A stretch of DNA of 64,000 nt from Mobula hypostoma (lineage: Eukaryota), in the NCBI RefSeq assembly GCF_963921235.1, contig NC_086097.1, positions 36,768,001 through 36,832,000 of the forward strand. Direction: 5' to 3'. The translations under genes were made by a program, and so were the position numbers. The notes below the pieces were generated by a model. The model searched no databases, was not told where the DNA came from, and saw nothing but the letters and a program-made list of their open reading frames with translations. How positions within the stretch are numbered: position 1 is the stretch's first letter; every line of letters starts with the position of its first letter. Shown here piece by piece: positions 1-64,000 of the stretch.

Positions 1-1394
1 CAGTAGGTTCTTAATAATGAGCATGGGTATGGTAAGCCAAAGAACTTAATCTGTGTTGTGTCACTCTACAATCCCCGAACTATGAACTGCATTTTTAAAT
101 ACCTCCTTGGATCTAGAACTGATTGTGAACCACCTTAGGATGTTTTACTGTAACATGAAGATAAAGGAATTAATAAGACCTGCTGTGTCCGAACAAACAG
201 TAAGACCAGCCAAATGGTACTGAGTGGGAAATATAACAAGTTGCTTTCTGTTTTATGAGATAAATGTTAGCAAAGAATTCATGCTTTCTCAAGTGCAACC
301 TCAAGACCCAAAATAGCAAGCACAGCTCAATTAAATGTCTCCTCCCTTAACACTTTAGTTATGTGTCAGCTCACGAAATTTTTTTGGCAACACTAATAAA
401 GAGGCAGTAAGGTTTGCTACGAGTCAACGACCACTCATTGGCACTCAACAACAGCAACAAGCAGTCAACATTATTAAGAGTAATTTGAACGGCGGCTCCT
501 GGGATGTACAACTAAACATGGAAGTTTTCTTCTGCCCCCCCCCCCACCACATTGTCCCTCCATCTCCCAAAGCTCCCCACCAGTTTTGGTAGATGAAGGG
601 CCAATGCCTACATCCATGAGAAGGAAAAAGTGTTTTTGGCATTGTCAGAGTCTCAAAATAATGACTGAACTTTCAGGACAGATAAGCATTTCTTCACCCA
701 AAGTGAAGTGAATCTTGGAATTCTCTGAATTCTCAATTATTAATGGTGTCAAGGTATGTAGGATTGGAGCAGAAGAGTGGAGTTGAGGTAAAAGATCAGC
801 CACAAACTTAAAGAACAGAACATCAGACACAAGAATCAAATGATTTATGCCTGTTTTTATAATCTTATATTCTATTTATTATTTCACTTTCTCATCATGC
901 TTTCACATTGAAATAACTATTCTCACTAAGGTTTCTTGGTTTAGACTCTGCTTGCTACACAAAGATTGCTTCAATCCAATTTGTAGAAGAGTCATAATGT
1001 CAAGTGCCAGTCTTCATCAGCCGCAGGTTGCCAGTAAAGACCACTACTCTTACCAGACATCCAGTGACAGACAGCATATTGCCTAGAAAATCCCATACAG
1101 GTCAGCTGCAAGGAAACTGAACAGCTTGAACCATTCAATATCCCAAACACAAAACATGGTCCAAAGTATTTAAAGTTTTGCATTGGATGAAAACCTGACT
1201 GAAAAATCCAGGCTAAGCATTAACTAAAGAAGGCTAGAACCCCATAGCTAATGGTTGAGAAGGCGAGTAAAATGACATTCATAAAAACTGGAATAGCAAA
1301 TGATTCCTGCTGTGTAAATTTATTAAAGATGCATGGAGGGAATGAAATTTCCATGTTAGATTATATTGATTCATGCCATCTGCTGCAAAGCTTC

Positions 1395-1520
1395 ATTAAG
1401 TAAATTGTCCTGTGATTAGGTTAGGATTAAGTTGGGGGAATTGCTCAGCAGCGTGGCTCGAAGTGCCAGAAGGGCCTATTCCACACTGTATCTCAACAAC
1501 TAGATAGATAGGTAGATAGA
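1395..1520 (+). mobile_element. 3' fragment of V-SINE (HE1-like) with CR1-type tail
   Basis: taaattgtcctgtgattaggttagg...gggcctattccacactgtatctc closely matches the 3' half of the fuller SINE at 52193-52468; ends in (TAGA)n. Confidence 0.6.
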
Positions 1521-1724
1521 AAAATAACCCATTTAAAATCCAAGGTATGAAACTACTTTAATCTTTGATTACATATCACCAATTCCAACAATAAAAACCC
1601 AAAAAGCCAAGAATTCATAAAGGTTACAAAGGCTTATCAGAAAGTCTATTTATGTTTCCGCATTGTAGACGTGAACTAAAGGAAAAAGGAGTTAGTGCTT
1701 TCCCAGTGTATATGATTAATAAAC

Positions 1725-2432
1725 TCTTGTAGGGCTTCTGACCGGGTACAGGTATCGATTATAACCGACGTTTCGTTGACAAACTCTGCCATTTTCTTCA
1801 GGGATGATGCCTGGGCATGACTAGTCTGGTGGTATTTATACCCCAGCCCCTCATTCAATCATTCCTGATTGGTTAGTCTTCATTCAATCAGGTTTCCAAT
1901 CTCCCACCTTGTTTACAATCGAATTCCACTTCTTGCTTAGAGCGAGATCTTCGTCTTTGTTAAAACTCTTTTCCTTTAGTTTTATTTCAATTCTTTTCTT
2001 TACCAGGCGATCCCAAAAGCCATGGGCACAGCACAGTAGTTTCTGTGCCACAGAAGTCAGTCCTATGACCAGTGTGAATGCAGAGTTCTGCTACCACCAA
2101 TTTCTCTGGGTAACTCAAACAGATACACCTCCTGTGCTCCTTGATTTGGGTTTCCACCGTGTGTCCCATCTGGTTGATATACGCTGCTTCACATTCACAG
2201 GGAATCCTGTAAAAGTCAGTTGATCTGAGTCCCAGGTCACTTTTGACCTGCATAAGCTTACTTGAGCTTCCTTATGGGTTTGTGGACGGTATTAATCTGC
2301 TATTTCTTCAGGATCCTGCTGATCCTTCCAGAAACTGTGGAAATATAGAGGAGACAGGTAGTGCCGCACCAATGGTTTTTGGGACCACCTGGTAGAGGAA
2401 GCCATTGAAATAAAACTAGAGGAAAATAATTC
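1725..2432 (-). mobile_element. Penelope-like element 3' fragment (GIY-YIG endonuclease remnant, Poseidon-like)
   Basis: Minus-strand translation FYRIPCECEAAYINQMGHTVETQIKEH..AELCIHTGH resembles the PLE GIY-YIG domain (VYxIPCxCxxxYIGQTxRxxxxRxxEH); 2363-2430 is an inverted copy of about 1966-2031. Confidence 0.8.
1763..1804 (-). ncRNA. Degenerate minimal hammerhead ribozyme motif in PLE terminal repeat
   Basis: Minus strand reads ucc-CUGAAGA-A-aauggcagaguuugucaac-GAAA-CGUC-gguu: hammerhead core CUGANGA/GAAA/GUC with an imperfect stem II. Confidence 0.5.
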
Positions 2433-2597
2433 TAGTTGTTTCTATCCTTTTTAATCTAACAAAATTTGGGATATGTTGTTGGTCTCTGCCAGTGTTCTGC
2501 TTCAGATAGCTAATTTATCCAAGCTGAGAGTTCAAGCCTATCCTTAGTACTTTAAATATGGCACCATCATAAAACGTCCCACTTGTCAGGGAATTAG

Positions 2598-4010
2598 CCT
2601 TGGCTCAATGGTGGCTCTTACTTCTGTGACAGAACATTATGGGTTCAATTTCACTGCAGCAGATTGCCAGAATCATAAACAGTTTTGTGAAGTTCAAAGT
2701 TTCAAAGGTTCCTTTTATTATCAAAGTATGTATGCTGAATACAACTCTGAGATTCGTCTTCACCAGATAGCCATGAAACACAGAAAAACATGGAAGTCAT
2801 TGAGAGAAAAGACATCAACTCCTCCCCGGCACGAGAAAGAAAAAGAAGCAAAAACTCGCAAACTTCAAATCCTCCAACCACTCCCTTGCACAAAAACTAA
2901 CAGATTGCCCACCTGGAAAACGCCAGCTAAAACATCAAAACTCCAGACCCCCAATCCCTTTCCCTCGCAAATCACTAACATATCACCCATCTGTAAAACT
3001 GCAACATCAAATCCCCAAGCTGCCAACCCACCAGCTGCAGCAAGAAAGAAAATGGCGGGAGGAGAGAGAAGCAGCGCGTTGTGCGTGCGCAGCCCTCTGA
3101 TGAAAAATGATATCGTATCTATTAAATAGGGGCCGTGGACAATTCTGATTTGATGGAGATGGACGTGAAAGCACAGAGGAACATCTGGAAAAATTTCTGA
3201 AACGCTCGTTTGCTGTTGTCATTACTGCGCAGTCGGGAATCTTTCAGAGGAAAGGCCTCAAAATCCCCGGCTTTGCCTGCTGTTGGCGACCGAGAAGGAG
3301 GTTGAATCATTCTGATAGAGATGCCGCTCAGTACTCGGTGTCGGAGAGCTGATCAGAGCTTGAAGTTTTCGGATAACTCAAGAGTCGGACCGTGGTCGGG
3401 TGTGGCAGGGAGAATTTTTCTTCCTTCTCTCCGTCTGCGTGAGATGTGGGACATTTGAGAGACTTTGAACTTTTACTGTGCTCATGGACTTCATCAAGTT
3501 ATGGTATTATTGCACTGTTGTAACTATATGTTATAATTATGTGGTTTTGTTAGTTTTTTTCAGTCTTGGTCTGTCCTGTGTTTTGTGATATCACACCGGA
3601 GGAAATACTGTATCATTTGTTAAAGCATGCATTACTAAATGACAATAAAAGAGGACTGCGCGTCTTCATAATCTAAATTACAGAAAATTGAAGGAGACCA
3701 ATAGTGAAGTAATAAAGGAGTCACACATTATTTCAAATAAGATGCTAAATCGAGGTTAAATCTGTCCCATGAGAGATATGATGGTACCTTGGCAGAATCT
3801 GAAGGAGAACAGAACAGTCCTCCTGACTCAAACTTATCATAAAGCTGACAATCACTGCAACAGATCACTGGGTCATTTATCTCTCTGCTTTGTGCTTAAT
3901 CTTCCTATTAAATTAACTGGCTCATGTATTTGTTTTTATGACATCATCAATACTCTTCAAAAGGAAATGAATTATCCATCAGATCCGTTGGTACATCCCC
4001 AAAGTGAAAT
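2598..4010 (+). mobile_element. Old tRNA-derived Deu-type SINE (SacSINE1/AmnSINE-like), split by younger insertions (pieces about 2598-2670 and 3680-4010)
   Basis: Box A-like tggctcaatgg and box B-like gggttcaat at 2602-2650; 3735-4010 resembles, from memory, the Deu domain and L2-type tail (agatgctaaatcgagg...ggtcatttatc...cttcaaaag). Confidence 0.45.
3050..3676 (+). mobile_element. Non-autonomous CpG-rich retroposon family A, copy 1
   Basis: Homologous to 46741-47380 (-) and 61422-61997 (+); starts aaatggcg, ends aataaa...gaggactg..cataatctaa; no recognisable protein. Confidence 0.8.
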
Positions 4011-5284
4011 CTAAAATTTGCCAAGTAAATCCAGTTCTTTGTTTATGTTTAGTCATTAAGCTAAAGTGGTACCCAAAGGAGCACAAGATAACAATGGGGA
4101 AAATATTCTCAAAGATGGTTCCTTCTTGGGAAAGTAATTCAGCTGCACTGGTATGACACCCCTATTGTTCACCCTGTGACATGGGTTCCCACATAGTTCA
4201 ACATCTAGCTCACTGAAAATATCCATCTGAATCATTTCTAACCTTATAACTGATGTCAGACTGGATTCTAGTGAAATTCTTACAGCCAAGGGACTTGCGT
4301 CCTAACTTACTCTGATAGAGAGTTTCCACACACCTGATGTTCAGACTTGAACTACTGATCTCTTATGAAATCCAAATCCAATGTTCACTTTGAAAACAAT
4401 AAAACTATACTGAGTAAACAATAGCCACCTGAGTTTGATCTGAACCAATATTTTGGTACAGCATTGCTAAATTGGCATCTTAAGAAACAGAGAAATTTGC
4501 AGCACAAATAACTGAAAAACAATGTGACTGGGTCCGGAGACCTCCCAGCTCTCAAACCATAGCTGTTTCATTTGCAACTAATCAGATATTTAGCTGGGTA
4601 CCACTTATATTTGGTGCACAGTTCTCTCTCTACCACCATTTCAGGCACTGAGTAATTGGCCCCAGTAGATCTTCAGACAAAGGAAAGGGTCCCTGGCATC
4701 TCTTTAATACTTCTACTACCGCAAATTAACATATCTATCACTATTAGATATTTATCTCTTTGCTAAGGGAAATAGGCCCTTCCTGTTTACCCTAACAAGG
4801 CCCCTCAAAATTTTATAGAGTATATCTCAAACAAATCTCCTTCCAAAAAAAAAGGTCAGCCTGACAAATGTCACTTCATAAAATAAAGAAAACAATGGCA
4901 GATGCTAGAAATCTGAAATAATTTTTTTTTAAGTGCCAGCAACATTTATCAATTCAGGCATCAACTGGGGAAAAAAGAAGCAAATTTTATGTTTTCAGGT
5001 TGAAGATCTGTCATCTCACAAAGGGCTTTAGACCTTAAACAGTTTCACCTAGTTAATTACAATTTCTAGCAACGGTAACATCCTTGTAAAATCTTCTTTG
5101 GAAATTCTCCCCTTCAAGTATATCCTTCCTGTAATGAGGTGACAAGTGTGCACATATGGGCTAACTTGTTGTTTAGATCTTACACAGTATCCCTGTTTCT
5201 GCACTCTAGGTTCAAGAATTAACTGCTGATTATTGACATTGGTTCGAAAGAAACAAGGAAAGAGAACAGCAAGGGAGAAAATTG

Positions 5285-6174
5285 TCAGCAGTATTAGATT
5301 TACGCCACACGTACTGTTTTAAAAAAGCACATCCTTGCCTGTAAAAACCTTGCAAAGCATCACTTGGAAGATATTGTGAGGATGTGGAAGGTGCTCTTGT
5401 GATCAGATGGGACAAAAGTGGAACTTTTAGGCCTCAACACTAAGCGGTATGTGTGACGTAAATCAAACACTACCACATCAGCCAGGTAACACCATCCCTA
5501 CTGTGAAGTATGGTGGAGGTAGCATCATGCTATGGGAATGCTCTTCAGCAGCAGGGACGAGAAATCTGGTCAAGATTGATGGGAAGATGAATGCTGCTAA
5601 ATACAGAGAGATCCTGGATTAAAACCTTCTAGCCTCTGCCTGAAAGCTTAAACTAGGGAGGAAGTTCATTTTTCAGCAGGACAATGCCAGAGCAGCCATG
5701 GAGCAGCCTCAAATGAAGAAAATTGATATCCTCGAGTGGATCAGTCAGAGTCCTGACCTTAACCTGATTGAACATCTCTGGCAAGATCTTAAGATTACTG
5801 TCTACCACAATTCCCCAACTAACTCGGCACAGCTTGCGTAACTTTGCAAGGAGGAATAGGCAAATCTTGCTCCATCACGTTGTGTAAAGCAAATAGAGAC
5901 TTATCCAAAATAAACTACTGGCGATAAAAGCTGCGAGAGGTGGTTCAATGAAGTACTGAGCAAAGGGGGCTGAATACTTTTGAACTGCTGACATTTCAGT
6001 TTTTGAACTTTTGGTTTTCATGCTTAACAATTTTATCTGTTTTTGGGCTCTACTATGAAGAAGGAGCAGGTGATTCACAAATAAATATTCTCAGTTAAAT
6101 TGATCCAAATCCCTGCCTGTAATACTCATTTATGTGAACAAAGGGTTGAGGAGGAATACTTTTATAAGACATTG
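5285..6174 (+). mobile_element. Tc1/mariner transposon, 5'-truncated, decayed transposase
   Basis: Translates to [48 protein letters not shown] (Tc1 DD34E region) with stops/frameshifts; right end ...aatacttttataagacattg followed by TA. Confidence 0.9.
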
Positions 6175-6554
6175 TATATATCCCTGCCTCGTTACCTCTT
6201 TCTTTCTCTAAGATGTCAGCCTGAAACTTACGCCTCTGACCAAGTTTTTGCTTATCTCCTCTGAAAGCTCTTTAGACAGTTCTGCATCAAATATTGTTCG
6301 GTGATGTTCCTGTAATATCACCTCATGATATTTCACTCAGTTAGGGCTCCATCTGAAGCCAAATAGCTTTTGAACATCCTTTATATTCGTTACTCTTGAC
6401 AAAACTGTGAAATAGTTAGCTCACATTCCAAAACCAAATGTATCACAGAAGGGCAATAACTAATTGTACTCCTCTAACGCAAGAACGTTGTAATGAATGA
6501 AAGAGCACTGACAAGTCTCTATGGATCTCATTCAGACCTTGGCATTGGGTTGTA

Positions 6555-6742
6555 AGACCATAAGTCCATAAGACATAAGAACAGAATTAGGCCATTTGGC
6601 CCATCAAGTCTGTTTCGCCATTCCATCATGGCTGATTTATTATCCTTCTCTACCCCACTTTCCTGCCTTCTCTTCTATGGCATCCTTACTAATCAAGAAC
6701 CTATCACCCTCTGCTTTAAATATACCCAATAACTTGGCCTTG
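6555..6742 (-). mobile_element. CR1 LINE 3' end fragment
   Basis: gaccataagtccataagacataag..cagaattaggccatttggccc is the reverse complement of the CR1 tails at 16090-16121 and 48120-48155. Confidence 0.75.
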
Positions 6743-6845
6743 TATTTATTGATCCCAACATATTTGTACTCCAGTGTAGTACATCTGTCTCCAGTGGATG
6801 AGGATCACCTGAGATTATAAACTTATCAATATCTTGAGTCTAGAC

Positions 6846-6924
6846 CAGGGATTCCCAACCTGGTCTCCACGACTACTTGCTTAACTGTATTGGTCCACGG
6901 CTCAAAAAAGTTTGGGAACCCTTG
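6846..6924. mobile_element. hAT (Charlie-type) MITE, about 80 bp
   Basis: TIRs cagggattcccaac / tttgggaacccttg; 8-bp TSD gtctagac (6838-6845) / ctctagac (6925-6932); homologous copies at 20370 and 36620. Confidence 0.8.
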
Positions 6925-8480
6925 CTCTAGACAGACAGAAATATCCATTTTGACTGCCATCAACTGATCATGTTGGCATTGATAATACACAAGTCGGGAG
7001 TGTGACTACATTTTCCATTTGCCTGGATGAATGCTGAACATCCAGAATAAAACATCACACTCGATAAGCTTCCCATTCACCACTAGCTCCCGTTACAAGG
7101 GTACCATGGCTGTAGTATGTACCATCTGAAAAAATGCACTACAACAGTTCACCTACATTTCTTCAACAGCATCTCCTATGTCTGTAACCTCTACTGGTCA
7201 GAAATAAATAGAGATTGCTGCACCACCACTTGTAAACTCCCCTCCAATTCAGGCACTTTCCTGAGCTTCAATATTCCCAGGGAATTAGCCCGGAACTCCC
7301 TTATCTAACAATACTAGAGGAGTACCATCATCACATGGGTTTCCAATGGTTTAAGCATCAAAACCTTCAAGACCAACTAAGGACTAGCATTTTATATTCC
7401 CCATGACAGTGCAATGTACACTCCCAAGCACAATAAGAAAACCTTATGAAGACTAATTTCATGTTAATCTAGGGCTATAAACTAATCTGGACAACTCAAA
7501 TAGTGTTGGCACTGCATCCTAAAACATTGCCCATCGGTCTTATCATCAAATTGAATTATCCTTATTGTCCTTATCAAATAGCCCATTCCTTTCATTCAAA
7601 ACTTTAATGAGTGATCAACATCTATCCTTGCAGACACAAGAGAGGAAGGTAAGAAGTAATTAATTCTGTCCAAATATGAATCAATATATGGCAATATATG
7701 GACATTTTTAGTTCTAAATTCCGCCCCCCCCCCCCGAAACAAAGATCTCAATCAACCTGCTATAGCTATAGCAAATTAAAAGGACATGGAAACTTTCTGG
7801 TCTGTACACCTCAGCAACCATCACTGGCAAAGCACTGTGGTTTGTAGGTTCTAAATTTCATAACAAGTCAACCCTTACCACACAATTAATGTTTGCTGAA
7901 AATTAGCTGTGAGGAGACTCATTATTGATTGAGCTGCTGCAATTTGTTATAATGCTGAAAACTATTATGTAATCAATTTCAATATCACATTCTTTGCTGC
8001 AATTTTTTATGCTAAGATTTAATAATTTCATATTAAAAGCTATGCTAAGCTCGACAACTCAAATCGTGCTGGGACAGCATTCCAAACCATTGACCGTCAG
8101 TCTTAACAGTCAAATCAAATTATGCTTATTGTCTTTATCAAATAGCTCAGATTTAATTTTGAAAGAATGTGTGTAGGAAGCAATTGTACACACAAGGTAT
8201 GATGTTTTCCCTGTCTTTGAACTGTAATATCACATAAAGTCATGTCATTGATGGGTCATGGACAATTTTGGCTTCTCTGCTTTGGTCACGAAAACTGTAA
8301 TGGGTTCTAGCATTTTAAAACCTCACTATTATGGACTGATCACCTTTAAAATAAAACTCACTATAGAATCACCATAAATTCCATGCAGCAAACCTGCGTG
8401 CACGCCTTTCAGAACTGCAAGAACAATGGTCAAGCGAATGTCAGAAGTCAGTTTGCGAATGTCATATATCAACAGCTTAC

Positions 8481-8825
8481 CCAGCCCTCAAAGGTTTTCG
8501 TGCCATTTTTCAGTAATTCCTCGAACTGCAAGGTGCAATTGGCCACAAAATCGTCGTATCCGATGGGGGTGTCATGAAAAACGGTCAGCTCGATCTCGCT
8601 GCTTCTCCAGATCTGAGTACTGAAGTCTTCGTTAAATGTGGGCCGGCTGGTCTTCTGTTTTGTGACTGTCTGCCCGACCCTCCGATTATCAATCTTTACC
8701 ATTACATACGGATCCAATAACTGGTAATTTTTGCTGGATATTGAATGCCTGAGAGCGCATCGGGTCGGTTTTAGATCCACAGCCTCTCCGATTTTCACCT
8801 TCAGAGGGCCACTGAAAAGCACCAT
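8481..8825 (-). CDS. PRKCH: Novel-class protein kinase C (eta/epsilon group; eta-like), first coding exon encoding the N-terminal C2 domain; gene continues toward lower coordinates
   Basis: MVLFSGPLKVKIGEAVDLKPTR..LRHS..QLLDPY..RVGQT.TKQKT..ELTVFHDTPIGYDDFVANCTLQFEELL..TFEGW, 115 codons; strong Kozak gcaaggATGg; ends TGG|gtaagc, a phase-0 donor at the same position as PRKCE/PRKCH exon 1. Family certain; eta versus epsilon versus third paralogue uncertain, so the symbol is a best guess. Confidence 0.93.
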
Positions 8826-8829
8826 CCTT

Positions 8830-9800
8830 GCACCGTGACCCCCTAACTCAGAAAGGTGCACAGTAATCGAACCGAGCTGACAGTCAGATACAACAGGCCA
8901 CTTGAAAGTGGAACAAAAAAAACTACTAAGAACAAAGCAAAAAAAAACGCTTAATCTACCCGCGGACAAAAAGTTAACGTTGAATATTGCAAAATCTTGA
9001 TTCCTGGTTTTATTCGCCCTTGTCCCTGCTCAACAAAGCCAGTCAGCTACGAGTAAACATTACAGGTGTATGATGTCCTCACGCGCGTTGAAGACCCTTT
9101 GATCTTGCTAAGGTAGGTTTCGGTGGAGTCGATTACTCGCGCTTGTTTTGGATGAAAATCGCCTTTCGCAGAGTGCTGGTGTCTGCCGGACCCGGCTGCC
9201 TGTTGTTGAACTCTAACACTGAAGAATCTGAGCGATCGGGAGCTAAGTGTTACTTCATGTCATTCGGGCACCGAGAAGCAGGAAGCAATCAAACATCAAA
9301 TTTCCGTGTGTCAATTGCCGAGCTGATGGGCTTTTTAAGAAAGGAACACACCTCGATTGAGCTTGTTCTACCCTCAGTCAAAGGCTATCTAGAATTGAGA
9401 AATCAATCTTAATTAACAAACTTATTCAATTACTCTTTTTTTTAAAAAATCACCATAATATTTATATTATTTTAAAGGTGTATTTTCCAAAGTATTCTGG
9501 TGTTTGTAGTCCACAGTCCTTCTCGCAATAGACGGTTTGAATACGACGAACAACACTTCCCAGAAACCTGAGCGAGTGCTTTTATTCCGCTTTGCCAATC
9601 CATCTGGCTATCATTGTGATTGGATGTTATCGGGCAGCAGTAGACGAATGACGGCCAAACAATCAAAGGTTTCGACCAATCGATGATTGGCAATTGCTTT
9701 CCCCTACCTGTTGGGCGGGGTTTATGACCGAGGCGGTGCTTTGTTCATTGAGTTTACGAACAATAGCGATGTTCACGTGAAATGATTCTACAAACTCAAG
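8830..9800 (-). promoter_or_regulatory. CpG-enriched 5' UTR/promoter region of the PKC gene
   Basis: Locally high CpG density; CCAAT at 9595-9599 and 9676-9680, ATTGG at 9619-9623 and 9686-9690; GC box gggcgggg 9713-9720; E-box tcacgtga 9773-9780. Confidence 0.65.
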
Positions 9801-10392
9801 AATCACAACATAGTATGTTGTTTTCTTTAAATATATTTATCGTGTGAGGGTGTTACTGGCAGGATAACCGATATTCCCTAATTACCTTAGAGAGGCGAGC
9901 TGCCTGTCAGAATAGCCGCAATTCCTGCCCCGATGGTAATCGTGACGATGGTGATGATGATATATATTTTCAAAACAGGATGGCTTGAAAAAGAACTTGG
10001 AACTTTTGCTCAACTGCTGCACAAAACTTTCTTGGCAGTAGAGCGCAACTTTGGGATGTGCCATTGAATGGACTTTGCAAGTTGTGCATGCGTAGAAGGT
10101 GCACTTTTGCAGCCATAGCAGCAGTCTAATTTGCCTATCACACCTACGATCATCATTAAAAGCCTATCTAGAGTAATTCCATTTGTTAGCACTTAATCCA
10201 TAGCCATTGGCAATTTTAAAACATGATTTTTATCTGCTTCCGCCACCACCTCGGGCAGTATGTTCCAGATTGCAACCATGCTGAAGGTGAAAACTTCATC
10301 CTTAGATCGTCTCTAAACCTTTTACACCTCGGCTTAAATCAATGCCCTCTGGTCTTTGATGCCTCTGCCATGGGCTAGTTTCTTATTGTCTA

Positions 10393-12595
10393 CAAACAAG
10401 GGAAAATCTGCAGAGGCTGGAAATCAAAGTAATACACACAAAATACTGGAGGAACTCAGCAGGCCAGGCAGCATCTATGACAAAGAGTAAACAGTTAATG
10501 GTTTGGGTTGAGACCCTTCATCAGGACTGGAAGAAAGAGATTAGAAGTCAGAGTAAGAAGGGTGGTGGGGGGAGGAAAGGAAGAAGTACAAGGTAGTAGG
10601 TGATAAGTGAAACCGGGACGGGGGAGGGGTGAAGTAAAGTGCTGGAAAGCTGACTGGTGAAAGAGATAAAGGGCTGGAGAAAGGGGATCTGGTGGAGAAG
10701 GACAGAAGGCCATAGGAAAAAGGGAAGGGGAAGGAGCACCAGACAGAGGTGAAGGACAGGTAAGGAGATAATGTGAGAGAGGGGAATGGGAATGGGAAAT
10801 GATGGGGGGGGAGGAATTACTAGAAGTTCGGGAAATTGATGTTCATGCCTTCAGGTCAGAGTGTACCCAGACAGAATATAAGGTGTTGCTCCTCCAACCT
10901 GAGTGTGGCCTCATTGCGGCAGTAGAGGACTGACATGTCAAAATAGGAATGGGTGGTAAAATTAAAATGAGTGGCTACCAGGAGATCCCATTTTTTGTGG
11001 CAGATGGAGTATAGGTGCTCAGCGAAGTGGTCTCCTAATCTACATCAGGTCTCACTGATATACAGGAGACAACACCGGGAGCACCAGAAACAGTAGATAA
11101 GCCCCAAACACTCACAGGTGAAGTGTCACCTCGCCTGGAAGGACTGTTTGGGGCCCTGAATGGTAGTGAGGGATGAGGTGTAGGGGCAGGTGCGGCACTT
11201 GTTCTGCTTGCAAGTGCCAGGGGGAGATCAGTGGGGGGGGGGGAACAACTAATGAGGGAGCTGCATAGGGAGCGATTCCTGCGGAAAGCAGAAAGTGGAG
11301 GGGAGGGAAAATGTGTTGGTGGTGGGATCCTGTTGGAGATGGTGGAAATTACGGAGAAATATGTGCTGGCGCAGAGGCTAATGGAGTGGTAGGTGAGGAC
11401 AATTGGAATGTTATCCCTGGTGAGGTGGCGGGTGGATGGGGTGAGGGCAGACATTAGTGAAATGGAAGAGATGTGTGTGAGGGCTGCTTTGATGGTGGAG
11501 GAAGGGAAGCCACTTTCTTTGAAGAAGGAGGACACCTCATCAATTCTGGAATGAAAAGCCTCCTGAGACCAGATGCAGCGGAGATGGAGGAATTGAGAGA
11601 AGGGAATTTCATTTTTTCAAGTGACAGGGCAGGGGAGGTAGCTGTAAGAATTATAAAAGATATTCGTGGAAAAGCTGTCTCTAGAAATAGAGGCAGAGAG
11701 TTCGAGAAAGGGGAGGGAGTTGTTGGAAATGGACCAGGTAAATTTGAGGTTAGGGTGGAAGGTGGCAAAGTTGATGAAGTCGACGAGCTCAACATGGGTG
11801 CAGAAAGCAGTACTAATGCAGTCATTGATGCAGCGTAGGGAAAAGTTGGCGAGTGATACCAGTGTAGGCTTGGAACATAGATTGTTCCACGTATCTGACA
11901 AAATGGTTGGCATAGCTGAGATCTGTGCAGGTGCCTATGGCTACACATTTTGTTTGAAGGAAGTGGGAGGAGCCAAAGAAAAAATTATTGAAAGCGTGGA
12001 CCATTTGTGAAAGACGGAGGAGAGTGGTGGTGGAGGGGAATGGGTTGGGTCTGGTGTCCAGAAATAAGCAAAGGTCTTTGAGGCCTTCCTGACGGGTGAT
12101 GGAGGGATAGTGAAAATAAGATGATCAGGGCCAGGGAACTTGAAGTCATTGAAAAGATCAAGAGCATGTGAAGTGTCATGGATGTAGGTAGGAAGAAAAC
12201 CGGGGGCGGGGTGGAATAAAACAGAATCAAGTTATGCAGATGTAAGTTTGTTGGGGCAGGAACAAGCAGAAACAATGGGTCTACCTGGACAGTCAGGTTT
12301 ATGGATTTTGGGAAGGAGCAAGAAATGGGAAGTGCAGGGTAAGAGAACTATGAGGTTGGTGGCAGTGGACGGGAGATCTCCAGAGTTAATAAGGTTAGTG
12401 ATGGTGCGGATGACAATGGCCTGGTTCTCCTTAGAGAGGTCTTATTCAAGAGGTAGATAAGAGGAGATGTCTGGGAATTGTCGCATGGCCTCAGCAAGGT
12501 AGAAGTCAGTCCACCAGACTACTACAGCACCCCTCCACTTATCTGTAGGTTTGATGGTGAGGTTGGGATTAGTGTGGAGAGCAATGCATTTGGAA
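10393..12595 (-). mobile_element. Penelope-like element (Neptune-like), decayed RT + GIY-YIG region and terminal repeat
   Basis: Minus-strand fragments NNFFFGSSHFLQTKCVAIGT..SYAN.FV, LRCIND, FINFATFHPNLKFTWSIS..LPFLE are typical PLE RT motifs; terminal repeat with degenerate hammerhead at about 10492-10528. Confidence 0.85.
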
Positions 12596-12699
12596 TCTAT
12601 TCTATTCCTGCCACATAAACCTCTATCACCCCCTATGGCCTCTTCTGCTCCAATGAAATTCAGTTGCTCCTGATTTAGATTAGGTTAGATAAGATAAAT

Positions 12700-13395
12700 G
12701 AAACACATTCCTATAGCCCTTCCTTTCTGCTTCTTTCACCTCCCTCTTGCTGTCCCCACCTTACTCCCTATTCTCTCTGCTCTCCTTTCTTTCCCTTTTT
12801 CTCAGTCTCCTCCTTTTCCCTCTCCCTCTCTCACTTTTACTTTTCCCTCTCCGTCCCTCTCCTTCTCTTTCCCCTCTCCTTCTCTCCCCTTCACTTTCCC
12901 CTTCATCTACTTTCCCATTACCCTTCCTTCTATTTATCTCCTCTTCTTTCCAATGCCCTCTCTCCTCTTATTCTCTACTCTTCTCCATCCATTCCTCTTA
13001 GTTATCTCTTTTCCCCTCCATACCACCCAGATCATTTTCCTTCCCTACCTTTTCCTCCTCTTTGTCTTCTCTCCTTCCTTCAGCCACTTTCCCCCACTCC
13101 GTTTCCCTCTCCTCCCCTTTCTCTATCCTCCTTCCCCAAACCTAGCCCTATTTTACTTCCTTCCCACCCATTTCACCAATGTAATTCCGTCTCACTCTCT
13201 TCTGCCCTTTCACTTTCCCAGCCTTCTTTTTGTCTGCACCTTTCCCTTTCATTCCCCTTCCAATTTTCACATTTTATCTCCTCTCTCTTTCCCTTTCTCC
13301 ACCCCCTTCTTTTACCATTCCTTTTCTTCCCTCGCCTTCTTCCTCCTTTCTCATCCATCCTTTGATATTCAATCTCCTTTCCTTTGTCTATTCCT
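12700..13395. repeat. Polypyrimidine/polypurine low-complexity tract
   Basis: About 700 bp almost entirely C/T on the + strand with very few G. Confidence 0.9.
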
Positions 13396-13479
13396 TAAGC
13401 AAAAACATGGACAGCAAGTTGTTTTTCCCATGTATTACCTGTAACAATGTGTGCTTTTTAATCCTACCACTTAAACTGC

Positions 13480-13481
<2 letters not shown>

Positions 13482-13514
<33 letters not shown>
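13482..13514. repeat. (TG)16 microsatellite
   Basis: Direct read. Confidence 0.98.
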
Positions 13515-13515
<1 letters not shown>

Positions 13516-13794
13516 GTAGGGACATCAAATGTAATGCAAGAGAAAGCCTCGAACAAAAATAACACAATGACATATGATATTTAAAAATACAGAATTTAAT
13601 TTGACAGCATTCTTAACATAATCAAAGACTTGGATATGATTTTCCCGTGTGTGGGTGTGGAGTTTAAGTAAGACCCCCTGCATTAATCTGTAATAAGATT
13701 ATTTAGTTGCTTCTCAAAAATAGGATCATTAAGTTCCCCAAGGTGTTTTTATTTGATTTATTTAATCAGCGTAACTTTTCAAAGAGTTTATACT

Positions 13795-16121
13795 GTATAT
13801 TCAGCTGCGGAGATGATAGATAGGAGCTGTAGGGAGGTTGTCACCCCCGAGTTGCGGGAGGCAAGTAAATAGGTGAATGTCAGGAAAGGGAAGGGAGATG
13901 GGTAGGCAATGCAGAGCACTGCTGTGGTCATTCCCCTCAATAATAAATGTATCATTTTGGATACTGATGAGGGGGTTGACCTACCTTGGGGAGGGGGATT
14001 TGTACCTACAGCAACTGAGTCTCTGGCACAGAGTGTGGTGCTGTGCGCATCACTGAGTTTTGGCTGAAACAAGATCGTAGTTGGGAGCTTAGCACCCAAG
14101 GATACACATTGTATCAAAAAGACAGGCATATAGGCAGAAGGGGTGGTGTGTCTCTGTTGGTAAAAAAAAATTAAATCAAATCTATAGAATTGGAAGATAT
14201 GGAATCCTTGTGGGAAGAATTAAGAAACTGCAAGGGTAAAATGGCCCTGATGGGAGTTATATACAGTCCAAGATGTGGTCTACAAGTTACAACGGGAAAT
14301 AAAAAAGTCATGTCAAAGGGCCAATGCTACAACAGTCATGGAGGAGATTTCGATATGCAGGTAGATTAGGAAAATCAGGTTGGTGCTGGATCCCAAGAGA
14401 CAGAATTTGTAGAATGCTTATGAGATGGCTTTTCAGAGCAGCTTGATGTTGAGCCTACTAGAGGATCAGTTATTCTGGATCAGGTGTTGTGTAATGAACC
14501 AGGTTGATTAGTGAGCTTAAGGTAAAGGAACCCTTAGAAGACAGTGGTCATAATATGATAGAATTCTTCTTGAAATTTGAGAGGAACAAGCTGAAGTCAG
14601 ATCTATAAGTAATATAGTGGAGTAAAGGGAATTACAGAGGCATGAGAGAGAAGCTGGCAGAAGTTGATTAGAAGCAGAGCAGCATTGGCTGGAGTTTCTA
14701 GCAGCAATTCAGAAAACAGAGGATAGATACATTCCAAAGAAGACAAAGTAGCATTCTAAAGGCAGGATGATGCAACCATGGCTGACAAGAGGAGTCAGAG
14801 CCTATATAAAAGCAAAAGAGAGGGCATATAATAGAGCAAAAATTAGTGGGAAGTTAGAGATTGGGAAACTTTTAGAAATCAACAGAAGGCAATTAAAAAG
14901 GCATTAGGGGGATAAGATGAAATATGAGGCCAACAAAATCAAAGAGGATACCAAAAGTTTTTCAGAAATATAAAGAGTAAAAGAGAAGCAAGAGTAGATA
15001 TTGGACTACTGGAAAAGAGGTAATAGTGGGGGACAAGGAAATGGCAGATGGACTGAATAAGTATTTTGCATTCATCTTCGCTGTGCAAGACACCAGCGGT
15101 ATGCTGGGGTGGGAATAAATGGAGGCTTTGCTGACTGGCTGCTGAAAGTGGAGTCCCGCAGAGGTATGTGTTGGGATTGCTTCATGTTACGTTTTACGTC
15201 AATGATTTGGATGATGGAGTTGATGGGTTTGTGGACACATTTGCTGATAATATGAAGATAGGTGGAGGGGCAGATAGTGTTGAGGAAGCAGGAAGGCTAC
15301 AGAAGGACTTGGACAGATTCGGCAAATCGGCAAAGAAATTGCAAGTAAAATACAGTATTAGGACGTGTACAGTCATGCACTTTGGGAGAAGGGATAAAAG
15401 AATAGACCATTTTCTAAATGTGGAGAAAATTCAAAAATCCGAGGTGCAAAGGGAATTTTCGAGTCCTCGTGCAGGATTCCCTAAAGTTTAATTTGCAGGT
15501 TGAAACGGTGGTGAGAAAGGCAAATGCGATGTTAGCATTTATTTCAAGAGGACTAGAATATAAAAGTAAGGATATAATGCTGAGGCCTTATAAGGCACTG
15601 GTGAAGCCTCAGTGCAGTACTGTGAGCAGTTTTTGGCCCCTTATTTAAGAAGGGATATGCTGACATAAGAGAGAGTTCAGAGGTGGTTTATGAGAATGAT
15701 TCTGGGAATGAAAGGCTCATTTTATGAGGAACAATTGACCATTACTCACTGGAATTTAGAAGATTAAGGGGGGATCTCACTGAAATCTATCGAATGTTGA
15801 AAGGCCTAGAAAGAGTGGATGCGGAGAGGATGTTTTCTTTGGTGGTTGAGTCTAGAACCAGAGGGCACAGCCTCAGAATAGAAAGTCGTTCATTTGGAAT
15901 TTCTTTAGCCAGTGTGTGGAAAGTCTGTGGAATTTGTTGCCACAGGTGTGCTATGGAGGCCAAGTCATTGGGTGTATTTAAGGCAGAGGTTGAAAAGTCA
16001 GGGCGTGGAAGGTTACGGGGTGAAAGCAGGAGAATAGGGTTGAAATGGAAATGGATCAGCCATGATGTAACGTTGGAGAATACTCAATGAGCCTAATTCT
16101 TCTCCTATGTCTTATGGTCTT
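13795..16121 (+). mobile_element. CR1 LINE, internally deleted and decayed (ORF1 remnant, APE, RT C-terminus, 3' tail)
   Basis: YVNDLDDGVDGFVDTFADNMKIGG..RLQKDLD and RKANAMLAFISRGLEYKS motifs; tail ctcctatgtcttatggtctt. Confidence 0.92.
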
Positions 16122-17394
16122 GAGGTCTAAATATAAAGATGTGAATAACATTTATTTCAAATTATTAAATATTTCAAATGAATCCTGAAATAGCAATTTA
16201 ACAATGATGGATGGGAACAAAGGGATATTTTAAGAAATTATGTGGATTATTTTAATTTGCTTTTGTAATAAATATTAATAATCAATCAGGAAGGAGAAAT
16301 AAGGGCAATCCAATTATTTTGGGAATTTCAAAATCTCAACCAATTTTCAGGGCATTTAGATTTAATGTATTCTTTGGTTGTGTTCCATACACATCATGTA
16401 GTGAAGATCTGGCAATGAACCACCAGTACACCATCTGCTGGTTTTGGAAGTCACTGCACAGTTATCACAGGTTTCGGCATTTTCTTGAAGGCACGTGGCC
16501 TGCTTCCAAAAATTTCATTTTGTAATTCTATGCTTACATTTTTCAGCTTTCTAGTTTTAAGTAAAAATTTAAGACTGCACATTATTTACTCTTTAGGTTT
16601 TTGTAGGAGTTTATAAAGAGACACAAATTTCCATTGAGAAGAAATTCTGGAAGTTGCCAAGTGAAATAATTCAATTTTAAGGTTTTTTTTGGGGGGTTGA
16701 GGTTCTTCAGTGAAAATCATTGGAAGGTCATCAATATGAAGTATGAATTCAATATCTTTCTCAATGGGCTTTCCCTAACCAGTATTTTCTGCTTCAGTGC
16801 CTGTGGCTAGATTATATACAATTCAGTTGAAGAATACATGTTATTTTTCAAAATGATCTCTTAAGAATACCTTAGTGTCTGGTAATAAATCCATCCCTCT
16901 AAAATTGTGTGTAGCCATACATTTTCATCCTAATGTAAAAAAATACAGAGAAAAGCAGAAATACTTAGCAGGTCAGGCTGCATCAGTTGGAGGACAAATA
17001 GAATTAACCTTTCATCAGAACTGAGAAGTAGAGAAACAGAAACTAGAACAGTAAGGGAAGAAGGGTGACTCTGAATGGGTAAAACCAGGGTGACCATGGG
17101 AATAAGCTGTATACCTGGTGATGAGTTAATGTGAACTAATAGAGAGTGGGGACGTGGACAAATAATGTAGGGACTGCAAAATGCAGAACAGAAAGATTTA
17201 CCTGGCTGGTAAGGCTGACAATTCCTCCACTCCCACAGGGGAAAAAAGGGGAAAACCCCAACATAAAAGCTGAGCCAATTTCACAGACTGACATTATGCA
17301 ACAGGAATAAATTACCTGAAGTCGTGGAATGCAACATTAAGTGTGGAAAGCTGCTAAGTTAGGTGTCATCATAACAGTGCAAAAGCCCACAGAC

Positions 17395-17977
17395 AAATTA
17401 TCTCGTGGCAGGCTGATCCAAAAGATTAAAACATCTGGGATCCATAGAGACCTGGTAGATGGTACTGTATTGGATTCAATATTAGGTTGTCATAGAAGAC
17501 AGAGCTAGCATGGAGGAGTGTTTTTCAGATTGGAGGTCTGTGACCATTGGTGTTCCACAGAGATCAGTACTGGGACCTCGGCTTTGAAATACATAAATGA
17601 TTTGGACAAAGAAGGAGATGGCCTGATTGGTAAACTTGAGGATGACACAAGAATTGGTGGTGATGTGGATAATGAGAAAGGTTGTCAACAGATACATTAG
17701 AATAGAGATCAGTTGGAAATATTGACAGGAAAATGGCAGATGGAGATTAAATACTGACAAGGATGCGATGTTGCACATTGGGAGGTTAAATATTAGAGTA
17801 GATGACAGGATCGTTAAGAACATTATGTAGAGGAACCTTAGGATCTATAACTCTTTGAAAGTGGCAGTACAAGTAGATAAAGTGGCAAAGAAGGCATACA
17901 GTATATTTACATTAATCAGTTGGGACACTGAGTATAAACGTTTCTGTATGTCTTAACTGTTTAAAATTTGGTTAGGC
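17395..17977 (+). mobile_element. Old CR1 RT fragment
   Basis: YINDLDKEGDGLIGKLEDDTRIGG; ends ttggttaggc where the Gypsy LTR begins. Confidence 0.8.
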
Positions 17978-18190
17978 TGTGGGGTAACATAATTGGGAGA
18001 AATGTACATAATTCACAACCATCAACATTATGTTGGCGTTTCACTTTAAAAGGTTGTTCTGATATAGTGATGTTTTTACGTAAAGAGTTTTAGTGCGCTT
18101 TTGTGTATAGGTTATGGAGTTCAATAAAGTGTGTTACAGGTTTCATTAAGCATAAAATGTCTCACTTCGTTTCATTTTCAAAAACTTACA
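17978..18190 (+). repeat. 5' LTR of Gypsy element (213 bp, TG...CA)
   Basis: Begins tgtggggt, contains aataaa (18123-18128), ends ttaca directly before the PBS. Confidence 0.75.
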
Positions 18191-18191
18191 T

Positions 18192-18203
18192 TGGTGACCC
18201 CGA
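18192..18203 (+). other. Primer-binding site complementary to tRNA-Trp 3' end
   Basis: tggtgaccccga matches the first 12 nt of the tRNA-Trp PBS (TGGTGACCCCGACGTGAT, as in avian leukosis viruses). Confidence 0.85.
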
Positions 18204-19970
18204 TGCTCTAGGACGACTAACGGAGGTATTGAACATGCCAGCCAATGCAGTCACTTTGAAACTGCTGGAGTTTTGGGAGCAAATGCCATTCTTGGTTCAT
18301 ACAAGCTGAGGCCTAGTTTGCTCTGCTAGAAATCTCCGCCGACGGCACCAAATTCTACTACGTGATAGCATTGCTCGGCAATTCCACAGCTGTGAGAGTG
18401 ATGAGTCTGCTGAATAAACCTATCGATCGCTGAAAACTCACCTTTTACAAACTTTTGGTTTATTTGCATCTGAGTGTGACAAACAGTTGCTCTCCTTGCC
18501 TGGCCTTGGTGATGCTAGGCCTTCAGAGTTAATGGACCACATGCTGTCTCTCCTGGGAAATCACCATCCTTGTTTCATTTTTAAAGAACTCTTCATGCAG
18601 CAAATGCCTGATCCTGTTCACATAGCCCTCACTAATGCACCCGTGATGGACTATAGGGAGCTTGCTAAAATGGCTGATAGCTACAATCTGCCAGGCAGCA
18701 ATACATCATTCCTCCTCCTTTCTCTACCCGGTCAGCAAGGTCCATGGGGCTGTGAAGCAGATGAAGCTGGGCCTGTGCTTTTACCACAGGTGCATTGGTA
18801 GGAACGCTAGGAATTGCCAACCTCCTTGCAGCTTCGACAGTGCCAGCATCACCAATTGATGAGAAGGCAAAGAGCGTTGAAACCTTATTGGAGGCTGCCA
18901 ACAGCAGCAGGATCCAGACTTACGGGATACGACAGGTGACCCTCTATGTCAGTGGGCAACATTACACATGGGACTTCATCCTGGTTGAAGTGGCTAGACT
19001 TCTGCTGGGTGTAGATTTCCTGTGTGCCCAAGAACTATCGATTGATCTTAAGGACTGCTGGCTTGTGGATGTCAAGGACTTTTGGGTCGTTACCCTGTTT
19101 CCCAAGTAAGTTCCCCACAACGACTCTGTCAAGCGCATACTCCACCGCATGTGAATTTACTCAACTGCTGGGCAAATTCCCAAGCCTCACCAAGCCAATA
19201 CAGTCACAAAACATGGGATCAAGCATCACATTCCCACAAATGGCACACCAGTCCATGCCGGCTAATGTAGACTGGACCCAGAAAAGCTGGCAACCATGAT
19301 GGCTGAGTTTGCTAACATAAAAAGACATGGAATTGTATGCCAGTTGAATAGCTCCTGGGCTTCACCCCTCCATATAGCCCCTAAGTCCGATGGTGATTGC
19401 CGCTCATGTGGTGATTACTGATGCCTTAATAAAGGCCACGACCCCCAATCATTACCCAGTCCCACATATTCAAGACTTTTCGCATGTTTAGTCGGAAAAT
19501 TAATTTCTTCCAAATTGGATCTAGTTAGGGGCTACCACCAGGTGCCTGTGTGCTCGGAGGACATTCCCTAAACAGCTGTGATAACCTTGTTTGGTCTTTT
19601 TGAGTTTCTGTGCATGCCGTTTGGACTGAAAGATGCATTACAGACTTTCCAACGGCTGGTGGACTCTGTATTAAAAGACTTAGATTTTATTCTTGTTTAC
19701 CTGGATGGTATACCTGTCGCCAATGCGTCCAAATACAAACACGTATCCCATCTCCACCTACTTTCTGAGCGCCTAAGCCAACACGAGTTGATTATTAACC
19801 TTTGTCAATGCCAGTTTTTGCTGTCAACCACTGACTTTCTGACCCATCGCATCGATGCAGAAGGTGTGAAACCCCTCCCATCAAAGGCAGTCGCTATTAT
19901 GGATTTCTGGTCATCCCACACTACTAAAAACTACAGGAGTTTTTAGGCATGGTGAATTTCTATCACCACT

Positions 19971-20028
19971 AAAAGCATTTCAGGATGCACATTATATACA
20001 TTTCTCTGACATTAAATATACCTTTGAA
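19971..20028 (+). mobile_element. 58-bp 3'-tail-only insertion of retroposon family B inside Gypsy pol
   Basis: Nearly identical to 38161-38220; flanked by act/act; removal restores NFYHHFIP. Confidence 0.85.
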
Positions 20029-20369
20029 ACTTCATTCCGCAAGCTACTGAACTTATGCTACCCCTGTATAGTGCGCTTAAAGGGAGTACCCCTACTCAAG
20101 TGCTTGACTGGACTGCGGACATGACCAGAGCATTTGATGATACCAGACAAGCTCTCTCTAACACGACCCTACTGGTGCACCCACTCCCCAATGCACCCAA
20201 AGCCTTTACAACTGACGCCTCAGACTATGCTGTGCACGAGCAGTTGGTCAGAGGAATGCTCACCTTCTTCAGCTGTCGGTTCTGTCCCCCCGAAAGGAAG
20301 TAGAGCAAGTTTGACCACGAGCTTCTCAGTCTCTATCTGGTTGTCCACCATTTTTGTTTTCTTCTAGGA

Positions 20370-20450
20370 CAGGGGTTCCCAAACTTTTTTTACGCCATGG
20401 ACCAATACCATTAAGCAAGGGGTCCATGGACTCCAGGTTGGGAACTCCTG
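20370..20450. mobile_element. hAT MITE copy 2 (opposite orientation), inside Gypsy RNase H
   Basis: caggggttcccaa...gttgggaactcctg; inserted at a tctag site. Confidence 0.8.
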
Positions 20451-23400
20451 CTCTAATTTAGAGGGTCACCATTTCACAGTGTTCGTTGACCACAGACCTT
20501 TCATGCAGGTGATGGCCAAGATATCAGACTCTGCATGAAAGCAATGCCACCTGGCCTACGTATCAACTGACATACAACATCTCAAGGGGAAAAATAATGC
20601 CATGACTGATTGCCTCTCACGGCCGGCCTTTGAGGTCCCTAACCGACAGTTTCACCATGTCAACGTGCACCTTGCTGGTCGCCTTCCCACCTCCCGCTGT
20701 TTCACCATCTTCAGGTGGCCAGAGGTCATCCCTCTGGGATCAACGAATGCCACAGATGAGGCTTGGGTGTTCATCAGCACCTGAGTCGCTGGGTTTGACA
20801 CCCTACATTATATTTCCCCTGACCGCGGTCCCCAATTTATTTCAGACCTCTGGGCTGTGATGGCCCAGAATCTCGGCGTTAGGCTACATCACACCACGGC
20901 CTATGTATCACCCGCAGTCCAGTGACCTATGCGGGCGATTTCACTGCTCCAAAAGAGGACCTGCTGTCATCCCCGGTGGAGTTGGCATACGGGCAGCCGT
21001 TACGAGTGCCAGGTGATTTCATTCCTGATGCCACGAACGCCTAGTCAGCTTTTCCATCTTGGCATACAGCACTCTTGGGCTTCTGATTACCTACATTCCA
21101 CCTAATTAGTTTTTGTCCGCCATGATGCATGTCATCCTCCCCTTAGGCCCCTTTATGATGGGCCGTTCCACAATTTAGAATGGAGAGAAAAGACATTTAT
21201 CATAGATCAGAGGGCGAAACCTGGGCGTATTTCAGTAGATCACCTTAAGCTGGCCCACCAAGATTTGGAGTATCATGGGCCAAAGAGCCTCTTCCTGTGC
21301 TGTCCTGTTCCTTGTTTCCCCGGTGATGCCATTTAAAGCAGTGTTGCCACTGACTACCAAGTTCTGGCCTCTTTTTGCTGCGAGGTTATTGGTTTGCTGA
21401 CAACATTGCCACTGAGGACCATCACACGTGGCAAGGTATTTATTCTGTCTTCCTGAACCAGATTCAAGTCCGTATTCTGCAAACAAAATGCTGTGTGTTC
21501 CCATACCTCCTTATCCCCCTTAGTATTTAACACTCTATTAAATATTCTGCCATCTACTTCAATGCCATTTCCTTTTTCATAAACTGTTTATATTATTCAT
21601 AATTGATGTAAAGTACATGATTAACTGATCAGTACAAATTATTACTGAGTTTTGCAGGAAAGAAAAATACTGTCATCAGTGCCATCATAAATACATGAAG
21701 AGGCTTTATACAATGTAGCTAGGAGCATATGGCAATTTGTAAATAAATCATCAATCAATGACAGTTGAGTAGATTTTTCTTGCAAATAAATTAACCTTTC
21801 TTTTTGTATTCTAGTTGAATTCCCTTTATCTTTTGGAAAACTGACTTATCGTGTCATTATTCTACGGAGCCTGACATTTTAAATATCATACCCAATCACC
21901 ACCCTTCACATATATCTATATATGTGATACATCATCTTGAAAGGTAGTGCAGCCACAAATTAACACAATCAATATTCCATTGTACTTTTGATCAAGTTAA
22001 CTAGATCAGGAGTAGGCTTTGCAACATGTGGGACAAGAGTAATACTAATAGCTGTCTATAATGTTTAATCCTGTAAATTAGACATTTAATCTATGATTCT
22101 TTGATCTATTCCACATGACATTTGATTGGTTACCAGTGACTGTAGTTTGTCATGGGTGTCAATCTCCAGTGATTAATTGAGCTTGAAGATGAATTATTTG
22201 ATTTTGCATCATTTGAATATGGAGATACCATCTTGTCTCATTCTTATCACTGGGACTTTTACTCCATAGAAGATTGTTGTTACAAAATATTCAAAGTAAT
22301 CAGCACAACAGTGTAACTCATAGTATAACAACTGCGGAATAATTAGCACTCATTGTGTCTCTTACTGCATTGCAAACATCCCTTTGGGAATTTTGCACAT
22401 CATTAAGCCCAACTCTTTCACCTTCTTACCAAATTAATTTACTAAATGTTATAATAAAAAACATTATGAAAGCCTTTGGGATTTAATTATGGTCATTGGA
22501 GGGATACATGTTATCTGATGAAATACCTTTCATTTATCGCTTACAACTTGTATTCCCACTACTTTAAAAGAAATTTAACAGATTGAAATATTAGTTGTTC
22601 ATTGAGGTCAGTTTTTTATGATGATGTTGCCAGAGAAATTCCTGTCTTTTATGCATGAGTTTGAAATTATTCACAGTAGAATTCAGTACATCTGGTCTTA
22701 ATCATTGTACATCCAGAGATTTTCTGATAAAAGCTTTGATGAATGTCCATTAGCATGCAACAGATCTAATATATCTTTCTCTGCAGACACTGCCTGGCCT
22801 CATGAATATTCTGGCATTTTTATTTCAGATTTCGGGCATATTCTGTTTTAATTTGTGTTTCAGTTAAAGTATTTCCCAACAGTCCAGTATAGTTTAGATT
22901 ATTGCGTTTTTCAGAGTCCACCAAGCAACAGCAAGAAACATTTTCAATATTAATACAATGGTGTTAGTTACCAGCAAAATTGCTTCCAAGGCTGCAGCAA
23001 ATGTGAATAGCTGGTTCCATGTTTTCCCCCTAAGTTAGGAGCTTAAAGCAGTGAATGTGAACAGGGTTATTTAATTTGAACTTAAATTTTAATGTATTAA
23101 TATGATTTGATTGCAAGATAGATATTATCTCGGGAACCATTGTGTAGTCACGAGCTGTCTCGTTTATGTAATAATATTGTATTAGTACTTGGAGGTGGCA
23201 TGATATGCTGGGAAAGTGGTTGAGATGGTGTAAAAGATTCTGGGTTCTTTCAGCAGGGCCCAGTGCACAAGAGCAGAGAAGACATTATGAACTTCCACAA
23301 ACCACTGGTTTATCCACACCGAAGTATATTGTCCAAATCTGGATTCTTTCTGCCCATTCTTTACAGCGAGCTAGAATGCTTTCTTTGGTGCATTGATAAA

Positions 23401-23572
23401 AAATGGTGAGGGCCAGAGGGTTTCATGCCAAACTTCTCCAGCCTTCAGAGAAAGTAGAGACACTAATGCTGTCCATATGGTGATATTAGAACTGGCCATG
23501 TTCTCACCTAGGAATTTGAAGCTGTCAAATGCCTTGACCTCAGTAACCATATAACGTATAACCATATAACAA

Positions 23573-26500
23573 TTACAGCATGGAAACAGGCCATCTCAGC
23601 CCTTCTAGTCCGTGCCGAATGCTTACTCTCACCAAGTCCCACCGACCCGCACTCAGCCCATAACCCTCCATTCCTTCCCTGTCTATATAGCTATCCAAAT
23701 GTACTTTAAATGACAATATCGAGCCTGCCTCTACCACTTCTACTGGAAGCTCATTCCACACAGCTACCACTCTCTGAGTAAAGAAGTTCCCCCTCATGTT
23801 ACCCCTAAACTTTTGCCCTTTAACTCTCAACTCATGTCCTCTTGTTTGAATCTCCCCTACTCTCAATGGAAAAAGCCTATCCACGTCAACTCTGTCTATC
23901 CCCCTCATAATTTTAAATAACTCTATCAAGTCCCCCCTCAACCTTCTAGACTCCAAAAAATAAAGACCAAACTTGTTCAACCTTTCTCTGTAACTTAGGT
24001 GCTGAAACCCAGGTAACCTTCTAGTAAATCTTCTCCGTACTCTCTCTATTTTGTTGGCATCTTTCCTATAATTCGGTGACCAGAATGGTACACAATACTC
24101 CAAATTTGGCCTTACCAATGCCTTGTACAATTTTAACATTACATCCCAACTCCTATACTCAATGATCTGATTTATAAAGGCCAACATACCAAAAGCTTTC
24201 TTCACCACCCTATCCAAATGAGATTCCACCTTCAGGGAACTATGCACCATTATTCCTAGATCCCTCTGTTCTACTGCATTCTTCATGCCCTACCATTTAC
24301 CATGTATGTCCTATCATTTACTATGTATGTCCTATTTTGATTAGTCCTACCAAAATATAGCACCTCACACTTATCAGCATTAAACTCCATCTGCCATCTT
24401 TCAGCCCACTCTTCTAACTGGCCTAAATCTCTCTGCAAGCTTTGAAAGCCTACTTCATCATCCACAAACGCCACCTATCTTATTATCAGAATCAGAATCC
24501 TTTATTATCGCCAAGTATGTGGACACATACAGGGAACTTGATGCCGGTTTCCCTCAGCTCTTGCTGTACAGAATCAAAAAGCAAATGAAACAATAGTACA
24601 AATAATTGTGAACTATATACAATGAGGTATACCTGTGTATGTACAGGTGGACTTGGTTTATAATAGACTAAAATTCAAGTGTTCATAAGACTGATGGCAT
24701 CTGTATATTTACTAATCCAATTTACCACCCCATCATCCAGATCATTAATGTATATGACAAACAACATTGGACCCAGTATGGGTCCCTGAGGCACACCACT
24801 AGTCACCGGCCTCCAACCTGACAAACAGTTATCCACCACTACTCTCTGGCGTCTTCCATCCAGCCACTGTTGAATCCATTTTACTACTTCAATATTAATA
24901 CCTAACAATTGAACCGTCCTAACTAACCTTCCGTGTGGAACCTTGTCAAAGGCCTTACTGAATCCATATAGACAACATCCACTGCTTTACCCTCGTCAAC
25001 TTTCCTAGTAACCTCTTCAAAAAATTCAGTAAGATTTGTCAAACGTGACCTTCCATGCACAAATCCATGTTGACAGTTCCTAATCAGACCCTGTCTATCC
25101 AGATAATTATATATACCATCTCTAAGAATACTTTCCATCAAATTACCCACCACTGACGTCAAACTCACAGCCCAATAATTGCTAGGTTTACTCTTAGAAC
25201 CCTTTTTAAACAATAGATCAACATGAGCAATACGCCAATCCTCCGGCACCATCCCCTTTTCTAACGACATTTGAAATATTTCTGTCAGAGCCCCTGCTAT
25301 TTCTACACTAACTTCCCTCAAGGTCCTAGGGAATATCCTGTCAGGACCCGGAGACTTATCCACTTTTATATTCCTTAAAAGCACCAATACCTCTTCTTTA
25401 ATCATCATGGTTTCCATAACTTCCCTACCTGTTTCCCTTACCTTACACAATTCAATATCCTTCTCCTTAGTGAATACCAAAGAAAAGAAATTGTTCAAAA
25501 TCTCCCCCATCTCTTTTGGTTCCACACATATCTGTCCACTCTGATTCTCTAAGGGACCAATTTTATCCCTCACTATCCTTTTGCTATTAATATTACTGTA
25601 GAAACCCTTTGGATTTATTTTCACCTTACTTGCCAAAGCAACTTCGTATTTTCTTTTAGCTTTTCTAATTTCTTTCTTAAGATTCTTTTTACATTCTTTA
25701 TATTCCTCAAGCACCTCATTTACTCCATGCTGCCTATATTTATTGTAGATATCTCTCTTTTTCCGAACCAAGTTTCCAATATCCCTTGAAAACCATGGCT
25801 CTCTCAAACTTTTAACCTTTCCTTTCAACCGAACAGGAACATAAAGATTCTGTACCCTCAAAATTTCACCTTTAAATGACCTCCATTTCTCTATTACATC
25901 CTTCCCATAAAGTGGAGTGTCCCAATCCACTCCTTCTAAATCCTTTCGCATCTCCTTAAAGTTAGGCTTTCTCCAAACAAAAATCTCAACCCTGGGTCCA
26001 GACCTATCCTTCTCCATAATTATATTGAAACTAATGGCATTGTGATCACTGGACCCGAAGTGCTCCCCAACACATACCTCCATCACCTGACCTATCTCAT
26101 TCCCTAACAGGAGATCCAACACTGTCCCTTCTCCAGTTGGTACCTGTACGTATTGCTGCAAAAAATTATCCTGCACACATTTTACAAATTCCAAACCATC
26201 CAGCCCTTTTACAGTATGGGCTTCCCAGTCTATATGTGGAAAATTAATATCTCCCACAATGACAACCTTGTGCTTACTACAAATATCTGCTATCTCCTTA
26301 CAAATTTGCTCCTCCAATTCTTGCTCCCCATTAGGTGGTCTATAATACACCCCTATAAGTGTTACTACACCTTTCCCATTCCTCGATTCCACCCAAATAG
26401 CCTCCCTAGACGAGCCCTCTAATCCATCCTGCCAGAGCACCGCTGTAATATTTTCTCTGACAAGCAATGCAACACCTCCCCCTCTTGTCCCTCCGATTCT

Positions 26501-26690
26501 ATCACACCTGAAGCAATGAAATCCAGGAATATTTAGTTGCCAATCACACCCCTCCTGTAACCATGTTTCACTAATAGCTACCACATCATACTTCCAGGTA
26601 TCAATCCATGCTCTAAGCTCATCCACCTTTCTTACAATGCTCCTAGCATTAAAATAAATCCATTTAAGAAATTTTCCATGTCTTACTCTC
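23573..26690 (-). pseudogene. CR1 ORF2 (APE endonuclease + reverse transcriptase), frameshifted and interrupted
   Basis: 567-aa ORF with ISETWL, RGGGVA, GVYYRPP, GDINFP, SDHN, KSPGPD; then SGVPQG..LF.IYINDLD and KALVRPNLEYC..RRLRGDL. Confidence 0.93.
24488..24697 (-). mobile_element. LINE 3'-tail insertion with (GATTCT)n end inside CR1 RT
   Basis: atcagaatcagaatcctttatt... interrupts the SKY.D|DxKIGG region of the CR1. Confidence 0.7.
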
Positions 26691-26787
26691 TGTTTATCAC
26701 TAATGGTGCAAACAACTTTACTATCTCCTTTTTCTTCCTTCTCCCCTACATCTGTTCCTACACTCTGGTTCCCCTCCCCCCCTGTAT

Positions 26788-27298
26788 CTAGTTTAAATCC
26801 ATTGGAGCCTCTCTAGCAAACCTACCTGCAAGAATATTTGTCCCCCTCCAGTTCAGATGTAGACCATCTCGCCGGAACAGGTCCCATCTTCCCTGGAAAA
26901 CTGCCCAATTATCTATAAATCTGAAGCCCTCCCTCCTGCACCATGTCTTCAGCCATGTGTTGATCTGCACTATCTTACTATTTCTAAACCCGCCTGCATG
27001 TGGCACTGGTAGCAATCCTGAGATTGCCATCCTGGAGGTCCTGTCCTTTAACTTGGCGCCTAACTCCCTGAACTCACCTTTCAGGACCTCCTCATTCTTC
27101 CTACACACGTCATTGGTCCCTACATGGACCACGACATCTGGCTGCTCACCCTCCCTCTTGAAATACTGAGAACTCGATCTGAGATATCGTGGTCCTTGGC
27201 ACCAGGGAGGCAACAGACTATCCGGGATTCTCCATCTCTTCCACAGAACCTCTTATCTGTCCCCCTAACTATCGAATCCCCTATCACTACTGCTCTTG
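26788..27298 (-). pseudogene. CR1 ORF1 SGNH/GDSL esterase domain remnant
   Basis: AVVIGDSIVRG, CCLPGA, VVVHVGTND, RDGLHLN: the SGNH blocks typical of CR1 ORF1. Confidence 0.9.
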
Positions 27299-27788
27299 TA
27301 CCATTGATATAAACAGGAGCATGTGCACTGTCACTCTTCCTATTCAATGACCAGCTCTTTCGATTTTCTGACACTGAGGGAAAGGTTGTTGACATGATTC
27401 CATGTCAATAAGCTTTTTATCCTCTTCCTGTACTTTGGCTCATTAATATTTGACATTTGGCCCTCTATGGGGTATATTATGTAAACTTGCAGTTGGAGTT
27501 AGAGCAGATTTTCTACACAGTCATGGGTGTATTATAATTAGGGCAGGTGGCTGAGGCCACAGCCTTGTGGAGTAACAATGATCACTATTTTTGACAGTAT
27601 TGTAATTTCATATTAATTCCCCTGCTAATTTGGTGGGATTTGAACTCATATCTCTAGAATAGTAGTTCAGATTTATAGATTATTAGTCTTCTACCTCTAA
27701 AACATTTACAATAGAATCTAAAACATTTTATTTTCTTTTATACAAGGATTTTTCCCTCTATTGTTGATTGGCTAGGAAATAGTACTAC

Positions 27789-28209
27789 TGTCACACCTTG
27801 AATTGGCCACCAGAGGGAGGCAGAGATGACAAGACCAACCCCTTCCCACTCACCTGCCTATTAGACTAATTATTAGTTCATTGTTATCACCTGCACCTTC
27901 TTTGTAACTCTATATAAGTTCCTTGTTTCTTTGCTCAGTCTTGGAATAATCTTTTGTAAGTGAAGTCTTTGTTTTGTAAGTCTTTGTTTGGAGGAATTTA
28001 TAATTTCTGAAACTCCAGCTAATGTTTTTGGATTTTGATGTTGCCTGAGTTTATTTTTGACCCTCTGCTTGTGTCTTGCCTGAGGAATCCAGTAAGGCCT
28101 TGTTGGATTGCTTCTTCAAATTTTACATGATTTTTCTCTGCAACTGGGTTCACCACTATTCAGTGGGAGGGAAATTAAAGCTGAAGAAGTTACCTACTCA
28201 GCTGTGACA
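27789..28209 (+). mobile_element. Solo LTR (421 bp) with perfect 5-bp TSD
   Basis: actac|TGTCACA...TGTGACA|actac; TATA-like tatataag at 27911; CTCF-like motif near the 5' end. Confidence 0.88.
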
Positions 28210-29009
28210 ACTACAGGTGACTGCTTGAAGCATTGCTGGGTTACAAAAAAAAAATCCATGAAAGGATTTATTGTTGTATTATTGTATTTTTTCCCTGAGT
28301 CTATACTTACAATAAGGAAAATAGCAAATGCCAGTTCATTTAATTAGTCAGTATTGCAAATGTTGAAATATAATTTAAAGTAACCCCCATAATCATTGAG
28401 TATAATTATCAGAACACCAGCAAAAGAGAGAAGGAAGAATAACAATTTAAATTGCCATGAATCATGTATTTTTAGACTTGCCACAAGGAATTATTATGAT
28501 TATACCCAGGGATAAAACTGTGGAAGTTAAACGACCATCTGGAGGAGCAAACTGCTCTATTTTAACACCCTGTGATAGATTTGCTTTTACTAAATTAAAC
28601 TTTGATAATGTAACTTTATTGCAGTTATATTTAAAATAATGTGCACAAAACCAATAACACTAACACAACAATTTACAATAGAATCTAAAATATTCTATTT
28701 TCTTTTATACAAGGATTTTTCCCTCAAACCATACAGAAGTAAATTACTATAATTAGCTTTGCTTTTCACCTGCAAGGCAAAAGTTTGGCAAGAATACTAC
28801 TCTTTCCCCATTGGCTAGTGGCCTTCATTGGCAATATGAGTGTAAAAGTCAGATAGCAACATGATCAGGGGCAGCTAAGATGCTGCCCTTATCCTGATAA
28901 GACTTGACCTTTACCTAGTCCGTCCATTCATTCTCCTTCAGAAAATGATTAACTAAATGTGTGAGGTTAGAAGATTGGATCATGGAGAAACTGCTCATAT
29001 GAGAATCAT

Positions 29010-29337
29010 AAACACAAGAGATTCTGCAGATGCTGGAAATCCAGAGTAACAGATGCAAAATGTTGGAAGAGCTCAGCAAGATGGGAGAGGATCAGTGGAT
29101 CAGATCCTCTCCTATCAGATTCTTCCTTCTTCAGCTTTTTCACCAATCACCTCCCAACTTTTCATTTCATCCTCCTCACCCACACACCTTCTCCCTCACC
29201 TGCCTGTTTGTACTCATTCTCTTTCCCCCCTTCCTTTCCAGTCCTGATGAAGGGTCAGAGCTCAAAATGTCAAATGTTTATTCCTCTCTGTAGATGCTGC
29301 CTGACCAGTTGAGTTCCTCCAGCATTTTGTGTGTGTT
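29010..29337. mobile_element. Penelope terminal repeats in inverted arrangement (older copy)
   Basis: Left aaaatgttggaagagctcagca is complementary to right tgagttcctccagcatttt; degenerate hammerhead agtcctgatgaagggtc at about 29240. Confidence 0.75.
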
Positions 29338-29412
29338 CCTGCTGTACAGTTGACTGTAAGCTGTGTTTATACTGGACCTTTAATGTAGCAAAGCATTCCC
29401 TAATGACTCATG

Positions 29413-29610
29413 AGGGAGACACAGTGGTATGGATGGTAGAGCTGTTACTTAAAAGCACCAGCAAACAAGATTAAGTTCTAATGTCAGGTATTACTTGTGT
29501 GGAGTACATGTTTCCTCCAGGTGCATCTGATTCCTCCTATATCTCAAAAACATGTGATTTGTAAGTAAATTGGCTACTGTGGTTGCTCCTAGTACATAGG
29601 TAAGTGCTAG
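29413..29610 (+). mobile_element. Degenerate tRNA-derived V-SINE
   Basis: tRNA-like head, tgtgtggag..ttcctccaggtgc..ttcctcc..aaacatgtg V-domain pattern. Confidence 0.55.
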
Positions 29611-30029
29611 AGTCTTCGAGTCAGTGCAGAGTGATGGGAATGTGCGATCCACTGAGGTTGGATGGGACTACAACTCCAAGACATGGGTTAAGGGTGAAAG
29701 GTGAAAAGTTTAAAGGGAACATGAGGGGAAACTTCTTCACTTAGCAGCACCTGCTCTTGAGTCAGAGACAAGTTGGGTGATGTTACAGAGATGTAAGTGG
29801 ATAAGTTTGGTGGTGGATCAAATATATGTTTAATGGTTCAGCTCAGCATCAAATATGATACCAATGTTTAGTGCAGCTTAGTTCGTTGTCATAGTTGCCA
29901 AGGAGAGGATGGAGAACTAAGTTTTGATAAGGAGCAAAGTCAAATCCTTCTTCTGTTTCTAGATCTTGCAGGAAATTTCTATTCTTCAACAATTCGATGG
30001 TTCCTTCAACAAACTGGAAAGAAGAGTAA

Positions 30030-31285
30030 CCATGGCAGAAAGGGAAGGAGGAGGGGCACCAAGGGTGATAGGAAGGTGAGGAGAAGAGCTAAGAGGCCAG
30101 AATGGAGAATTGAAGCTGAGGGAAGTAGGAATGGGAAAATAAAATTACAGGAAGTTGGAGAAATCAATGTTCACGCCATCAGGTTGGGGGCTATTTGGAT
30201 GGAATATGAGGTGTTGTTCCTCCAACCTGAGGGTGGCCTCATCATGGTACAGGAGGAGGCCACGGACCAACATGTTGGAACAGGAACAGGGAGTGGAATT
30301 AACATGGTTGGCTACCAGGAAACCCTGCTTGTTGATCGGAGGTGCTCGACAAAGTGCTCCCCCAAACAACATCGGATCTCACGAATGTAGCGGAGGCTGT
30401 ATTAGGAGCAACAGATACAGTAGACTACCCCAACATATTCACCGTTGAAGTGTTGCCTCACCTGGAAGGACTGTTTGGGGCCCTGAATGTTGGTGAGGGA
30501 GGAGGTGAATGGGCAGGTGTAGCACTTCTGCTGCTTGCAGGAGGGAAATCAGTGGGAATGGATGAATGGATAAGGAAATTACAGAGGGAGCGATCCCTGT
30601 GAAAAGTAGAGAATGGGGGGGGGGGGGGAATGAAGTAAAGATGTGTTTGGTTGTAGGGTCCCGTTGAAGATAGTGGAAGTTGTGGAGAATGATGTGCTGA
30701 ATGCAGAGGCTCAAAGGATGGTAAGTGAAGACAAGAGGAACGCTATCTCTCTATCCCTGTTCAGGTGATGCGAAGACGGGGTGAGCGCAGATGTCTGGGA
30801 AATGGAGGAGATACAGTTGGAGACAGCATCAATGATGGAAGAAGGGAATCCCTGTTCTTTGAAGAAAGATATCTTGGATTTCCTTGAACGGAAAACCTCA
30901 CTCTAGGAACTTACGCGGCAAAGACAAAGGAACTGAGAAAAGTGAATGTTATTTTTTACAGGAGAAAGGGTGGGAAGAGTTAAAGTAAAGATAAACGTGT
31001 GAATCGGTAGGTTTATAAAAGATGTCAGTAGACAGTTGGTCTCCAGAGATGGAGACAGAGTGTTCAAGAAAGGGGAGAGAAGTGTCAGAAATGGAACAAG
31101 TGAATTTAAAAGTAGGGTGGAAGTTGGAGGCAAAGTTGATGAAATTGACGCGCTCAGTGTGGATGCCCATGGCAACACCTTGAGTTTGGAGAAAGAGGGA
31201 GATAATGTTGAGGGTGAGAACCAGTTCTACCAGACAGAGGAGGGTGGCGGTGGAGGGAAATTGGTCAGGCCTGTTGTTGCACCTG
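30030..31285 (-). mobile_element. Penelope-like element fragment (same family as 10393-12595)
   Basis: FLQTQGVAMG..FINFASNFHPTFKFTCSIS..LPFLE..TDIFYKPTDSH. Confidence 0.88.
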
Positions 31286-32029
31286 ACATTAAGATTTTGG
31301 AGAATAAAGGGCAATAAACACTGGAGTTTATAGTGTGAGGCTGGGAAAAGAATCGCAGATAAAAAAACAAATGCACAACTTTAACCTACATCTGAAATTT
31401 GTTGTTTACACTCTCTCTAATCTTCTATCAATCAAATAAAAACATGGTTTAAGGCTCTGATATAACATGGAAAGAGCTACACATGACGAATGTGATTCAA
31501 AATCAAACCACCATTTAAACTGAGTGTGCCCATTACTCAGTTCTATTGCCAGGAATAGAATATACAGAAACAAACACAGCATTTTGTCAGACAGTAGATG
31601 GTCTTGGGACACAAACCTCCAAGATTTAGTTAATTTTCTAGTATTTTGAAATCTACAGCAATTCTGACTTTCAAACCTAGAATAACTTAAGCCGAAAGGG
31701 TTATTGCAAATGAAAATAAAATCGCCCAAATATCATTTATTTACAGGATGGGGGGGGGGAGAAGGAAGAGGGGGAAATCAGGAAAATGCTATTGGAAAAG
31801 ACTTAGATAAGGTAAATGGGAAACAAAGGAGAGAGTAAAATAAAGTAAAAGATGTTTGTGAAAATGAAGTATATAATAGAAATAGGGAGAAGCAGAGGGA
31901 AACATAGAAAGGAAACATATTTGAGGGAATATTGTTCTATGTAGGTATTAGATAAATATTCTTGAGAGTGTGAAATTAACACAAAAGGAAAAAGAATGAG
32001 AGAGGGTAGAAAATTCTGTTCATTTTAGC

Positions 32030-32735
32030 CCAGACGTTTCGATTGACAGTGATGCCTGGTTTATTTAGCCCGATCATTAGAGCACTGCTCAGCTGAGCGG
32101 CTGTGATGTGATAGAAATACTGTCCACTTCAACATATCCAAAATCAAAACGGCATGAACTTCACGGGGCGGGGAGACGGCAGGAAAACAAATTAGGCAAA
32201 AACTACAAAAGGTAAAAACACTTTACAATCGCATTATTATTTTACGACTTCTTTTGCTAAAAATCTAATCGCAGTCAGGATGAAATTCTTGCATTTTAAC
32301 TCCGAAGCTTCCAATATATCCAGTCCAGCCTTACAATGTGGTGAATTTTCCACAGCTGGTTGATATTTAGCTTAAACCCAGAAAACCACTGAAAATGTCA
32401 AATTCAGTACTTGCAATCAAATTTCATTATTGATGCTCTTCCTCTTTTGCAGTCCCGCTCAGTGACTGAATGTCGTGAGTTATTGAGTTTCAGTTGATAT
32501 ATCGATCTATATTTAGTCTTATTTTAGCAATAACTGGCCGCACGGACCTTATCCTGAAGGCCGCCATCTGTTTTTTGTACAACACAACCACCCATCGAGC
32601 CACGGGAGATCCCCTGTCGCTGCCAGGCAACCAGTTTTATTGATTTTTTTTCCCTCGCAACCCTTTAAAGAGATGAAAGTTCTTAAAAACTTTTTGATGG
32701 TCTGTGTTAATGAGCCAAGCAGCTGTCGGGTGAGT
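32030..32735. promoter_or_regulatory. Small CpG-enriched promoter/enhancer-like island
   Basis: GC box ggggcgggg 32165-32173, YY1-like gccgccatct 32560-32569, RFX X-box-like gctgcc-a-ggcaac 32619-32631, candidate splice sites; apparently non-repetitive. Confidence 0.4.
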
Positions 32736-33033
32736 GAAGGTCACTCTGAAATGAATTACTCCAGGGCAGTACACCTAAAAGTTGTACTGGTATGGTGTGG
32801 CGATTAGTAGGTGATGACAAGCCCTCAGAGTAATCGCGTAAGAATGCACAGTGTAACTATGAATCTCACAGGGAGTGATAATACAGTTAATAGTCGATAG
32901 GGAGCTCACTGATGTCTTTGTATCAGTGGAGTCAATTCAGACAGAGCTTCTGTTAACCCCTTCACTCAAATAAGACAGAACTGCAAGCTGTCAGTGCAGT
33001 AGATGTATATATATTCTTCCAAGAAACACAGTA

Positions 33034-33125
33034 GACTTGCATGTATATGGCAGTTTTAATGACCTCCCCAAGCACTTCACGGCTAATCAAGTAATCTTAT
33101 ATTGGAGCCATTGTAATGTAGGAAA
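33034..33125 (-). mobile_element. L2/Deu-SINE 3' tail fragment
   Basis: gacttgcatgtatatggc..ccaagcacttcac..ttgtaatgtaggaaa resembles the reverse complement of that tail. Confidence 0.5.
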
Positions 33126-34577
33126 TCTTCAAGGGGTTAGTACATTTTGTTTACCTAGTCTGCTAATTTTTTTTTCCTTTTGAGAGTGGAATACAAGACA
33201 AATGTACCCAGAAATTGGATTTCATTTATTTGTGGGGTGTGGATTTCAAATATTACATTAAGTGCTTTTTGCAAAATAGGAGTGAAATTGGCCATAAAGA
33301 CATCTGGAAGTCAAGATTGGTGGCGTTCTGCTGGAGCTCGCCCTGGGTGGATCTCTCGTCCTCCTGCCGCTCTTCAGCTTGTGCCTCGTGTCCTTCGGGC
33401 TCTGGGTCTCCAGGCTTTCTTCCCCTGGGAGCAGATACCGTTTCTGGATCACTGGGTTTCACAGGAGGCAGCACACAAGGACGAGGTCTCTGCACCTGCA
33501 GAGTATCTGAGAGTTGTAGCCACTCCTTCAGAAGGCCAGGGATGTTTCTCACAGAGATTCCAGTTCTTACATGGCATTCAGGAAACAGGGGATGATTGTT
33601 CCCAAGGATCCTTGTATCCAGTCATGGATACAATGACTGGCAATATAGAGACTTCTGACACTGGAATCTGGTGTATAAAAACCCCAGGAACACAATGGGT
33701 CGGGCAGCATCTGTGGCAGCAAAAGATTGTCAATGTTTTAGGTCAATACTGTGTTTCAGGATGTCAACCAGAGCTTTGCCCCCACAGATGTTGCTTGAAA
33801 ATGACTGGCAGCTCATTGGTGCATCTTGGAAACATGGGAACAAGATCTCCTGATAATCCATAACGATGGAAGGCAAAACCTTTTCATATGAGGATAAGGA
33901 TATTAGTGGTAGAAGTCTTCACAAGCCTGTGACTGCCAGCACTCTGAGAAGCTAGCAGCTGTGGGGATGACACCTGTTGCTTGGTGAAATTGAAGGACGT
34001 GGCATTGTTTCTTCAGGAGCATGGAGTTTTGCAGACCTCTCCGATTCTTCATCGGAACTGGAAAAGTGAGATACCGAACGTGTTTTCAGTTGAGAAGAGG
34101 GGAAGGTGGAGAGAACAAAGAGAATTTCTGTGAAAGTGTGCAGACCGAAGTTGTCAAGGTAACCAGCACTTTAAAAAGCTGCAGCAAGAGACAGATATGA
34201 AAAATGAGTTAAAGTGTGCCTAGGAGTAGCTGGTATAGGAAGAACAGAAGACTGTCTGAAAATCTTTCAGAAGATGCCTGTTTTGCTGGTCAACAAGGTA
34301 TCCTCAAAATAAGAAGTGACACATGTCCTGTCTGGCCATTCTGGGGTCTACTGCCTGATTTGGTGCACAGCAGGAATTCTGCTTTTATTTTAATTTTTTA
34401 AAATAACATGTGGTTCCACTGACCACAAACTTTCATATATTAATTAACACCCACCCCAACTTTGAAATCCATACAAACTCACCGCATACTTCAGGTATCC
34501 CACCAATTAAAGCAGTGGTAAGAAATTCAAGTTAGGATTAGTAAACTGTGGGCACTGAAACATTACCATATCTTGGC

Positions 34578-36500
34578 AAAGGTCACCAGGATCCTGGCAA
34601 GCTATTTTGAGGGGATTCACCTAAGGCTCAGCGTGCAGGACTACGTAACAACATGGCAGTGAGTAGAGAAGGGTATTGTGACTGGCTGCACTATATCAGT
34701 AGTCCTCTTCATCATGGCCATGAATCTACTTATAGAGGCTGGGAAAAGAGAGACCAGAGGGCCAAAGACAAGAACTCATATCAGACAGCCACCGAGCAGA
34801 GGATTTATGGAACTTTACAATTACAACCACAACACATATCCAGGCCAATTCCCGGGCAATGGACGAGACAGCCACATGGGCGCGAATGAAATTTAAACCT
34901 GCCAAATCAAGGTGTTTGGTGATAAAGAAAGGCCAACTTACCCAGAAGTTTGCCTTGAAGATCCAGGATGAAGAAATCCTGTCTATCCTAGGAAACCCCA
35001 TCAAGTGCCGAGGGAAATGGTATGATGACAGCCTGAAGGATGTCAACAACAGCAGACGCCTGGAGCAACAAACAACAGAAAGGCTGGTAAAGATCGACAA
35101 ATCAGGTTTACCAGGAAAGTTTAAGGCTTGGATCTTCCAACATGGGCTCTTACCCAGGCTAATGTGGCCAATGATGCTGTATGACATTGCCTTGACAACG
35201 ATTGAGGGCATAGAGAGAAAGATAAACCGGTAGCAGAGAAGGTGGTTAGGAGTACCGTAGTGCTTCTCTTCAACTGGGCTATACAGCAAGTCAGCCAAGC
35301 TCCAGTTGCCCCTCTCCTCGGTTGTAGAGGAATTTAAGGCAGGGAAATCACGCCTCATCCTGTCTCTCAAAGACTCCAAGGACGACAAGGTCAGTGAAGC
35401 AGGAGTCAAGATACAGACCGGGAGCAAATGGAAGGCAGCAGAGGTGGTAGAAGAAGCAGAGTCCCGACTTTGCCACAGAGATTGTCAGAATAGTGTGTAA
35501 GGGCAGACAAGGCCCAGGATGTGAGTCAACAACCAGGTGGAGGAGGCCAACCCTAAGGACAGACGGCACTTGGTCCAGCAGGAGATAAGGAAGAAAGAGG
35601 AGGAGGCTAGATCTGTGCGAGCCGTGGAGATGGGGAGTCAAGGGACCTGGACAAAGTGGGAAACAGAACAGAAAGTGTTGACATGGGATGACATATGGAA
35701 ATATACATCCTTCCAACTCCAGTTCTTACTGAGGGCTGTGTACGATGTATTACCAACTCCAACAAATCTGCGGAACGGGGGAATAACAGAAGACCCAATG
35801 TGCCATCTGTGCCAGAAACCAGCCAACCTAGAGCATACTCTTTCTTCATGCCAGGTTGCCCTTTCCCAGGGATGTTACAGATGGAGACACGACCAGGTTT
35901 TGAGAGCACTTGGTCACACTTTGGAGACAGAGAGGAAAAAGGACCACAAGAAGGACAGCCAACCAAATTTCATCAACTTCATCAGGACCGGGGAACATGC
36001 TGCAGCAACAAACAAGCGTAGAGACGGTATCCTGAGCATGGCAAAGGACTGGAAGATGAAGGTCGATCTTGGAAAGAAGCTGGTGTTCCCACCAATAGTA
36101 GAGACCACACTTCAACCAGATGTTCTACTATTGTTTGGGAGACCCGATGCCAAGAGACTCACGAAAGGAAGCTTGCAAGGTACAAAGACCTGGTGGCGGA
36201 CTGCAGGCGGCAAGGCTGGCAGACGTGGAACTTCCCTGTCGAAGTGGGGGCAAGAGGATTTTCCGCCATGCCATGCTGGAAGGTGATGGTAGCTTTAAGG
36301 ATACAAGGGAGAACCAGGACAAGAGCCGTTAACACCATGGCCCAGGCAGCAGAGAGAGCGTCCAGTTGGCTTTGGCTGTGAAGGGACGACAGTAGCTGGA
36401 TGTCTGACCGTCAGGGGTAGAAGACTGATCACCTTCTGCTGTCCCACCATCCCGAGGATGTTCCGGGTTAGGGGATGAAACATCTGAAGACGGATGGACC
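34578..36500 (+). mobile_element. HERO-clade non-LTR retrotransposon (RT + zinc knuckle + partly deleted restriction-like endonuclease), 5'-truncated
   Basis: TGCTISVVLFIMAMN, WARMKFKPAKSRCLV, SGLPGKFKAWIFQHGLLPRLMWP, FLLRAVYDVLPTPTNL, CHLC..LEHTLSSC..YRWRHDQVL, ETTLQPD. Confidence 0.85.
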
Positions 36501-36619
36501 CGGCTGATGACTCGATGGTCCAGCTGCAGAAACGTCACAGCTGTTTAAGGTAATGGAATAGTGGGCATTCTACGTTGGTACCAGAAGCACAGTGACACTT
36601 GTTGGCTCCCTCTACATTA

Positions 36620-36700
36620 CAGGGGTTCCTAACCTGGAGTCCATGGATTCCTCGTTATTGGTAAGACTCCGTAGCACAAAAAAATAGTTGGGAATCCCTG
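36620..36700. mobile_element. hAT MITE copy 3
   Basis: caggggttcctaac...gttgggaatccctg followed by ctctagaa. Confidence 0.75.
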
Positions 36701-36754
36701 CTCTAGAACATCCTCGGACTCTGTTGGTATTTGACGCAAACAGCACATTTAACT

Positions 36755-36962
36755 GTGCCTATCACCTCCCTGCTTCCCCTTACTGGTTTTTCACCTGGAA
36801 CCTACCAGCCTTCTCCTTCCCACCCTCCCCCCACCCTCTTTATAGGGCCTCTGCCCCTTCCCTCTATAGTCCTGACGAAGGGTTCTGGCCCGAAACGTTG
36901 ACTGACCGTTTCCACAGATGCTGCCTGACCTGCGGAGTTCCCCCAGCGTGTTGTGAGTGTTG
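36755..36962 (+). mobile_element. Penelope terminal repeat fragment
   Basis: Homologous to the PLE ends elsewhere in the window (cagatgctgcctgacctgc.gagttc.ccagc). Confidence 0.8.
36868..36903 (+). ncRNA. Minimal hammerhead ribozyme motif (GUU site)
   Basis: AGUC-CUGACGA-A-GGGU-ucug-GCCC-GAAA-CGUU-GACU. Confidence 0.6.
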
Positions 36963-37021
36963 CACATTTAACTGGATGTTTCGATGTTTTGATGTACACG
37001 TGATAAATAAAGCTAATCTTT

Positions 37022-37365
37022 AGGTGTACAAGATGATGGAGGCATTGATCATGTGGATAGCCAGAGGCTTTTTCCCAAGGCTGAAATGGCTAGCATGAGA
37101 GGGCAGAGTTTTAAGGTGCTTGGACGTAGGTACAGAGGGGATATCAGGGGTAAATTTTTCCACACAGGAGAGTGGTGGGTGTGTGGAATGCACTGCCAGT
37201 GACAGTGGTGGAGGCGGATACAATGGGGTCTTTAATAGGTACATGGAGCTTAGAAAAATAGGCTATGCGGTACGGTTTCTAGAGTGGGTTACATGGTCGG
37301 CATAACATTGTGGGTCGAAGGGTCTGTAATGTGCTGTGGATGTCTTTGTTCTATGTTCTATGTTT
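37022..37365 (+). mobile_element. CR1 3' fragment
   Basis: YKMM..ID.VD..LFP-like coding end, then gggtcgaagggtctgtaatgtgctg and (TTCTATG)n tail. Confidence 0.8.
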
Positions 37366-37366
37366 T

Positions 37367-39070
37367 AAACACAAGAGATTCTGCAGATGCTGGAAACCCA
37401 AAGCAACATACCACAAATGCTGGAGGAAGGCGGAGCTTAGGGCTAATAGCACCTAACAGCGATTCCTTTGCTTGCATCTTCGGAAACAGCTTTATTTCCA
37501 TCTTTAGTATCTCTATTTTTCCCTTTCAGTGTTCTTTTGAAGACCCTGACCTGGAGTCACACGCTGACTATGGTTCTTTGCGGGAATGGGACCCACTCTC
37601 GGGGTTCCATAACTGGCCATTGTTCGGCACACCAAAGGCCCGGCTCAGATTCAGAAGCCTAGGATCTTGAGGCTCTGGAGACGGTCAGATCGAGGATCAG
37701 AGTCATGACAAGAGACCCATGTGTCGTCGGGGGAGTCGGGATATCTGCTCTGTGCCCGAAGACCCGGGATCTTTTCGATCTTCAGGCACAAAGCTTGAAA
37801 AAAGCAATGTAACAGACTTGTAACATTGTAAACCCACGAGTTGTTTGTTATGTCTCCCCACTCGCTGGGAAAATGGAGACAGTTCTTTCTTCCTTATTAG
37901 GGAGAGAGAGAACCTGTGGTATGCCGAAGTCTTTGGGGTAACTGCAAGTCTGTGTCTTTGCTATTGCTTTGCTCACACTTGAGTGCTCGGTGGTAGTGCT
38001 GATGCTTTTTTTTGCCGGTGGGGGGAGGAGGGGGGATTGTTACTCGCTGCCTCTTATGTGTGGGAGGGAGGGGAGCTGGGGGGGAGACTTTGGGGTTCTA
38101 ACATTTAACTGTCATTCATTCTTTGGGGCACTCCTCTGTTTTTGTGGATGTTTGCGAAGAAAAAGCATTTCAGGATGTATATTATATACATTTCTCTGAC
38201 ATTAAATTGTATCTTTGAATCTTTTGAACCTTTGAACTCATTAGAAATGAACAAACAGTCAATGTTTCGGGGTAAGACCCTTCTTCAGGACTGGAAAGGA
38301 AAAGGGAAGATGCCAGAATATAAAGGTGGGGTTAGGGGAAGGAGGTTAGCTATAAAGTGATAGGGCAAGCCAGGTGGGTGGGAAAGGTAAAGAGCTGGAG
38401 ATGAAGGAATCTGATAGGAGACAAGAGTGGACTATAGGAGAAAGGGAAGGAGGAATGGCACCAGCGGGAGGTAATAGCCAGGTGAGAAAAGGTAAGGGGC
38501 CAGAATGGGGACTAGAAGAGGGAAGGGGAGGGATTTTGTTTTACCAGAAGGAGAAATTAATATTCATGTCATCAGGTTGGAAGCTATCCAGACAGAATAC
38601 AAGGCAAGGCTGTAGACCAACATGTCAGAATGGGAATCGAAATTAAAATGTTGGGCCACTGAGAACTTCTGCTTTCGGTGGACAGACCGGAGGTACAGTA
38701 TTCAACGAAGCAGTCCCCCAATTTACGATGGGTCTCACCAAGGTAGAGGAGGCTGCACTGGGATCACCGGATGTAATAGGTTTGCAGGTGAAGTGGGCTC
38801 ACCTGGAAGGACTGCCTTGGGCCCTGATCGGAGGTGAGGGAGGAGGAGGTGAATGGGCAGGTGTAGCACTTTGGCCGCTTGCAGAGATAAGTGCTGGGAG
38901 GGAGATTAGTGGGGAGGGACACGTGGACAAGGGAATCACGGAGGGAAGTGTGATCCCATTGGAAAGTGGCGAGGGGGGAGGGGGAGCGGAGGAAAAAATG
39001 TGTTTGGTGGCCTTTGGAGATGATGGAAGTTGCTGAGGCTCATGGGATGGTAGGTAAGGACAAGAAGAGA
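37367..39070 (-). mobile_element. Penelope-like element 3' part, interrupted by retroposon family B
   Basis: aaacacaagagattctgcagatgctgg terminus; resumes at about 38234; collinear with 10393-11400. Confidence 0.8.
37429..38233 (+). mobile_element. Non-autonomous retroposon family B (about 800 bp, non-coding)
   Basis: Splits the PLE motif ggaggaa|ctca; ends attaaa..(CTTTGAA)-like repeats; tail shared with 19971-20028. Confidence 0.7.
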
Positions 39071-40584
39071 TAAAATAATCTAATCTCTTTCTGTCAATTG
39101 TCCATTCTCGTTCCATCTACCCCCACCCTTTCCCCCAAAACCTGTTCCTTTTCAGCCCACCAGCTGGGATAAAACCAGAGCTACAAATCACAGTAAAAAT
39201 ATGAAGAACCCCATTACTTATTAGTTTTGTTTCACGTATAAAATCTACTGAAAACTCAGACCTGTTTCTGGTACGAGCAGCCAACTTGCTTTATCTTTTC
39301 ACAGTCCCTCACTGTATGTCAATCATTTCATGAATGAGTCCATGAATTTCTTTTTGATGAAACAACAGACCATTTATGAACTACCAAACCTTTAACAAAC
39401 CAAGTTGCACCCTAATTTGCAGAAAGTTCTTTGCAATTACAAACATAAACATTAATACTGCTGGAAAAATGACTCGGAACATTAGGATGAAAGCAAAATG
39501 CTGTAGATGCTGGAAATCTAAAATTACAAACAGGAAATGCTGGAATCAGTCAGCAGGTCAGGCAACACCAACGGAGAGCAGAACGCCTATTTCAGGTCAA
39601 TGACCTTTAAACACATTGGAAGAAGTTAGAATTTTAACAATTTATAAGCGCACACTGAAGCAGGGAAAACGGTAGGGGAAGTAGTGGACAAGACCTTGGA
39701 AGGCCTTTAGCAGGCCTGTAGTTAGGTTAGTAATCAATAAAAGGAGTGAAGATGCATGGTAAGAGCAGAAAATGACGGGATTAGAGGCTGAAATGACAAC
39801 AGCAAGATCATTACTAACAGCTCCACTCTGAGTACAAGTCAGAACAAGGAAGAACCTGCAATTGTTGAACCTCAAGGGAAGACGAAGATTAAAAAGGCCT
39901 TTGCTGTTTGAGTAACACTCTGTTACACAGAGATACAGCATGGTAACAGGCCCTTCCGGCCTAACGAGCCCGTACAGTCCAAACCATCTCTCCGTGTTTT
40001 CTCTCTGAAACCTACTGCTTTCTGGAACTTAACTGCAATTTATTCCATGCTGGATTTGAAGTCTGTTAGTACCTCCGAAGACACGATCCAGGAAAGAGTA
40101 ATTTGGCTGAAATCTTGCAGAACAGTATTTGGAAATAGAAAGGCTGCCTTTCAGGGAGTGGGAGGTTGCACAGTGGTAGTAGTGTGTAAAATATACTGTG
40201 TTGGGGGAAGGATCAGCCTCATTTCATCAGCTCATTTGTCATCACTGGTATAAAATACAAATGTTTCACTGTCCATGGGCATCAGATGGATGTTATTCAG
40301 TTAATTATTGGTGAGAAATTGAGGAATATCCTTCACATGGAAAATAAGGGACAGCAGTTTTCAAGTAACAACAGGGGGTCAGTGTAGGGACTAAAACAAA
40401 TTACAGTGTATGCCATTCCAAATGAAATTAATTCATTCGCAGAAGACAGACATGAACAGTAAGTCTTCTATACTGCTCTTCTCTATTTGTCCTTGAGAAG
40501 GTGGCAATGAGCTGCCTTCTTGGATGGCTGGGGTGCTGATGACCTTTGGAATGAATGCGTTATCTCAGTTCGAGTCATCGTGCA

Positions 40585-41010
40585 CAACGGGACAGAAACC
40601 GCTCCTTCAGCCCGTCTAGTCTGTGTTAAATAGTTATTCTTCCCAGTCCCATCGACCTGTACCGAGGTCGTAGCCCTCCATACACCCCATCCATGTCCCT
40701 ATCCAAGCTTCTATTAAATATTGCAGTTCTACCTGCATCTACCACTTCCACCGGCAGCACGTTCCACACTCACACCACTCTCTAACTGAAGAAGCTCCCC
40801 TCAGGTGCCCCCTGACTATTTCATTTTCACCCTTAACCCACGATGTCCAGTTCCAGTCTCATCCAACCTTAGTGGAGAAAAAGCCTGTTTGCATTTACCC
40901 TACCTATACCCCTCAAAATTTTGTGTACCTCTACCAATCACCCCTCATTCTCCTATGTTCCAAGGAATGAAGTTCTAATCTATTCAACCTTCCCCCTATA
41001 ACTCAGCTCT
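40585..41010 (-). mobile_element. CR1 3' fragment
   Basis: Collinear with 23575-23995. Confidence 0.8.
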
Positions 41011-41289
41011 CCGGGTCCCATTGTGCATGCACGGACACAGAGTTCTGAAGATTTTGAAAGAGTTTGGTTTGTACTGTGCTCTGTTTTACTGAGACAGGAC
41101 ATCCAGACATCCAGCCGTTGTTATCAAGCAACGAATATTGAAAAAGACCAGTAAACTCTCATCATCTATCGACTTGACAAAGATTTTCTTTATAAAAGTT
41201 TCATATAATTCTTTAACACTTTACCTTACGTGACCAGAAGAATGAATAGGTTTTGCCTTCTACTTTCTGAGTAGGATTTTCTTTTACAA

Positions 41290-41790
41290 TTTTTGAGGCC
41301 TCTGTTGACCGAGTGTCAGGCATGGATGTTATGTCCCAGCTGGCTACAGTCAGTCGACACACAAGCCAGGGCAGTACAATATGGAGAGCAAGCTGTTGCC
41401 CATGCAGCTGATGACTCCATAGGCACAGCAGAAACCGATATCGTTTGGTACCAGTGGCATCGCTGGAGTTGCCCGTCAGCGTTGGACTCAATGTAGGACT
41501 CCAACTCCAGATGTTTCCTCAGGGTTTACACCCAAAGCATTCCTCGTAAGGCAGTGGAGGTTTGAGATTAGAGTTTTCCTTCTCCTAGATGAGCTGCCAA
41601 CCATGGCTGGTGAACCCCATCTGTCCAAAGTAACTGGTTTTAAGACATCAATAACCCACTTTTGCCCCTTCACCTGTAGAAACAGTTCCACAGTGCTCAG
41701 TAGCTAAGCCACATATGAAGGCTAGAAGCTGGATTGGTTGTCAAAGGCTGCTAGAGATGCACACCATTGGGGAGCATTTAATAGGTAGTG
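41290..41790 (-). mobile_element. Probable interspersed repeat, possibly RTE 5'-UTR-related
   Basis: Minus strand ctaggagaaggaaaactct..tcaaacc recalls RTE-type 5' UTR sequence; not verifiable here. Confidence 0.3.
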
Positions 41791-43991
41791 GGGCTGGGGA
41801 AAGGGAAGTTATTATGTAAGTAGATGCAGTGTGTAGTGAGACTGTGAGGAAGGACAGGTAGATCACAGGGGGAAAATTGCGATTAGTGGAATGAGTTGAA
41901 GTGTAACACAGGGGCAAAATCGAAAGGGGCAAAGACTGCAGGACTGAAAATTCACCCAGAAATATAAGAAGGAGAAGCTAAAGTCAAGCATATCAGTATT
42001 ACAGTGGAATAAAGGGCATGAAAGAGGAGTTGGCTAAAACTGATTAGAAAAGAACACTGGCAGGGATGACAGCAGGGAAGCAATGGCTGGAATTTCTGTA
42101 AGCAATTCGGAAAGTGGAGGATATATACATCCCAAAGAAGACGTATTTCAAAGGCAAGATGACACAGTCGTGATTAACAAGAGAAGTCAAAGTCAACATA
42201 AAAGCCAATTAGTGGGAAGTTAGAGGATTGGGAAGCTTTTTAAAATGGACAGAAGGTAACTGCAAAAGCCATTAGTAAAAGATGGAATACAAAAGCGAGG
42301 TAACCAATAAAATTAAAGAGATATCAAAAGTTTCTTCAGATCTATGAAGTGTAAAAGAGAGGCAAGAATGGATATTAGACTGCCGGAAAACAATGATGGG
42401 GAGGTAGTAATGGGGGACAAGGAAATAGCGGATGAACTGAATACGTATTTTGCTTCAGTCTTCACTGTGGTAGACACTAGCAGTATGGTGGAAGTTCCAA
42501 TGTGTCTGGGCTCAGAAGTGTATGAAGCTGCCATTACTTGGTTCTTGAGAAACTAAAAGGTCAGTCACCTCAACCAGATGGTATACACCCATGGGTTCTG
42601 AAAGAGGTGGCTGAGGAGATTATGGAGGCATTAGTAATGACCCCTCAAGAATCACTAGATTCTGGAGTAGTTCCAGAAGACTGGAAAATTACAAATGTCA
42701 CTCCACTCTTCAAGTAGGGAGAGAAGCAGAAGAAAGGAAACAATAGGCCAATCAGTCTGACCTCAGTGGTTGGGAAATTGTTGCAGTTGATTGTTAAGGA
42801 TGTGGTTTTGGGGTACTTGGAGGCGCATGATAAGAAAGACCCTAGTCGGTGTGGTTTCCTCAAAGGAAAATCTCACCTGACGACTCTGTTGGAATACTTT
42901 GAAAATGTAACAAGCAGGAAAGAGCAAGGAGAATCAGTGGATGTTGTGTACTTGGATTTCCAGAAGGCATTTGACAAGGTGCGCCACATATGAGGCTGCT
43001 TAACAAGCTACAAACCCATTGTATAACAGGAAAGGTACCAGCATGGATAAAGCAGTGGCTGATTGGCAGGAGGCGAAGAGTGGGAGTAACAGTAGCCTTT
43101 TCTCATTGGCTGTCAGTGACTAGTGCGGTTCCACAGGGATCTATGTTGGGACTGATTCTTTTTACATTATATGTCAATGATTTGGATGATGGAATTGATG
43201 GTTTTCTTGCAAAGTTTGTGGATGATACGCAGATAGGTGGAGGGGCATGTAGTTTTGATGAAGTAGAAAGGCTACAGAAGGACTTAGACTGATTACAAGA
43301 ATGGGCAAAGAAGTGGCAGACGGAATATAGTGCCAGGAAATGTATGATCATACACTTTGGTAGGAGAAATAAAAGGGTTGACTACTTTCTAAATGGAGAG
43401 AAAATACAAAAATGTGAGGTGCAAAGGGACTTGGGAGTCATTGCGCAGGATTTCCTAAAGGTTAATTTGCATGTTAAGTCTGTGGTGAGAAAGATAAATG
43501 CAATATTAGCATTCACTTCAAGTGGATTAGAATATAAAAGCAAGGATGCAATGTTGAGACTTTATAAAGCACTGGTGGGGCCTCACTTGGAGTATTGTGA
43601 ACAGGTTTGGGCCCCTTATCTTAGAGAGAATGTGCTGAAACTGGAGAGGGTTCAAAGGAGATTCACGAAAATGATTCCAGGATTGAATGGCTTGTCATAT
43701 GAAGAGCATTTGATAGCTCTGGGCCTGTATTCATAGAATTCAGAAGAAAGAGGGGTGACCTATTTGAAACCTATAGAATGTTTGAAAGGCTTTGATAAAG
43801 TGCATGTAGAGAGGATGTTTCCTGTGATGGAGAATCTAAGACCGGAGAACAGATCCTCTGAATGGAAGGGTGTCTTTTTAGAACAGAGATGAGGGGACAT
43901 TTCTTTTGCAAGAGAATGGTGAATCTTGGGAATTCATTACCACAGGCAGCTGTGGAGGCCAAGCCTTCATGTATATTTAAGTTCTTCAGTT

Positions 43992-44027
43992 AGTCCTGAC
44001 GAAGGGTCTCGGCCTGAAACGTCGACT
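43992..44027 (+). ncRNA. Minimal type I hammerhead ribozyme motif, copy 1 (predicted cleavage after 44023)
   Basis: Stem I AGUC/GACU, core CUGACGA(+A), stem II GGGU-cucg-GCCU, GAAA, palindromic ACGU, GUC site. Confidence 0.7.
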
Positions 44028-44296
44028 GCGCTTCTTCCTATAGATGCTGCCTGGCCTGCTGCGTTCACCAGCAACTTTGATGTATGTTGCTTGAATTTCC
44101 AGCATCTGCAGAATTCCTGTTGTTTGCGTTTAAATTCACTACTGCGAAGCCTCTTCCGGTGATGCCTACACCGAAGAAGTTTGGATCCTCTCTTCGACGG
44201 GAGTTCAGTGAAACCATCCCTCACTGCTCCCCATCTGTGATTTCTTCGGCTCTTCAACTTTTCGACCAGACTTTGACTCAAACTCTTCCTTCAGTT

Positions 44297-44332
44297 AGTC
44301 CTGACGAAGGGTCTCGGCCTGAAACGTCGACT
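44297..44332 (+). ncRNA. Minimal type I hammerhead ribozyme motif, copy 2 (predicted cleavage after 44328)
   Basis: Identical to copy 1, 305 nt downstream. Confidence 0.7.
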
Positions 44333-44956
44333 GCGCTTCTTCCTATAGATGCTGCCTGGCCTGCTGCGTTCACCAGCAACTTTGATGTATGTTGCATGTA
44401 TATTTAAGGCAGAGTTTGATAGATTCTTGACTGATCAGGGCATGAAGGGAAACAGGGAGAATGCAGAAGGTTTTGGCTGATCAGCCACGATGAAATGACA
44501 GAGCAGACTCGATCTGCCAAATGGCCTGATTCTGCTCCTATATCTTATGGAATATGAAAGTGTTATATTGGAATGCATACAGTATATGGGACAAGGTAGA
44601 TGATCTTACAGCGTAGTTAGAGATAGACAAATATAATGTTGTGGGCATCACTGAGTTATGGCAGAATGAAGATCATTGCTGGGAGCTTAATGTAGTTTAA
44701 CATCCAAGGATACACTTTGTATCAAAAGGCAGGTAGGCATAGAGGGTGGGGTGGCACTGTTGGTTAAAAAATGTAATCAAATCCTTAGAAAGCAATGACA
44801 TAGGATCAGAAGATATAGAATCCTTGTGGTTAAGTTCAGAAACGCTTGGGTAAGAAGACCAGGACAAGAGTTGTACACAGGCCTCTGATAGCTGCCCAGG
44901 ATGTGGGATACAAATTATGTGGGAGATATAAAAAGCATGTAAAAAAGGCAATGTTA

Positions 44957-46145
44957 CCATAAGACCATAATCTATAGGAGCAGAATTAGTCCACTTGCCC
45001 CTTCATGCCTACTCCGTCATTTCATCATGGCTGATCCAATATTCCCCTGAGAACCGTGATGAGGAGGCATTCTCCTGCCTTCTCCCCGTATTCCTTCATG
45101 CCCTGACCAATCAACAATCTATCAACCTCCACCTTAAATATACATAAAGGTTTGGCCTCCACAGCTGCCTGTGGCAAAAGAATTCCACAGACTCACCACT
45201 CTCTGGCTAAAGAAATTCCTCTGCATGTCCTTTTAAAGGACAACCCTCTATTCTGAGGCTGGGTCCTCTGGTTTTAGACTCTCCCACCATAGGAAACATC
45301 CTTTCTGTCAAGGCCTTTCACCATTTGATAGGTTTCAATGAGGTCACCCCTCATTCTTCGGAATTCTATGAATACAGGCCCAGATCCATCAAATGCTCTT
45401 CATATGACAAGCTGTTCAATCCTGGAATCATTTTCCTTTGGACCCTCTCCAGTTTCAGCACATCCTTCCTAAGATAAGGGGCCCAAACCTGCTCACAATA
45501 CTCCGAGTGAGGACTCACCAGTACTTCATAAAGTTTCAACATTATATCCTTGCTTCTATATTCTAATCCACTTGAAATGAATAATAACATTACAATTGCC
45601 TCCCTCACCACAGGCTCAACCTGCAAATCTTCAGAGAATTCTACACAAGGACTTCCAAATCTGCTTGCACCTCAATTTTTTGTATTTTCTCTCCACTTAG
45701 AAAATAGTTAGCCCTTACATTTCTTCTACCAACGTGTGTGACCATACACTTTGACACTGTTTTCCATCTGCCATTTCTTTGCCCATTCTCCTAATCTTTC
45801 TAAGGCCTCTGCAGCCTCTCTACTTCCTCAAAACTACCTGCCCCTCCACCTACCTTCATATCGTCTGCAAACTTTTCAACAAAGCCATCAATTCCATCAT
45901 CCAAATCATTGATGTATAATGTAAAAAGAACTGGTCCCAACACAGACCCCTGTGGAACACCACAAGTCACCAGCAGCCAGCCAGAAAAGGCTCCCTTCAT
46001 TCCAATTCTTTGCCTCCTTCCAACAGCCACTGCTTTATCTGTGCTAGACTTTTTAATGTAATACCATGGGCTCATAGCTTGCTAAACAGCCTCACGTGTG
46101 ATGCCTTGTCAAGGCCTTCTGAAAGTCCAAGTACACAACATCAAG
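44957..46145 (-). mobile_element. Nested CR1 3' segment in antisense orientation
   Basis: CGVPQGSVLGPVLFTLYINDLDDG..KFADDMKVGG; tail ccataagaccataa on + strand. Confidence 0.92.
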
Positions 46146-46740
46146 AGATTCACATTAGTCATGGGGGATTTCAATATCCAGATAAATTGGGAAAATTAGG
46201 TTGGTGCTGGTTCCCAAGAAAGGAATTTGTAAAATGCCTATGAGCTGACATTTTGGAACAGCTATAGTTGAACCCACTAGGGGATCAGCTATTCTGGATT
46301 GGGTGCTGTGTAATGAATCAGATTTGATTAGGGAGCTTATGATAAAGGAACCCTTAGGGAACAGTGATTATAATATGATAAAATGCTCCTGCAGTTTGAG
46401 AGGAAGGAGATAAAGTCAGATGTATCGGTCTTGCAGTGGAGTAGAGGAAATTTCAGAGGCATGCTTGAGAGAGCAGATGCTGAAATTTATTGGAAGGGGA
46501 CTCTAGCAGGGATGATGGCAGAGCGGAAGTGGCTGGATTTTCTGGAGGCAATTCAAAAGCCGGGGATAGATACATACTAAAAATTAAGAAGAATTCGAAA
46601 GGGAAGATGAGGCAACCGTAGATGACAAGGGAAGTTTAAAACAGTATATAATATAGCAAACATAAGTGGCAAGTTAGAGGATTGGAAGCTTCTAAGAACC
46701 AACAGAAGGCAACTACCAAGCCATTAGAGAGAATAGATGA

Positions 46741-47380
46741 ATTATTAGATTAGATTAGATTATGAGGACACGCAGTCCTCTTTTATTATCATTTAGTGAT
46801 GCATGCATTAAGAAATGATATAATGTTTCTCCAGATTGATATCACAGAAACACAAGACAAACTGACTGAAAAACTGACAAAAACCACATAATTATAACAT
46901 ATAGTTACAACAGTGCAAAGCAATACCGTAATTTGATAAAGAACAGACCATGGGCATGGTATAAAGTCTCAAAGTCTCTCGAAAGTCCCATCCTCTCATG
47001 CAGAGGGTGAACCTCCAGCGCCGCAAACTTGCCGATGCAGCATCCTGGAAGCACCCGACCATAGTCTGACTCCGAGTCCGTCCGAAAACTCCGAGCCTCT
47101 GACCAGCTCTCCGACACCGAGCACCATCTCTGCCGAGCGCTTCGACCCCGGCCCCGGCAACAGGCAATAGGCAAAGCCGAGGATTTGGGGCCTTCCCCTC
47201 TGTAGATTCTCGATTTCACAGTAGCAGCGGCAGTGAAGCGGGCATTTCAGAAGTTTCTCCAGGTGTTCCTCCGTGCTTCTCACAGCTGTCTCCATCAAAT
47301 CAAGATTGTGCATGGCCCCTAGTTAATGCATACGATATCATTCAGGACGGCTGCGCGCTCTGCGTCGCACAGCCATCTTC
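46741..47380 (-). mobile_element. Non-autonomous retroposon family A, copy 2 (apparently full length)
   Basis: Minus strand starts gaagatggc, ends aataaa..(TAATC)n; cleanly interrupts CR1. Confidence 0.85.
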
Positions 47381-50300
47381 AAATATGAAGGTAAAAGTTA
47401 GCCAATACTATAAAACAGGATGTGAAAAGATTATTTTAGATATATAAGGAGAAAAAGAGTCGAGAATAGATAACAGACCACTGGAAAATGAAGAGATAGT
47501 AATGGCAGGGGGGCAGAGAATAAGTATTTTGTGCCACTCTTCACTATGGATGGTGCTAGAATATAAAAGCAGGGATGTGATGCTAAGGCTTTATTAGGCA
47601 CTGGTTAGATGACATTTAAGTAAGCAGTTTTGGGCCCCTTATCTAAGAAATGATGTGCTGGCATTGGAGAGAGGGGGGTTCACAAGAATGATTCCAGGAA
47701 TGAAATGGTTAACATATGAGGAGTGTTTGATGGCTCTGGACCGGTACTCATTGGAATTTTGAAGAGTGGGGGGTATCTCATTGAAACTTATCAAATGTTG
47801 AAAGGACTGGATAGAGTGGATGAGGAGAGGATGTTTCCTATACCAGGTGAGTCTAGAACCTGAAGGCACAGCCTCAGTATAGCGGGATGACTATTTACAA
47901 CTGAGATGAGGAGGAATTTTTTTATCCAGGGGGTAGTGAATCTGTGGAATTCATTGCCAAGGATGTCTGTGGAGGCCAAGTCATTGGGAATATTTAAATC
48001 AAACATTGATAGGTTCTTGATTAATCAGGTGTCAAAGGTTACAGGGAGAAGGCAAGAGAATAGGATTGAGAGGGAAAATAAATCAGCCGTGATGGAATGC
48101 CAAAGCAAACTCGCGGGCCAAATGGGCTAATTCTGCTCCTATGTCTTATGGTCTAAAATTCAAAACATACCAAATGATTTGGATGGATTACATCACCAAA
48201 ATTAATGACAGTCAAAGGAGAAAAAGTAACATGAATGCATAAAGGAGGGAGTCATAAGATTCATAAAATTCTTCCCTTTACAATTTAAAGCACTCCCTTG
48301 AAATCAATAACAATTGGTGCAGTTGTTTCTTAAGAAGTCCTTACAAAACGAATTCGAGCAAGTCAGGTCCAAAGACAGTGTGAAGACAATGTTTTATTCT
48401 TGTGACTATCCAAATGAAATGTTTGTGTTTATGTGTAATTTGAATCATCCTTAAGAACATGGAAATATACTGACTGATGTAATCAATCTCATTTCAGTAA
48501 ACACTTCAATGCATTGAGGCAAATGCAAAATTAAGAGTTTTTTTGTATAATATTCGAGCACTTTAGTTTCCAAACTCAGAGATTCAGGCTGACGATCTCA
48601 AGAGTGGTTCAAGAACAGTGAAACCTCCAGAGCTTTCATGTCTTAATTACTTACTGTGGACTTCAGTGTATATTTAATATGTATTGGGTTCTAAATTACA
48701 GTGCAAAAATGGAAATTTAAGTAAAATACTTCATAATATTTGGCCTCCACTGTTTAAGACAAATGAAGCAAATCTTATTAGCTGTTATATAACATTGCAC
48801 ATTAAGATGTTTGCACTCACATTTGGACCCAATAAAATCACCTGGCTTCACTGAGTTTTAAATGCAAAAGATAGATTGAGTTTTTGGAGGAACTGGTTTC
48901 AATGTGTAATAAACTCCTGTACAATTGTACAGTGAAGTCAGAAGCAGTTTGCTTTCAGGCTGCCTACAGCAGCACAGATGTGCCATTAATAGCATTCTTT
49001 GACTCTGCTTAGTTTTTACAGGATTGCTAACAAGACTCTAGTATTAGAATTGGTTTATTATTGTCACGTGTACCAAGATACAGTTAAAAGCTCAAATGGT
49101 TATGCAGTGCATCAAGCTAGAATAAGGTATAACAATAATAATGTCATGGAATAAATCATAAATACTATTTAAAAAGTGCAGTGCAGGTAAATGGTGAAGT
49201 GCAAGATCGTAACAAGGCAGATTGTGAGGCCAGGAGTATATCTTATCCTACAGGAGGTCTGTTCCAGACTGATAAGAGTGGGATAGTATATTGGTGCTCA
49301 GATTATTCCTTTGATTTTACCTTTGGATATTGGATGAGATTGGGATAAACAGGAACAAACATTTTACTTGCTATCCTAGGAGTCAACCGGGTCTAGTATT
49401 TGAAACCAAGGATCAGGTCATTGTATACAGTGTTAGGATGCAAGCACTAGATGGCACCATTGCTTTTATAAATGAACAGGAAGCATCCATTTGCACAAAA
49501 GCCATGGCTTTAAACTAACTTTTTAACCTTCAATTGTCATATCTTAATTTCTGAAATACTCAACTTGTGTTATTTTTTAAAATTCAGTTTTTGAGATTTG
49601 AGTCCTAGTTGGCAAGCCTGCTAATCTCCAGTTACCCTTGAAATTAACTGTTTGTTAGACCATTTAAGAGCCAACTGTGCAGGCAAGCTGGAGTCACGTA
49701 CGGGCCAGATCAATTAAGAGCGGCAAATTTCATCCCCAAAAGGCACTGATGAAGCTAGTTGGGTTTCTAATACAAACTGGTAGCTTTTGCAGACACCATT
49801 AGTAAGAATGATTGTTATTCTTTCCCTTTTCTGGGCTATTTATTTATTTTTGTCATTTATAGCAATTTTATATCTTGCAATATACTGCGGCTGAAAAACA
49901 ACTAATTTCATGTCTACAAGTCATTGATAATAAATAGAATTCTGATTCTTTTCCAAATGCCAGGTTATTAAATTCCATAGCTATCAATACAGGAACTGAA
50001 CACAGGTCTCTGGATTCATATCCAATAATGTAACTGTTGTGCAATTTCTTGGCGATGACATTTCATTTGGGTTTCTTAATCACCACCCAGTTTCATTGTC
50101 ACTAACATCACTGAGATGTCTCATCAAGACTGTTACTCCATTATGTTCATACACCACTGCAATACCAAATGCTCACCTTCACTTAGCTTGGCTATACGGA
50201 TAAGCTGAAAGGACTGTGTCTATTAATTTTTAAATATGCGCGCTCTTAGAGGTAACCTGATAGAGCTTATAAACAACAAAAGCGCTGAATATGCTATATT

Positions 50301-50639
50301 TTGATGGACTATTCCTGTTTGATATTTGGGGGAAATCAAAGAAGGAATGGGATGATGCTTGAGGTTCTTTCCCATGAGAGAAGGGAGCCTCCAAAGTTAC
50401 TCGATGAACAATGTGGAAATGTACGCCCAGAGGCTTTTACTTTGGACCACAGATTCCAACGTATCAGGTGTAAATGGATTAATAGGTGACCAACACATGA
50501 TTTGTGTTATCTACTGGGCTTTTTTTTTAAATCATCTTAAGGTGAAAGACAAGGACTTTTTCCTACATTTTTCCCTTATTCCCTTTTTCATCTCTTCTTG
50601 TAAATGAAATTGTAATATGGAGGGACGAAAAATATCCTG

Positions 50640-51033
50640 CAATACACATCAAAGTTGCTGGTGAACGCAGCAGGCCAGGCAGCATCTCTAGGAAGAGGTA
50701 CAGTCGACGTTTCAGGCCGAGACCCTTCGTCAGGACTAACTGAAGGAAGAGCTAGTAAGAGATTTGAAAGTGAGAGGGGGAGGGGCAGATCCGAAATGAT
50801 AGGAAAAGACAGGAAGCGGAGGGATGGAGCCAAGAGCTGGACAGTGATCTCCCCCTCCCCCTCCCACTTTCAAGTCTCTTACTAGCTCTTCTTTCAGTTA
50901 GTCCTGACGAAGGGTCTCGGCCCGAAACGTCGACCGTACCTCTTCCTAGAGATGCTACCTGGCCTGCTGCGTTCACTAGCAACTTTTATGTGGGTTGCTT
51001 GAAATTCCAGCATCTGCAGATTTCCTTGTGTTT
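50640..51033. mobile_element. Young Penelope terminal repeats in inverted orientation (about 150-bp arms) with hammerhead motifs on both strands
   Basis: About 50639-50791 is complementary to 50846-50998; hammerheads at 50702-50737 (-) and 50900-50935 (+); TSD-like aaatatcctg (50630-50639) / aaatattctg (51039-51048). Confidence 0.9.
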
Positions 51034-52192
51034 ATGAGAAATATTCTGTCTGGATAAAATTGGGGCAGGCTTAGCATACCTGTCTTGGACTTTCCCACCT
51101 CTCTTTTACATGTTTATTACTTCTATTTTTCTTTGTGTCAAAGAAATCTAATCGCTTCTACAATTAAAAACAGAAATTCCTATTCTGCATTACTTAGATT
51201 AATATTTTCAAAGCAATCTATTATTAAGTGTTCAAAGTCAGCTGGCCAGTTGGGGATATGTGCTGATTCTATATTCTTGTCATACTTAAGGGCTTCTGTC
51301 TGTTATTAGGGGACTTGGTTATGCAGCAAGCTGGTGACAGAACACAGAGTGTTCAGAAGCTAACCTGTGCTTACTTTTCCCCCCACACACCAAGTCGTCA
51401 ATCTAGCCTCAGTCATCAAAGGAAGCCAAAGAACACAGTTGGATGCTATCCAAGAGGAATGCAGATCAGAGGAAGGAAAAACAAATCTATAGGATCCCTG
51501 AAGACAATCATGACAAAGATGTTTCTGAACAATGTCAATTAATCAACATTCAAAGGCCAATATTCAAGAGTAACCTGATGGCTTTGTAATGAATATGCAG
51601 TTATGATGTTTGAGTGACGAAAAATGGCAAATTTAATGTTTAAAATGACTTTTTAAAATGTTTGTGTTTGTTTTCAATTAATTCAGGGGAACTAGATGGT
51701 GCTGTTGAGGCCAGGGTTTCTTGTCTATCCCCAATTGCCATGTACCAAGAAGTTTGCACATCCAGGGCTGTGAGGCTGGAGTCACATTTCGGCCAAACCA
51801 GGCATTTTCAGAACCAGATTTCATTCCCTAATGACTATATACTGTACATAGAACAATTTGGCCCACAATATTATGCTGTACCAATTAAATCAGTGACACT
51901 TTGTTCCTTCTGCCTGCACACTGTCTATATTCCCCTGTTCTCTGCATATGAATGTGACTATTTGAGATTCAACTACAATCCAGTAGTTTCATTATAACTA
52001 TTACTGATAATTGTTTTCCCTTCCAGACTTAGTTAATTAAGCACAGAAGCAATTTCAATACCAGCCCAAATCTTTGCTTTGCCATGTCACCTGTGAACAA
52101 TCTCCAAAGTTTACATTAAGTATAGTTACAGTCATATCCTTTTCCAACAGTGTAGAACCTATGGTAGGAGAAAGCCTATGAAACATCACTGT

Positions 52193-52468
52193 GGGTGCTA
52201 TGGTAGCATAGTGGTTAGCTTGACGCTATTACAGCCTGGGGTATCGGAGTTTAAAGTTCAATCCTAGCATCCTCTGTAAGGAGTTTGTACATCCTCCCCA
52301 TGGAATGTATGAAGCTCCTTCAGAAGCTCCCATTTCCTCCCAAAGTCCAAAGACGTAAGCTAATTGATCATTGTAAATTGTCCTGTGATTAGGTTAGGGT
52401 TAAATTGGGGATTGCTTGTGGCGCAGCCTGTTGGGCCTATTCTGCGCTGTATCTCTAAATAAATAAAT
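52193..52468 (+). mobile_element. tRNA-derived V-SINE (HE1-like)
   Basis: Box A-like tagcatagtgg, box B-like agttcaatcc, V-domain ggagtttgtac.tcctcccc..ttcctcccaaagtccaaagac, CR1-like tail and (TAAA)n. Confidence 0.8.
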
Positions 52469-52850
52469 GAACTACAGTACCTACACCCTCTTCCTTTCCC
52501 CCGAAAATTATAGGCATCCTAACAATGGAATATTCAAAAGCCAGAGTCATGTACAAAAAGTGATGGACACATCCCAGTCCAACACAGGCAAAGCCCCTCC
52601 CAACACTGAGTCCATCTACAAAGAGTCCTGCCACAAGGAAGCAGCATCCATCATCAAGGGCCCCCACCATCCACTCCATGCTCTCTTCTCACTGCCACCA
52701 TTGGGGAGGAGGTACATGAGCCTTGGGTCCCGCACTACCAGGTTCAGGAACAGTTATTACCTTCAACCATCAGGCTCCTGAAACAGTGTGGGTAACTTCA
52801 TTCACCTCAATGCTGAACTGATTCCACAACCAATTGACTTACTTTCAAAG

Positions 52851-53000
52851 ACTCTACAATTCATGCTCTCAGTATTATTTATTCATTTATTTATTATTGA
52901 ACTCTACAATTCATGTTCTCAAAATTATTTTTTCATTTATTTATTATTGGACTCTACAATTCATGTTCTCAGTATTATCTATACATTTATTTATTATTTT
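52851..53000. repeat. Tandem repeat, 3 x 50 bp
   Basis: actctacaattcatg... starts at 52851, 52901 and 52951. Confidence 0.95.
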
Positions 53001-53779
53001 TTCTCAGCTCAAGTTAGTAAAAGCTGAGGTATGGGCAAAGCCAAGCACACTTATTTTTCCGTCACTAAGAACTTTCATACTAGTGGTGTTGAGTATTGTG
53101 GCTTTCTGGAGATTTATATAAATATTGCTGTGTAGGCCTAATTTTTTAATGCTATTGTGTAGTGACTTTGGGATGCTAACAGTTGTAGATATTACTTTTG
53201 GGACAATGTATATCCTGTTTATGTTCCAGAGTCTTTCAATTTCCTCTTTTAATTCAGCATATTTCTGGCATTTTTCATTTATTGATTTATGTGTGTTCAG
53301 AATGGCTATATCTATTAAGTAAATTGTTCTTACTTGTTTATCCTGTAACATTATATGGAGATGATTATTATGGATTGTCCTGTCAGTATTAATGGATCAG
53401 TCATAGTATGATTTAAAGGATTCTGACTCTAAGACTGAATCAGGCTTGTAGTTATAGTAAGATGTGGTGTCTTTTATGAGTTTGTATTTTAATCCAAGAT
53501 ATTGGTGAATGATGTTTGCCACTTGATATTACCTGTGTAAGTAATCAGATTGAGTTAAGTTGCTGCAAGATCCTGGAATATGTTGGATTGTTTCTAGTTT
53601 CACTTTGCACTTTCTGCATTTATCATCTTGAATTTATTAAACTTCAATTATGTATTTTTTGATATTTTTGTGTTAACCACCTGATCTTGTATTGCCACAA
53701 GAAACCCTTCTGTTTCTGAGAAGAGGTTTCCAAACTCTGAGCCAGGTGTTCAATGTTCCCTTGTTGATGTCTAGTCCAG

Positions 53780-54245
53780 TGCAGGGGTGCAGCGGTAGCT
53801 GGAGTGCACCCAGCACATCTTTAAGAAAAAAGCTGAAATAAACAAGCTAATTAATTAGGTGCCGCCCAGAAGCCAGCCTTCATTAGAGGAACTGAGGTAG
53901 AGAGGGTCAATAACTTTAAATTCCTTGGCATTAAGGATTGACGATTCTCTTTCTGAAAAGTGTCAGAGGATCTGTCCTGGGACCAGCACGTAACAAAGAA
54001 AACATGGTGGTGACTATACTTTATTAGAAGTTTGTGTAGATTCAACATGTCACTTCAATCCTGACAGTCCTGTCTTTTCAGCCTGTCTGGGCTGGCATTT
54101 AAATTGACCAAACAATGGAACAGCTAAAGGCTCCAGCGCCCTGGAAAGAGAAGTGAACATCGCTTAGAGCAAGTGAAATCGGCAATCGGCTCTGATCTGG
54201 GCTGACATTTACGTGCCGGGCGGCACCTAATTAATTAGCTTTTCT
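53780..54245. mobile_element. MITE-like element with perfect 24-bp inverted repeats, enclosing a Rex1 fragment
   Basis: aagctaattaattaggtgccgccc (53844-53867) versus gggcggcacctaattaattagctt (54218-54241); 53870-54060 encodes a VERV.NFKFLG-like Rex1 piece. Confidence 0.55.
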
Positions 54246-54332
54246 TCTGCAGTGATAATTTCTTATTTTTTTCTGGGGGTGTTGTGTTTTCATTTAAGTT
54301 TAGTGGTGTGTACTTCTTATTAGAATTCCATA

Positions 54333-55887
54333 CGGTGCCTATGAAAAGTATTTACCCACCCACCCCAGAAGTTTTCATGTTTTATTGTTTTACAACATTG
54401 AATCTGAATGGATTTAATTTGTTTTTTTTTGATACTGATCAACAAAAAAGACTTCTTCCTGTCAAAGTGAAACCAAATTTCTACAAATTGCTCTAAATTT
54501 ATTACAACTATTAAACACAAAATAATTGTTTGCATAATTACTCACCCCCCTTCAAGTCAGTATTTAGTGCATGCAGTTTTGGCAGCAGCTACAGCCTTGA
54601 GTCTGTGTGGATAGGTCTCTATCAGCTTTGCACATCCAGACACTGCAATTTTTCCCCATTCTTCTTTACAAATCTGCTCAAACTCTGTCAGATTGCATGG
54701 GGAGCGCGAGTGAACAGCCCTTTTTAAGCCCATTCACAAATTCTCAATTGGATTGAGGTCTGGACTCTGACTTGGCCACTCCAGGTCATTAACTTCGTTG
54801 TTTTTGAGCTATTTATGGGTAGCTTTGGCTTTTATGCTTGGGATCATTGTCTTGCTGGAAAACAAATCTTCTCCCAAGTTGCAGTTGTCTTACAGACAGC
54901 ATTCAGGTTTTCTTCCAGGATTTCCCCGTATCTTGCTGCATTCATTTTACCCACTACCTTCACAAGCCTTCCAGGGCCTGCTGCAGTGAAGCATCCCCAC
55001 AACATGATGCATCACCACCATGCTTTGCGGTAGGGATGGTGTGTTTTTGATGATATGCGGTGGTTGGCTTTTGCCAAATATAGCATTTAGTCTAATGGTC
55101 AAAACGTTCAATTTTGGTTTCACCAGACCACAGAACCTTCTTCCAGCTGACTTCAGAGTCTCCCACATGCCTTTTGGCAATCTCTAGCTGAGATTTCAAG
55201 TGAGTTTTTTTTTCAACAGCGGCTTTCTCTTGGCCACTCTCCTATAAAACTGCGACTGGTGAAGCACCCAGGCAACCGTTGTTGTATGTGCAGTCTCTCC
55301 CATCTCAGCCACTGAAGCTTGTAACTCCTCCAGAGTTGTCATAGGTCTCTTGGTGGCCTCCCTCACTAGTCCCCTCTTGCACGGTCACTCAGTTTTTGAG
55401 GATGGCCTGCTCTAGACAAATTTACAGCTGTGCCATAGTTGTATCCATCTCCTGACTTGTGCTTTTCAATAACTTTTTCGCAGAGTTGCCTGAAGTGTTC
55501 TTTTGCCAGGATACTGACTCACTAGCAGTTGGACCTTCCAGATCCAGAGGTATTTTTACTATAATCAATGGAAACATGTTGACTGCACACAGGTGATCTC
55601 CATTTAACTAATTAAGTGACTTCTTAAAACAGTTGGCTGCACCAGTGATGACTTGGTGTGTCATATTAAAGGAGATCAATACTTAAGCAATCAATTATTT
55701 TGTGTTTTATACTTGTAGTTAATTTAGATTACTCTGTAGAGATTTGTTTTCATCTTAACACTTAAGAGTCTTTTTCTGTTGATCAGTACCAAAAACAGCC
55801 AAATTAAATCTACTGTGATTCAATGTTATAAAACAATAAAACATGAAAACTTCCGGGGGGGGGGGGGAATACTTTTTATAATCATGG
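54333..55887 (-). mobile_element. Tc1 transposon with both long (about 220 bp, IR-DR-type) TIRs and TA target duplication; decayed transposase
   Basis: TA|cggtgcctatgaaaagtatt ... aatactttttataatcatgg|TA; minus-strand WKKVLWSGETKIE, TIPTAKHGG, FQQDNDPKH, WPSQSPDLNPIENL. Confidence 0.93.
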
Positions 55888-57949
55888 TATGTTTGCATGG
55901 AGAGCTGAATTCTGTTTTTGTTGAGAAAGTATATCCTTAGAAGTTTTATCTGACATTTGTGTGAATTTTTTATGTCTGTTATTCCTCTTCCTCCTTCTGT
56001 CCTTGGAAGTGTTGATCTAAGTGAATTTGAGTATACACGATGTTTTCTAAAATTTATCATTTCATTTCTTAGTTTTCTTTATAAACTTTCTAGATTATTT
56101 TCAGACCAAGATATTACGCCAAAAGAATATGTTAAGATGGGCTTATTGCCTCTGTTGTATTTCTCCTATTGAGCTCTGTTTGGCATGTTTTCTTAAGCCT
56201 TGAAGTAAATTCTGTTGAAAATTTTCTCTTTATTGCGCTATGACCTACTGTCTTTGCTTGTTGATATCACAAATAATTATTAATTTCACATTCATCCATC
56301 AGTTGTACTGTATCCTGCCGCTCTTTTTTATATTCTACTGGCTCTATTGCACCTTTCTTTATGTTTAATGTTCTCCACTTGTCTAGACCAAAGATTATGT
56401 TTATATCTTGAGAAAATAGTTCTACTATTAGAATTAATTGCTTCTACTTTACTGATGAAGGAGCACATAATCTCAAATTGTCCATGTATATAAGGTGTGT
56501 CAGGGTATAACTCATTTAGTTGTCTCTGATTTGATATCCTATTTTTATTAGATTCAGTAAATTGGAGAGCAGATTTAAACCAAGACAAAACCAGAGGGGA
56601 GAGTCATCCTGGAAAATGCCTCCGTTTATTTTGATAACAGTGGTTGTTCTCTTTTGATTGTTAATAGATAGGGTGATTATAGTACAACAATGCTTCATTG
56701 GATGTTGTGGAATTTCACAAGTATTGGGTGTAGTTAATATATATCAAGAGTTTTTATGAACCATGAGTGTGGTTAATAAAACAAATGCTTTTTGGTAGTC
56801 AATATACCCACATGAAAAGTTTCTGCTTTTCTGCTGGGCTTGATTTAGAATTACAGAATCTATTATCAGTTGTTCTTTACATCCTTTCATACCCTTACTG
56901 CATCTCTTCTGCTCTTCTGTGAGCATATTGTGGTTCTCTAACTAAGTGAGTATTATTATTATTATTACTTTCTATATGCACAAGTAGTCTTTCTTTGCAT
57001 ATTGGTTGTTTTTAGTCTTTCTATGTAGTTTTCCATTGGTTCTGTTGCCTCTCTTTGTTCTACAAGAAAGAGAATCTCAAGGTAGTACTGTATATGGTGA
57101 CATATATGTACTTTGATAATAAATTTACTTTGAACTTCGGTGTAGACAAACTAGTAGGTTGAAATTCACCTTGCTGGACATCTAACAACACAATAGCACC
57201 ACCAGGTTTTCTACTCCCATCATATTGAAGATAAATTAGACTAAATCTCAGAAAGCCATGTATTTGCTGTGAACGGCAGCAAGGTATCATTTTCTTTTAA
57301 TTTGTCTTTCTAGCGCATTAACCAGTACAAATAAACTTTTGTCAAACAAGTTGAGAAATTATATCTAGTAGAAAATAATTAAGTGACAGGATCACTAGGC
57401 CACAGCTGTGAGTCGATTGGAAGTCTATGAGAGAACATGGTTCATACTTCCATCATTATGCTGTCAGAAGTCATAGATCTCTTTTTTCCAAGCAATAATT
57501 GTTCTCAAAATAAATAAATTAGTTATTAAATCTTATTTCTTTTGCCCCATGAGAAGAATGGTTCTTTGATGGTGCCCTGCTATACTGCTGCCACAAAAGA
57601 ACAAATTTCACATCATATAAGACAGGGATAATAAACCTGATTATGATTCTGTTATTTTTCTCTGGACTCTGTGTGAGGTCACCTTCCATACTCTGAAACA
57701 ATTGTTCTTCCAGTGTTTATCATTTGGAATCAGGGGCTTTGAAGGAAAACTGCTTTATTTGACTCTGTAGCCAATATAGATAAGCAAATGGTTACCCAAA
57801 AACACCATCGCTCTGCCACATTTCATCTCCTTGTTTTGTATTAACTGAAACATAATGTATACAACAGCTTGCATTTATTTACTCACCTCCCCTGACCCCC
57901 TAGAGTAGAAGAATGTCCCAAGGCAGGAACGTAAACAGACAAAAATGAT

Positions 57950-58950
57950 GAACATGAGAGATTCTGCAGATGCTGGACATCCAAAGCAACACATTGAAAA
58001 CTAAGAAGAAAACCTAGATGCTGGAAATCCGAGCAACATGCGCAAAATGATGGAGGAACTCAGCAAAGTCAGGCAGCAACTTTGGAAATGAACAAAGAGT
58101 TGATGCTTTGGGCCTAAACCCTTCTTTAGGACTAGAAAGGAAAGGGGAAGATGCCAGAATAAAAAAGTAGAGGAGGGGATAGGAGGATAGCTAGATGGTG
58201 ATAGGTGAAGCCAGGTGGGTAGGAAAGGTAAAGGGCTGGAAGGAATTTGATAAGAGAGGAGCAGGAAGAGGGGACCCGGGGGAGATGCTAGACTGGTGAG
58301 AAGAGGTAAGTGCCAGAGTGGGGAATAGAAGAAGAGAGGAGGGGGAGAATTTTTTTTTACTGGAAGGAGAAAATGATATTCAGCCATCAGGTTGGAGGCT
58401 ACCCAGACAGAATATAAATGTAAATAGAGGGTCACCTCATCGTGGCACAAGAGGCAGCCATGGACTGACATGTTGGAACAAGAATGGGAATCAGAACTAA
58501 AATGTTTGGCCACCGGTAAGTTCTGCTTTTGACTGAGATAGTGTTCAATGACGTGGTCCCCCAATTTATGATGGATCTCACCAATGTAGAAGAGGCCACA
58601 TTGGGAGCTGTGGACACATTAGACGACCTCAGCAGATCCTCAGGTGAAGAGTTGCCTCACCTGGAAGGACCGTTTGGGCTCTGCATGGAGGTGAGGAGGG
58701 AGGTGAACGGGCAGGTGTAGCACCGGCCACATGCAGGGATAAGTGCCAGGAAGGAGGTTAGTGGAGAGAGATGAATGGACAAGGGAATCATGGAGGGGGC
58801 GATCACTGTGTAAAGTGGAGGGGGGGGTATCTAAAGATATCCTTATGATAGGATCCCTTTGAAGATGGCAGAGACTGTGGGGAATGATATTTTGGACGTG
58901 GAGGCTCATTGGGTGGTAGGTAAGGACAAGAGAAACTCTATCACTGTTAA
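57950..58950 (-). mobile_element. Penelope-like element 3' fragment (GIY-YIG region + terminal repeat)
   Basis: PKRSFQVRQLFT, GDHVIEH..LPVAKHF..SHS; collinear with 10393-11420. Confidence 0.85.
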
Positions 58951-60354
58951 GGCATCAGAAATTACTTTGAGGCCAGGAAAGGAAAAGCAGGAGAGGCGAT
59001 TATGGATGTTTGGTCAGAGAACTAGATATTTTAGAGCTTCCTAAAGAAGGGGAGAGGATGTGTGGGATGAAATTGAAGAAGATGGATGGCCAAAGACACT
59101 GCCAAATATGGTTGTTTCCCAGAAAGGAAGTGAACACAAAGCCAGATCTGGAGGAACTCAGAACTCTCAGAAAAATTGGAGGAAATTTCAGTTAAAGGAA
59201 GGGGTGTGCAAAATTTAAAATTTTCTGTGCCTAATAGGAACAACACATCAAATTTAGCAAAATTAGTTGCAGACTGCAAAAGGGGAATAAAGTACAGCAA
59301 AGGAATAATTCATACAAAATATGGGAAAATGTTAACTGCTTTACACTCATCATGTCAATTACACAAGTCAGATGATCTGGAGAATTCTAACCCATGAAAT
59401 AATGACAGTGCCTTGAATCCTAACTCAGCATTATCTAACTCAAGAACACATGGTCCCAATTTTACTTAGTTAGCAGTAGAAATTTATTTGACTAAATTTG
59501 TAGCTGTTGGCAACGGTTGTTGGTTTTGTGGTTAGTTTTTGGACAGAGATCTGCACCATCTTCACCACATAACAAGGATATAAGGAGGAAATTGTGTTGA
59601 ATCAATCTTTGAAATAGAATCCCGTTCATCATATTTGGCACTGTTTTTAAGGTGCTACTGTTTTGCAGCTGATTCCAAACCAACAATACATGTGCACACA
59701 TACACGTGAAGGGAGTGTCTTGCAGTAGAGCATACTGGTGAGATTGTTAGCAGATACATAACAACCACCCATTCGAGTTATAGACAAAAGGAAAATCATG
59801 ACATCAAGAGCCATGGAACTGTGATGTGATGCCAGGGCCTTTATTTTGGAACTAAGTGCTCCAAATAATACCTTCGCCAAAATATTTTTTCAAGTGACAG
59901 AAACAATGGGCCACAATGCTGGAGTGGAAAGAAAGTACGTGAGAGACAATGGTTCAAACCTCCATAAGATTGTTGCCAAAATCCAAAGCCCTTTCTTTTC
60001 CAAGCAATAACCACTTTCAATATAAAGAAATTAGCTTTCAGAGTTTTCTTTTGCCTCATGAGAAGAATAGTTGGTTCACGCACCCTGTTATTTTTTTCTC
60101 TGGCACCCTGTGTGTTTTATAAAGCAAAGGAAGAGATTACTGGGAACTGATGACAATTGTTTGTATCATCACTAACTGGAAGAGAGGTACTAGAAGACTG
60201 AAAGGTGGCTAATGTTGTTCCCTTTTTCAGGAAGTGCCGTGAGGGTAAGGCAGGAAAGTACAGGACAGTAAGCCCTACGCTAGTAAGAGGGAAACTATTA
60301 GAATATTGTCTTAGTAATAGGATTTATAATCACTTGGAAAGAACAAGGAGTAAT

Positions 60355-61200
60355 TTGAATCAGAATCAAGATTAATATCAATGGTGTATGTTGTTAAATC
60401 TGTTGTTTCACAACAAGTTGGTTATATATAGAAATTAAATGCAAAAAGAGAGGAAAAATACCGAGGCAGTGCTCATGGACTCATTGCCCATTCAGAAATC
60501 TGATGGTGGAGAGGAAGAAGCTGTTCCTGAAATGTTGAGTGTGTGTCTTCAGGCTCCTGTACCTCCTCCTTGATGGTAGCAATGAGAAGAGGGCATGTCC
60601 TGGGTGATGGGAGTCCTTAATAAGGCATCACCTTTTGGGGGTGTCCTGGGTGCGTGGGAGGCTTGCACTGGCAGATTTTCCTAATCCTGTGCTGGGGCCC
60701 CTCCATACTAGATGGTGATGCAACCAGTTAGAATGCTCTCCACAGAACATCTGTAGAAATTTGCAAATGTCTTTGGTGATGTACCAATTCTCCTAAAACT
60801 CATAATGAAATATAGCCGTAGTTGTGCTTTCTTTGTAATTGTGTTGATATTTTGGGGCCAAGATACATCCTCAGAGATACTGAAACCCAGGAACTTGAAA
60901 CTGCTCACCTTTTCCACTGCTGATCCTTCGGTGAGGACTGGTGTGTGTCCCCTCGACTTCCTCTTCCTGAAGCTCACAATCAATTCTCTGCTCTTACTGA
61001 TGTTAAGCGCAAGGTTGTTGGTACAACACCACTCAACCAATTGATTAATCTCAGTTCTGTATGCCCCCTCGTCACCATCTGAAGTTCTGCCAATAGTTGT
61101 GTTGTCAGCAAATTTATAGGTGACATTTGAGCTGTGCCTAGCCACAAGCGTAGAACAGTGGGCTAACCATACATCCTTGAGGTGCGCAAGTGTTGGTTAT
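60355..61200 (-). mobile_element. Rex1/Babar-type LINE 3' fragment
   Basis: YKFADNTTIG..WC.TNNLALNISKS.EL...RK..VEKVSSFKFLG..KKA..RLYF. Confidence 0.88.
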
Positions 61201-61421
61201 CAGCGAGGTGGAGGAGATGTTAGGGAGTGACTGCATGGTTTTTGTACATGGGAAGTACTGACCCACAAACCTAATTGAGTTTTTTTGAGTGAGGAAAATT
61301 GAGGAAGGCACTTATGACTTACATGGACATTAGCAAGGCTTTCAACAAGGTCTCTCATGAAAAGTTGGGTCCAGAAGGTTAGGGCATATGGGATCCAAGG
61401 TGTTTTGGTTAAATGGACCCA

Positions 61422-61997
61422 GGGTGCCGTGCACAATCCTGATTTGATGGAGGTAGACATGAGAGCTTGGAGGAACATCTGGTGAAACTTCTGAAATGCC
61501 TGTTTCGCTGCCGCTGCTACTGTGTGATCCAAAATCTGCAGAGGGGAAGGCCTCAAGTCCTTGTCTTGCTTGTTGCTTGGCGGCTGGGGCAGGGTTGAAG
61601 TGCTCGGCAAAGATGGTGCTCGGTGTTGGAGGCTCAAAGTTTTCGGACGGACTCAGAGTCGGCTGTGGTCGGGTGCTTCCAGGGTGCTGCATCAGCAAGT
61701 TTGCGGCGCTGGAGGTTCATGGCAGGGATAGTTTCTCCCTTCTACCATCTGCGTGAGATGATGAGGCTAACGGGAGTTTGAGACTTTTTTTTACTGTGCC
61801 CATGGTCTGCTCTTTATCAAATTACGGTATTGCTTTGCACTGTTGTAACTATATGTTATAATTATGTGGTTTTTGTTATTTTTAGTCTTGGTCTGTCCTG
61901 TGTTTCTGTGATATCATACTGGAGGAACATTGTATCATTTCTTAATGCATGCATTTCTAAATGACAATAAACGAGGACTGAGTGTCCTCATAATCTA
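61422..61997 (+). mobile_element. Non-autonomous retroposon family A, copy 3 (5'-truncated)
   Basis: Homologous to copies 1 and 2; interrupts CR1 at aaatggacccag|aattgg. Confidence 0.85.
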
Positions 61998-62484
61998 AAA
62001 AAAATTGGTTTGATGATAGGTGGCCATCATAGAAGGTTGGTGTCTTCAGATTGGACATCTGCAAACAGCAGTAAACTGCAGGGAGCTGTGCTGGGACCTT
62101 TGTTGTTTGCCATATATGTAAATTATTTGTGTGAGAGTGTCCATGGCCTGCTAAGTAAGTTTTCTAATAACACAAAGATTGGCGGAGCTGTAGATAGCAA
62201 GACAGGTTGCCCAAGTATACAGTGGGTCATGGATCAGCTGAAAAGTTGAGAGGAGCAATGGCACATGGAGCTTAATCCAGACAATTGTGAGGTGATGCAT
62301 TTTGGGTCATCTAATACTTGCAGGACATATTTGGTAAATTGTAGGAATCTTAGAAGTATTAAGGTACAGAGGGACATTGGGGTGCAAGTTCATAGCTCCC
62401 TGAAACTGGTGGCACAGATTGATTGGGTAGTGAAGAAAGCATTCAGCTTGCTTGTCTTTACATTTAGGCGTATGGAGCTGGGTT

Positions 62485-63610
62485 ATCAAAGTGCAAAGTA
62501 AATTTATTATGAAACTACATATACTGTGTGTCACCAGGTACAACCCTGAGATTCATTTTCTTGCAGGCATTTAAGGTAAATACAAAGAAACAACAAAAAC
62601 AGCAAGATAATAATAAATAAATAAACAATAAATATCAAGAACATGTGATGAAGAGTCCTTGAAAGTGAGTCCATAGGTTGTGGGAACAGTTCAGTGTTGA
62701 GGTGAGTGAAGTTGTCCGCTCTGGTTCAAGAGCCTGATGGTTGAGGAATAATAGATGTTCCTGAACCTGGAGGTGTGGGTCCTGAGGCTCCGTTACCCCC
62801 TGCCTGATGACAGTAGTGAGAAGGGAGTATGGCCTGGATAGCAGAGATCTCCAATGATTGATGCTACTTTCCTGCGACAGCTCTCCATGTAGATGTGCTC
62901 AGTGGTGGGAAGGGCTTTACCCATGACGGACTGGGCTGTATTCACTATTTCATGTGGGATTTTCTGCTCAAGGGCATTGGTGTTTCCATATCAGGCAAAG
63001 ATGCAACCAGTCAACACACTCTCCACCACACATCTATAGAAGTTTCTCAAAGTTTTTGATTATGTGCCGAATCTGTGCGAATCTCTAAAGAAGCAGAGAT
63101 GCTGCCGTACTTTCTTTGTAATTGCACTTGCATGCTGGACCCAGGACAGATCCTCTGAAGTGATGTCACTGAGGAATTTAAAGTTGCTGACCCTCTCCAC
63201 CTCTGATCCTGCATGAGGACTGGCTCGTGGACCTCTGGTTTCCTCCTTCTTAAGTCAATAATAAGCTCCTTGGTCTTGCTGACATCGAGTGAGAGGTGGT
63301 TGTTGTGGCCCAACTCAGACAGATTTTCAATCAGATATGGCCCTTGTGGCTAAAGGGATCAGGGGGTTTGGAGGGAAGGCTGGTGCAGGGTTCTGAGTTG
63401 GATGATCAGCCATGATCATACTGAATGGCGGTGCAGGCTCGAAGGGCCGAATGGCCTACTCCTGCATCTATTTTCTAAGTTTCTATCTCCCACCAAATGT
63501 TGATTCATCACCACCTTTGATTTGGCCAATGACAGTGGTGTTGTCAGCAAATTTAAATAAGGCATTGGAGCTGTACTTAGCCTCATGGTCATAAGCATAA
63601 AGCAAGTAAG
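62485..63610 (-). mobile_element. Rex1/Babar-type LINE 3' fragment containing a CR1 tail (about 63333-63487, +)
   Basis: NNHLSLDVSKTKELIIDLRR; inserted ctcgaagggccgaatggcctactcctgc..(TTCTA) tail. Confidence 0.85.
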
Positions 63611-63784
63611 TAAGGGGCTAATTGCTGATCACGTATCAGAACTGTCTAGACTTCAGTTACTTGGATATACAGGGCTGTGGCCAAGTGCTAGAAGATGTGA
63701 TTAATACGGATGGTTGCCCACGGGCTGGCATTCATACAGTGGGCTGAGTTGGCCCATTCTCATGCAATAGGATGCTAGGGCTCT

Positions 63785-64000
63785 ATGCCATAGCTTGGGC
63801 AATGCCGATGCCCGCCTCTGATCTTGAGAAAGTGAGTGGGGTTGAAGGAGAAATCGTTAAATGTGTAAACAAGTCCAGCCAGTTAAATGGGGGTGCTGGT
63901 GAAGGAGAACTCATTGGGCGTTGGTTCACAGAAGAACGAGAGGGACCTCGAGCTATCCTGATGTCACATGGGAATGTAGGGGGGTGGGATTCATATGTAC
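63785..64000 (-). mobile_element. Degenerate Penelope-like RT fragment running off the window
   Basis: Similar to 11930-12110 (ND FSFN..HFL..GG..IA pattern). Confidence 0.5.

Follow-up and report, generated by a model that had tools for sequence, protein, structure and literature searches.

Is the 413-bp insertion at this locus a mobile circular-RNA system in its own right, as a preliminary description proposed, or a derivative of the retrotransposon that supplied its hammerhead motifs? Within the window, by which we mean the whole 64-kb stretch of DNA analysed, the insert occupies positions 43982-44394 on the plus strand. Its direct repeats (43984-44090 and 44289-44395) agree over 107 bp with 0 mismatches at a spacing of 305 nt, which makes them the longest exact repeat in the window (the runner-up measures 39 bp), and each holds a hammerhead motif with an intact core, just as the preliminary description had it. 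Its account of a 413-bp insertion with a perfect target-site duplication (TSD) likewise holds: the word CATGTATATTTAAG at 43968-43981 returns at 44395-44408 with a 14/14 match (79% A+T), and base 44395 is both the last base of the repeat and the first base of the TSD. We put a probability of roughly 0.6 on the reading that the insert is a copy of an abundant Penelope-like element (PLE) with an internal deletion, likely produced in a single insertion event when the element's own reverse transcriptase (RT) jumped on its template. The parts on which the argument draws are these:

43968-43981, plus strand: left TSD, 14 bp, inside the 3' end of a CR1-type LINE
43982-44090, plus strand: first pLTR copy, 5'-truncated, equal to the second copy from 43984
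43992-44027, plus strand: minimal type I hammerhead motif 1, predicted cut after 44023
44091-44125, plus strand: optional PLE tail of 35 nt, recognised by alignment with relics
44126-44161, plus strand: short leader, 36 nt between tail and ATG
44162-44285, plus strand: ATG and first 41 codons of an ORF, matching residues 1-41 of protein P0005
44283-44285, plus strand: deletion junction with the 3-nt microhomology CTC, where codon 41-42 is fused to the 3' pLTR
44283-44394, plus strand: second pLTR copy, with a tail-less 3' end 66 nt past the predicted cut
44297-44332, plus strand: minimal type I hammerhead motif 2, same as motif 1, predicted cut after 44328
44395-44408, plus strand: right TSD, copy of the left

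The insert interrupts the tail of a LINE for which we use CR1 as the presumed family name. Once the insert is removed, the flanks align without a break to the sister CR1 copies at 45491-44965 and 47625-48151. In the printed alignment the target word occurs singly in the sister copy 45491-44965, so the TSD was truly duplicated on insertion. An assembly artefact that joined two pLTR-containing reads would be conceivable in a family this extremely repetitive, and none of the contigs listed from public runs spans the stretch; however, a perfect TSD of a word that is single in the sister copy and a 3' end common to other relics both speak against such a join, which we regard as very improbable. The insert is young, with 0 differences over the 107 + 14 bp of repeat and TSD, in agreement with the preliminary description. 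That description also called the CpGs intact, which is borne out by an observed/expected ratio of 0.80 in the insert versus 0.31 in the window, but not at hammerhead position 11.1, which is T in both motifs (44015 and 44320) whereas 6 of the 7 other aligned relics have C.

The surroundings hold further elements. The host copy (42926-44550) and its neighbour at 44965-46156 lie in inverted orientation and match at 77-93% in pieces over ~1.1 kb. An endonuclease ORF of the host-LINE kind (24926-26812, 629 aa) belongs to a CR1-type LINE of almost full length at 23573-27252 (minus strand); the short frame that precedes this ORF (26788-27252) is presumably SGNH esterase-like. The minus strand at 8472-8828 has an open frame in which Pfam identifies a C2 domain (PF00168); it looks like the opening coding exon of a protein kinase C of the novel type, presumably PRKCH, and the insert lies ~35 kb upstream of it.

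Both motifs read AGUC-CUGACGA-A-GGGU(CUCG)GCCU-GAAA-CGUC^GACU, with stem I (AGUC/GACU), CUGACGA, a bulged A, a 4-bp stem II closed by G-U, GAAA and the palindromic ACGU. They carry the core of the minimal hammerhead (C3-U-G-A-N-G-A9, G12-A-A-A15.1 and U16.1-H17) together with the bulged base before stem II and the palindromic 15.2-16.2, and they fit the PLE minimal hammerhead as described by Cervera and De la Pena 2014 (PMC4209133), so that the earlier identification of Penelope-type minimal hammerheads closing helix III only as a dimer was correct. Rfam returned no match at gathering thresholds and only chance matches at E up to 10, and it holds no model matching the minimal hammerhead motifs of the insert. 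Cutting at the two predicted sites would give a 305-nt monomer with 49% G+C. With T at 11.1, both motifs replace the conserved G10.1-C11.1 pair with G10.1-U11.1, and the stem II hairpin is predicted at -2.0 versus -3.7 kcal/mol; a U-U mismatch at 10.1-11.1 can still permit cleavage (PMC3088659). Since it is common to both copies, T11.1 was probably already present in the template.

Judged by sequence, the 107-bp repeat is the pLTR of a very abundant PLE, and the insert matches 11 other places in the 64-kb window at E up to 0.006. Truncation leaves its first pLTR with 10 nt upstream of stem I, or 42 nt upstream of the predicted cut. The tail-less 3' end of its second pLTR is common to other relics in the window, which fall into two 3'-end classes 35 nt apart: of the 9 rows aligned, 4 stop short of the tail, 3 include all of it, 1 breaks off part-way and 1 ends still earlier. 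The 35-nt tail is present in the relics at 50893 and 10528, and those at 50745, 36867 and 29240 stop just before it. A PLE tail has been described (PMC8557442), and Frangieh et al. 2024 (PMC11167929) relate it to two internal sites at which RT can start; the tail-less end of the insert is likely an RT initiation site.

One pLTR match immediately follows the remains of an ORF on the minus strand (10390-12600). This ORF can be aligned with P0002, a protein of Hypanus sabinus in which Pfam finds only a sub-threshold RVT_1 match; the decayed frames of the window relic gave no Pfam match. The broken frames of 10390-12600 hold RT, a CxxC linker and a GIY-YIG-like motif, the last two read by eye, and the linker and the GIY-YIG-like motif point to the Neptune type (PMC8557442). 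This relic continues into a pyrimidine-rich 3' UTR and then a hammerhead pLTR. A second longer decayed PLE relic with RT, CxxC linker and GIY-YIG-like motifs lies at 29900-31300 (minus strand), and another PLE relic at 57961-58134 (minus strand) has the tail twice in tandem (matches 58134-58016 and 57991-57961). At 50627-51048 there is a head-to-head PLE insertion of the same family as the insert, with an inverted tail-less arm at ~50640-50791 (minus strand) and a direct arm with tail at 50846-51033; it is flanked by imperfect 13-bp duplications with 2 mismatches, and hammerhead position 11.1 is T in one arm and C in the other.

Between the two pLTRs, the insert contains the tail, a leader that is likely the element's 5' UTR, and a start codon at 44162, from which a shark (Hemiscyllium) protein annotated as 'mucin-2-like' (P0005, residues 1-41) is matched at 56% identity over 41 codons; the likeness ends at the insert junction. 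The species of P0002 and P0005 suggest a cartilaginous fish as the host of the insert. We infer that these 41 codons are the start of the parent PLE ORF, the same ORF that encodes the RT. The preliminary description had reported no RT coding, which is right as far as RT itself is concerned but overlooks this ORF start. A word-indexed protein search with the 53-aa spacer frame gave no match, and a full HMMER search gave 3 (P0003, P0004 and P0005), of which P0003 and P0004 were dropped, since both are proteins made of tandem repeats that reached their scores over 11 and 3 separate stretches, respectively. ESM Atlas and Pfam offered no usable family for P0005, no longer proteins bearing its N-terminus were found, and protein, relic and locus searches yielded no single record that joins a P0005-like N-terminus to RT.

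The spacer is covered, as repeated sequence, in all 4 public runs examined (X1, X5, X6 and X14). In X1 its summed depth is ~1e5 versus 4-8e6 for the pLTR, figures that do not represent copy numbers. Contigs 12 and 13 of X14 run from 44105 and 44108 to 44187, leading from the tail into the ORF start with only ~20 letters on the tail side. On these alignments we read the spacer as the 5' end of the parent element and not as new sequence. All 413 bases of the insert then trace to the repeated element, as pLTR, tail, leader, 41 codons and pLTR.

What removed the rest of the element? Elsewhere, for instance in the relics at 50751 and 50886, a pyrimidine-rich 3' UTR leads into the pLTR, and the same kind of sequence lies upstream of loose ends at 44281-44283 (45, 48, 51 records in X1; 42, 41 in X5), while contig 31 of X6 tracks the ORF side to 44285 and then departs. 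With 3' UTR in place before 44283 on one side and ORF sequence to 44285 on the other, the two sides overlap in CTC. Measured back from a predicted cut site, the junction is 44-46 nt away and the 5' end of the insert 42 nt. The two breakpoints thus coincide to within 2-4 nt on the pLTR, at a place just upstream of the hammerhead.

This coincidence bears on the idea that a full-length pLTR-ORF-pLTR insertion later lost nearly its whole ORF through microhomology-mediated DNA repair. The 3-nt microhomology would suit such an event, which has been proposed to have disabled many Penelope copies of Adineta vaga (PMC3846280), and the TSD and identical repeats are equally expected from it. However, repair has no reason to end 2-4 nt from the pLTR position at which the insert itself begins, and so young an insert leaves little time for a second event; we consider this origin unlikely. 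A deletion end that coincides with a 5'-end position argues for a jump of the RT more than for later repair.

Under the preferred reading, that of a PLE copy shortened by its own RT, the PLE protein would nick AT-rich DNA and the RT would start within its RNA template, at a point 66 nt downstream of where the hammerhead is cut. After passing an uncut or religated hammerhead, it would stall 12-14 nt upstream of stem I and, through CTC, jump to codon 41-42 in the upstream unit, so that the region coding for RT and endonuclease is left out. The RT would then copy the ORF start, the tail and the upstream hammerhead; a second stall, 10 nt upstream of stem I, would mark the point at which the cDNA is joined to the target. 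The two hammerheads would be inherited pLTR motifs brought to a spacing of 305 nt by the deletion. Any self-cleavage of the insert would probably be weak, and its structure does not require it. Indeed, for the PLE studied by Frangieh et al. 2024 (PMC11167929), unprocessed RNA was the dominant insertion substrate in vitro, cleavage-dead hammerheads of an anole PLE did not impair insertion, the ribozyme needed the PLE protein, and no RNA reads were found to end at the cut site. Microhomology-bounded internal deletions and 8-10-bp TSDs are known from PLEs as well (PMC3846280).

Alternatively, the insert could belong to a small non-autonomous PLE-derived family, that is, a non-LTR retrozyme; the parent RT would then have gone 1.35 rounds along a template that was either a 305-nt monomer, excised by the double hammerhead and ligated into a circle, or the uncut transcript of a previous deleted copy. 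We hold this as a tentative possibility. The length of the monomer and its 49% G+C fit the 170-400 nt RNAs with G+C under 50% of non-LTR retrozymes (PMC7229834), PLE-derived retrozymes with a mean consensus of 363 bp have been reported in one chondrichthyan genome (Li, Clavereau and Pollet 2026, bioRxiv 10.64898/2026.07.22.740005), both core boxes are intact, and identical repeats in a product of more than unit length are expected from a circular template in the model of PMC4209133. By our analysis, though, a circle has no advantage over a linear uncut template in accounting for the identical repeats. On a 305-nt circle, a random second stop would fall within 4 nt of the junction with a chance of ~3/100. 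The coincidence of the breakpoints speaks against a repair deletion but only mildly against a mini-element: if the upstream edge of the hammerhead is a general RT-stop hot spot, coincident stops would also be predicted in a later copy of a mini-element.

A family of such units should be represented by other copies of the junction, but among the 32 contig pieces listed of 133,242 (15/327 joints listed) none bridges it, and pattern scans for the junction and the ORF start in metagenome contigs, where vertebrate repeats are not expected, were empty. Both results are weak evidence; the run contigs come from material whose species identity with the window host is not established, and contigs drop rare variants. 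A hammerhead pattern scan and locus searches in viral contigs, where vertebrate repeats are likewise not expected, were also empty. The base G44183 of the insert is nearly absent from the runs (depth 9/81,790 in X1, 72/19,586 in X5 and 0 in X6 and X14), which weighs against a family only if the runs are of the same species. The insert spans 1.35 units of 305 nt, and TRF detected no tandem array in it, with the parameters of Li et al. included. Reads across a 44328->44024 joint would not by themselves be diagnostic of a circle, because the joined sequence equals that of every ordinary genomic pLTR. No run listed as containing insert sequence is on record as RNA; X14 is probably DNA, whereas X6 may be RNA.

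The fold of the RNA bears on the same alternative. As the preliminary description held, the insert can be drawn as a double hammerhead in a nested fold. For the insert, ViennaRNA puts this fold 25.8 kcal/mol higher than the most stable one (20.8-29.7 across four folded stretches). We set this cost aside as evidence against activity, since most of it (18.8 kcal/mol) arises from the two motifs alone in a model that ignores core contacts. The spacer is not tuned to the dimer fold (46/60 shuffled spacers cost the same or less), and the predicted circular 305-nt monomer is only modestly more stable than 60 shuffles (z -1.9). These figures, together with G10.1-U11.1 in both motifs, stand against a mini-element that replicates through a circle, as do the published tests, in which minimal-hammerhead dimers cleaved weakly (PMC4209133) and only 1/9 Xenopus retrozyme dimers cleaved (Li et al. 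2026).

The likeness of the insert to PLEs is extensive. It shares with them the minimal type I hammerhead with bulged A and palindromic 15.2-16.2 (PMC8557442; PMC11167929), direct pLTRs in partial tandem, the optional 35-nt tail, 5' truncation and an AT-rich target with TSD, and the window's longer relic adds a CX2-5CxxC-like linker before a GIY-YIG-like region. Unlike PLEs, its ORF is reduced to 41 codons, its pLTRs lie 305 nt instead of about 3 kb apart, and its position 11.1 is U and not the conserved C. It resembles PLE derivatives described by Arkhipova et al. 2013 (PMC3846280) in being TSD-flanked with an internal microhomology-bounded deletion, but differs in that its pLTRs are direct and the deletion end coincides with a 5'-end position.

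The insert also falls within a retrozyme definition based on two or more hammerheads 150-450 nt apart in a non-coding low-G+C unit, its coding content being an ORF stump only. With metazoan non-LTR retrozymes it shares two type I hammerheads ~300 nt apart, the lack of coding capacity and G+C under 50% (Cervera and de la Pena 2020, PMC7229834), as well as a long TSD, PLE origin and a cartilaginous-fish host (Li et al. 2026). In contrast to them, it falls below two complete units and has no TRF-detectable tandem (the survey of Li et al. 2026 starts from TRF arrays), and its hammerheads are of the minimal PLE type, whereas circle-making retrozymes have the canonical type. The proposal of a separate mobile circular-RNA system therefore finds no support, as every base of the insert derives from the parent PLE, it comprises 1.35 units, and no listed contig bridges its junction.

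A literature search for Penelope, hammerhead and elasmobranch found no paper on this combination; Li et al. 2026 covers one chondrichthyan, and its supplements may list the family. Since PLE-derived retrozymes in a chondrichthyan, with the argument for their PLE origin, are already in print there, the insert would be at most one more example or a founder. The unit does keep the parts that a non-autonomous element needs, namely the 3' end, the hammerhead and the ORF start. That it is a retrozyme caught at birth, formed through the stalling and jumping of RT, is nevertheless doubtful in our estimate.

The insert is best filed as an internally deleted Penelope-like copy, which could at most be a retrozyme founder. 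On the preferred reading, it arose as a by-product of a retrotransposon already known and is of value chiefly because it records the start and stall points of Penelope RT; its 350-nt dimer would in addition be a convenient natural substrate to test cleavage by the minimal PLE hammerhead with or without PLE protein. If the insert cleaves, circularises and is recopied, it would represent a retrozyme arising from a PLE in one step. Li et al. 2026 proposed the link between PLEs and retrozymes because the two occur together and from the phylogeny of pLTRs; the portion consulted sets out no mechanism. A birth by RT stalling and jumping, if true, would give the proposed PLE origin of animal retrozymes a concrete mechanism, and a PLE-rich genome would be a nursery of founders, each with its own junction and unit length, a few of which amplify.
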